A DNA stretch of 44,996 nucleotides, taken from contig PWXJ01000123.1 of assembly GCA_003561965.1 (NCBI GenBank), positions 1 to 44,996 of the forward strand. Direction: 5' to 3'. This stretch comes from PVC group bacterium (lineage in GTDB: Bacteria; Auribacterota; Erginobacteria; Erginobacterales; Erginobacteraceae). The notes beneath the pieces were generated by a model. It had not been told where the DNA came from. It saw only the letters and a list, made by a program, of their open reading frames with translations, and did no database searches. How positions within the stretch are numbered: position 1 is the stretch's first letter; each line of letters starts with the position of its first letter. This document shows, piece after piece, positions 1 to 44,996 of this stretch. Position numbers and translations under genes: made by a program.

Positions 1-1
1 G

Positions 2-832
2 GCGATGGCCGAGGCGGCCCGGAAGCGGGGGGCCGAGATCCGGCTGTCTTCGGCGGTGAAGGAGATCATCGTCGACGGGCGCCGGGCCGCCGGGGTGCTG
101 TTGGATTCCGGGGAACGGTTCGAAGCCGACGAGGTGGTGATCAACGCCGACTTCGGCTGGGCGATGGAAAATCTCTTCCCGGAAGGTTTTCTCCGGAAAT
201 ACACCCCGGCCGGACTGGCCCGGCGGAAGTTCTCCTGCTCGACCTATATGCTCTACCTGGGCCTGGACAGGCTCTACGACCTCCCCCACCACACCATCTT
301 CTTCGCCGACGACTACCGGAAGAACGTCGAGGAGGTCTTCAACGCCAAGAAACTCTCTTCCGATATCTCCTTCTACGTCCGGAACGCCTCGGTCAACGAC
401 CCCACCCTGGCCCCGGAGGGCGGCTCGGCCGTCTACGTCCTGGTCCCGGCCCCCAACCTCCGGGGAGATATCGACTGGGAACGGGAGAAGGCCGGTTTCC
501 GGGAGCTGGTGCTGGACCGTATGGAAAAGCGGGCCGGAATGACCGGGCTCCGCTCCCACATAGTAACCGAGCGGGAGATCACCCCCCGGGAATGGCTCGA
601 CAGTTACAACGTTTACGCCGGTGCGACCTTCAACCTGGCCCACAACTTCGGGCAGATGATCTACCTCCGCCCCCACAACCGTTTTGAGGAATGCCAGAAC
701 TGCTGTCTGGTCGGGGGCGGGACCCATCCCGGCTCCGGACTGCCCACCATCTTCGAGTCGGGAAGGATCTCCGCCAACCTGATCGCGGATAAGTACGGTG
801 TCGAACACCCCCCGGTCCGGAAACGGATTTAA
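2..832 (+). CDS. Phytoene desaturase-family FAD-dependent oxidoreductase (CrtI/CrtD-like), C-terminal part; the 5' end lies outside the window
   Basis: The frame is open from the window edge. The C-terminal GGGTHPGSGLPTIFESGRISANLI motif and the overall sequence resemble CrtI-type amine-oxidase-fold desaturases. Confidence 0.8.
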   Translation, partial: AMAEAARKRGAEIRLSSAVKEIIVDGRRAAGVLLDSGERFEADEVVINADFGWAMENLFPEGFLRKYTPAGLARRKFSCSTYMLYLGLDRLYDLPHHTIFFADDYRKNVEEVFNAKKLSSDISFYVRNASVNDPTLAPEGGSAVYVLVPAPNLRGDIDWEREKAGFRELVLDRMEKRAGMTGLRSHIVTEREITPREWLDSYNVYAGATFNLAHNFGQMIYLRPHNRFEECQNCCLVGGGTHPGSGLPTIFESGRISANLIADKYGVEHPPVRKRI

Positions 833-878
833 CCGGGGCCCGGCGATAACCCGAACGGATTTCAAGGAGACAACTCCG

Positions 879-1196
879 ATGACCGACCAACCGGAAAAAC
901 TGAAACTTCCCGACCTGGTCGACTACCAGCCGGGGGCGGTGGTCAGCAAGACCATCCTGGAAAAACCGACCGGGACGGTGACCCTCTTCGCCTTTGACCG
1001 GGGCCAGGCCCTGAGCGAACACACCGCCCCCTTCGATGCCCTGGTCCAGCTGATCGACGGCGAAGCCGAGATCACCATCTCGGGCCAAACCCTCCGGCTC
1101 GAGGCCGGCGAGTTCGTCGTGATGCCGGCCGACGAGCCCCACGCCCTGAAAGCCGTCGAACGATTCAAGATGCTGCTGACGATGATCCGGTCCTGA
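879..1196 (+). CDS. Cupin-domain protein (small, about 105 aa)
   Basis: Start reassigned to ATG 879, which is preceded by AAGGAGA. The sequence shows a two-motif cupin-like pattern (GQALSEHTAP ... FVVMPADEPHAL). The upstream 27 codons of the ORF track overlap the previous gene. Confidence 0.7.
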   Translation: MTDQPEKLKLPDLVDYQPGAVVSKTILEKPTGTVTLFAFDRGQALSEHTAPFDALVQLIDGEAEITISGQTLRLEAGEFVVMPADEPHALKAVERFKMLLTMIRS

Positions 1197-1255
1197 CCCG
1201 GATAACCTCGAACAGCGACGGTTCAATCCGTAAGTTCAACGGTTTCTTCATCGCT

Positions 1256-2299
1256 ATGAAAGTATTGATCTACGGCAACAGTTACTTCCGGTTCAACGAG
1301 AGCGTCGCCGCCGGTTTCCGCGACCTCGACTGGGAGGCCGTGATTCTGGATTACCGGGATAGCCGATTCTCCAAGACATTATCCCTCAACCCCTATCGGA
1401 AAAGGAAATACCGGGCCCGGTTCGAGGAGATCGACCGGGCCCTGGTCGCAACCGTCGAAGCCGAGAAGCCCGACCTCTTCTTCACCCTGTCGGGTAACGT
1501 TCTTCTCCCCAACCGGCTGGAGTGGCTGCGACAACGCGGAATCAAGCTCATCCTTTACCTGCTCGACAGCATCCTCACCCTCCCCATCACCCGGAGAGGG
1601 CTGGAATATTACGACCTGGTCTATACCTACGAACCGATCGATATCCCCCTGATCGCTGAAACCAACCCCCGGGCTTCCTACCTCCCGCCCGGCTATAACC
1701 CGGAGTTCTACCGTCCGCTGAAATCGGAGGAGAAGATATACGACATCGTCTTCGTCGGCACGCCCTACGGGGAGCGCCTGGAGATCCTGGATGACCTGCT
1801 GCGGAAGGCGGCCGAATTGGAGCTGAGGATCGGGCTGGTCGGGAAGTACTGGCACCGGGGCCCCCGGCAACAGTTTTTCCGGCTCCGCTATCCCGGGATC
1901 TACCGGCATATCCTGAAAAACGGGATTATGCCCCCCCGCGAAGTCAATCTCCTCTACAACCGGAGCCGGATCGTCCTCAACCACCACTTCATCAACGACG
2001 GCACCGGGGTCAACCCCCGGCTCTTCGACATCGCCGGTTCCGGTTCCTTCCAGCTGGTTGACGAGCGGGAACACCTGGAACGGATGTTTATCCCGGGACA
2101 AGAGGTCGAGACCTATTCCTCGATCGATGAACTGGTCGAGAAAGTCCTCCATTACACCGGCCAACCCCGCCGGACCGCCGAGATCGGCCGGGCGGCCGGA
2201 GAGCGGGCCCTCCGGGAACATACCTATAACCACCGGGTCCGGCGGATCCTCGCCGACCTGGAAAGTCCGGACCGGCGCCGTGACCCGGTTGGCGCGTAA
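1256..2299 (+). CDS. CgeB-like glycosyltransferase (DUF3880 / Glyco_trans_1_2-type)
   Basis: 347-aa ORF. IYDIVFVGTPYGERLEILDDL and GVNPRLFDIAGSGSFQLVDE...ETYSSIDELVEKV resemble CgeB-family spore-maturation/glycosyltransferase proteins. Confidence 0.65.
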   Translation: MKVLIYGNSYFRFNESVAAGFRDLDWEAVILDYRDSRFSKTLSLNPYRKRKYRARFEEIDRALVATVEAEKPDLFFTLSGNVLLPNRLEWLRQRGIKLILYLLDSILTLPITRRGLEYYDLVYTYEPIDIPLIAETNPRASYLPPGYNPEFYRPLKSEEKIYDIVFVGTPYGERLEILDDLLRKAAELELRIGLVGKYWHRGPRQQFFRLRYPGIYRHILKNGIMPPREVNLLYNRSRIVLNHHFINDGTGVNPRLFDIAGSGSFQLVDEREHLERMFIPGQEVETYSSIDELVEKVLHYTGQPRRTAEIGRAAGERALREHTYNHRVRRILADLESPDRRRDPVGA

Positions 2300-2906
2300 C
2301 CCCGACCGGCCGGACGGACGGCCGGTCAGTCCGGACGGCGTTTATCTCTGCCTGCCTCTCGGCCCGACCGAGAAGAACATAGCGATCAGCCTCTCTCCGG
2401 CCCCGGGGAGCGGGGTCCCGGTCCGGGAGTACTTTTCCTCTTACCGGATCAGGGGGTTCGGCAAGGGGCTGGAATCCCTCCTCCGGGGGATCCGGGCCAC
2501 CGCCGAACCGAAGTTCGGGCTGAAACTCCCGGAAGACTTCGAGGAGAGATTCGGCCGGCTGCTGGCGGCCCAATGCCGCTGCCGGCTCCGGGACCGGGAG
2601 ACCGGACAGACTTATTCCGAACACAAACTTTCCGGGGTCTTTGATGTCCTCCGCCGGGACCCTCCGTCCCGGGGCCGGGCCCGTCAGATCGCCCGCTACG
2701 CCCGGAAGAAGTCCGAACGCTGGGATCCGCCGGTCTTCATCTCCGCCGGGGTCCTCGGGGTCCTGGGGGCGGACGCCCAACCGGGGACCTGCCTGATCCT
2801 GGACGGGGCCCGCCGGATCGCCGCCTTCGCCCTCCGGGGCCGGTCGGAGATCTCCGCCGGGCTGGTGATGACGCCCGGAGAATACGATGAACTCGGCGCC
2901 CCCTGA
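2280..2906 (+). CDS. Hypothetical protein (function unknown; start uncertain)
   Basis: A coding-looking frame continues past the CgeB-like stop. There is no internal ATG, so GTG 2280 or TTG 2289 is assumed as the start. The 3' end overlaps the next gene by 20 nt. ILDGARRIAAFALRG is only faintly ParB/Srx-like. Confidence 0.4.
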   Translation: MTRLARNPDRPDGRPVSPDGVYLCLPLGPTEKNIAISLSPAPGSGVPVREYFSSYRIRGFGKGLESLLRGIRATAEPKFGLKLPEDFEERFGRLLAAQCRCRLRDRETGQTYSEHKLSGVFDVLRRDPPSRGRARQIARYARKKSERWDPPVFISAGVLGVLGADAQPGTCLILDGARRIAAFALRGRSEISAGLVMTPGEYDELGAP

Positions 2907-3747
2907 GAGGACACCGTCACCTCCCCCGGTCGACCTCCTGCTGGTCACCCGGGACCGGCGGGACTACCTGGAAAGATCCCTGGCCGGTCTCCTGGCCGGA
3001 ACCGATCCCTTCCGGCTCCGGATCTGGGACAACGGGTCCCGGGACGGTTCGGCCGATTTCATCGCCGGGCTGGAGGACCATCGGGTGGCGGAGAAGCATT
3101 TCTCCCCGGACAACCGCGGCCAGCGGGAACCGTTCCTCTGGTTTCTCGACCGGGCCCGGAGCGACCTGGCGGGGAAGATCGACGACGACATCCTGACCCC
3201 GCCCGGCTGGATCGGGCGGATCGCGCCGCTGCTCCGGAGGGAGGAGCGTTTCGGTCTGCTCGGCTGCTGGACCTTCCTCCCCGGGGACTGGGACGAAGAC
3301 CTGGGCCGTCACAAGATCATCGAGCTTGGAGGGGCCCGGGTCTTCCGGAACCTCTGGATTGGGGGCGCCGCCTGGCTGGCCCGGAAGGAACACCTCCGGA
3401 AGTATCTCTCCCCCCCCGGAGATTACGGGGTCCCCCTCGATCAGTACCGGATGACCGCCGACGGCCTGGTCAACGGCTACCCCCTCCCCCCGCTCTTCGC
3501 CCGCCACCTCGACGACCCCCGCGACCCCGACTACCGGGAGGGGGCGGTGGCCGCCGCCTCGGCCACCGGAAGCCGGAAGCGTTTCCGGTCCCCCCGGGCT
3601 TACGGGGAGTGGATCGCCGCCGACGCCCGGAAGATTCTGACCGAACCGCTCGACGAACAGCTCGCCCGCTACCGTCTCCGGCGGGACCGGTCGCTGAAAG
3701 GAAGCTTCCTCCGACTGTTCCGCCGCCTCGCCGGGCGGCCGGTCTGA
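2887..3747 (+). CDS. Family 2 glycosyltransferase
   Basis: The N-terminal VDLLLVTRDRRDYLERSL...RIWDNGSRDGSADFI matches the GT2 (GT-A fold) nucleotide-sugar binding region, followed by a DDD-containing segment (GKIDDDIL). Confidence 0.7.
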   Translation: MNSAPPERTPSPPPVDLLLVTRDRRDYLERSLAGLLAGTDPFRLRIWDNGSRDGSADFIAGLEDHRVAEKHFSPDNRGQREPFLWFLDRARSDLAGKIDDDILTPPGWIGRIAPLLRREERFGLLGCWTFLPGDWDEDLGRHKIIELGGARVFRNLWIGGAAWLARKEHLRKYLSPPGDYGVPLDQYRMTADGLVNGYPLPPLFARHLDDPRDPDYREGAVAAASATGSRKRFRSPRAYGEWIAADARKILTEPLDEQLARYRLRRDRSLKGSFLRLFRRLAGRPV

Positions 3748-3755
3748 ACCGGCGA

Positions 3756-5153
3756 TTATTCCGCCTGGAACCCCTGATTCCCGATCCGGGTCATCCGATA
3801 GATGGCGGAGCGGACGCGGGCGGCGGGGTCGGTCTCCGGGTTGTAGAACTCCCAGACCGTATCTCCCTCCGGGGTGACCTCGAAGACGTAACCGCTGTTG
3901 CTCTCGGTGATCAGGGTGTTGCCGTTGGCCAGCCGCTGGGAGCCGCCCCGGGTGGCGGTGAAGAAGTCCTCCCGGGGTTGGGCGGTGTACTCCCAGACGA
4001 TCTCCCCGGTGGAGGGGGCGACCTCGATCCCCCGGGACCAGCCCCGGAAGAAGCCGTTGTCGAAGATCAGGATCTTCCCTTCGGGGGTGACGGTGGGCTG
4101 GTGGGGCTTGTCCAGCTCCCCCGGCCCCCAGCTCCAGACCACCCCCTCCCCCGCCCGGTCGATCGTCCCCACCAGGTCGAGCATCAGGGAGCAGAAGATG
4201 AAGTCGCCCTCCCGGCCCGCGCCGGGCAGGTCGCGGTCGAGCAGGCCCAGGGTGTTGACGTGGAAGACGTCGTAAGCTAGCTGGTCGGCCAGGAGGTGCC
4301 CGGATCTCCTCCGGGCCCGGATGAAATCCCTCACCCTCTTCGGCTTGAGCAGGTCGCGGTAGATCAGGGCCGCCCGCTCGCCGGTCACCCGGTCGGAGAG
4401 GATCGGGTAGAGGGAGATCTGCTCTTTCAGCTCCCCCTCCGGGGAGAGGCGGACGATCAGGTCGTTGACCACCGGCAGCGGGAGCCCCCGCCAGGAGACC
4501 ACTTCCTCCCGGTAGACCAGCAGGAAGATATCCCCCTCCGGGGAGACGGCCAGGTCGTGGTGGGCCCGGCATTCCTTGACCCAGAGCAGGTTGGAGTCCC
4601 GGTCGAGCCGGAGCAGGCCCCGGTCCCGGACGATGACGTAGAGACCGCCGTCATCGGCCGGAACCACGTGGTGCCAGCCCTCGCCGGGAAAGTAATCCGA
4701 CGACCAGGAGTGGACCACCTCCCCCTTCCGGTCGACCAGGAAGGCGGTGGAGAGGTTGCGGGGGGCGTAGAGGTTCAAGCCCTCGGCGACCCTATCCGGG
4801 TCGCGGACCACCGCCCCCCGCCGCTCGATCTCCCCCCGGCCCGGGACCCAGCTCAGGTAGGGCAGCGAGGTCAGGTCGGAGATCGAGGGCCTGCTGTCGG
4901 CCGGGTCCCCGGGGGAGATCACCATCCCCCGGGCGGCCGCCAGGAGAACGGCGACGGCGGCCAGGATCACCAGGGCCCATCTCCCCCGACGGTTGAGACG
5001 GAGAAAGACGGCGACGGCCGCCAGGGCCAGGGCGGCCAGCAGGGTCCAGGAGGCCAGGGCGGCGAAGACCAGGAAGTTGAAGAGCCCCCCGGTCCGGGCC
5101 AGGATGAAACCGGCCAGGCTGAAGAGCAGCAGGGCGATGAAGGTCTTTTTCAC
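3756..5153 (-). CDS. Membrane-anchored arylsulfotransferase (ASST)-like beta-propeller protein
   Basis: Start reassigned to GTG (5151-5153; VKKTFIALLLF..., hydrophobic N-terminal helices). It overlaps the upstream gene's stop as GTGA. The 713-aa track extension (5154-5897) is Pro/Arg/Gly-rich and overlaps the real gene 5150-6286. FDNGFF...NGNTLITESNSGYVFEVTPEGDTVWEF resembles ASST-family propellers. Clear paralog of 6397-7644. Confidence 0.6.
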   Translation of the reverse strand: MKKTFIALLLFSLAGFILARTGGLFNFLVFAALASWTLLAALALAAVAVFLRLNRRGRWALVILAAVAVLLAAARGMVISPGDPADSRPSISDLTSLPYLSWVPGRGEIERRGAVVRDPDRVAEGLNLYAPRNLSTAFLVDRKGEVVHSWSSDYFPGEGWHHVVPADDGGLYVIVRDRGLLRLDRDSNLLWVKECRAHHDLAVSPEGDIFLLVYREEVVSWRGLPLPVVNDLIVRLSPEGELKEQISLYPILSDRVTGERAALIYRDLLKPKRVRDFIRARRRSGHLLADQLAYDVFHVNTLGLLDRDLPGAGREGDFIFCSLMLDLVGTIDRAGEGVVWSWGPGELDKPHQPTVTPEGKILIFDNGFFRGWSRGIEVAPSTGEIVWEYTAQPREDFFTATRGGSQRLANGNTLITESNSGYVFEVTPEGDTVWEFYNPETDPAARVRSAIYRMTRIGNQGFQAE

Positions 5154-6286
5154 GGTCGGGTTCCTCCGGTAATTGCTTCCAAAAAACGGACCGCCGTCGC
5201 CCGGGGCCCGTAGTGTTTCAGCGCCCAGTCCCGCCCGGCCGCCGAGATCCCCTCCAGCCACCCGGGGTCGTCGGCCAGGCGCCGGACGGTCCGGTCGAGG
5301 TTCTCCGGGGAGAGGCCGAGGTAGTGGACCCCGTTGACCGGAAGCACCGGGGGGGCGAGCCCGTAACTTTCGAAGTCGAGATGGACGGCGGCCGCCCCGG
5401 CGGCCAGCGTCTCCCAGAACCGCCAGCTCTCCCACTGGGAGACCCTTCGGGATTCGGGGTCGGGCCGCCGGCCCAGCCGGGCCGCCAGCCGTTCGCCCCG
5501 GGGGCGGCGGAGCAACCGGGGGAGGGAGGGGAGGAAGAAACCGCTGAATGCGGCCGAGGCCGCCGACTCCTTCAGCCGCCGGAAGTAGGCCGGGTGGTGG
5601 CGGCGCCCGGTCTGCTCCCAGAAGAGGCGGGCTTCGGGGTCGGCCGGGGCCTCCTCCCACCCTTCCGCCGTCCGGTCGAGAGGGAGGACCGGGGCCAGCC
5701 GGGGGTAGAAGACCTTCTCGGCCATCGTCCGGACCGGGTGGGGGAGTCGGAAGTTGGCCAGCAGGACCCGCCGCCGGGCGGAGAAGGGTCCGGCGGGCGC
5801 GGCGGCGGCGATAATCCGTCGGGAGAGCCCGAAGGCCCAGGGACGGAAATTTTTCGGGTAGTAACAGTTCCGGTTCCAGTGGCCGCGGAGGATGCAATCG
5901 AAGCGGGAAAAGTCCCGCCGCCAGGACGGGGTGACGTGTCCGTCGGAGAGATCGAGACAGACCGCCAGGTGTCTCCGCCCGGGGCGGACCAGCCGGGGAG
6001 GGAACTTACCCCCGGAGGAGAACCAGCAACGGTCGATGACCGCCACCCGGCAGTCTTCCTGACCGACCCGGGGGTCTTTCCGGAAGAGGTAGTCATTCTC
6101 CCCCCGCCCGGTCCGCCAGTAGTCCCGGTTGGAAAAATAGGGGATCCCCAGCTCGCCCAGCCCCTCGGCCAGGCAGACCGCCGCGTGCTGGTAGACCGCC
6201 CGGTCGGGCGGGCCGGGGGGAGCGAGGTGGAAATACACCGGGCCGGTAAAACCTCCGGGAATTTTTCTTCCGCCGGTCTCGGACAT
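5150..6286 (-). CDS. Glycosyltransferase-like protein (GT1-type C-terminal domain), function unknown
   Basis: 378-aa ORF with non-degenerate composition. The C-terminal ETLAAGAAAVHLDFE...VHYLGLSPENLDRTVRRLADDPGWLEGISAAGRDWALKHYGP resembles the Glyco_trans_1_2-type C-terminus. It is translationally coupled (GTGA) to the ASST-like gene downstream. Confidence 0.45.
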   Translation of the reverse strand: MSETGGRKIPGGFTGPVYFHLAPPGPPDRAVYQHAAVCLAEGLGELGIPYFSNRDYWRTGRGENDYLFRKDPRVGQEDCRVAVIDRCWFSSGGKFPPRLVRPGRRHLAVCLDLSDGHVTPSWRRDFSRFDCILRGHWNRNCYYPKNFRPWAFGLSRRIIAAAAPAGPFSARRRVLLANFRLPHPVRTMAEKVFYPRLAPVLPLDRTAEGWEEAPADPEARLFWEQTGRRHHPAYFRRLKESAASAAFSGFFLPSLPRLLRRPRGERLAARLGRRPDPESRRVSQWESWRFWETLAAGAAAVHLDFESYGLAPPVLPVNGVHYLGLSPENLDRTVRRLADDPGWLEGISAAGRDWALKHYGPRATAVRFLEAITGGTRP

Positions 6287-6396
6287 CGTTCTTCTCTGCC
6301 CTGCATAAACCAGATATTGAAACTACCGTCGATGTAGGGTAGGTTAACCCCGGAAAATCGAACCTGGTCTTAACCTCCGCGAGGATACCACAGGCG

Positions 6397-7644
6397 ATGA
6401 AAAAGGTTAAATTATTCCCGCTCGGGGCGGTCCTGGTCCTGGCGGCCGGGGTGTTTCTCCTCTACCGGGGCCTGACCCGCCGCCCCGTCGAACCGGAAAG
6501 ACGGCCGCAACCGGCCACCACCGACTTCGAGGCGATCCGGTCCCTGCCCTACCTCTCGACCGGGGTCCGGCCGGCCGGGGCGGAAGAGGGGGGCGTCACC
6601 CTCCACCGCCGGGGGGAAGCTTCCCCGGGATACAGTCTCTACACCTCCGGCCACTTCGACGGGGCCAAGCTGATCGATCTCGAGGGCAATCTCCTCCACC
6701 GCTGGGAATACCCCCGGGAAGAGCTCTTCCACCGGTTCCCGGACATCTCCCGGGGGGGGAGGCTGACCGGCCTCCGGTTCGCCCACGCCCTCCCCGACCT
6801 CGAACTGCTGGCGATCTACGATTACATCGCCCTGGTCCGGCTCGACCGGGAATCCCGGCCGGTCTGGACCTATACCGGCCAGGCCCACCACGACCTCTGG
6901 ATCACCCCGGAAGGGGAGATTTATCTCCTGACCGCCCGGGAGGAACTCCTTCCCCGCCACCACCGCCGGACCCCGATCCTGGTCGACTACGTAACCGTGC
7001 TCGGGCCGGACGGCCGGGAGCGGAAGTCCTACTCCATCCTGGAGATGCTGGAAGGTTCGCCCTACGCCTTCCTCCTCCCGGCAGTCAACCTGATCTCCGA
7101 CGACCGCCCGCTGGACATCCTCCACGCCAACTCGATCGAGGTCTTCGACGGTTCCCTGGCCGGCCGGGACCCGGAGATCTACCGGGAGGGGAATATCCTC
7201 CTCTCCCTGCGGAACTTGAGTTTCGTCTTCATCTACGATCCCCGAGCGGAGGAGATCGTCTGGGGCTGGGGGCCGACCAACCTCTCCTACCAGCACAAGG
7301 CCCGCCTGGTGGCCGGCGGCCGGATAATGATCTTCGACAACGGCCTGGAAGCTTCCCGGGTCCTCGAGGTCGACCCTTTGACCGGGAAAATCGGCTGGGA
7401 GTACCGGGGTGAGCCGAACCGGCCCTTCTTCACCCGCCTGCTCGGCTCCAACCAGCGCCTGCCCAACGGCAACACCCTGGTGGTGGAGTCGGAGACCGGG
7501 ACCGTCTTCGAGGTCGACCCCGGCGGGGAGACCGTCTGGCGGTTCGTCAACCCGGGTCACACCGGGGGGACGATCGCGGTCATCCCCGAGATCTTCCGCT
7601 ACCCCGAGGATTACTTCACCGTCCCCCTCCCGAAAATGGACTGA
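6397..7644 (+). CDS. Membrane-anchored arylsulfotransferase (ASST)-like beta-propeller protein (paralog of 3756-5153)
   Basis: N-terminal TM helix (LFPLGAVLVLAAGVFLLY). It shares the SLPYLS motif, HHDL, FDNG and NGNTLVVESETGTVFEVDPGGETVWRF blocks with the other copy. Confidence 0.6.
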   Translation: MKKVKLFPLGAVLVLAAGVFLLYRGLTRRPVEPERRPQPATTDFEAIRSLPYLSTGVRPAGAEEGGVTLHRRGEASPGYSLYTSGHFDGAKLIDLEGNLLHRWEYPREELFHRFPDISRGGRLTGLRFAHALPDLELLAIYDYIALVRLDRESRPVWTYTGQAHHDLWITPEGEIYLLTAREELLPRHHRRTPILVDYVTVLGPDGRERKSYSILEMLEGSPYAFLLPAVNLISDDRPLDILHANSIEVFDGSLAGRDPEIYREGNILLSLRNLSFVFIYDPRAEEIVWGWGPTNLSYQHKARLVAGGRIMIFDNGLEASRVLEVDPLTGKIGWEYRGEPNRPFFTRLLGSNQRLPNGNTLVVESETGTVFEVDPGGETVWRFVNPGHTGGTIAVIPEIFRYPEDYFTVPLPKMD

Positions 7645-7652
7645 TCCCCCCC

Positions 7653-8579
7653 TCAAAGGCTGTCCGGCCTTTCGAACTCTTTCAGCAGCCGGGGAAGGTT
7701 GGTCCGCCGCCCGCCGGTCCCCGCCGGGGTGTCCGCCCAGAGACGGCGGGAGATAAGCCGGGGATTTCCCGTCTCCGGCCCCCCGAAGACCAGGGTGAGA
7801 AAAACATATCGCTCCAGGAGCCGGGCGAGAAGATCCGCCGGGGCCCGGAAACCGGCGAAGGGAAAGGCGAAGGGAGCCCGGGCCTGCCCGGAGAGTTTCA
7901 GGACCGCCCGGGTCGAACCGACGATCTCCTCCTCCAGTTCCGCCTCCCCCAGTCCGTCGAGCGGGGTGTGGAGACGGCTGTGGCCGCCGATGGTGAAGCC
8001 GTCGGCGGCCAGCCTCCTCACCTCCTCCTCTTCCAGGTAGGGGCGCCGCCGACTCAAGTATTCATCCGGATCGACTCCCAGTTCCCGGCAGGCCCGGGCG
8101 AGAATTTCCCCGTCGCCGGGACCCAGTCCCCGGAGGGCCGCCGCCGCGGCCGGCCGTCCGGGCAGGGGCGAATCGAGCAAGGCTTCCAACCGTCGCAGCG
8201 GACCGCCCAGCCGGCGGCGGGGGAGCCGGTTCAATCGGGAGAGGGCCAGGGCGGCGGCGTTCCGGTAAGCCAGCCGGCGGTTGCCGACCAGGGCCGAGGG
8301 GACGAAGAAGACCGCCGGAACCCGGTGTTCGAGCAGCAGCGGACGAACCTCGGTGAAGCACTCCCGGTAACCGTCGTCGAAGGTGAGCAGGACCGAGTCC
8401 GGCGGGAGAGGACGGCCGGCTTCCAGGTATTCCACAACTTCATCGTGGGAAAGGATCCGGCGGCGGTTTTTCAGGAACCGGAGGTCGGCGGCGAAGGCCC
8501 GGGGGGACTTGCAGCGATAGAGCGGCCGGAGATGGGGGGGTTCCCGGGGAGAGATCAGGTGGTAGAAGAGAACGATCAT
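7653..8579 (-). CDS. Polysaccharide deacetylase (NodB/CE4-like) family protein
   Basis: LLTFDDGYRECFTEVRPLLLEHRVPAVFFV is the classical NodB-homology motif 1 region. A later GGHSRLH fits the His motif. Confidence 0.75.
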   Translation of the reverse strand: MIVLFYHLISPREPPHLRPLYRCKSPRAFAADLRFLKNRRRILSHDEVVEYLEAGRPLPPDSVLLTFDDGYRECFTEVRPLLLEHRVPAVFFVPSALVGNRRLAYRNAAALALSRLNRLPRRRLGGPLRRLEALLDSPLPGRPAAAAALRGLGPGDGEILARACRELGVDPDEYLSRRRPYLEEEEVRRLAADGFTIGGHSRLHTPLDGLGEAELEEEIVGSTRAVLKLSGQARAPFAFPFAGFRAPADLLARLLERYVFLTLVFGGPETGNPRLISRRLWADTPAGTGGRRTNLPRLLKEFERPDSL

Positions 8580-8591
8580 TTCCAGGACGGT

Positions 8592-8618
8592 AGTCAGTGA
8601 TCAGTTATCAGTTAACAG
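8592..8618. repeat. Short heptamer tandem repeat (CAGTGAT CAGTTAT CAGTTAA CAG...)
   Basis: Read directly in the 53-bp gap between two minus-strand genes. It has the same CAGTNAT unit family as the repeats at 16606-16654 and 26776-26792. Confidence 0.7.
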
Positions 8619-8632
8619 CGGCAACACCTCTT

Positions 8633-9676
8633 TCAGGTGAAGGCGGTGTCGCCGTCGCAGTATTGCAGCCGGATCTCCCCGGCGGCTTTCGCCAGGGGGC
8701 TGTCCGGGTTCCGGAGGTCACCGAGGTAGGGCCGCCGGCGGGTCCGGGCGAAGCGAAAAAGAAGGGAACGCCGGGCCCGGGAGGAGATCAGTTCCCCGGG
8801 GATATTGACAATATCGGCCCGGTATTTCCCGGCCCGGCGGAGGGCGAAGGGAAGAATCGATTGCACGTCGCCCGGTGACGAGATCCGGTAATCGAGGATC
8901 TTCATCGTCCTCTCCCGGGAGGTGGCGGAGAGGGAGAGAACCAGGTAACCGCGGTAGTCATTGTCGCCGCCGAAGATCTCGAAGGCGGTCATCCGGAACA
9001 GGCGACGCCGGTGGGTGAAGAGGTATCCCCACCCGGCCTCCCCCCGGTCCGCGGACTCGGACACCCAGGGATATTCCAGCATCCAGTTGACCACCTTCGG
9101 GCCCCGGTAAAATTCCGCCGGGGGCGAAGCCGGGGTCACGAAGGGGACGGCTTCCTCCCGAACCCGAACGGTCGGGCGGAAGGTTAATCCCGGCGGCGGG
9201 GCGGGGGTGAATAACCGACAGGCAGAACCCCTCCAGGACCCGGGTATTTTCTTCAGGTTGAGCCGCCAGTACCGGTAACTCCCCAGTTCCGAGGCCCCCA
9301 GACGGAGGATCAGCTTCCCGGCCGCCGGGGCGACATCGGTATAGACGGTTTCCGAAAGTCGGCGCCCGAAATGCCGGCCCATCAGGAACCCGGCCGCGGT
9401 CCGTCGGAAGTCGGGGTGGAGGTACCAGGTCGATCCCCAGTAAACCTTGCTCAGGTTCCCGCCCCGGCGGAGCCGGCCGGGGAGCACCCCCTGGTAGCCG
9501 ATCAGCCGGCTTCCGGAGTAAACCACGAAGAGGCCGATATCTCCCGGGTCGGCGCAGGGGTTGCGGACCTGGGCCCGGGCCTGCCGGGGGGTGATCGGAA
9601 TGACATCGTCCTCGCTTCTCTCCCGGAAGAACCGGGAGGCGAAATCCTCCAGGTTTCCGACCCGGATCTCCTCCAC
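8633..9676 (-). CDS. Hypothetical protein, possibly a GNAT/FemAB-like acyltransferase
   Basis: 347-aa ORF with normal composition in a glycan gene neighbourhood. The N-terminal region (GLFVVYSGSRLIGYQGVLPG) is reminiscent of the GNAT fold. The assignment is weak. Confidence 0.4.
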   Translation of the reverse strand: MEEIRVGNLEDFASRFFRERSEDDVIPITPRQARAQVRNPCADPGDIGLFVVYSGSRLIGYQGVLPGRLRRGGNLSKVYWGSTWYLHPDFRRTAAGFLMGRHFGRRLSETVYTDVAPAAGKLILRLGASELGSYRYWRLNLKKIPGSWRGSACRLFTPAPPPGLTFRPTVRVREEAVPFVTPASPPAEFYRGPKVVNWMLEYPWVSESADRGEAGWGYLFTHRRRLFRMTAFEIFGGDNDYRGYLVLSLSATSRERTMKILDYRISSPGDVQSILPFALRRAGKYRADIVNIPGELISSRARRSLLFRFARTRRRPYLGDLRNPDSPLAKAAGEIRLQYCDGDTAFT

Positions 9677-9722
9677 CCGGATCCGATCTCGGATATTTCC
9701 GCTGATGGCGCCCCTCCCCCGG

Positions 9723-10688
9723 CTAATCTCCGTCGGACGCCCCCCCGACTTCCGGCGCCGGACCCGGGCCCGGGGTGAAGAGGGGTTCCCCCTCGAGGAA
9801 ACCGTGCTCGACCAGGAACCGGTCGGTCGCCCAGAGGGTCTGCCGGAAGTGGCGGTTGCCGTGTTCCCCGTAATTAAAGAACCCGTGGCCCAGCCCCCGG
9901 AAGGTGACCAGGGTGCAGTCGTTGCCGGCCTGCTTCATCAGGTTGGTGAAGTGGGCCGCCGCCTGGTAGGGGACGGTCCGGTCCTCGGTGCCCTGGAAGA
10001 TGATGGTCGGGGGAAGGCCGGGCCGGACCTGGTAGATCGGGGAGGCCTCTTCCGCCCGCCCCTGGAAAGCCTCCAGGCCGTCAAGGAGGTTGACGTCGAG
10101 GGCGGGATTGAAGAGGACCAGGGCCTGGGGCTCGGCGCTGATGGTGAGGTCGTCTTCCGGGTCGTCGAAACCGGTGGTCATCGCCAGGGCAGCCGCCAGC
10201 TGCCCGCCGGCCGAGCCGCCCCCGGCCGCGATCCGTCCGGGGTCGATCCAGAGCCGGTCGGCCCACTCCCTCAACCGGCGGATGGCAGTGAAGGCGTCGG
10301 CCATCGCCGCCGGGGGGAGGGTGCCGTGCCGGCCCTTGATCCGGTACTCGGCCGAGACCGCCACCATCCCCCGGCGAGCGAGGTAACGGCACTGGGGGAA
10401 GAACTGCTCCGGCGATCCCCCGTACCACCCCCCGCCGTGAAAGAAGATGATCGCCGGGCGGCGGGCTTCCGGGGCCGGGTCGGGGGGAAGAAAGATGTGC
10501 ATCCGGAGCTGGATATCGTCGACCGTCTTGTAAACCAGCGAGCGGTGGACGGTCCCCCGCTCGGCCGCCGCGATATAGGGCGGGGTGCGTTGAGCGAACG
10601 GCGGGACAACCGAAGCGCAGCCGGAGAGCGCGGCCAGCACCGCCGACAGCGCGGGCAGTAAGGATATAACAAGTTTTACCGTCTTCAT
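9723..10688 (-). CDS. Lipoprotein alpha/beta-hydrolase esterase (hormone-sensitive-lipase-like family)
   Basis: Lipobox LAALSGC, HGGGW oxyanion-hole motif and a GGSAGG nucleophile elbow. The C-terminal DRTVP...GLGHGF is consistent with the Asp/His part of the catalytic triad. Confidence 0.75.
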   Translation of the reverse strand: MKTVKLVISLLPALSAVLAALSGCASVVPPFAQRTPPYIAAAERGTVHRSLVYKTVDDIQLRMHIFLPPDPAPEARRPAIIFFHGGGWYGGSPEQFFPQCRYLARRGMVAVSAEYRIKGRHGTLPPAAMADAFTAIRRLREWADRLWIDPGRIAAGGGSAGGQLAAALAMTTGFDDPEDDLTISAEPQALVLFNPALDVNLLDGLEAFQGRAEEASPIYQVRPGLPPTIIFQGTEDRTVPYQAAAHFTNLMKQAGNDCTLVTFRGLGHGFFNYGEHGNRHFRQTLWATDRFLVEHGFLEGEPLFTPGPGPAPEVGGASDGD

Positions 10689-10951
10689 TATGGTATCCTG
10701 TCGGCCAACGGACGCTAAGATGAATTATATTAGCTTAAAGAAGACGGGAGAGAAAGGGCGATTTCCGGATAACCCGGTGTAATTCGCGGATAAACCAGGG
10801 GGCCGGGGTAGGAAAAAATTCGAGAAAATTAGTGAAATTAGCGGTTACGGAGGGGCCGGGGCGGGGGAACGATCCGTGAAGATGCGTGAAGATCAGTGGT
10901 TAAATTAATGGGGGCGGGGCGGGGCCTCATGCTGAAATCCGCGGTGAAAAT

Positions 10952-11434
10952 ATGAACTACGACCTGATCATCTTTGACGCCGACGGGACGCTGCGACGCT
11001 GCACCGTCCCGGGGCAGGTCTGTCCCAACGCGCCCGACCAGTGGGAACTCCTCCCCGGGGTGATCGAAACCCTGGCGACTATCGATTGGGGTTCACCTTC
11101 CCGCGGCCGGGCCGGCCTGGGGATCGCCAGCAACCAGGCGGGGATCGCCCGGGGCTACCTGACCGAAGAACTGGCCCGGATGATGCTGGAGGATACAGTG
11201 GAGGCGGCCGCCGGTTTCCGGCCGGTGGCGGGCTCGATCGAACTCTGCCCTCACGGGACCCGGGAGGGGTGCTCCTGCCGGAAGCCGGAACCGGGGATGC
11301 TGCTCCGGCTGATGGACTTCTGGGGGACGCCCCCGGAAAAGACTCTCTTCGTCGGGGATATGGAGAGCGACCGGGGGGCGGCGGTCAACGCCGGCTGCGA
11401 TTTTCTCTGGGCGGCCGATTTTTTCCGCCCCTGA
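10952..11434 (+). CDS. HAD-IIIA family phosphatase (GmhB / D,D-heptose-1,7-bisphosphate phosphatase-like)
   Basis: FDADGTL (HAD motif I), SNQAGIARG (motif II), CSCRKPEPGM (GmhB-type Zn/cap segment) and FVGDMESD (motif IV). Confidence 0.7.
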   Translation: MNYDLIIFDADGTLRRCTVPGQVCPNAPDQWELLPGVIETLATIDWGSPSRGRAGLGIASNQAGIARGYLTEELARMMLEDTVEAAAGFRPVAGSIELCPHGTREGCSCRKPEPGMLLRLMDFWGTPPEKTLFVGDMESDRGAAVNAGCDFLWAADFFRP

Positions 11435-11510
11435 CCCCCGGCGGGCGACGGATTATTTCCCCGGCGGCTGAAGAACCCTCCCCCGGCCGATTTGCCGCCG
11501 GCCGGCTCCG

Positions 11511-12581
11511 GTGGTATATTCCCTTTTGGTGAAAATATTTTTCATTCTTTTAACCGGAGCAAGCCTGATGAATTCCGTTGAAGCGGCAACCGGAGTTAAA
11601 ACCGCCACCTTCGCCGGGGGGTGTTTCTGGTGCCTGGAACCGCCCTTCGCCCCGATCGAGGGGGTGGTGGAAGTGATGCCCGGATACACCGGGGGAGACA
11701 CCCCCGACCCGACCTACGAAGAGGTCTCTTCCGGACGGACCGGCCACTTCGAAGCCATCCGGGTGACTTACGACCCCTCTCGGGTCTCCTACGGGCGGCT
11801 GCTGGAAATCTTCTGGCGGCAGATCGACCCCACCGACCCCGGCGGCCAGTTCGCCGACCGGGGCAGCCAGTACCGGACCGCGGTCTTCTACCACACCCCG
11901 GAACAGAGAGAGCTGACGGAGAAGTCCAGGGCGGATCTCCAGGCCTCGGGGGTCTTCGCGAAGCCGATCGTGACCGAAATCCTCCCCGCCGGAGAGTTCT
12001 TTCCGGCCGAGGAGCACCATCGGGGATACTACAAGAAATGCCCGGTCCGCTACCGGCTTTACAAGCGGGGTTCCGGCCGGGCCGCCTTCCTGGAGGAAAC
12101 CTGGGACCGGGAGAAAGCCGCGCCCTCCCCGCCCCCGACCCGGGAGAACTACCGCCGGCCGCCGGACGAAGAACTGAAGAAGACCCTGACCCCGCTCCAG
12201 TACCGGGTCACCCGACAGGACGGTACCGAGCGGCCCTTCGACAACGAGTACTGGAACAACAAGCGAAGAGGCATCTACGTCGATGTCGTCTCCGGCGAGC
12301 CGCTCTTCAGCTCGGAGGACAAGTTCGACTCCGGGACCGGCTGGCCGAGCTTCACCCGGCCCCTGGTCGAGGAGAACGTCGTCGAGCGGGAAGACCGCTC
12401 GATCTTCCCCGTCCGGACCGAGGTCCGCGGCCGGCGCGGCGACTCCCACCTCGGCCACGTCTTCCCCGACGGCCCTCCCCCGACCGGGCTCCGTTACTGC
12501 ATCAACTCCGCCGCCCTCCGCTTCATCCCCGAGGAGGATCTGGAGAAGGAAGGTCTGGGGGAATTTCTTCCCCCGAAGTAA
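11511..12581 (+). CDS. msrAB: Bifunctional peptide-methionine sulfoxide reductase MsrA/MsrB, probably exported
   Basis: GGCFWC (MsrA active site) in the N-terminal half. GTGWPSF and RYCINS (MsrB) in the C-terminal half. A hydrophobic N-terminus ([11 protein letters not shown]) suggests a signal peptide. The exact start (GTG 11511 or downstream) is uncertain. Confidence 0.9.
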
Positions 12582-12628
12582 GACTTTCCCCGGGGAAGGC
12601 ATTAATCCGCAAATTTCCCAGCAAATTC

Positions 12629-12657
12629 TTTCCATATCCGGCCGGTCCCGCTATAAT
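12629..12657 (+). promoter_or_regulatory. Candidate sigma70-type promoter (TTTCCA - 17 nt - TATAAT)
   Basis: Perfect TATAAT at 12652-12657, with TTTCCA 17 nt upstream. It lies about 80 nt ahead of the lipoprotein gene start at 12736. Confidence 0.3.
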
Positions 12658-12735
12658 CGGCGCGCGTCATCAGGGGCGGGAATCTCTGCCGCCGGGGAAA
12701 ACGGCAACGGACGAGCGAGCGGGGAGGGAATCGCG

Positions 12736-13518
12736 ATGCAAACTGTATGGAATAGATTGTCCCGCCGGCCGGAACGGCCGATGATACTGCTGGCCGGGGC
12801 TCTGCTCCTGGTCGGCTGCGCCGGCTTCCAGGAACGGGCCCAGCAGGACGCCCGGGCCAATATCGCCCGGGAGACCGGGCTGGAGGCCGTCGAGGTCCCG
12901 GATACCGACGGGGAGTACCTGGGCAAGGAGCACCGTGGCTATCCGGTGCTCTACACCGGCAAGGCCGGGGACGTCTGGGGACGTTACGCCGCCCGGCTGA
13001 CAATGGGCGAGATCGGGCGCGAGGCGGGCGGGGTTCTGGCCTTCCTGACCAGCAGCTACCGGACCGGAGGCGACATCGTCGGCAGTCCGCTCGACCGGCT
13101 GCTCTCGAAGGCGATCGGCCAGCCGATCTCGGTGACGATGATCCTGGTCCACGGCCGTTTGGACGCCCCCCGGCTCGACATCGTCGGCGACTGGGCCAAC
13201 ATCAAGCCGGAGGAGAAGCTCCCCCGGGCCGGCCGGGTGGGAGTCGGGGCCGGGAATATCTATACCGCCGACCCTGAATTCGCCGGGCGGATCCTGTCCG
13301 ACCGGGCCCTGATGAGGCGGCTCGGGCACCTCCGGGGGACTTACATCCGGGTGGACGACGAGGCGGTCTCCCTCTTCTGGGCCGGACACGAGAAGGACCT
13401 CAGCCATATGATCAACGACCACGGCGGCTACTACAAAATGCTCAACGCCTTCCTCGACGACCTGGCCGACATCGCCGACGCCCTCCCCGCGGGGAAGCGG
13501 TCGCCGGCGGAAGATTAA
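12736..13518 (+). CDS. Hypothetical lipoprotein
   Basis: Start reassigned to ATG 12736 (MQTVWNRLSRRPERPMILLAGALLLVGCAGF, which has a lipobox). The track ORF from 12283 overlaps msrAB in another frame. Confidence 0.6.
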   Translation: MQTVWNRLSRRPERPMILLAGALLLVGCAGFQERAQQDARANIARETGLEAVEVPDTDGEYLGKEHRGYPVLYTGKAGDVWGRYAARLTMGEIGREAGGVLAFLTSSYRTGGDIVGSPLDRLLSKAIGQPISVTMILVHGRLDAPRLDIVGDWANIKPEEKLPRAGRVGVGAGNIYTADPEFAGRILSDRALMRRLGHLRGTYIRVDDEAVSLFWAGHEKDLSHMINDHGGYYKMLNAFLDDLADIADALPAGKRSPAED

Positions 13519-13523
13519 GCCCC

Positions 13524-14456
13524 GTGCGGGACCGGTTCGACAGAGAGATCGACTACCTGAGGATCTCGCTGACCGACCGTTGCCCCCTCCGCTGCCGCTA
13601 CTGTATGCCGGCTCAAGGGGTGGAGAAGTTCTCCCACGACGACGTTCTCCGCTTCGAGGAGATCGAGAGGGTGATCCGGATCTGCCGGGAGCTGGGTTTC
13701 GTCAAGTTCCGGTTCACCGGGGGCGAGCCGCTGGCCCGGAAGGGCGTGCTGGACTTCCTGGAAAAACTTCCCTTCCCGGGCTACTACCTGACCACCAGCC
13801 TGGCGGTGGGGAACCTCGACCTCGACCGGATCAACCGCCTCCCCCTGGCCGGCCTCAACGTCAGCTGCGACTCCCTGAAACCCGACCGCTACCGCTGGAT
13901 CACCCGGCGGGGCGACCTCGGCGTCTTTCTCCGCAACCTGGAGGGGGTCCGGGTCGAAAACCTGAAGCTCAACGTGGTGGTGATGAAGGGATTCAACGAG
14001 GACGAGATCGAGGACTTCATCGACTTCGCCCGGGAGCACCGGGCCACCATCCGGTTCATCGAGAAGATGGACTTCGCCTCCGGGGGACCGGGGTTCTCCT
14101 CCCTGGCCGGGGTCCGGGACCGGCTGGTCGAGAAGGGGATCATCGAGCCGGAGGGGAGACACCTCCACAACTCGGTCTCCCGTTATCACGATCTCCGGGG
14201 AAGGGAGGGGAAGGTCGGCTTCATCACCCCGGTCAGCCGCCACTTCTGCCCGGACTGTACCAAGATCCGGCTCAAGGCCAACGGGGAGATCAAGCTCTGC
14301 GTCTTCGCCGGCGAGAACTTCAACCTCCGCGACCGGCTGAGATCCGAACCCGACGACCGGGTGATCCGGGGATGGCTGGCCGGGCTGATCGCCCGCAAAC
14401 CCTACCGGCCGGAAGGGCCCCGGACCCGGGAGACGATGGCCGAGATCGGGGGCTGA
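13524..14456 (+). CDS. moaA: GTP 3',8-cyclase MoaA (radical SAM, molybdenum cofactor biosynthesis)
   Basis: YLRISLTDRCPLRCRYCMP (CxxxCxxC radical-SAM cluster), FTGGEPL, and a C-terminal CxxCxxxRL-type second-cluster segment (FCPDCTKIRL). Confidence 0.9.
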   Translation: MRDRFDREIDYLRISLTDRCPLRCRYCMPAQGVEKFSHDDVLRFEEIERVIRICRELGFVKFRFTGGEPLARKGVLDFLEKLPFPGYYLTTSLAVGNLDLDRINRLPLAGLNVSCDSLKPDRYRWITRRGDLGVFLRNLEGVRVENLKLNVVVMKGFNEDEIEDFIDFAREHRATIRFIEKMDFASGGPGFSSLAGVRDRLVEKGIIEPEGRHLHNSVSRYHDLRGREGKVGFITPVSRHFCPDCTKIRLKANGEIKLCVFAGENFNLRDRLRSEPDDRVIRGWLAGLIARKPYRPEGPRTRETMAEIGG

Positions 14457-14477
14457 ACCGGACGTCGGCCCGGCCGG

Positions 14478-15533
14478 TCAGGGGCGGGGTTTTTCCCCGG
14501 GGGACTCGATCCGGATCCGGGGGAGGGAGGCCGGGTGGTTCTTCCGGAGGTAGTCCAGCAGCTTCTCCCGGACCAGGCAGCGGAGGTCCCAGGCGCTGCC
14601 GGAGTCCGCGGCGCTCATCAGGGCCCTGAGCTCGACCGTCCGCTCCCGGGCCTCGGTAACCACCAGCCCGGCGACCCGCCCGTCCCAGAGCTCGCTGCCT
14701 TCGAGGATCCTGGTCACCTCCCGCCGGAGCTCCTCCACCGGGACGGTGTAGTCGGTATGGATGAAGACCGTCCCCAGCAGCTCCGAGGTCCGGCGGGTCC
14801 AGTTCTGGAAGGGTCTCTCCAGGAAGTAGGTGACCGGGACCACCAGGCGGCGCTGGTCCCAGATCGCCACCACCACGTAGGTCAGGGTGATCTCCTCGAC
14901 CTTACCCCACTCTCCCTCGACGATCAAAACGTCGTCGATCCGGATCGGCTGGGTGATGGCGATCTGGAGCCCGGCCAGGACGGACCCGATCGTCTTCTGG
15001 GCGGCCAGGCCGATCACCAGCCCGGCGATCCCGGCCGAGGCCAGGATCGAGACCCCGAGCTGGCGGACCCGGTCGAAGGACATCAGGATGGCGGCCACCG
15101 CGATCACGACCACGATAAAGATCACGATCCGCTCGATCACCCGGATCTGGGTGTAGACCGCCCGGGCCTTGAGGTTGTCCTTCTCGTCGAGCCGGTAGCG
15201 GCTCATCACCGCCTCCCGGGCCAGCCCGGCCAGACGGATGGCCAGCACGGCCAGCGCCAGGATCAGCCAGATGTTGATCAGCGGCTCGACGGTCGCCGTC
15301 GCTTCCGGGGGAAGCCGGAGGGCGGGAAGGATCAGGCGGAGAAAGAAGACCGGGAGAAAGGCCAGGACCGGTCCCCGAATTTTCTTCAGCAGTCCGGGAA
15401 CCGCGGCCAGCGCCTCGAATTGGCGGAGGAACCGCTTTTTCAGGATATAGAGCAGGACCAGGGCGGCCGCCAGCCCCAGAACCAGGGCGGCGGGAGCGGT
15501 CAGCCAGGCGGAACCGGAAAATATATCGTTCAT
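14478..15533 (-). CDS. Mechanosensitive ion channel (MscS family)
   Basis: Several N-terminal TM helices, followed by the conserved pore/beta-domain segment GLAAQKTIGSVLAGLQIAITQPIRIDDVLIVEGEWGKVEEITLTY. Confidence 0.85.
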   Translation of the reverse strand: MNDIFSGSAWLTAPAALVLGLAAALVLLYILKKRFLRQFEALAAVPGLLKKIRGPVLAFLPVFFLRLILPALRLPPEATATVEPLINIWLILALAVLAIRLAGLAREAVMSRYRLDEKDNLKARAVYTQIRVIERIVIFIVVVIAVAAILMSFDRVRQLGVSILASAGIAGLVIGLAAQKTIGSVLAGLQIAITQPIRIDDVLIVEGEWGKVEEITLTYVVVAIWDQRRLVVPVTYFLERPFQNWTRRTSELLGTVFIHTDYTVPVEELRREVTRILEGSELWDGRVAGLVVTEARERTVELRALMSAADSGSAWDLRCLVREKLLDYLRKNHPASLPRIRIESPGEKPRP

Positions 15534-15638
15534 CTTTTGTGGTATAATTGCTGTTTAACCCTGGAGAAAGTATAACTATAATTGATTTCCGGGAATAATC
15601 CAAGTTCGAAAAACCTTGAACTTATCTTGGAGGGAGAA

Positions 15639-16127
15639 ATGAATTCAGGGAAGAAATCGACGGGACGCCCCACTCACTGGGATGAAGGCGGCCGGCCCCG
15701 GATGGTCGATGTCTCGGGGAAGGAATCCACAGTGAGGGAAGCGGCGGCCGTTGGGAAGATCCTGATCAGCAAGGAGACGCTGGAGCTGGTCCGGTCCGGG
15801 CGGACGCCGAAGGGGGAGATCTTCACCGTCGCCCAGGTGGCGGGGATCCAGGCGGCCAAGCGGACCGCCGAACTGATCCCGATGTGCCACCAGCTCCCGC
15901 TGACCCACTGCGCGATCGACTTCCGGCTGGAAGAGGACGGGGTCGCGGTCGAGACCGCCGTCCGGACCCGCGACCGGACCGGGGCGGGGATGGAAGCCCT
16001 GACCGGGACCGCCGCGGCGCTGCTGACGATCTACGATATGCTCAAGGCCGTGGATAAAAGGATGGTGATCACGGAAATCGAGCTGATCAGGAAATCGGGA
16101 GGGAAGAGCGGTGACTGGAAAAAGTGA
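15639..16127 (+). CDS. moaC: Cyclic pyranopterin monophosphate synthase MoaC
   Basis: Start reassigned to ATG 15639 (GGAGGGAGAA upstream). MVDVSGK, IPMCHQLPL and GVEMEAL-like (GAGMEALTG) MoaC motifs are present. Confidence 0.9.
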   Translation: MNSGKKSTGRPTHWDEGGRPRMVDVSGKESTVREAAAVGKILISKETLELVRSGRTPKGEIFTVAQVAGIQAAKRTAELIPMCHQLPLTHCAIDFRLEEDGVAVETAVRTRDRTGAGMEALTGTAAALLTIYDMLKAVDKRMVITEIELIRKSGGKSGDWKK

Positions 16128-16602
16128 ATTCACGGCCGCCGTCCTCACCGTCTCCACCGGCTGCGCCGCCGGGGAACGGGAAGACGGCAGCGGGCCGATC
16201 CTGGTCGAAGGGCTGAAAAAACTGGGACTGGAAGTGGTCGAGACCGGGCTGGTACCGGACCAACCGGAAGCGATCCGGGAGCGGCTGCTCTACTACTGCG
16301 AAAAACTCCGGGTTGACCTGGTCCTGACCACCGGCGGCACCGGGCCCGGGCCCTCCGACATCACCCCCGAGGAGACCGGTTTCCTCTGCGACCGGCTCCT
16401 GCCGGGGCTGGGGGAGCTGATCCGGTATCAGGGAGCGAAGAAGAACCCCCGGGCCTACCTCTCCCGGGGGATAGCCGGGATCCGGGACCGGACCCTGATC
16501 GTCAACCTCCCCGGCTCGCCCCGGGGGGCCGGGGAGTCCCTGGAGGCGATCTCCGGCATCCTGGTCCACGGACTGGAGATGATCGGGGGGGGCGGACATT
16601 AG
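16111..16602 (+). CDS. mog: MogA/MoaB-family molybdenum cofactor biosynthesis protein
   Basis: The LVLTTGGTGPGPSDITPE motif and the 163-aa size are typical of MogA/MoaB. It overlaps the moaC 3' end by 17 nt. Confidence 0.85.
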   Translation: MTGKSEFTAAVLTVSTGCAAGEREDGSGPILVEGLKKLGLEVVETGLVPDQPEAIRERLLYYCEKLRVDLVLTTGGTGPGPSDITPEETGFLCDRLLPGLGELIRYQGAKKNPRAYLSRGIAGIRDRTLIVNLPGSPRGAGESLEAISGILVHGLEMIGGGGH

Positions 16603-16654
16603 GAATAGTAATCAGTAATCAGTAATCAGTAATCAGTAAGCAGTGAGCAGCGTG
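16602..16654. repeat. Heptamer tandem repeat: GGAATAG then TAGTAAT, CAGTAAT x3, CAGTAAG, CAGTGAG, CAGCGTG
   Basis: Read directly. It begins at the mog stop codon (TAG 16600-16602) and sits in the convergent gap between mog (+) and mutM (-). Confidence 0.9.
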
Positions 16655-16682
16655 ACAGACGCCATACCCCGATAACCACTGC

Positions 16683-17528
16683 CTAAATCTGGCAGGCGGG
16701 ACAGAAGTGGGCGGTGCGGCCGGCGACCCGGGCGGTGGCGACCGGCTCGGAGCAGCGGGGGCAGGGGAGCCCCGGCTTCTGGTAGACCTTCAACTTCTCC
16801 TGGAAGGTCCCCAGCTCACCGGCGGTGTTGACGTACTGGCGGTCGGCGGCGCTGGTGCCAAAGCACCTGATCGCTTCCCGCAGGACCTCCCGGACGCTCT
16901 TCACCAGCTTGCCCGCTTCGGCTTCGGTGATGGAGCCGGCCGGGCGGAGGGGGTGGATCCCGGACCGGAAGAGGGCCTCGTCGGTGTAGATGTTGCCCAG
17001 CCCGGCCACCACCTTCTGGTCGAGGAGGACCGCCTTGACCGGGCCCTTCCGGCCCCGGAGGCTCTCCCGGAGGCGGGCCGGGGTCCAGCCGCGCTCCAGC
17101 GGTTCGGGGCCGAGGGCGAAAGGGTTGACCCGCGTCTCCCCCTCCTCTTCCGAGAAGAGGTAGACCTCGCCGAATTTCCGGGGGTCGACGAAGCAGAGTT
17201 CCTCACCTCCCTCCAGGCGGATCACCAGGCGGGTGTGGGAATACCGGGGACCGCCGGGCGGCCGGAAGAGGAGCTGTCCGGACATCCCCAGGTGAACGAT
17301 CAGGGTCCGGCCGTCGTCGAGGTTGAAAAGCAGGTACTTGGCCCGCCGTCCGATGGAGACGATCTTCCGCCCGGCCAGCCTCCGGAGAAACTTCCGGCTG
17401 CAGGAGCAGCGGCGGATCACCCGGCAGCCCCGGGGGTCGGGGGGGATGGATACCCGCTCAATCTTCTTCCCCTCGATCCGGGAGGCCAGCTCCCGCCGGA
17501 TCGTCTCGACTTCCGGCAGCTCAGGCAC
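16683..17528 (-). CDS. mutM: Formamidopyrimidine-DNA glycosylase (Fpg/MutM)
   Basis: N-terminal (M)PELPEVETIRREL with the catalytic Pro2/Glu3. H2TH region. C-terminal zinc finger CPRC...CPAC. GTG start at 17526-17528. Confidence 0.9.
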   Translation of the reverse strand: MPELPEVETIRRELASRIEGKKIERVSIPPDPRGCRVIRRCSCSRKFLRRLAGRKIVSIGRRAKYLLFNLDDGRTLIVHLGMSGQLLFRPPGGPRYSHTRLVIRLEGGEELCFVDPRKFGEVYLFSEEEGETRVNPFALGPEPLERGWTPARLRESLRGRKGPVKAVLLDQKVVAGLGNIYTDEALFRSGIHPLRPAGSITEAEAGKLVKSVREVLREAIRCFGTSAADRQYVNTAGELGTFQEKLKVYQKPGLPCPRCSEPVATARVAGRTAHFCPACQI

Positions 17529-17555
17529 TATTCCCTATTCCCTATTCCCCATTCC
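17528..17555. repeat. Heptamer tandem repeat CTATTCC x3 + CCATTCC (minus strand: GGAATGG GGAATAG x3)
   Basis: Read directly. It occupies almost the whole 32-bp gap between the TPR gene stop (17561) and the mutM GTG start (17528). Confidence 0.9.
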
Positions 17556-17560
17556 CCGAA

Positions 17561-18913
17561 TCAAACGGGAAGGGAGGCCTCGACGGCCTCGGCCTGGCGG
17601 AGGCTGACCCGGGCGCCTTCCCAGTCGCCGAGTTTCCTGTAGGCCCGGGCCAGGACCCGGTAGCCGGCGGCCTTGTCCCGGACGAACTTCTCCGGGGTCT
17701 GCTCCAGCCTCCGGTTGAGGAGTTCGATCGCCCGGGCCGGGTAGCCGTTGAAGACCTCGACCTCGGCCCGGTTCACCGCCACCCGGACGTTGCCGGGAAA
17801 CATCTTCTCCAGCAGCTTGAGGGTCGCGGCGGCCCCGGCCATCTCCCGGGCCTCGATCTTCTCCTCGGCCAGGGTGATGAAGGCGACGTAGGCGTCGGGG
17901 GCGGAGCGGAGGGAATCTGACAGCTCCCGGCAGAACCCGGCCTCTCCGGCTTGACCCCTCCGGCGGAGGGTTTCGGCGAGGAGGCGGTAGCCCCGCTCCA
18001 GCTCCCAGCGGTAGTAATAGGCCGTCCCCCGGATGCCGGCCCGGAGGGAACTTTCGGCGGCTTCGGGGTCGCCCCGGAGGAGGGCGATCTCGCCCCGAGC
18101 CAGGGCGGACCGGGAGTTGTTCCGGTAAAGCTTTTCTATCTTCTCCAGGATCTCCTCCGCCCGGTCGAGATCGCCTTCCTCGATCGTGAACTCGCAGAGG
18201 TTGATCAGGGCGGCGAAGGAGTTGGGACGTTCGGCCAGGATCAGTTCGATCTGCTCCCGGGCGGCCCCGTATTTTTTCTGCCGGGCGTAGGCCAGGGCCA
18301 GGGTCAGCCTCAGCTCGCGGTCGCCCTCCCCGAGGGAGAAGGCCTTCTCCAGCCAGCGGGCGGCCTGACGGAACTGGTCGGCCTTGAAGTGAAACCGGCC
18401 CAGGTCCCGGGCCCGACGGTAGTCAAGCCCGTATTTTCTCACCAGCTTCTTCAGGGCCTTGAGGGTGCCGGGGATGTCCATCGCCTCCTTGCAGACGAAG
18501 ACCGTCCGCTCCAGGCTCTGCTCCTCCAGGGGGTGGTCCTCCTCGACCCGCCGGTACATCCGGACCGCCCGCCCGGGCTGCCCGGAACGGACATAGTGCC
18601 TCTCCAGCTTCTCGTAGGCGAGGAAACTCTCGGGGAAGAGGGAGATCACCTGTTTCCAGGTCCGGGCGGCGGCGGCGGGGTAACCCCCCGCCTGCTGGAC
18701 CCGGGCCAGGTTCTCGAGCAGGCCCTGGTCGCCGGGCAGCTGCTTCAGACCGGCCCGGAGGACCCGGGAGGCGAGCCGGGGCGAGCCGCTCCCGCTGAGC
18801 AGCCGGGCCATCTCCTTGTAGGTGGAGGCCCGCCCGGGCGCGGTGTCGAGGTCGGCCTTGAGCCGGGTCAGTTTCGGGGTCAGAACTTTCTCGGGTAATC
18901 GGATCGTCGGCAT
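17561..18913 (-). CDS. Tetratricopeptide (TPR) repeat protein
   Basis: 450 aa of helical A/L/R/E-rich repeats with the TPR signature spacing (e.g. ALAYARQKKYGAAREQIELIL). Paralogous to the upstream gene. Confidence 0.7.
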   Translation of the reverse strand: MPTIRLPEKVLTPKLTRLKADLDTAPGRASTYKEMARLLSGSGSPRLASRVLRAGLKQLPGDQGLLENLARVQQAGGYPAAAARTWKQVISLFPESFLAYEKLERHYVRSGQPGRAVRMYRRVEEDHPLEEQSLERTVFVCKEAMDIPGTLKALKKLVRKYGLDYRRARDLGRFHFKADQFRQAARWLEKAFSLGEGDRELRLTLALAYARQKKYGAAREQIELILAERPNSFAALINLCEFTIEEGDLDRAEEILEKIEKLYRNNSRSALARGEIALLRGDPEAAESSLRAGIRGTAYYYRWELERGYRLLAETLRRRGQAGEAGFCRELSDSLRSAPDAYVAFITLAEEKIEAREMAGAAATLKLLEKMFPGNVRVAVNRAEVEVFNGYPARAIELLNRRLEQTPEKFVRDKAAGYRVLARAYRKLGDWEGARVSLRQAEAVEASLPV

Positions 18914-18936
18914 TGCTTTCTCCCTGTTTGAGCGGT

Positions 18937-20307
18937 TTATTTTTTCGGCGGGGCGGCGGCCAGTTCATCGGCCCGGCGGCGGAACTCCCGGGCTTTATCC
19001 TTCTCTCCCTTCTCCCCGTGAAGCTCGGCCAGCAGCTCCAGGGCCCGGATCTTGTCCTTCAGGTAGCGCGGGTTGTCCTCCCGGGAAGCCTCGGCGGCGA
19101 ACCCGAGGGCCCGGTCGATATCTCCCCTCAGCCGGGCGATCTCGGCCTTCTTGATCCGGGCCAGGGAGTTCACCGGGTAGCGCTCGAGGAGCCCGTCGGC
19201 GACCTTCTCGGCCAGGTCGAGGTCGCCGGCTTCGATCAGTTCGTCGGCCGCCGCGATGGTGGTCGAGAAGTAGTCGGAGCTTCCCTTCAGGCGGTCGGCC
19301 ATCAGGGAATGGTACTTCGCCTCCTCCTTCCGGCCGAGGGCGGCCGAAGCTTCCGCCTGGACCCGGTGTCCGAGGCTGAGCTCGTCGGTGTAGTAAAACG
19401 GGGTCTCGGCGGCCGCCGGCCGGCAGAGTTCGAGGGCCTCTTCGGGCTTCCCCTCTTCCAGGAGGATCCGGGCCCGGTTGATCGCCACCCGGGAGTTTCC
19501 GGGGAACTTGCGGTCGATGGCCTTGAAGTGCTCCTCGGCCGACTGCGGCTTGCCGTCCTCGATATCCATCTCCGCCAGGTGGATGTGGGAGCCGTACCAG
19601 CCCGGGGTGTGGCTGAGGATATCCCGGAAGGCCTTTCGGGCCTCTTTCCGCCGGCCGGTCTTCCGCTTCGAGACCCCGATCATCAGCTCGAGGTCGGGGT
19701 TGCGGGGCTTGAGCCGGAGGGCTTTCTTGTAGGCGGCGATCGCCGACTTCAGGTTGCCGGTCTTCTCGTAGAGTCGGCCCAGGTCCTTGAACCGCATATA
19801 CTCGGGACCGAACTCCCGGATCAGCTTCTTCAGGTCGGAGCGGGCGGAGACGAAATTCTCCAGGGAGGTCTCCAGCCGGACCAGTTTTTTCAGGGCCCGT
19901 TCCCGCTGCGGATTTTCCTTCTTGACGGCCCGGTAAATTTTGATCATCTCGGCTTGCCGGTCCTGCCGGGAATAGATCCGCTCCAGCCGCTCGTAGGGGA
20001 CCCATTCCTCCGGGTACTGACGGATCAGCTTCCGGTATTCCCGGATCGCCATCCGGTCGTCTCCGGCCGCCTCGTAGAGCCGGGCGATCTGTTTCCGAAT
20101 ATCCAGGAATTCCCGGGGGCGATCTTCGGGGACCTTTTTCAGGGCCCGGCGGAGGACAATCACCCCTTCCCCGGGGCGTTTTCTCTTTTCCAGGAGTCGG
20201 GCCAGTTTGCGATAACGGGAGATTCGTTCGGGGTTGTCGGAGATATCCTTCCAGAGCCGGAGTTCCTCTCCCGGCTGGAGGTTGAGGCCGGCGGGTGTCT
20301 TGAGCAT
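18937..20307 (-). CDS. Tetratricopeptide (TPR) repeat protein
   Basis: 456-aa TPR-like repeats (e.g. GRLYEKTGNLKSAIAAYKKALRLKP). Same architecture as 17561-18913. Confidence 0.7.
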   Translation of the reverse strand: MLKTPAGLNLQPGEELRLWKDISDNPERISRYRKLARLLEKRKRPGEGVIVLRRALKKVPEDRPREFLDIRKQIARLYEAAGDDRMAIREYRKLIRQYPEEWVPYERLERIYSRQDRQAEMIKIYRAVKKENPQRERALKKLVRLETSLENFVSARSDLKKLIREFGPEYMRFKDLGRLYEKTGNLKSAIAAYKKALRLKPRNPDLELMIGVSKRKTGRRKEARKAFRDILSHTPGWYGSHIHLAEMDIEDGKPQSAEEHFKAIDRKFPGNSRVAINRARILLEEGKPEEALELCRPAAAETPFYYTDELSLGHRVQAEASAALGRKEEAKYHSLMADRLKGSSDYFSTTIAAADELIEAGDLDLAEKVADGLLERYPVNSLARIKKAEIARLRGDIDRALGFAAEASREDNPRYLKDKIRALELLAELHGEKGEKDKAREFRRRADELAAAPPKK

Positions 20308-20426
20308 AGAAATAAACCTCGTGTTTTCGAATTAAGCGCGGAAGGCCGGGATTCGGACCCGATCGAGCCCACCCGTTCCCGAAAAAGGGGGGATATAATA
20401 ATCACTGGCGGGGAATTGTCAACACC

Positions 20427-20612
20427 TTATCCACACTTTTTCACGGTTTTTCCACAGGTTATGCACATAATGGGTTAAACCGGGCTGAACCCGTCAATCG
20501 ACTCAGGGGACTGGAGTTACAGGCTCCAAGCGGCCGGAAAACCCGAAAGACGAAAACAGAGACCCCGGCGGCAGTTACTGCCTGTGGACAGGGGTGGATA
20601 ATCGGTGGATAA
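20427..20612. promoter_or_regulatory. Cluster of six DnaA-box-like 9-mers (candidate oriC or DnaA regulatory region)
   Basis: Plus strand: TTATCCACA 20427-35 (perfect), TTTTCCACA 20448-56, TTATGCACA 20459-67. Reverse orientation: TGTGGACAG 20583-91, GGTGGATAA 20593-601, GGTGGATAA 20604-12. All lie in the 365-bp non-coding gap 20308-20672. Confidence 0.55.
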
Positions 20613-20672
20613 CTTTTCCGGCCTTCCCGACACGGGGATACATCCGTCGCCGGACGGTGGGGACGGGAGATT

Positions 20673-21554
20673 TCAATCTTCGCCGGAGGGGCTCCCTTTC
20701 AGCCCGATCCGGGAGAACTCGGACGAATCGAGGTCGAAGTAAAGGAGTTCATCCGTTAGCGGGGTTCCCCGGCCGAGGAGGAGTTTCACCGCTTCCATCG
20801 CCTCCAGGGAGGCGGCCACGGCCGGGGTGGGGGTCGGGGTGCCGAGGACGGACTCGATCCCCCGGGGCGACTCTTCCTCCCGGCCGCGATAAACGGCGGC
20901 GGAGAGGGTCTCCGCCCCGGGCCGGACGGTCGATACCTGGCCCATAAACCCCCCGATCGCCCCGTGGACCAGGGGGACGCCGAGCCGGGAGGCGGCTTTT
21001 TCGAGGAGGATCCGGACCGGGATCCGGTCGAGGGCGTCGATCACCACTTCGGCGCCGGAGAGGAGTCCGGCGGAGTTTTCGGCGGTGAGGAAGACCGGGT
21101 GGGCGGCGACCTCGATCGCCGAGTTGACCTCCGCCGCCCGCTCGGCCGCCCGCTCGACCTTCTTCCGGCCGACGTCCCCCTCCCGGCAGAGGAGCTGGCG
21201 GTTGAGGTTGTCCTCGGTAAAGCTGTCTCCGTCGATCAGGACCAGCCTCCCGACCCCGATCCGGGCCAGCAGCTCGATGATCAACCCGCCCAACCCCCCG
21301 GCCCCGACCACCGCGGCCGTGGAGGAGAGGAGGCGGGCCTGCCCCTCGAACCCCAGGGAGGCGATATTGCGGTAGTAACGGCAGGGGATGACCTTCCGGC
21401 GGAGGGCGGCGATCTCGACCTCCCGCTCGGAGATGGAGAGTTCGGAGGCGATCCTTCGGACCTCGGCGAGTCCGATCCCGGTATATTCCCCGCCCCCGGA
21501 GAGGGAGACCGGGCCGCCGGCCCCGTCAATTAATCGGGCGAGGTCGCTCTTCAT
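20673..21554 (-). CDS. ThiF/MoeB/HesA-family E1-like adenylyltransferase
   Basis: AAVVGAGGLGG nucleotide-binding loop, DGDSFTEDNLNRQ and VIDALD motifs typical of ThiF/MoeB. It carries an extra N-terminal extension of about 70 aa. Confidence 0.75.
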   Translation of the reverse strand: MKSDLARLIDGAGGPVSLSGGGEYTGIGLAEVRRIASELSISEREVEIAALRRKVIPCRYYRNIASLGFEGQARLLSSTAAVVGAGGLGGLIIELLARIGVGRLVLIDGDSFTEDNLNRQLLCREGDVGRKKVERAAERAAEVNSAIEVAAHPVFLTAENSAGLLSGAEVVIDALDRIPVRILLEKAASRLGVPLVHGAIGGFMGQVSTVRPGAETLSAAVYRGREEESPRGIESVLGTPTPTPAVAASLEAMEAVKLLLGRGTPLTDELLYFDLDSSEFSRIGLKGSPSGED

Positions 21555-21578
21555 CAGGAAAATAATCCCAAGTAAACC

Positions 21579-23405
21579 TTATTCCACGGTGACCGACTTG
21601 GCCAGGTTGCGGGGCTTGTCGATATCGCAGCCCCGCTCCCGGGCGACGTAGTAGGCGAAGAGCTGGAGGGGGATGGTGTTGATCAGCGGCTGGAGGATAT
21701 CGATCGAACGGGGGACGGGGATGACCTCATCGACGTGGCCGGCGATTTCCTCGTCCTCCTCGACGGCCACCGCCACCACCTTCCCCTCCCGGGCCTTGAT
21801 CTCCTGGATATTATTGATCATCTTGTCGTAGGTGGAGTCCCGGGGGACGACGGCCACGGTGGGGAATTCCGGGTCGATCAGCGAGATCGGACCGTGCTTC
21901 ATCTCCCCGGCGGCGTACCCCTCGGCGTGGATATAGGAGATCTCCTTGAGTTTCAGTGCCCCTTCCATCGCGATCGGGAAATTGTAGAGCCGGCCGATAT
22001 AGAGGTAATTGTCATAACGCGCGTAACGGCGGGCGATCTCCTCGATCCGGGGAGCGGATTCCAGAACCCGGCGGAGCTGGCCGGAGAGTTTCTTCAACGC
22101 CCGGGTGATGAAGAGCCCCTCGGTCAGGGAGAGGCGCTGGTAGCGGCCGACCAGGAGGGCCATCAGGGTCAGGACCACGCACTGGGAGAGGAAGACCTTG
22201 GTCGAGGCGACCCCGATCTCCGGGCCGGCGTGGTTGTAGACCCCGGCCTCGGTCTCCTTGGCGATGGTCGAGCCGACCACGTTGACCAGCCCCAGGCAGA
22301 GGGCGCCCTTCCGCTTGGCCTCCCGGATGGCGGCCAGGGTATCGGCGGTCTCCCCCGACTGGGAGATCGCCAGGACCGCCGTCTTCTCGTCGAGTCTCAG
22401 ATTGCGGTAGCGGAACTCCGAGGCGTACTCGACCTCGACCGAGAAGCCGGTGATCTTTTCGAAGACGTAACGGGCCAGGAGCCCGGCGTAGTAGGAACTC
22501 CCGCAGGAGACGAAGTGGATCCTCTCCATCGACTTCAGCCGGTCGAGAACCCCCTCCAGCCCGCCCAGACGGGAGACCCCCTCCCCCTCGAGGAGCCTCC
22601 CCCGCAGGGCGTTCTCCACCGCGTCGGGCTGCTCGAAGATCTCCTTGAGCATAAAATGCTCGTAACCCTTCTTATCGGCGGCATCCGCCCCCCACTCGAC
22701 CGTCTCGGTCTCCCGGACCACCAGCCGGTCCTGGAAGTCGCTGATCGCGTAGTCGTGGCGGTTGAGGACCGCCAGTTCGTTGTCCTTGAGGTGGATGACC
22801 TGGTTGGTGTGGCGGATCAGGGCGTTGACGTCGGAGGCGGCCAGGAACTCCCCCTTCCCGATCCCCAGGATCAGGGGGGAGCCCCGGCGGGCGAGGACGA
22901 TCCTATCCGGCGAATCCCGGTGGAAGAGGGCGATCCCGAAGGTCCCCCGGACCACTCCCAGGACCTTCTTCACCGCGGCGGCCAGGTCGCCCTCGTAGTA
23001 CTCCTCGATCAGGTGGACCAGGACCTCGGTGTCGGTCTCGGACTTGAAGGTGTGGCCCTCCTTCTTCAGTTCTTCCTTGAGGACCAGGTAGTTCTCGATG
23101 ATCCCGTTGTGGACCAGAAAGATCTTGTCGTTCTCCCCGGTCTGGGGGTGGGCGTTGGCCACGCTGGGTTTTCCGTGGGTGGCCCACCGGGTGTGGGCGA
23201 TCCCCATCGTGCCCCGGGGCCCGGCCTCCCGGGCTTTCTCCTCCAGGCGGCTGACCTTGCCCACCTCCTTGACCAGGCAGGTATTCTCCCCGTCGGCCAC
23301 GGCCAGGCCGGCGGAGTCGTAGCCCCGGTACTCCAGGCGCTTGAGCCCCTCGAGCAGGATCGGGGCCGCCTCCCGGGGCCCGATATAGCAGACTATTCCA
23401 CACAT
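21579..23405 (-). CDS. glmS: Glutamine--fructose-6-phosphate aminotransferase GlmS
   Basis: Start reassigned to MCGIVCYIG (Cys2 Ntn nucleophile) at 23405. There are two SIS domains, and the C-terminus ends ...KPRNLAKSVTVE. Confidence 0.95.
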   Translation of the reverse strand: MCGIVCYIGPREAAPILLEGLKRLEYRGYDSAGLAVADGENTCLVKEVGKVSRLEEKAREAGPRGTMGIAHTRWATHGKPSVANAHPQTGENDKIFLVHNGIIENYLVLKEELKKEGHTFKSETDTEVLVHLIEEYYEGDLAAAVKKVLGVVRGTFGIALFHRDSPDRIVLARRGSPLILGIGKGEFLAASDVNALIRHTNQVIHLKDNELAVLNRHDYAISDFQDRLVVRETETVEWGADAADKKGYEHFMLKEIFEQPDAVENALRGRLLEGEGVSRLGGLEGVLDRLKSMERIHFVSCGSSYYAGLLARYVFEKITGFSVEVEYASEFRYRNLRLDEKTAVLAISQSGETADTLAAIREAKRKGALCLGLVNVVGSTIAKETEAGVYNHAGPEIGVASTKVFLSQCVVLTLMALLVGRYQRLSLTEGLFITRALKKLSGQLRRVLESAPRIEEIARRYARYDNYLYIGRLYNFPIAMEGALKLKEISYIHAEGYAAGEMKHGPISLIDPEFPTVAVVPRDSTYDKMINNIQEIKAREGKVVAVAVEEDEEIAGHVDEVIPVPRSIDILQPLINTIPLQLFAYYVARERGCDIDKPRNLAKSVTVE

Positions 23406-23587
23406 ATAAGCAATCCTCGCGGTAAATGATTCCGGCAACTTTTTTCTAACGCCCTAATATAGCAGAGAATCGGGCTGAATCATTATTTTTTTCCGGGGGC
23501 TGGAGGAAAAATCGGAGATCAAGATTTGACGGTGCCAGCTTCAGGGAGGCGCCGGATAATTAATAAGCATTAATTTTGATTTATGTT

Positions 23588-23616
23588 TTGACATCTGAAC
23601 CCGGCTTGGTTAAACT
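23588..23616 (+). promoter_or_regulatory. Candidate sigma70-type promoter (TTGACA - 17 nt - TAAACT)
   Basis: Perfect -35 hexamer at 23588-93 and a 17-nt spacer. The -10-like TAAACT is at 23611-16, about 50 nt upstream of the lipoprotein gene. Confidence 0.35.
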
Positions 23617-23668
23617 TGACTCAACCATTAACGGGGGTTGCTGCCCCCAGAACCGGAAGGAGGCTGGA

Positions 23669-24043
23669 ATGAAGACCGCGGTCTTGATTGGACTGGCCGG
23701 GCTGCTGGTTCTGTCCGTTGGTTGTTCGGGGGGTGTCTGGGTCGGTTCCGACACTTTCAAACCAAATATCAACTCCGCCACGGTGACCCAGTACCGGAAC
23801 GAAGCCCCGAATTACGAGGTGTTGGGCACGGTCACGGCAAATGTTGAGGCAATGAGCATCCTGGGCATTGTCGCCACGGGTACTGACGGTCAGGGGGTTT
23901 TGTGGAGAGAAGCCCTGAGGCAGTATCCCGAAGCCACCGGTCTGAAGGACATCAGCCAGAGCAACGAATTTTTGAACATCCTCTGGTTCGTCTACACCGG
24001 TGTCAAAACTACATATTACGGGACCGTGGTCAGGGAGAAGTAG
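23669..24043 (+). CDS. Small hypothetical lipoprotein (124 aa)
   Basis: Start reassigned to ATG 23669 (GGAAGGAGG upstream). The signal peptide has lipobox LSVGC. Confidence 0.6.
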   Translation: MKTAVLIGLAGLLVLSVGCSGGVWVGSDTFKPNINSATVTQYRNEAPNYEVLGTVTANVEAMSILGIVATGTDGQGVLWREALRQYPEATGLKDISQSNEFLNILWFVYTGVKTTYYGTVVREK

Positions 24044-24070
24044 ACGTTATTACCCGGAGGGTTGGAGAGG

Positions 24071-24103
24071 GCCCCCCGCCGGACTCGCCGGCGGGGGGCT
24101 TTC
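24071..24103. terminator. Bidirectional Rho-independent terminator-like hairpin
   Basis: A perfect 12-bp GC stem GCCCCCCGCCGG / CCGGCGGGGGGC with loop ACTCG, followed by TTTCTATT. It lies between the convergent lipoprotein gene (+) and mnmG (-). Confidence 0.7.
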
Positions 24104-24116
24104 TATTATATCCGGA

Positions 24117-25985
24117 CTACTTGCCCAGCTTCTTCAGCCAGACCATCAATATCGAGACCGCCGCCGGGGTGATCCCGGGGATCCGGGAGGCCTGGGCCAG
24201 GTCGACCGGACGGAGGCGGGAGAGTTTTTCCCGGACCTCGGCCTTCAGTCCGGGCACGGAGGCGTAATCCAGATCGGGGGGGAGGGCGATCTCTTCCAGG
24301 CTCCTCAGCCGGGCGGCCTCGGTTTTCTGCCGTTGGATAAAGCCCTCGTACTTGATCTCGATCTCCGCCTGCCGGGCCACCTCCGGGGGGAGCGCGGCCA
24401 GCTCGGGATCGAGGCCGGCCAGGTCGTCGAGACCGACCCCGGGGCGGCGGAGGAGGTCCCGGAGGCTGGTTTTCTTACCTATAGGGGCGGACTCCAGACG
24501 GGCCAGGAGGCGATTGACCTCCTCCCCGGGGGAGACCCGCCGTTCGGCCAGAAGCCGGACCGTCCGGGAGATCTCCCGGCGCTGGCGCTCGATCCGGCCG
24601 GCCTCATCCGGGGGGACCAGGCCCAGCCGGCAGCCGACCTCGCGGAGCCTGAGATCGGCGTTGTCCTCCCGGAGCAGCAGCCGGTACTCGGCCCGCGAGG
24701 TGAAAATCCGGTAGGGTTCGTCGGTACCCTTGGTGACCAGGTCGTCGATCAGGACCCCGATGTAGGCCCGGTCCCGGGAGAGGACCAGTGGCGGTTCCCC
24801 GCGGAGGGAGAGGGCGGCGTTGATCCCCGCCATCAGCCCCTGGGCGGCCGCCTCCTCGTAACCGGTGGTCCCGTTGACCTGGCCCGCCAGGTAGAGCCCG
24901 GCGACCGGCTTGCTCTCCAGGGTCGGGTAGAGCTGGGTGGGATCGACGTAGTCGTGCTCGATCCCGTAGCCCGGCCGGACGATCTGAGCCTCCTCCAACC
25001 CGCAGATCGACCGGACCAGCTCCCGCTGGAGGTCGATCGGGAGGCTGGTCGAGATTCCGTTAGGATAGTACTCGACGGTGTCGGCCCCTTCCGGTTCGAG
25101 GAAGATATGGTGCCGGTCGCGGTCGGGGAAACGGACCACCTTGTCCTCGATCGAGGGGCAGTAACGCACCCCCCGCCCCCGGATCGCCCCCGAGAAGAGG
25201 GGGGAACGGTCGAGACCCCGGGAGATTATCCGGTGGGTCTCCGGGTTGGTCCAGGTGACGTGGCAGGGGAGCTGTTCCAGCTCCACCGGGGGAGAGGTGA
25301 TCGAAAAGGGTTCGGGGTCCCGGTCGCCTTCCTGGACTTCCAGGCGGGAGAAGTCGATCGTCCGGCCGTCCAGCCGGGGGCAGGTCCCGGTCTTGAACCG
25401 GCCCCGGGTGAAGCCGAGCCGACCCAGGGATTCGGCCAGCCCGGAGGACGCGGGGTCCCCCATCCTCCCCCCGGGAAAATTTTCCCGGCCGACGTGAATC
25501 AGCCCCCGGAGGAAAGTCCCGGGGGCGATGATCACCCGCCCCCCGGAAAACTCCTCCCCCGCCGCCGTCCTCACCCCGGCCGCCCGGCCGGAGGAGACGA
25601 CGACCTCCTCCACCAGGGCCTGATAGACGCCAAGGTTATCGCTGGATTCGCCCCGACGCTTCATCGCCGGCTGGTAGCGGCGGCGGTCGACCTGGACCCG
25701 GGTCGCCCGGACGGCCGGTCCCTTGCGGAGGTTGAGCGTTCGATACTGAAGGGCGCACTCGTCGGCGGCCCGGGCCATCTCGCCGCCCAGGGCGTCGATC
25801 TCCTTCACCAGCTGGCCCTTGCCCAGGCCGCCGATTGCCGGGTTGCAGGAGAGGGCGCCGATCCGGTCGAGGTTGCCGGTGATCAGCAGGGTCGAGCAGC
25901 CCATCCGGGCGGCCGCCAGCGCCGCCTCGATCCCGGCGTGCCCGGCCCCGATTACAATCAGGTCATAATCGACTCTGGTATTCAT
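24117..25985 (-). CDS. mnmG: tRNA uridine-5-carboxymethylaminomethyl modification enzyme MnmG (GidA)
   Basis: Start reassigned to MNTRVDYDLIVIGAGHAGIEAA (FAD GxGxxG). Full-length similarity to GidA, including GQVNGTTGYEEAAAQG. Confidence 0.95.
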   Translation of the reverse strand: MNTRVDYDLIVIGAGHAGIEAALAAARMGCSTLLITGNLDRIGALSCNPAIGGLGKGQLVKEIDALGGEMARAADECALQYRTLNLRKGPAVRATRVQVDRRRYQPAMKRRGESSDNLGVYQALVEEVVVSSGRAAGVRTAAGEEFSGGRVIIAPGTFLRGLIHVGRENFPGGRMGDPASSGLAESLGRLGFTRGRFKTGTCPRLDGRTIDFSRLEVQEGDRDPEPFSITSPPVELEQLPCHVTWTNPETHRIISRGLDRSPLFSGAIRGRGVRYCPSIEDKVVRFPDRDRHHIFLEPEGADTVEYYPNGISTSLPIDLQRELVRSICGLEEAQIVRPGYGIEHDYVDPTQLYPTLESKPVAGLYLAGQVNGTTGYEEAAAQGLMAGINAALSLRGEPPLVLSRDRAYIGVLIDDLVTKGTDEPYRIFTSRAEYRLLLREDNADLRLREVGCRLGLVPPDEAGRIERQRREISRTVRLLAERRVSPGEEVNRLLARLESAPIGKKTSLRDLLRRPGVGLDDLAGLDPELAALPPEVARQAEIEIKYEGFIQRQKTEAARLRSLEEIALPPDLDYASVPGLKAEVREKLSRLRPVDLAQASRIPGITPAAVSILMVWLKKLGK

Positions 25986-26100
25986 ATTCGCGGATAAGCA
26001 ACAACTGGCCGGCAAATGGTATCATATCGCCCGGCTTTTTCTATTATTGTCTCCGGCCCGCTGTGTTACTATCTCCGCCCGCCGGTAAAGGTAACGGAAG

Positions 26101-26778
26101 ATGACCCGGGAAGAAGAAAATTTCCGCAGGATCAGCGAGACCGCGGAGGAACTGGGGTTCGACCTCTGCGGGGCGGCGGACCTGCCGGATTTAAAGGAAC
26201 TGGCGCACGATCTCTCGCCGGAGACCGCCGGAAGGCTCCGGACCGGGGTGGCGCTGGGCGTCTTCCTCGCCAGCGGGGTCCTGGAGGACCTCGACGACCG
26301 CCCGACCCGGCTCTACCTCCACCACTACCGGCAGATCAACTACTTCCTCGACCGCAACGCCCTGGAACTGGCCCGCCGGATCGAGCGGCTCGGGGCCCGG
26401 GCGGTCCCGGTCGCCGCCTCCCAGACCATCGACTGGACGGTCCAGCGGGGCCACCTCTCCCACAAGGAGGTCGCCCGGCGGGCCGGGCTCGGCTGGATCG
26501 GGAGAAACAACCTCCTGGTCACCCCGGAACGGGGCTCCCGGGTCCGGCTGGTCACTGTCCTGACCGACCTCCCGCTTTCAACCGGAAAGCCCCTGGAACG
26601 GGACTGCGGCGACTGCCGGGATTGCCTACCGGCCTGCCCGGCCGGGGCGATCGGGGAGGATCCGGAGGCTTTCGACCACCGGCGGTGTTACGAGCGACTC
26701 AAGGAATTCAAGAACTCGCTCAACCTCGGACACTATATCTGCGGGGTCTGCGTAAGGGACTGCGCGGGGAGGGAATAG
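26101..26778 (+). CDS. QueG-like (epoxyqueuosine reductase-related) 4Fe-4S protein
   Basis: GLGWIGRNNLLVTPERGSRVRLVTVLTDLPL closely resembles the QueG core. It also has CGDCRDCLPACP and CGVCVRDC ferredoxin-type motifs. At 225 aa it is shorter than canonical QueG. Confidence 0.6.
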   Translation: MTREEENFRRISETAEELGFDLCGAADLPDLKELAHDLSPETAGRLRTGVALGVFLASGVLEDLDDRPTRLYLHHYRQINYFLDRNALELARRIERLGARAVPVAASQTIDWTVQRGHLSHKEVARRAGLGWIGRNNLLVTPERGSRVRLVTVLTDLPLSTGKPLERDCGDCRDCLPACPAGAIGEDPEAFDHRRCYERLKEFKNSLNLGHYICGVCVRDCAGRE

Positions 26779-26792
26779 TGATCAGTGATCAG
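26772..26792. repeat. GGAATAG + TAGTGAT CAGTGAT CAG heptamer repeat
   Basis: Read directly. It includes the stop codon (TAG 26776-78) of the queG-like gene. It has the same GGAATAGT(A/G)ATCAG leader as the repeat at 16602. Confidence 0.75.
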
Positions 26793-26980
26793 ACGGTTCG
26801 GAAGGGGCGTTTGCGGTCGAGCTTGGAGCCGAGCGAATCGCCGCAGAACGGGCAGGTGTAGTCGTACTTGTCTCCCCCGGGGAGGACCAGGAGGAGCCGC
26901 TTGCGGACCTCGACCGGGCGCTTACACCGGGGACAGTAGAGGGTCACCGCGTCGAACTCGTTGAAGTAATCTTCTCTCAT
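26789..26980 (-). CDS. Small zinc-ribbon protein (63 aa), function unknown
   Basis: MREDYFNEFDAVTLYCPRCKRP...YTCPFCGD has two CxxC pairs. Only the last 63 codons of the 270-aa track ORF look coding; the rest overlaps hisH antisense. Confidence 0.5.
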   Translation of the reverse strand: MREDYFNEFDAVTLYCPRCKRPVEVRKRLLLVLPGGDKYDYTCPFCGDSLGSKLDRKRPFRTV

Positions 26981-27055
26981 AAGTATTGTCGATCCGGTTT
27001 CGATAATATACTTTGCCCGGCGCATTGTTGGCAGTAATTTTTTCGGAGAAAAATT

Positions 27056-27673
27056 TTGATCGGGATCGTCGATTACGGGATGGGCAACCTCCGGTCGGTG
27101 GAGAAGGCACTCGAGCACCTGGGGGCCCGGTGCTCGATCCTCACCGAGCCGGGGAACCCGGATGAACTGGCCGGGGTGATCCTGCCCGGGCTGGGGGCCT
27201 TCTCCCGGGCGATGGACAACCTCCGGGCCGGCGGCTGGCCGGAGTGGATCCGGGGACTGGCCGGTGGAGGAAAACCCCTGCTCGGGATCTGCCTCGGGCT
27301 CCAGCTCCTCTTCAGCCGGAGCGAGGAGGGAGCGGGGGACACCGGCCTCGATCTCCTTCCGGGCCGGGTGGCCCGGCTGCCGGAGCGGGCGAAGATCATA
27401 CCCCATATGGGCTGGAACCAGATCCGCTTCCGGGAACGGAGCCCTCTCTTCGAGGGGGTCGGGGATGGCAGCTGGGTTTACTTCGTCCACTCCTATATCG
27501 CGGTCCCCGGGGATCCGGCCGTGATCGCCGCCGTCACCGATTACGGGGGCGAGTTCGTCTCCGCCGTCTCCCGGGGCAATATCCACGGCCTCCAGTTCCA
27601 CCCGGAAAAGAGCCAGGCCACAGGTTTGCGGATCCTGGAAAACTTTATCCGCCTGGCAGGTTCAGGAGCATAG
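27056..27673 (+). CDS. hisH: Imidazole glycerol phosphate synthase, glutamine amidotransferase subunit HisH
   Basis: IGIVDYGMGNLRSV, GICLGLQLL (catalytic Cys), HSY and QFHPEKS motifs. TTG start. Confidence 0.9.
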   Translation: MIGIVDYGMGNLRSVEKALEHLGARCSILTEPGNPDELAGVILPGLGAFSRAMDNLRAGGWPEWIRGLAGGGKPLLGICLGLQLLFSRSEEGAGDTGLDLLPGRVARLPERAKIIPHMGWNQIRFRERSPLFEGVGDGSWVYFVHSYIAVPGDPAVIAAVTDYGGEFVSAVSRGNIHGLQFHPEKSQATGLRILENFIRLAGSGA

Positions 27674-27716
27674 CGAAATCAACCTTCAATAAAATATTTC
27701 GAGGAAATATTTTACA

Positions 27717-28478
27717 ATGCTGGCCAAACGGATCATACCCTGCCTGGACGTCAAGGACGGCCGGGTGGTCAAGGGGGTCAATTTCCTCGACCTCCGCGAC
27801 GCCGGGGACCCGGTCGAGCAGGCCCGCTTCTACGAACGGGAGGGGGCCGACGAACTGGTCTTCCTCGACATCACCGCTTCCTCCGACAACCGCAAGACCA
27901 TCGTTGAACTGGCCCGGCGGACCGCCGACGAGGTCTTCATCCCCTTCACGATCGGAGGCGGGATCGGCAGCCTGGAAGACATCCGGGAGATTCTCAAGGC
28001 CGGGGCGGACAAGGTCTCGCTCAACACCGCCGCCGTCCTCGACCCCGCGCTGATCGGCCGGGCCGCCGACCGGTTCGGTTCCCAGTGCGTGGTGGTCGCC
28101 ATCGACGCCTGCCGGAAGGCCGGCGGCTGGGAGGTCTTTACCCACGGGGGGAGGACCCCGGCGGGTATCGACGCCGTCGAGTGGGCGCGGGAAGTCCAGA
28201 AACGGGGGGCGGGGGAGATCCTCCTGACCAGTATGGACGGCGACGGGACCCTGGCCGGTTACGACCTCGAGCTGACCCGGGAGATCACCCGGGCGGTGAA
28301 AATCCCGGTGATCGCTTCCGGAGGGGTGGGAAGCCTGGAAGATCTCTACCGGGGGATCGCCGAGGGCGGGGCCCAGGCGGTCCTGGCGGCCTCGATCTTT
28401 CACTTCCGGACTTACTCGATCCGCCAGGCCAAGCTTTATCTCCGGGAGCGGGGAATTCCGGTCCGGCTGGGCCGGTAG
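27717..28478 (+). CDS. hisF: Imidazole glycerol phosphate synthase cyclase subunit HisF
   Basis: [29 protein letters not shown] and [11 protein letters not shown] are typical of HisF. Confidence 0.95.
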
Positions 28479-28700
28479 CACAGGCGGCTGGTGGCACAGG
28501 CGGCCGGTGGCACAGGCGGCCGGTGGCACAGGCGGCTCGCCTGTGTGTTTTCGGTGGCACAGGCGGCTCGCCTGTGTGTTTTCTGGTGGCACAGGCGGCT
28601 CGCCTGTGCCACTGACCGCCCAACGCACAGGCGAGCCGCCTGGGCTACAAAAAAAATACACCGATCCGACGAAGACGCACAGGCGAGCCGCCTGTGCTAC
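28479..28700. repeat. Array of REP-like palindromic units (core CACAGGCG; full unit GGTGGCACAGGCGGCTCGCCTGTGTGTTTTC)
   Basis: There are eight CACAGGCG cores. Three 16-bp half units start at 28479, 28495 and 28511. Three full hairpin units start at 28527, 28558 and 28590. Two opposite-orientation units (CACAGGCGAGCCGCCTG(G/T)GCTAC) start at 28626 and 28678. The array fills the whole hisF-to-OMP intergenic gap. Confidence 0.9.
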
Positions 28701-29992
28701 TAAAAGAAATACGACGAACCGGCGAAGACGTAGACAAATGACTCCCGGGCGCTGACCCTGACGATCCCCTCTCCCTCCCGGAAACCGAGATGATGACCGG
28801 TCCCCCAGCTGTAGTTCAGGCCCAGGTTGAACGAGGTGTTCGCGGTCTCCCGGCCGATGCTGGCGGTCAGGCCGTACTTGTCGATCTTTGCCGGGTAGCT
28901 GGCGGTCTCGATACCGGTGGGGGTTGGGGCGGAGGATAGACTGGTGAAAAAGCCGGCCCGGAGAGGGTAGTTTTCGGCCAGGTAATATTCCCCGCCCAGG
29001 CTGAAATCGACCACCGGTCGATTCTTGAATGGATATATCGCGGTATCTCCATCCTGAGTTTTGCCCTTCAGCCGGTTACCGCTGGCATAGAAGTTGTAGA
29101 TCAGATCAAAGGCCAGGGCGTATCTCCCGGGCTCGGACCAGGCAACCCCTCCGGCCACCCGGGCGGGGATGGTGTTCCTGGTCCGGGCGTCTTTTACGTA
29201 CATAGCGAACCTCACACCCTCGGTCTCCTGGTAGGTATAAAACAACTCGCCGGAGCCCCCGAGATTAAAGGAGGGAGGCTGGGCGCTGAGACCGAATGAC
29301 CAGTTGGAGCCGGGCCGGTAGTGAGCTCCCAGGACGGGCAGGAGGCTGAAGTCATTGTACTTGATCTGGTTGGACAGGCCGGCGAAATAGAAAAGGTCGG
29401 CGTCCGGGGCTTCAAGGTTCCAGACCATCTGCTCGAAACTGCTGAACGTGCGGTAGACACCGAATATCGAGAGCCCGAAGGATACCTCCCCGCTGACCCG
29501 GTAAGCAACACTGGGCCCCAGCCGGATCGTCTGGTCGTCTTTGTTGATGTTGTTGAATTCTTCCCGCCGGGCGGGTCCGAATCTCTCGGTGTAAACATCC
29601 AGATCGTTGATCCGTTCCATATGCGGAACAAAGGCGGAGAACGCCAGACCCCAGTCCTCGCTCACCTTCCAGACCGAACCGAAGGCGGTGGGGATAACTA
29701 AAAAGGAATCGATATCTATATCCCGCCCGGGGGCCCAGCCGTCTCTCACCCGATAGTTGGACAGCCCGTAAACGCTGGCGGAGAGCGAGATCGTGTTGTT
29801 CTCCGTCAGGGCCAGGCCGGCGGGGTTGTAATAACAGGACTCGACCGCGGTGGCCAGGGCTGTCGCCGCTCCCCCCATCCCGGCCGCCCGGTCCCCGACG
29901 ATATAGTCCCGGTAGTTCGCTTCCCCGGCTAAGATTGCGGGGGGCAGGCAGACGCAGACGATAGCGGCCAGAAAGCAAACCATTTTCTTCAC
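28700..29992 (-). CDS. Outer-membrane beta-barrel protein, FadL/TodX/PorV-like
   Basis: Signal peptide. N-terminal NYRDYIVGDRAAGMGGAATA...CYYNPAGLAL motif, alternating beta-strand pattern, and a C-terminal ...GSSYFF. GTG start with AAGGGAGGTG upstream. Confidence 0.7.
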   Translation of the reverse strand: MKKMVCFLAAIVCVCLPPAILAGEANYRDYIVGDRAAGMGGAATALATAVESCYYNPAGLALTENNTISLSASVYGLSNYRVRDGWAPGRDIDIDSFLVIPTAFGSVWKVSEDWGLAFSAFVPHMERINDLDVYTERFGPARREEFNNINKDDQTIRLGPSVAYRVSGEVSFGLSIFGVYRTFSSFEQMVWNLEAPDADLFYFAGLSNQIKYNDFSLLPVLGAHYRPGSNWSFGLSAQPPSFNLGGSGELFYTYQETEGVRFAMYVKDARTRNTIPARVAGGVAWSEPGRYALAFDLIYNFYASGNRLKGKTQDGDTAIYPFKNRPVVDFSLGGEYYLAENYPLRAGFFTSLSSAPTPTGIETASYPAKIDKYGLTASIGRETANTSFNLGLNYSWGTGHHLGFREGEGIVRVSARESFVYVFAGSSYFF

Positions 29993-30018
29993 GGTTCACC
30001 TCCCTTCGATTAGGAATG

Positions 30019-30266
30019 TACAGGTGGGCCAAAAAGCACAGGCGAGCCGCCTGGGCCACCGGAAACACACAGGCGAGCCGCCTGTGCCACCGGAAACACA
30101 CAGGCGGGCCAAAATGCACAGGCGAGCCGCCTGTGCCACCGAAAACACACAGGCGAGCCGCCTGGGCCACCGGAAACACACAGGCGGGCCAAAATGCACA
30201 GGCGAGCCGCCTGTGCCACCGGAAACACACAGGCGAGCCGCCTGTGCCACCGGCCGCCTGTGCTAC
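30019..30266. repeat. Array of REP-like palindromic units in the opposite orientation to 28479-28625, with an exact 80-bp higher-order period
   Basis: The 31-bp units CACAGGCGAGCCGCCTG(T/G)GCCACCG(G/A)AAACA start at 30037, 30068, 30117, 30148, 30197 and 30228. The 18-bp truncated units CACAGGCGGGCCAAAATG start at 30099 and 30179, with a degenerate copy at 30019. The pattern (18+31+31) repeats three times. Confidence 0.9.
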
Positions 30267-31295
30267 CTACCGCCGGACGTGGGGATAGCGGTAGTTGAAC
30301 TCGTCGTCGGTGATCCGGATCACCCGGTTGTTGGCCGGCCGTCCGGACCGGCTGACCAGGTAGAGCTGCCAGCTCTCACCGTTTCTCCGGGAGGAAAATA
30401 CCACCGCCCGGCCGTCGGGGGAGACGGTCGGCGAATGATCGGGGGCGGCATCCCGGGTAATGTTCAAAAACCTGCCGTCCTCGATATAACTCAGCCAGAT
30501 ATCGTCCTGCCCGGCCTGGCCGGACGAATAAAGCAATGCCGGACCCTCGGGGTCGTCGATCAGGGTCATCCGGCTCTCCCGGAGGGCGTGGGTGATGATC
30601 TCCCTCGGCTCGCCGGAGGCGATCTCCAACTGGTAGAGCTTGTACCGGCCCAGGCGGTCGTAGCCGAAGATCACCCGTCGGCCGTCGGGAGAGAAAGCGA
30701 TCGAGCCGCCGCTGCCCTCGGGAAATTCCGTCAGGGGGCGGTCGACGCCGTCCACGGTGTCGAACTTCCGGAGGTTGTCCACCCCGTCCCTTTCGGAGAA
30801 ATAGACCACCGACCGGTTGTCCGGCGACCAGACCGGGAAGGTATCAGCCCCCGGGTTGTCGGTCAGCCTCCTCAGGCCGGTTCCGTCGGCGTTGACCAGG
30901 TAGATCTCCCGCCGGCCGTCCCGGTCGGAAGTGAAGACGATCCGCTCGCCGTCGGGAGACCAGCTGGGGTAAGAGTCGCAGGCGGTGCTTTCGGCCAGCC
31001 TCCGCATCTCCCCGGTAGCGCAATCCAGAACATATATCTGGTTGTTGCCGGTCTTGTCGGAGTGGACCAGTATCTCCATCTCCAGCGGCTCGGCCGGGTC
31101 GAAGGGGAGTACGATCTCCTCCATCTCCGGCGTCGGCGAAGGGGGCGGCGGCGGGGTGATCACCCGGGGGGTGGGGGAAGGCGGAGGCGGCGGAAGATCG
31201 ACCGGGGTGGGGATGGTGCGGCAGCTTCCCAGCAGAAACAGGAGGAACCCCGCGAGGACAATCCCGGTCAGTTTTATTTCAGGGGCTTTAATCAT
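30267..31295 (-). CDS. TolB-like / PD40 (WD40-like) beta-propeller lipoprotein
   Basis: Lipobox LLGSC and a Pro-rich linker with duplicated PPPPPSPTP. Repeated PD40 motifs follow (SWSPDGERIVFTSDRDGRREIYLVNADG, VWSPDNRSVVYFSERDG, AFSPDGRRVIFG, TVSPDGRAVVFSS). Confidence 0.8.
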   Translation of the reverse strand: MIKAPEIKLTGIVLAGFLLFLLGSCRTIPTPVDLPPPPPSPTPRVITPPPPPSPTPEMEEIVLPFDPAEPLEMEILVHSDKTGNNQIYVLDCATGEMRRLAESTACDSYPSWSPDGERIVFTSDRDGRREIYLVNADGTGLRRLTDNPGADTFPVWSPDNRSVVYFSERDGVDNLRKFDTVDGVDRPLTEFPEGSGGSIAFSPDGRRVIFGYDRLGRYKLYQLEIASGEPREIITHALRESRMTLIDDPEGPALLYSSGQAGQDDIWLSYIEDGRFLNITRDAAPDHSPTVSPDGRAVVFSSRRNGESWQLYLVSRSGRPANNRVIRITDDEFNYRYPHVRR

Positions 31296-31359
31296 TTATC
31301 CTCCGGGCCGTCGCGGGAAAACGATTATACCATATTTTCCGGACGGGACAAGCGGGTTT

Positions 31360-31399
31360 GAAATTTTAACAAGCGGGCTGCCGATTCCGGCAGCCCGCT
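31360..31399 (-). terminator. Rho-independent terminator-like hairpin downstream of the barrel gene
   Basis: A perfect 12-bp stem AGCGGGCTGCCG / CGGCAGCCCGCT (31372-83 / 31388-99) with loop ATTC. On the minus strand it is followed by TGTTAAAATTTC. Confidence 0.6.
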
Positions 31400-31416
31400 G
31401 GGGAACACAGGTGACG

Positions 31417-32283
31417 TTAAAAGAAAGCGCCGGCGCCGAGGATCAGCTCGGAAGTGGGAGAGCCCTCGTCAAAGCCCATCCCGAGCCCGACCCGGCCGGA
31501 GAAGTCCTGGCCGAACCAGTAGGTCAGGCCGCCGGTCAGCTTGAAATCCTTCTTCATACCCCGGTAAGCCTGGGAGGCGAAATCGACCTCGCAACTGAGA
31601 TCGATAGCCGAGCTGGCATAATATATCAGGCCGGCACCCATCATAATCTGCGCCCGGCCGTTGAATTTTTCCTCCACTTTGACTTTGCTCGTCCCAACCG
31701 TGATCTCCCTGCCATCGGGGTCGATGACGATCTCCTCGTCGGTGGTCCGGTATTGCCACCTGGCGTTAGCGTTGAACCGAAAGCCGAGGTGCCCGACCAG
31801 GGCCAGGACTTCAGAAAAGTAGTACCGCCCGGCTCCGAACAATTCCAGATTGAACTCGTTGGAGGCGACGGGATGAAATAGCTTCTTGTTCCCGGTGGGG
31901 ACGGTGAAGAGCAAGCCGAAAGACAGAAGAATCGGGTCATCGATGAACTGGAACTTGCCCCAGAGGTCGATGTCGCTGAACCTGGTTTCGGAACTCAAAC
32001 CACTGGGGTCACTGTGGACCAGCCAGACCCGGCCCCCGGTCTCCAGCCGGGGCAGGGCGGCGAAACTGGTGGCGAAGGTGGGGCCGAGCAGCCAGAAGTC
32101 GGACTGAAACCCGCGCTGGTTCCACTGCTGGTAGCGCAACTGGCCGTCCAGGTACATCCCGGTGAAGACCGCCCCGTCCCGCTCCGGGTTCTGGAACAGG
32201 CGGGCGTCAGGTGAGATCTGGGCCGCGGCGGCCGGGACGATCAGAACGGCCGCCAGTAACATAGCTGAACACTTGAGAAGCAT
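31417..32283 (-). CDS. Outer-membrane beta-barrel protein (function unknown)
   Basis: Start reassigned to ATG 32283 (AAGGAGG upstream). Signal peptide MLLKCSAMLLAAVLIVPAAAAQ, alternating amphipathic strands, and a C-terminal GAGAFF. Confidence 0.6.
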   Translation of the reverse strand: MLLKCSAMLLAAVLIVPAAAAQISPDARLFQNPERDGAVFTGMYLDGQLRYQQWNQRGFQSDFWLLGPTFATSFAALPRLETGGRVWLVHSDPSGLSSETRFSDIDLWGKFQFIDDPILLSFGLLFTVPTGNKKLFHPVASNEFNLELFGAGRYYFSEVLALVGHLGFRFNANARWQYRTTDEEIVIDPDGREITVGTSKVKVEEKFNGRAQIMMGAGLIYYASSAIDLSCEVDFASQAYRGMKKDFKLTGGLTYWFGQDFSGRVGLGMGFDEGSPTSELILGAGAFF

Positions 32284-32409
32284 CGCAACCTCCTTGCGGT
32301 TATGGGGCCGTCCCCGAGCCCGGCTGGAGACGTCAACCCGGGACAAACATAATACATAATCACCCGCCCGGTTCAAATGAAAATCGCGGAGTGAATAGCG
32401 GAAAATGGA

Positions 32410-33720
32410 CTAAAAAATATATGCCGAGGAGAGAAAGACAAAGAGATGGGCCTCCCGCTGGTCGACCGCGGCCGGCTGAAAATCTTCGGTAAACCCCACC
32501 GTCTTCCCCTTCCCCCAGACGTAATTGACCCCGATCGAGAAGGCGGTATGCTCGGATTCGCTGCCGACGCTCAGGCTCACCCCGTACATATCGACTTTAT
32601 CCCGGCTCTCGGCTAATTTCTCCTCGTCCACTCCGGGGGAAGAAGAGAGGTTGGTAAAGACACCCGCCCGGAGGGGGTATCTTTCGGCGACGTAGTACTC
32701 GCCCCCCAGATTGAGATTGATCACTGCCTTCCTTTCCAGGCGGAGGGAGAACGGCTCGCCGGTCCAGTATTCCTCTCCGGAGAGCTGATTGTAGCTGATC
32801 GGAAGATGGTAGGAGAGGTTCCCCTCCAGGGCGAAACGGCCGCTTTCCCGCCAGGCCGCCCCGGCGGTGAAGCGGGCCGGCAGGCGGTTGCGGCTCTTCA
32901 TCCCGGCGGATTCAACCAGCAGATCGGTCTCCGGGGAGCCGAGGCTGACCGCGTAGAGCAGATTGCCGGAACCGTAAATGTCCAACGACGGGGTCTGGAC
33001 GGCCAGGCCGAGAACAACTGTTTCCGACAGGTCGTACTGGGCTCCGAGAATTCCCAGGAGGCTGTAATTGGAGAAGTCGAGGTTATGGACCCGGGCCTGG
33101 ACCCGGCTAACCTCCCGGGTTCCCCCGGCGGTGTAGAGGTAGGCCCAGTCCTGTTTGGTGTCCAGGGAGCGGTAAACCAGGTAGCCCCCGGCCCCGATCC
33201 TCAGCCGCCTCCCCGCCCGCCAGCCCAGCGAGGGGCCGAGCCAGGTGCTGCTGTCGTCAAAGCTGGCGGAGTAGTAGTCGGAGCGTTCCAGACCCGGGGC
33301 GTCGGGCCGGCGCCGAAAAGATTCCCGGACGTTGATATCGAGCGAATCGGGGACGAAGACCGCGAAAGCCAGGGAGAGGTTCTCGGAGATATTGAGGATG
33401 GAACCGAAAGTCGAGGGGATGGTCTCGAACTGGGCGGCCTTGAGGTGCTCCCCCGGCCCCAGGCCGTCGGCGACCCGGTACTTCTGGATCCCATAGAGGC
33501 TGACCGAAAGGGAGATCCGGGACCCGGCGACCGCGGCCAGCCCGGCCGGGTTGTAGTAGGCGGCGTCGAGATCGGCGGTCGAGGCGGTCACCGCCCCTCC
33601 CATCCCGGCCGCCCGGTCGCCCACCAGAAAGTTCCGGTAGTTGGTATCGTCGGCGACGACCCCCGCAAACCCGGACCAGGCGAGCAGGATAACTACCGCG
33701 GCGGCTGTTTTCGTTATCAT
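32410..33720 (-). CDS. Outer-membrane beta-barrel protein, FadL/TodX/PorV-like (paralog of 28700-29992)
   Basis: Signal peptide. NYRNFLVGDRAAGMGGAVTA...AYYNPAGLAAV and a C-terminal SSAYIF. Collinear with the other copy. Confidence 0.7.
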   Translation of the reverse strand: MITKTAAAVVILLAWSGFAGVVADDTNYRNFLVGDRAAGMGGAVTASTADLDAAYYNPAGLAAVAGSRISLSVSLYGIQKYRVADGLGPGEHLKAAQFETIPSTFGSILNISENLSLAFAVFVPDSLDINVRESFRRRPDAPGLERSDYYSASFDDSSTWLGPSLGWRAGRRLRIGAGGYLVYRSLDTKQDWAYLYTAGGTREVSRVQARVHNLDFSNYSLLGILGAQYDLSETVVLGLAVQTPSLDIYGSGNLLYAVSLGSPETDLLVESAGMKSRNRLPARFTAGAAWRESGRFALEGNLSYHLPISYNQLSGEEYWTGEPFSLRLERKAVINLNLGGEYYVAERYPLRAGVFTNLSSSPGVDEEKLAESRDKVDMYGVSLSVGSESEHTAFSIGVNYVWGKGKTVGFTEDFQPAAVDQREAHLFVFLSSAYIF

Positions 33721-33869
33721 CGGGTGAATCCGCCCGGAAGGGGCGGGGACCAGGTGGATTTCCCCCGATTAATCCACAGAACCCCCCGGAATTCAAGACA
33801 GTTTTTCCTTCCCTTCCCGGCGATTCCGGATAAGATATCCGGCCGGTCAAAAAACCTCCGGTAGCCCCT

Positions 33870-34772
33870 GTGATGAAGACCCCAGAAAGAGAAGACGGAA
33901 TTATCAACCCGGTCCTGCTCTCCAGCGGCTCGCTGCGCAACTACGGGCTTGACCGGGTCTTCGAGATCGCCGCCCGCTGCGGCTACGACGGGGTGGAGCT
34001 GATCGTCGACGAGCGGACCGACTCGGTCCACGGCGATTACCTCCGGCAACTGGCCGAGCGGTATTCAATCCCGGTCCCGGTCGTCCACGCCCCCTTCGCC
34101 TTCCTCGATCCTCCCGGCTGGGAGAAGGACGAACTCTTCCGGCTGGTCCGCTCGGTCCGGCTGGCCGAGGAGATCCAGGCCCGGTCGGTGGTGCTCCACA
34201 CGCCTTTTTACACCGACCGGGCCTTCATCCGCTGGCTGAAGGAGGACCTGGATCAGTTCCAGGAGAAGAACACGGTCTCGATCCTGATCGAGAATATGCC
34301 CTGCTACCGGAAGGTAGGGGGGAGGCTGGGCCGGCTCTTCTCGATCCCCGATCTGGCCGACCGGAACCGGAAGGGGATCTGGAAGCTGGTCCCGGATTTT
34401 CTCCTCCCCCGCTGCTTCCCCTTAAGCGGCCTGGAGGAGATGTCCCGGTTCGGCCGGATCATCCTCGACACCACCCACCTGGGGACCGCCGGGATCGATC
34501 CGATCGCCGCCTACGACCGGCTGAAGCTGCGGATCGACCACATCCACCTCTCCAACTACGACGGCCGGGAGCACCTGGAACTGAGGACCGGGAACCTCGA
34601 CCTGGCCGCCTTCCTCCGCCACGTTACCGCCTCCGGCTACCGGGGCGGCTACTGCCTGGAGATAATGCCCGAGTACTTCCCCGCCGACGACGAAGAGCAC
34701 ACGGTCAAGCTTCTGACCGACAACCTGGAATTCATCCGCGCCGCGATCAGAGAAGGGATGACCGGGACGTAG
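33870..34772 (+). CDS. Sugar phosphate isomerase/epimerase (xylose-isomerase-like TIM barrel)
   Basis: FEIAARCGYDGVELI..., VVHAPF, VVLHTP, ILIEN and DTTHL segments match the AP-endonuclease-2/xylose-isomerase-like barrel family. The start is GTG 33870 or ATG 33873. Confidence 0.65.
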   Translation: MMKTPEREDGIINPVLLSSGSLRNYGLDRVFEIAARCGYDGVELIVDERTDSVHGDYLRQLAERYSIPVPVVHAPFAFLDPPGWEKDELFRLVRSVRLAEEIQARSVVLHTPFYTDRAFIRWLKEDLDQFQEKNTVSILIENMPCYRKVGGRLGRLFSIPDLADRNRKGIWKLVPDFLLPRCFPLSGLEEMSRFGRIILDTTHLGTAGIDPIAAYDRLKLRIDHIHLSNYDGREHLELRTGNLDLAAFLRHVTASGYRGGYCLEIMPEYFPADDEEHTVKLLTDNLEFIRAAIREGMTGT

Positions 34773-34794
34773 GAGGAGCCGGAAGCCCGGGACG

Positions 34795-35436
34795 TCAGAC
34801 TTCGTCAAGCGCGGCCCGGAGCTTGGCGGTCAGGTAGCCGGAGACGATCTTCTGGATCTTGAGCATCAGGGCGGGGTTGATCTTCCGGATATCCTCCAGG
34901 ACCGGGTAATCCCAGCGCCGCAGGGCGACCAGACCCCGGGCCCGGGCGGAGATCGGGGACGGCCCGGGGGAGACAAAGTCGCAGGAATCGGCCAGGAAGT
35001 CCCCCCGGCTGACCCGGGCCACCTCCTCCCCTTCCCGGATGACCGCCGCCGTCCCTTCCAGGACCAGGTAGAGCGACTGCTGCCGTTCCCCCTCCCGGAC
35101 GATGGTCCCGCCTTCGCGTTCCTCCCGCCGGCCGGTCCGCCAGAAGTAGAGAAACTCCCGCCGGGACATCGCCCGGAAGGATTTGAGGTAGATCTCCTCC
35201 AGCTGGCCGGAGAGCTCGATCGGGCTCCGCTGTTTGAGGATCCTCCCCACCTGGTAGGCGTTGACCAGGATGAAGCCGGTGTTCCAGACGGTCATCGAGA
35301 GGTTGTCCGCCCGGAGGGCGTAGGTGATGAAGGCCGCCTGGGAGAGGATCAGGGTCAGCCGCAGCCAGAAGACCTCCCGGACCAGGAAGGCGGCCAGCAT
35401 CAAAACGTAGGCCAGGTTGAGAAAGATATCGGTCAT
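34795..35436 (-). CDS. Membrane protein with a C-terminal cyclic-nucleotide-binding (cNMP) domain
   Basis: Three N-terminal hydrophobic helices, then a cNMP-like beta-roll ([41 protein letters not shown]). Its ATG overlaps the korB stop (ATGA). Confidence 0.55.
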
Positions 35437-36296
35437 CTGCTCCCGGCGGCCAGAATCAGCTTCTCCAGCTTCTCCCGGTCGGGGAGGCGGCGGTGGAGCG
35501 GTTCGGGCTTATCCCCTTCCCCGGCCACCTCCCGGTCAAAGACCGCCTTCCGCTCCGGGTTGACGTAAAAGATTCCGGTGGGAAGTTTCTCCGTTTCGGT
35601 CGCCCTCCGGAAGGCCTCGAGCCGGTCGGAAGGGTCGTGGTCTTCGCCCAGGGGGTAGGTGTTCTCCTTGAACCAGCGGTAGGTGTTGGTCCGGTTGAAG
35701 GAGACGCAGGGCTGGAAGATATCGACCAGGGCGTAGCCCGGGTGGGTGATCGCCTCTTTAATGATCTCCCTGGTGCCCTCGGCGTCGCCGATGAAGGCCC
35801 GGGCGACAAAGGAGGCGTTGAGGGCAATTGCCAGGGCCACCGGGTTGAGCGGCTCCTCGAAGACACCCCGGACCTGGACCGGGGTGGTGAAACCCAGGGC
35901 GCTGGTCGGGGAGGCCTGGCCCTTGGTCAGGCCGTAGACCATATTGTTGTGGACCAGGTGGGCGATATCCGGGTTGCGCCGGATCCCGTGGAGGAAGTGG
36001 TTTCCCCCTTCCCCGTAGGAACAGCCGTCCCCGCTCTCGGCGATCACGGTCAGTTCGGGGTTGGCGGCCTTGACCGCCGCCGCTACCGGCAGGGCCCGGC
36101 CGTGGAGTCCGTTGAAGTAGCTGCACTCCAGGTACTGGGGCGTCTTGGCCGCCTGGCCGATCCCGGAGACCAGGACCAGGTTCCTCCGGTCGATCTCCAG
36201 CTCGTCCAGGGCCTCCTCCAGGACCTTGAGAATGGCGAAGTTCCCGCAGCCGGGGCACCAGGCAATGTCCATCTTCTTCTCCTCGTTCCGGTTCAT
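35433..36296 (-). CDS. korB: 2-oxoacid:ferredoxin oxidoreductase, beta (TPP-binding) subunit
   Basis: [17 protein letters not shown] and [15 protein letters not shown] are typical of KorB/OorB-type beta subunits. Confidence 0.85.
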
Positions 36297-38005
36297 CGCG
36301 CCGCCTCCTTCTTCAAAGACTCCGCCAGTTCCTCCACCGTGAAGGGTCCTCCGTCCGCCTTCAGGATCCTCCGCTCGATCTTCACCCCGGTCCGCAGTTC
36401 AATCAGGTCGGCGAACTGGCCGGTGGCGTTGTTCTCGACCGCCACCAGCCTCTCGGCCTTTTCCAGGCGGTCCTTCAGCCCCGGGGGGAGGGGGAAAAGC
36501 CGGGAGAAGTGGAGATGCCCGGCGGACTCCAGCCCCGCCTCTTCCAGGGCCTCCCGGACGGCTTCCCGGGTCGAGCCCCAGCCGATTATCAGGGTCCGGC
36601 AGTTCTCCGGCCCGGAGTACTCCGGTTCCGGAACCTCCTTTTCGATCTCCGCCAGTTTCCTGAAGCGCTTCTCCACCATCGCCGCCCGGACGGCGGCGTC
36701 CTCGGTGATCCGCCCGTATTCGTCGTGCTCGTCGCTGTCCGCCCGGACCAACCCCTCCCCCCGACCGGGGATCCCCCGGGGGGAGATTCCATCCTCGGTC
36801 AGGGCGTAGCGGCGATAGTCGGGTCCGGTCTCGACGAACGAATTCTCCACCTCGAAACCGGAGAGGTCGAAGGGCGCCAGGTCGCGGTAGGAGTCGAGGA
36901 GGTACTGGTCGGTGAGGACGATCACCGGAACCTGGAAGCGGTCGGCCAGGTTGAAGGCCTCCCGGGTCAGGTAAAAGGCTTCCTCGACAGAGCCCGGGGC
37001 GAGGATGATCCGGGGGAAGTCGCCGTGGCCGGCGAAGAGGGTGAAGAGGAGGTCGCCCTGCTCGGTCCGGGTCGGGAGTCCGGTCCCCGGCCCCGGCCGC
37101 TGGCCGAGGTGGATCACCAGGGGGGTCTCGGTCACCCCGGCCAGGCTCAAGCTCTCCACCATCAGGGCGAAACCCCCGCCCGAGGTGGTGACCAGCCCCC
37201 GCCCCCCGGCGTACCAGGCCCCCAGGGCCATATTTGCCGCGGCGATCTCGTCCTCGGCCTGTTCGACCTCGACCCCCAGTTCTCCGGCCTGCCCGGCGAT
37301 GAAGACCCCGACGCCGGTGGCGGGGGACATCGGGTAAAACGAGAGAAAGTTACACCCCCCGGCCAGGGCCCCCAGGGCGACCGCCTCGGCGCCGTTGAAG
37401 ATCACCTTGCCCGCCTCCCCCGCAGGGGATGGCAGGGAGAGCTCCAGGTCTCTATCCTTCCGGAACCGTTCGCCCGCGTCGAAACCCCGGCCGAAGGCCT
37501 CCCGGTTCTTCCCGGCGACCTCCTCCCCCTTGGCGGAGAACTTCTCCGCCACCGCCGACGCCATCGCCTCCCGGTCGGCGGCCAGCAGCCCGGCCAGGAC
37601 CCCGGCCGCCGCCGTGTTCAGGTAGAAAGACCCGCCCAGTTCCTTGGCGATCGCCCGCCAGGGGACGGCCAGGAAGACCCCCCGTCCCTTCTCCTCCGGG
37701 GTGAGGTCGTCCTCTTCCCCGGCCACCACCGTCTCCGGCGAGATCCTCTCCCCGAGGTGGTCCGCCCCGCCCCGGTCGAGGATCAGGGCGACGTCCAGCC
37801 CCGCCCGGAGGGCCCGGACCGGCCGGGAGGAGACCCGGACCGTGGTCGAGTTCATCCCCCCCCGGATCCGGGACATATACTCCTTGGTGGTGAAGACGTG
37901 GAGGCCCGCCCGGTGGAAGAGCAGCTGGAGCAGCCCCTCCACCGTCTTGATCCCCTGCCCGGCCTGCCCGCAGATCGCGATCGAAAGTCCGTGATTTTTC
38001 GCCAT
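36293..38005 (-). CDS. korA: 2-oxoacid:ferredoxin oxidoreductase, alpha subunit with a fused N-terminal gamma-like domain
   Basis: The N-terminal [13 protein letters not shown] (gamma-domain P-loop-like) is followed by an alpha domain ([42 protein letters not shown]). A 4-bp overlap links it to korB. Confidence 0.85.
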
Positions 38006-38174
38006 ATGATTACCCCGTTTTTTCCCGGTGATCGAATAGTGCCATTATACACCATCCGCCGGGACAGGCTCGGGAAAAAATTTGACCGGGAGAAATATCT
38101 TTACTAAAATAATCGGGTGTTTCTCAACATCCTGTTCGAAATTTTCGTTCAAACCTTAACTCCGGGATAAAATT

Positions 38175-40010
38175 ATGATAACGGCCGCGATAACCCCGAA
38201 GACAATCCTGACTTTTTCCGCCGTCCTCACGGCTTGCCTCCTCTCCGCCGCCCCGCTCACGGCCGAAGAGTGGTCCGCCCTGGGGACCGGGATGGACGGT
38301 ACCGTTAATGCGCTGGTCTGCGACCCCGCGGGCAACCTCTACGCCGGCGGGCAGTTTGTCCAGGCCGGCGGGGAGACGGTTAACTATATCGCCAAGTGGG
38401 ACGGCCAATCCTGGTCGCCGCTGGCTTCGGGGATGGACTACCCGGTTCGCGCCCTGGCCCACGACGGGGATAATCTCTATGCCGGGGGAGACTTCCGGAA
38501 GGCCGGCGGCGTGGACGCCCAGCATATCGCGCTATGGGACGGGGATACCTGGCACCCGCTCGGCGACGGGATGGATTTAGGGCCCCTGCATGGAGTTCAA
38601 ACCCTGGTCTTCGACCCCGCAGGCAACCTCTACGCCGGCGGGAAGTTCACCGAGGCCGGAGATGTGGAAGCCAATAATGTCGCCCGCTGGGATGGACAGA
38701 CCTGGCACCCTCTCGCGGATGGAGTGAACGGCACCGTCTGGGCCCTGGTCCATGACGGCGGGGACAACCTCTACGCGGGTTGGGGATTCCCCGGAGGACC
38801 GGGGGGTGTCGCCCGTTGGGAAGACAATTCCTGGTCTCCGGTGGGAGACGACTTCAACAACTCCGTCAGTGCCCTGGCCCTTGACTCGGACGGAGAACTC
38901 TACGCGGGGGGTTGGTTTACCCGGACCGGGGAGAAAGATGCCAATTATGTCGCGGTCTGGGACGAATGGGCCCCAAGCTGGGGGCCGGTTGGTGATGGAA
39001 TGAATGGGCCCGTTCTGGCGCTGGTCTCCGGCGGAACGGGGACCCTCTACGCGGGTGGATCTTTTGAAGAATCCGGGGGACAGACAGTGAACCGGGTGAC
39101 CCGCTGGGACGGGAGTTCCTGGTCGCCGCTCGGCGAGGGGGTTGCGGGCGGAGATTTCCCCACCGTGGAAGCCCTGGCCCTCGACCCGGCCGGCAACCTC
39201 TACGTCGGGGGGCAAGACTTCGAGACGGCCGGGGGACAGGAAGCCCTGAGGATCGCCCTTTGGGGCCGGGCGGCCGCGCCCTGGATCTACGATTACTCCG
39301 GCGACGAGAGGTCCGACATCGCGATCTTCCGGCCCGACACCGGCCTCTGGGCGGTCCGGAACCTCACCCGGGTTTACTTCGGAACCTTCGGAGACACCCC
39401 GGTCCCCGGGGATTACACCGGCGACGGGACGACCGAGATCGCGATCTTCCGGGAAAGCTCCGGGCTCTGGGCGGTCCGGGGAGGCCCGCGGGTTTACTTC
39501 GGAACTCATGGCGACAAACCCGTTCCCGGGGATTACACGGGCGACGGGACTACCGAGATCGCGATCTTCCGGGATGGTTCCGGCCTCTGGGCGATACGCA
39601 ACCTCACCCGGGTTTACTTCGGCACTTCCGGCGACACCCCGGTCCCCGGCTACTACACCGGCGGCGCGGCCGCCGGGATCGGGATCTTCCGGGACGGCTC
39701 CGGCCTCTGGGCGATCCGAAACCTGACCCGGATCTACTTCGGAACGCAGCTCGACCGGCCGGTCCCCGGGGACTATGACGGGGACGGCGCCTGGTCCCCG
39801 GCGGTCTTCCGGCCCTCGACCGGCCTCTGGGCGGTCCGCGGGGTCACCCGGGGCTATTTCGGCACCGAATTCGACCAGCCCCGACCGGCCTTTTACGGCG
39901 GCGGACCGGACCGGATCGGGATCTTCCGCCACTCCTCGGGCCTCTGGGCCGTCCGGGACCTGACCCGGATCTATTTCGGCGCCCCCTGGGACATCCCGGT
40001 CACCCGGTAG
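38175..40010 (+). CDS. Secreted two-module repeat protein: N-terminal beta-propeller-like WDG...LYAGG repeats plus six C-terminal FG-GAP/VCBS-like 40-aa repeats
   Basis: Signal peptide. About seven repeats of WDGxxWxPLGDGMNGxVxAL...GNLYAGGxFxxAGG. These are followed by six repeats of PVPGDYTGDGTTEIAIFRxxSGLWAVRxLTRVYFGT. Confidence 0.75.
   Translation: MITAAITPKTILTFSAVLTACLLSAAPLTAEEWSALGTGMDGTVNALVCDPAGNLYAGGQFVQAGGETVNYIAKWDGQSWSPLASGMDYPVRALAHDGDNLYAGGDFRKAGGVDAQHIALWDGDTWHPLGDGMDLGPLHGVQTLVFDPAGNLYAGGKFTEAGDVEANNVARWDGQTWHPLADGVNGTVWALVHDGGDNLYAGWGFPGGPGGVARWEDNSWSPVGDDFNNSVSALALDSDGELYAGGWFTRTGEKDANYVAVWDEWAPSWGPVGDGMNGPVLALVSGGTGTLYAGGSFEESGGQTVNRVTRWDGSSWSPLGEGVAGGDFPTVEALALDPAGNLYVGGQDFETAGGQEALRIALWGRAAAPWIYDYSGDERSDIAIFRPDTGLWAVRNLTRVYFGTFGDTPVPGDYTGDGTTEIAIFRESSGLWAVRGGPRVYFGTHGDKPVPGDYTGDGTTEIAIFRDGSGLWAIRNLTRVYFGTSGDTPVPGYYTGGAAAGIGIFRDGSGLWAIRNLTRIYFGTQLDRPVPGDYDGDGAWSPAVFRPSTGLWAVRGVTRGYFGTEFDQPRPAFYGGGPDRIGIFRHSSGLWAVRDLTRIYFGAPWDIPVTR
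39291..40007 (+). repeat. Six intragenic tandem repeats, period 120 bp
   Basis: GATTAC(A/T)CCGGCGACG... recurs at 39291, 39411 and 39531, then in diverged form at 39651, 39771 and 39891. Copies 2 and 3 are near-identical at the DNA level. Confidence 0.85.
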
Positions 40011-40014
40011 CGCG

Positions 40015-40064
40015 ATTCCGGGGAGACAATACTTATTCCGAATTAAGTATTGTCTCCCCGGAAT
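40015..40064 (+). terminator. Very strong hairpin (perfect 21-bp stem); probable terminator of 38175-40010
   Basis: ATTCCGGGGAGACAATACTTA (40015-35) pairs with TAAGTATTGTCTCCCCGGAAT (40044-64) across an 8-nt loop, followed by TTGTATTAT. It begins 5 nt after the stop codon. Confidence 0.7.
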
Positions 40065-40106
40065 TTGTATTATCATCCTCGCTCCGGAGACCGAGCACGG
40101 TTGGTG

Positions 40107-41084
40107 ATGAAAAGAGAACCCTGGAAACCGAGAAAGGTGGCGATCGTCGGGGCCGGTTCGGTCGGCTCGACCTTCGCCTACGCCCTGGCCCAGAGCGGGC
40201 CGGCCGAGGAGATCGTCCTGATCGACCGCGACCGGCGGCTGGCCGAAGGGCAGGCCCTCGACCTGGCCCACGGGCTGCCCTTCTTCCCCCCGGCCGAGAT
40301 CCGGGCCGGGGACTACCCCGACTGCGGCGACGCCCGCCTGACCGTAATCACCGCCGGGGCCCGGCAGAAGCCGGGGGAGTCTCGCCTCGACCTCCTGAAG
40401 AGGAACGCCCGGATCATCGAGGAGATCGTCGCCGAGATCGAAGCCTCGGGCTTTTCCGGGGTGACCGTTGTCGTCTCCAACCCGGTGGACGTCCTGACCT
40501 GGGTCGCGGCAAAGAAGGCCGGCGGGGGTCTGGGCCGGGTGATCGGCTCGGGCACCGTCCTCGACAGCGCCCGCTTCCGCTACCTCCTCAGCAAGCACTG
40601 CGGGGTCGACCCCCGCAACGTCCACGCCTACGTCCTGGGCGAACACGGGGACAGCGAGTTCGCCGCCTGGTCGCTCACCCACCTGGCCGGGACGAGGATT
40701 GACGACTACTGCCCGGTCTGCGGAAAGTGTAACGACTGGGAGCGCCAACGCCGGGAGATCGAGGAGACCGTCCGGAACTCCGCCTACCACGTCATCGACT
40801 ACAAGGGCGCCACCTATTTCGCGGTCGGGCTGGCCCTGGTCCGGATCGCCGAGGCGGTCCTCCGCAACCGGAACAGCGTCCTCACCGTCTCCGTCCCCCT
40901 GGAGGGGGAGTACGGCCTGGAGGGGGTCTGCCTCAGCCTCCCCTGCCTGGTCAACGAGTCCGGGGCGGCCCGGATCATCGAGAGCCCCCTCCCGGAGAAG
41001 GAACTGGCGGCGCTGAAGAACTCGGCCGCGGTGCTACGGGAAGAGATCGCAAGCCTTAACAAGGGGCCGGACCACGATAATTAG
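40107..41084 (+). CDS. ldh: L-lactate dehydrogenase
   Basis: Start reassigned to ATG 40107 (MKREPWKPRKVAIVGAGSVGS Rossmann fold). ITAGARQKPGESRLDL has Gln at the LDH/MDH-discriminating position. LGEHGDSEF is also present. Confidence 0.85.
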   Translation: MKREPWKPRKVAIVGAGSVGSTFAYALAQSGPAEEIVLIDRDRRLAEGQALDLAHGLPFFPPAEIRAGDYPDCGDARLTVITAGARQKPGESRLDLLKRNARIIEEIVAEIEASGFSGVTVVVSNPVDVLTWVAAKKAGGGLGRVIGSGTVLDSARFRYLLSKHCGVDPRNVHAYVLGEHGDSEFAAWSLTHLAGTRIDDYCPVCGKCNDWERQRREIEETVRNSAYHVIDYKGATYFAVGLALVRIAEAVLRNRNSVLTVSVPLEGEYGLEGVCLSLPCLVNESGAARIIESPLPEKELAALKNSAAVLREEIASLNKGPDHDN

Positions 41085-41094
41085 TTGATATACA

Positions 41095-41113
41095 GAAAAT
41101 TACGCATATTTTC
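41095..41113. promoter_or_regulatory. 19-bp inverted repeat GAAAAT-N7-ATTTTC; candidate Fur-family (Zur-like) operator
   Basis: Read directly in the AT-rich gap upstream of the metal-uptake operon. The size and AT-rich symmetry resemble Fur-family boxes, but there is no consensus match beyond the symmetry. Confidence 0.25.
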
Positions 41114-41233
41114 GGAAAGTTTTAGGGTTTTTGTAGCCCCATTTTATCCTTCAAAGAAATTTTGGTTGGTCCAGTTACGCACCCCGTTTCAAGCGCCGTC
41201 TTCGGATTGGATCGAGCATATTGTTCAGCGATT

Positions 41234-41626
41234 ATGACAGCGAGAACCCATAATCGCCGCCGGACCGGGGGCTGGCTGCTCCTGGGAATCTTCCTGGCCG
41301 GGGTCTGGTTTCTGCCCGCGGCCCACGAGGCCCTCCACCTCCATCTCCCCTCCGGGAACTGTTCCCACTCCCGGCCGGCGGCCTGTCCTCCGCCGGGAGA
41401 AGACGGGGACCGGGGCGACAACAAACCGGCCCACGACCCCGGCGACTGCCGGCTCTGCGTCATCAAGGCCCTCCCGCTGGAGACTGCCCCAACGGTCTCC
41501 GTCTCGGCGGACGACCGCCTTCTCCCCGAACGTCCGGTTTACTTCACCGCCCGTCCCCATCCCGGGCCGGGTCCCTCCCTCCACCTCTCCCGGGCGCCTC
41601 CTTCCCGTCAACTGTCCGCGGTTTAA
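41234..41626 (+). CDS. Small membrane-anchored Cys/His-containing protein (hypothetical)
   Basis: Start assumed at ATG 41234 (MTARTHNRRRTGGWLLLGIFLAGVWFL, a TM helix), followed by HEALHLHLPSGNCSH and DCRLC. First gene of the metal-uptake cluster. Confidence 0.4.
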   Translation: MTARTHNRRRTGGWLLLGIFLAGVWFLPAAHEALHLHLPSGNCSHSRPAACPPPGEDGDRGDNKPAHDPGDCRLCVIKALPLETAPTVSVSADDRLLPERPVYFTARPHPGPGPSLHLSRAPPSRQLSAV

Positions 41627-41702
41627 AACCTGCGGGCGTCCGCCGCTTCGGGCTCTTCCCGGCGGCCGGACGACCGGTTGACGGAAAATAAGGAGACGTC
41701 CA

Positions 41703-42986
41703 TTGAAAATCAGGATTATAGTACTGTTCGGCTGCGCTCTCTCCCTCCTCGCCGCCCGTTCCGCCCCCGGCCAGGACGCCGGAGGTAGGAGCGATAGGCC
41801 GGTGGTCAGCTTCAACCCCAACATCTCGGTGGTCATCGATACCGTCGGCTACTGGCACAGCGGCGACGAGGAACTGGACCACGTCCTGGAGGAACTCCGG
41901 GGCTTCGGCCACGCGCATCAGGACTGCGGCCACCATCAACATCACGACCACGGCTTCGAGAAGGGATTCAACCTCCGGCATCTCGAGCTGATGTTCGAGG
42001 CCGACGTCGACCCCTACTTCAAGGGCTGGGCGATCGTCGCGGTGGATACCCACGGGGCCGAGCTGGAGGAAGCGGCGGTCCTGACCACCTCCCTCCCCTG
42101 GGGGCTCCAGGTCAAGCTGGGGAAGTTCTTCAGCGACTTCAGCCGGCTCAACGCCCAGCACGCCCACGAGTGGAACTTCACCGACCAGACCCTGATCTAC
42201 CGGGTCCTGCTCGGCGACCACGGCCTCAACGAGATCGGGGCCCAGCTCTCCTGGCTGACCCCGGCGCCGTTCTTTTTGCTGGCCGGACTGGAAGTCCTCC
42301 AGGGGGATAACGAGATCGCCTTTGAGTACCACGGCGACGGCCCGCTGCCGGAGCGCGACGGGCCGCGACTCTTTCTCGGCTGGCTCAAGGCCTCCCCCAA
42401 CCTCGCCGGCAACCACGCCATCCAGGCCGGGTTATTCGCCGGCCGCGGTGTCCGGCAGGAGGAGCACCTCGGCCCCGAGGGGCATTACGACCCGGGCAGC
42501 CACTACCTGGACGGGCACCAGTGGATCTACGGCGCCGACTTCGTCTACAGGTATACCCCGCCCCGGGCCTACGGCCAGGGGGCCTTTACCCTCGAGGGCG
42601 GATATATGGGCCGCCGCGCCGAGATCGAACTCAAGGCCCACAACAACCCCGGACGGCACCATCTGCTGGGGAACAACCTGGTCAAGGAGCAGGACGGCCT
42701 CTACCTCCAGGCGGTTTACGGCTTCGCGCCCCGCTGGCGGTTCGGGGTCCGGGGAGAAGCGCTCGGGCTGACCAACCGGGAGAAGAAACCCTCCGGAGCC
42801 GAGGAGAAGTTCGACCCCAGCTGGCGGGCCTCGGCGATGCTCGACTGGACCCTGACCGAGTTCTCCCGGCTCCGCCTCCAGGGCAACCACGGCCGCTACG
42901 ACACCGACGAGGGAAAGGAGAGCGTCAGCGAGGTCTTCCTCCAGGCGGTCTTTTCCCTCGGCTCCCACCCGGCGCACCGTTTCTGA
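41703..42986 (+). CDS. Outer-membrane beta-barrel protein with an N-terminal His-rich metal-binding segment
   Basis: TTG start with AAGGAG upstream and a signal peptide. GHAHQDCGHHQHHDHG tract, alternating strand pattern, and a C-terminal ...HPAHRF (terminal Phe). Confidence 0.6.
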   Translation: MKIRIIVLFGCALSLLAARSAPGQDAGGRSDRPVVSFNPNISVVIDTVGYWHSGDEELDHVLEELRGFGHAHQDCGHHQHHDHGFEKGFNLRHLELMFEADVDPYFKGWAIVAVDTHGAELEEAAVLTTSLPWGLQVKLGKFFSDFSRLNAQHAHEWNFTDQTLIYRVLLGDHGLNEIGAQLSWLTPAPFFLLAGLEVLQGDNEIAFEYHGDGPLPERDGPRLFLGWLKASPNLAGNHAIQAGLFAGRGVRQEEHLGPEGHYDPGSHYLDGHQWIYGADFVYRYTPPRAYGQGAFTLEGGYMGRRAEIELKAHNNPGRHHLLGNNLVKEQDGLYLQAVYGFAPRWRFGVRGEALGLTNREKKPSGAEEKFDPSWRASAMLDWTLTEFSRLRLQGNHGRYDTDEGKESVSEVFLQAVFSLGSHPAHRF

Positions 42987-43037
42987 GCAGCCCTCAACCG
43001 CTGAGATAAACCGACAGAATCAAAAGGAGTAAGAACG

Positions 43038-44054
43038 ATGAAAAGAACAATTAAACTGCTGGCCTGGATCGGAACCGCCGCCCTGATTTTCAGCGGCTCA
43101 ACCTTCGCCCGGCCGCTCAACATCGTGGCCACCACGCCGGAGCTGGGTTCGCTGGCCTCGGCCATCGCCGGCGAACGGGCCGCCGTCCGTTCGATAACCA
43201 CCGGACAGGAAGACCCCCACTTCCTCAACGCCCGGCCGACCTATATGGTGATGGCCCGGAACGCCGACCTCTGGATCCGGATGGGTCTGGACCTGGAGAT
43301 CGGCTGGGAGCCGGTCATCATCGACGGGTCCCGCAACCGTTCGATCCGGGTGGGGCAGCGCGGGCATTTCGACGCGGCGAATTACGTCCCCTACGTGCTG
43401 GAAGTCCCCGACGCCACCGTCACCCGGGCGATGGGCGACGTCCACCCCTCGGGCAACCCGCACTATATGATCGACCCCTACTGCGCCCGGGCGGTGGCGA
43501 TCGCGCTGGCCGAGCGGCTGATCGACCTCGATCCGGCCCACGCCGAGACTTACCGGGCGGGCCTCAAGGACTTCCTGGCCCGGCTCGACCGGGAGATGTT
43601 CGGGGCCGGCCTGGTCGAACGGCTCGGCGGCGAACGCCTCTGGGCGGCCGAAGCCGAGGGCAGGTTCTGGGAACTGCTCGAGGCGGAGGAGGCCCTGGAC
43701 GACCTCGGCGGCTGGCGCGGCGCGATGCGGTCCTGGAAGGGCAAGCCGATCATCACCTTTCACAAGAGCTGGAGCTACTTCGCCGGACGCTTCGACCTGA
43801 CCGTGGCCGGTGAACTCGAGCCCCTGCCGGGGATCCCGCCCAGCCCGGCCCACCTGGCCCGAGTGATCGACCTGGTCCGGGCCCGCGAGATCTCGCTGAT
43901 CCTCAAGGAGCCCTTCTATCCCCTGCGCCCGGCCGAGTTCGTGGCCCGGGAGACCGGGGCCCGGGTGGCGACGGCCAACACTTTCGCCACGGACGTCGCG
44001 GCCGACGCCTATTTCCGGCTGATGGATTCGATCGTGGCCGCTTTCGCGGAATAA
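43038..44054 (+). CDS. znuA: Metal (Zn/Mn-type) ABC transporter substrate-binding protein, ZnuA/TroA family
   Basis: Signal peptide. DPHFL, HPSGNPHYMIDP, FHKSWSYF and PSPAHLARVIDLVR match cluster A-I (TroA-like) binding proteins. Confidence 0.8.
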   Translation: MKRTIKLLAWIGTAALIFSGSTFARPLNIVATTPELGSLASAIAGERAAVRSITTGQEDPHFLNARPTYMVMARNADLWIRMGLDLEIGWEPVIIDGSRNRSIRVGQRGHFDAANYVPYVLEVPDATVTRAMGDVHPSGNPHYMIDPYCARAVAIALAERLIDLDPAHAETYRAGLKDFLARLDREMFGAGLVERLGGERLWAAEAEGRFWELLEAEEALDDLGGWRGAMRSWKGKPIITFHKSWSYFAGRFDLTVAGELEPLPGIPPSPAHLARVIDLVRAREISLILKEPFYPLRPAEFVARETGARVATANTFATDVAADAYFRLMDSIVAAFAE

Positions 44055-44069
44055 TAACAACCAATCGGG

Positions 44070-44100
44070 CGGCGGGGCCGGACGGACTCCGGCCCCGCCG
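44070..44100 (+). other. Intercistronic GC-rich hairpin between znuA and znuC
   Basis: A 12-bp stem CGGCGGGGCCGG / CCGGCCCCGCCG with a 7-nt loop and no T-tract. It is likely an mRNA-stabilising or attenuating structure. Confidence 0.5.
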
Positions 44101-44120
44101 GCCGGAACCCGGAGTTTAAT

Positions 44121-44828
44121 ATGACAACCGATTCCAATCCCGCAGTCGACGGGCGCCCGGAAGACCCCCTGATCGCCTGCCGGGGGGTGGCGGTGGGCTA
44201 CGACGGCGACCCCGTCCTCGAGGACGTCAACCTCGACGTCCCCCGGGGGGTCTTCCTCCCCTTCGTCGGGCCCAACGGGGCGGGGAAGACCACCCTGCTC
44301 CGGGCCATCCTCGGGCTGATCCCGCCGCTGGGCGGCAGCATCCGGGCCCCCTTCGCCGAACGGCCGCCCGGCTACGTCTCCCAGTTGAAGTCCATCGACC
44401 CCCTCTACCCGGTCTCGGCCCTGGAGATAGTTTTGATGGGGGCCTACCACCGGATGAGATGGCACGGCCGGGGCGACAAGGAAACCTGCCGGGAAGAGGC
44501 CCGCCGGCTTTTAGCCGACTTCGGCCTGGCCGATCACGAGAACAAGACCTTCCACCAGCTCTCCGGGGGGATGCGCCAGAAGGTCCTGATCGCCCGGGCC
44601 CTGGCCGGCGCGCCGGATGTGCTGATTATGGACGAGCCGACCACCGAACTCGACCACAACACCCAGCGGGCGGTGATGGATATCCTCTGGTCGGCCGCCC
44701 GGGACCGGGGACGCACGGTCCTCCTGGTCCACCACGGCCTGGGCCGGATCGAGGAGATGGCCGGGGAGGTCTGCCTGGTCCGGGAGGGCCGGGCCAGGAT
44801 GGTCCCGACCGCGGAGGCGAGGTTCTGA
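44121..44828 (+). CDS. znuC: Metal ABC transporter ATP-binding protein
   Basis: Walker A GPNGAGKTT, signature LSGGMRQ and Walker B VLIMDEPT. Confidence 0.85.
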   Translation: MTTDSNPAVDGRPEDPLIACRGVAVGYDGDPVLEDVNLDVPRGVFLPFVGPNGAGKTTLLRAILGLIPPLGGSIRAPFAERPPGYVSQLKSIDPLYPVSALEIVLMGAYHRMRWHGRGDKETCREEARRLLADFGLADHENKTFHQLSGGMRQKVLIARALAGAPDVLIMDEPTTELDHNTQRAVMDILWSAARDRGRTVLLVHHGLGRIEEMAGEVCLVREGRARMVPTAEARF

Positions 44829-44996
44829 TGGAAAACCTGCGGATACTCTTCGAACTCTTCCCCTGGTCGATGATGGTCGGGGTGCTGATCGCGGCGGTCT
44901 GCTCGGCCCTGGGGGTTTACGTTATCCTCAAGCGGGTGGTCTTCATCGGGGTGGCCCTCTCCGAGGCCGCCGCCCTGGGAATCGCCGCCGGGATGA
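44828..44996 (+). CDS. znuB: Metal ABC transporter permease (N-terminal fragment; continues beyond the window)
   Basis: Its ATG overlaps the znuC stop (TGATG). The hydrophobic N-terminus MENLRILFELFPWSMMVGVLIAAVCSALGVYVILKR is typical of ZnuB/TroC-type permeases. Confidence 0.7.
   Translation, partial: MENLRILFELFPWSMMVGVLIAAVCSALGVYVILKRVVFIGVALSEAAALGIAAGM

Follow-up and report, generated by a model that had tools for sequence, protein, structure and literature searches.

The stretch of DNA analyzed here (the window) is an entire contig of 44,996 bp from an uncultured bacterium of the Auribacterota (PVC), whose nearest relatives are Candidatus Auribacterota metagenome-assembled genomes (MAGs) of the PVC group, such as Ca. 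Erginobacter occultus. Open reading frames were filtered by codon-position GC and then scanned against Pfam and NCBIfam. Between the stop codon of a thiF gene and the start of a gene encoding a TPR protein lies a gap of 365 bp (20308-20672), which is non-coding and has a GC content of 0.54 compared with about 0.65 in the window, in agreement with the original prediction for this locus. The genes around the gap are as follows.

16683-20307, minus strand: predicted controlled operon TPR-TPR-fpg (Pfam, NCBIfam, paralogy and gene order)
18937-20307, minus strand: first operon gene, TPR protein of 456 aa
17561-18913, minus strand: second TPR protein of 450 aa, paralogous to the first (29% identity)
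16683-17528, minus strand: fpg/mutM, third operon gene
20673-21554, minus strand: thiF/moeB-like adenylyltransferase gene, the upstream neighbor, whose 3′ end borders the element and which lies outside it
21579-23438, minus strand: glmS
24117-26015, minus strand: mnmG

The three operon genes are separated by only 23 bp and 32 bp. The TPR operon had been called divergent, but thiF and the TPR genes all lie on the minus strand in tandem. The distances to glmS (~1 kb) and mnmG (3.5 kb) are as previously described. Elsewhere the window carries genes of ordinary metabolism, and profile scans of the window found none of dnaA, dnaN, recF, gyrB, parAB, rsmG and rpmH, which bears out the earlier observation for the first two. 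An Rfam search in E-value mode over 19800-24600 returned nothing relevant to the gap, in which no intrinsic terminator was detected either. The apparent 680-bp gap between glmS and mnmG (23439-24116) was considered as a second origin candidate and discarded: it has no DnaA boxes and is occupied by a lipoprotein gene and a terminator hairpin. The former is a small unannotated lipoprotein-like gene on the plus strand (ATG at 23670, stop at 24044) with a signal peptide, a lipobox (LSVGC) and no match in Pfam or NCBIfam; the latter is a strong GC-rich hairpin (24066-24104) that is probably a bidirectional terminator.

Six DnaA-box-like 9-mers lie within 186 bp of the thiF-TPR gap (20427-20612), five with at most 1 mismatch and one with 2 mismatches. 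They form two arrays of opposite orientation. Slot numbers below give the start of a box relative to the −35 hexamer of the promoter described further on.

20427-20435, plus strand: DnaA box TTATCCACA, perfect consensus, lattice slot −13
20437-20445, plus strand: degenerate lattice slot −23, TTTTTCACG, 3 mismatches, occupied by a better box in other lineages
20448-20456, plus strand: DnaA box TTTTCCACA, 1 mismatch, lattice slot −34
20459-20467, plus strand: DnaA box TTATGCACA, 1 mismatch, lattice slot −45
20570-20582: palindrome GGCAGTTACTGCC, abutting the distal array
20583-20612, minus strand: distal array of three opposed boxes, with starts 11 and 10 bp apart

Read in the sense of the TPR gene, the perfect box (20427-20435) is TGTGGATAA. 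The distal boxes appear on the plus strand as TGTGGACAG (20583-20591) and GGTGGATAA (20593-20601 and 20604-20612), and on the minus strand as TTATCCACC, TTATCCACC and CTGTCCACA. All six 9-mers were thus found at the positions and with the mismatch counts originally reported.

We compared this density with chance expectation. Across the 44,996-bp window, TTATCCACA at 20427 is the sole perfect box, and 9 sites match it with at most 1 mismatch; 2.5 were expected, and none of 100 shuffles gave more than 7. The 186-bp stretch holds five of the 9. When the 365-bp gap itself was shuffled with preservation of dinucleotides, none of 20,000 shuffles contained at least three boxes, whereas five are observed. 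The DnaA-box cluster is real and far beyond chance, as had been proposed.

A GGCA(N5)TGCC palindrome, mostly GGCAAnnATTGCC, sits beside the third distal box; its conservation is limited to the six loci of the window clade (L001-L003, L046, L058 and the window). A second, dimeric DNA-binding protein may bind there. A sigma-54 reading of this palindrome was dropped on inspection of the sequence, as its spacing is wrong (GG-N8-GC, not GG-N10-GC).

The proximal array leads directly into a promoter. A promoter scan found, on the strand of the TPR gene and immediately after the perfect box, a sigma-70 promoter with 11 of 12 consensus matches.

20416-20424, minus strand: −35 region TGTTGACAA, with the hexamer TTGACA at 20422-20417 (promoter scan)
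20395-20400, minus strand: −10 hexamer TATTAT, 16 bp after the −35
20382-20392, minus strand: CCCCCCTTTTT tract directly downstream of the −10, comprising the discriminator and transcript start and kept in most homologues

Transcription is predicted to start near 20388 on the minus strand. Just 4 bp separate the perfect box from the −35 hexamer downstream of it. The proximal boxes follow an 11-bp lattice, one helical turn, that ends on this hexamer. The −35 region itself (TGTTGACAa) occupies the next lattice slot (−2), 11 bp past the perfect box, and differs from a DnaA box by 2 mismatches, one of them at a normally critical position. In alignment A1, TGTTGACA is invariant. We also considered the AT-rich GATTATTATAT as a DnaA-trio; this was rejected because its invariant TA..AT, at a fixed 16 bp from TTGACA, is the −10 hexamer, and because it is found at the TAA end of the box, which is the wrong side.

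Searches of genomes and metagenomes, together with protein-anchored look-ups, provided eleven further homologous loci (L001-L003, L046, L058 and L069-L074), making twelve with the window. Their TPR proteins range from 81% down to 50% identity to that of the window, and their tetranucleotide signatures correlate with it at r = 0.76-0.97, compared with r ≤ 0.65 for all other loci. Gene order is retained as glmS, [thiF, thiS], boxes, TPR, TPR, fpg, and the TPR-TPR-fpg order is also found in L069-L074. The core promoter (TTGACA, 16 bp, TAnnAT) is present in 12 of 12 loci, 60-115 bp upstream of the ATG, with the boxes in a fixed register to it. Proximal boxes start at −45, −34/−35, −23/−24 and −13 relative to the −35 in all loci: slots −45, −34 and −13 are filled in the window clade, L071 and L074; −45, −34, −23 and −13 in L069; −24 and −13 in L070; and −35 and −24 in L072 and L073. 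Slot −13 is therefore occupied in 10 of the 12 loci, and a box with at most 2 mismatches is found at −23/−24 in L002, L046, L069, L070, L072 and L073. Judged by these alignments, there is a single 11-bp lattice of which different lineages fill different slots. Of the most distant loci, L072 and L073 have two boxes only, and L070 has only one box with at most 1 mismatch; all three keep the promoter.

The distal array is less constant. The window clade retains it at 115-150 bp from the proximal array, L069 at 58 bp, L074 at 37 bp and L071 at 24 bp. No recognizable distal array was found in L070, which keeps one box with 2 mismatches, in L072, or in L073, whose sequence stops ~185 bp upstream of its boxes. 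Apart from the GGCAAnnATTGCC palindrome of the window clade, the nine spacers share no conserved motif. In L070 and L072, where thiF and thiS are both missing upstream, the boxes and promoter remain on the TPR gene.

Several features of these loci lie outside the element. The −10 of most of the 12 promoters runs straight into a CCCCC(C)TTTTT tract. This GC-rich discriminator, with the T run behind it, might confer sensitivity to growth rate or ppGpp. Several relatives have an ORF for a ThiS/MoaD-like sulfur carrier ending in GG between thiF and the boxes (L001, about 8310-8540; L003, about 5860-6100; L069, 9256-9483; L071, 9518-9706; L074, 1777-2004), which is missing from the window and L002. 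The mnmG gene is co-directional with glmS in the window (24117-26015) but divergent in L069 (3986-5893), L070 (5826-7706) and L071 (4536-6431). This suggests a local inversion of the single mnmG gene and insertion of the lipoprotein gene in the window lineage, and a search for flanking inverted repeats at mnmG found none. In L069, an integrase and two VapBC toxin-antitoxin pairs (1-2473) are inserted upstream of a Fer4_16 (QueG-like) gene beside mnmG, and short tandem GTTACGA(G/A)A(G/A) repeats (9600-9650) lie just upstream of the distal array; similar ACGAAG repeats are present in L074.

We then considered whether the gap is an origin of replication, the headline candidate of the original prediction. 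As a chromosomal oriC, it would have DnaA assemble on both arrays, unwinding either the intervening or the adjoining DNA. Such a role is favored by two phased arrays with at least six conserved boxes, by mnmG at 3.5 kb, and by the short inter-array spacers of L069, L071 and L074, which are AT-richer than the genome. The promoter reading away from the boxes could also aid opening, as gidA transcription does at the E. coli origin. The locus further resembles E. coli oriC in its consensus R-type boxes, and oriC also has lower-affinity sites in helically phased arrays of opposite orientation. We checked the geometry of E. coli oriC: its outer boxes R1 and R4 point outward, and three AT-rich 13-mers lie by R1, beyond its ACA end. 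Here, in contrast, both arrays point inward, the spacer between them varies in length (24-150 bp) and sequence, and the lattice ends on a promoter. Nor is there an AT-rich unwinding element (DUE). Among 40-bp windows, GC content is lowest (0.33-0.38) in the boxes themselves or in the 5′ UTR, consistent with the earlier remark that a long element of this kind is lacking. The basal-unwinding (BUS) rule calls for a box with at most 2 mismatches and, on its ACA side, a spacer of 0-16 bp and at least three NAN trios (PMC8287927). No conserved box in the six window-clade loci has this arrangement beside it, and in the AT-richer lineages BUS matches occur at the rate of shuffled DNA (0.13-0.46 per box) and at positions that are not conserved.

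The genomic context does not favor an origin either. Linkage of origins to dnaA, dnaN and similar genes is common, if not universal, and none of dnaA, dnaN, recF, gyrB, parAB, rsmG and rpmH was found within 10-25 kb of the element at any of the loci. In the window, the 20 kb to each side contain no replication gene. With these genes missing and the orientation of mnmG varying among relatives, the analogy drawn earlier between the glmS/mnmG neighborhood and the E. coli origin is weak.

Strand composition was analyzed for a signature of replication. The coding strand strongly favors C at third codon positions, with a GC3 skew per gene of −0.15 in the window and −0.09 to −0.10 in L069 and L070, and of about 0 in the lower-GC L071 and L074. 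Because of this, raw GC-skew plots mostly trace gene orientation rather than replication. We regressed the top-strand GC3 skew of each gene on its orientation and on its side of the element. In the window, the side term at 20.4 kb is −0.002 ± 0.013, with the limited power of 10-25 kb per side. When 105 genes from five lineages were pooled, with synonymous sites effectively independent and again 10-25 kb per side and limited power, the orientation-corrected GC3 skew of the TPR-sense strand was +0.029 ± 0.013 upstream and +0.047 ± 0.012 downstream. The two sides share one sign, whereas at an origin the sign has to flip. No skew switch is seen at 20.4 kb in the window or in the five pooled lineages. 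Strand asymmetry does exist, and a single replichore appears to span the locus, the TPR-sense strand being the leading one. Finally, the promoter is kept where only two boxes (L072 and L073) or one good box (L070) are left, a reduction that an operator could readily undergo but that would hardly be expected of an essential origin. Altogether, the inward boxes, the lack of a DUE or trios, the unswitched skew, the missing replication genes and the dwindling of the boxes in relatives argue indirectly against a chromosomal origin at this locus, which we consider highly improbable.

Phased arrays of this kind are not restricted to these genomes. A metagenome scan with the invariant three-box pattern (ATAACCTGTGGAAA, N12-14, TGTGGATAA) recovered 41 loci with GC contents from 0.25 to 0.65, among which only L046 and L058 are homologous to the window. 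The pattern was thus abandoned as a lineage-specific marker, since 11-bp-phased arrays of this generic type recur across many phyla. Several pattern loci adjoin dnaA or sit between dnaA and dnaN. None of the arrays was accepted as the dnaA-linked origin of the Auribacterota lineage, given tetranucleotide correlations of r ≤ 0.57 against 0.76-0.97 for true relatives, and a DnaA regex scan of all collected loci found DnaA only in unrelated taxa. As far as these loci indicate, 11-bp-phased arrays are a general way to build DnaA-binding regions. Among L028-L068, TGTGGATAAcc units at an 11-bp phase, often in two opposed blocks, occur in many unrelated genomes. About 20 boxes lie beside dnaA in L039, L061 and L065; other arrays are upstream of nusA (L056) or rsmE (L038), or before unknown genes; and a TTGACA promoter comes right after the last box in L030, L050, L062 and L068.

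The two opposed arrays could instead serve to control DnaA itself, as a datA-like locus acting by titration or ATP hydrolysis, a DARS-like locus acting by nucleotide exchange, or a titrating cluster of the Bacillus type, with any effect on the TPR promoter secondary. E. coli datA, DARS1 and DARS2 are clusters of DnaA boxes outside the origin with oppositely oriented boxes, and the layout here, two opposed arrays and a spacer, resembles that of datA. However, an IHF-binding site lies between the essential boxes of datA, and both datA and DARS2 need such a site at a defined place. The IHF consensus (WATCAR-N4-TTR) has no match in any of the nine spacers, which share no motif. In the DARS core, boxes I-II(-III) are immediately adjacent and oppositely oriented, whereas here the arrays are 24-150 bp apart at a variable distance. 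The datA/DARS alternative offered by the original prediction is therefore not borne out in its specific form, for want of an IHF site and a conserved spacer. To our knowledge, none of the controls exemplified by datA, DARS, Hda, SeqA and the Soj type is known in this PVC phylum. In a more general form, some DnaA is necessarily bound by any high-affinity cluster, and Bacillus clusters both regulate their neighbors and restrain initiation (PMC3245932). The cluster may thus titrate DnaA as a side-effect. Yet two to six boxes make a small sink, the opposed array is missing in three lineages in which promoter-anchored boxes persist, and the exact −35 register in 12 of 12 loci has no rationale at a pure titration site. 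We consider DnaA control unlikely as the primary role of the locus.

The position of the distal array directly 3′ of thiF or thiS raises another explanation, in which it would act as a DnaA-dependent roadblock that ends thiF/thiS transcripts before the TPR promoter, leaving only the proximal array to regulate initiation. In E. coli, box-bound DnaA at asnC/mioC is reported to block RNA polymerase in an orientation-dependent manner. No intrinsic terminator was detected in the gap here. Two of the three lineages without the array (L070 and L072) also lack thiF/thiS upstream, although this correlation covers very few lineages, with L073 uninformative because its sequence ends so close to the boxes. 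The argument is purely inferential, and we regard a dedicated roadblock as very unlikely. Also quite unlikely, if slightly less so, is that the two convergent arrays constitute a locus devoted to handling DnaA, a nucleoprotein trap in which DnaA is sensed or reset and the repair operon gated, or, more radically, an unconventional origin that opens the spacer between inward filaments without a classical DUE.

The reading that best accounts for the locus was the first of the alternatives listed in the original prediction. The gap is probably a DnaA-controlled sigma-70 promoter of the TPR-TPR-fpg operon and thus a candidate transcriptional switch. This is backed by the fixed register of core promoter and boxes in the 12 loci and by their co-inheritance, as loss of thiF and thiS in L070 and L072 leaves the boxes in place at the TPR promoter. 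A distal array and spacer that are variable or absent are as expected of an auxiliary operator.

From this arrangement we propose a model in which DnaA would act at the gap as a transcription factor on a strong sigma-70 promoter, whose near-consensus core should need no activator. When active DnaA is abundant, it would oligomerize cooperatively along the lattice from the strong boxes at −13, −34 and −45. As the weak slots fill, namely −23 and that of the −35, for which TGTTGACAa would serve as the terminal low-affinity slot, the −35 would be occluded and the promoter repressed. Occlusion is a model, the −35 slot being a poor box with 2 mismatches, and DnaA binding at the boxes and its transcriptional effect are likewise predicted from the sequence. 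The distal array would be auxiliary: it could hold the complex together through DnaA-DnaA bridges or loops, or else stop thiF/thiS transcription from reading through. For the sign of regulation, we lean modestly toward repression. Activation has an appreciable but smaller chance and stays a live alternative since the strong boxes lie upstream of the −35, a layout shared with the activated promoters of sda in B. subtilis and gidA p1 in P. aeruginosa. Either way, the potential for replication initiation would be linked to expression of the operon with its 8-oxoguanine glycosylase Fpg, and the site would also soak up some DnaA, as Bacillus DnaA-box clusters do. Any physiological logic for such control is speculative.

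The locus would give the uncultured phylum Auribacterota its first candidate for membership in a DnaA regulon, tying replication-initiation potential to an operon with Fpg and two lineage-specific TPR proteins. It also calls for caution when origin predictors are run on MAGs, as a dense and conserved set of DnaA boxes close to mnmG can serve to switch transcription rather than mark an origin. With its end on the −35, the 11-bp lattice offers a natural template for studying how DnaA spreading plays out against RNA polymerase, whether in repression or activation.

DnaA-controlled promoters with box clusters are already known, and the present locus would add a case in Auribacterota. In B. subtilis, six DnaA-box clusters outside oriC, in the sda, ywlC, yydA, ywcI-vpr, gcp-ydiF and trmE-jag regions, regulate their neighbors; the effect of DnaA is activation at sda and repression at ywlC, yydA and others, and the clusters also hold back initiation (PMC3245932, PMC4447404). 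Like these, the locus described here is an intergenic multi-box array at a promoter, with cooperative DnaA binding known there and predicted here. It differs in belonging to another, uncultured phylum, in its TPR-TPR-fpg target, and in its strict 11-bp lattice in register with the −35 and its additional opposed array. In P. aeruginosa, five boxes known as "oriCII" lie upstream of gidA p1, from which DnaA activates gidAB-parAB (PMC13438810). There too, an origin-like box cluster sits just upstream of a promoter near mnmG (gidA). DnaA activates in that case, however, whereas we favor repression here, and the target there is gidAB-parAB near the real origin, while the genes controlled here would be unrelated ones to which mnmG is merely a neighbor.
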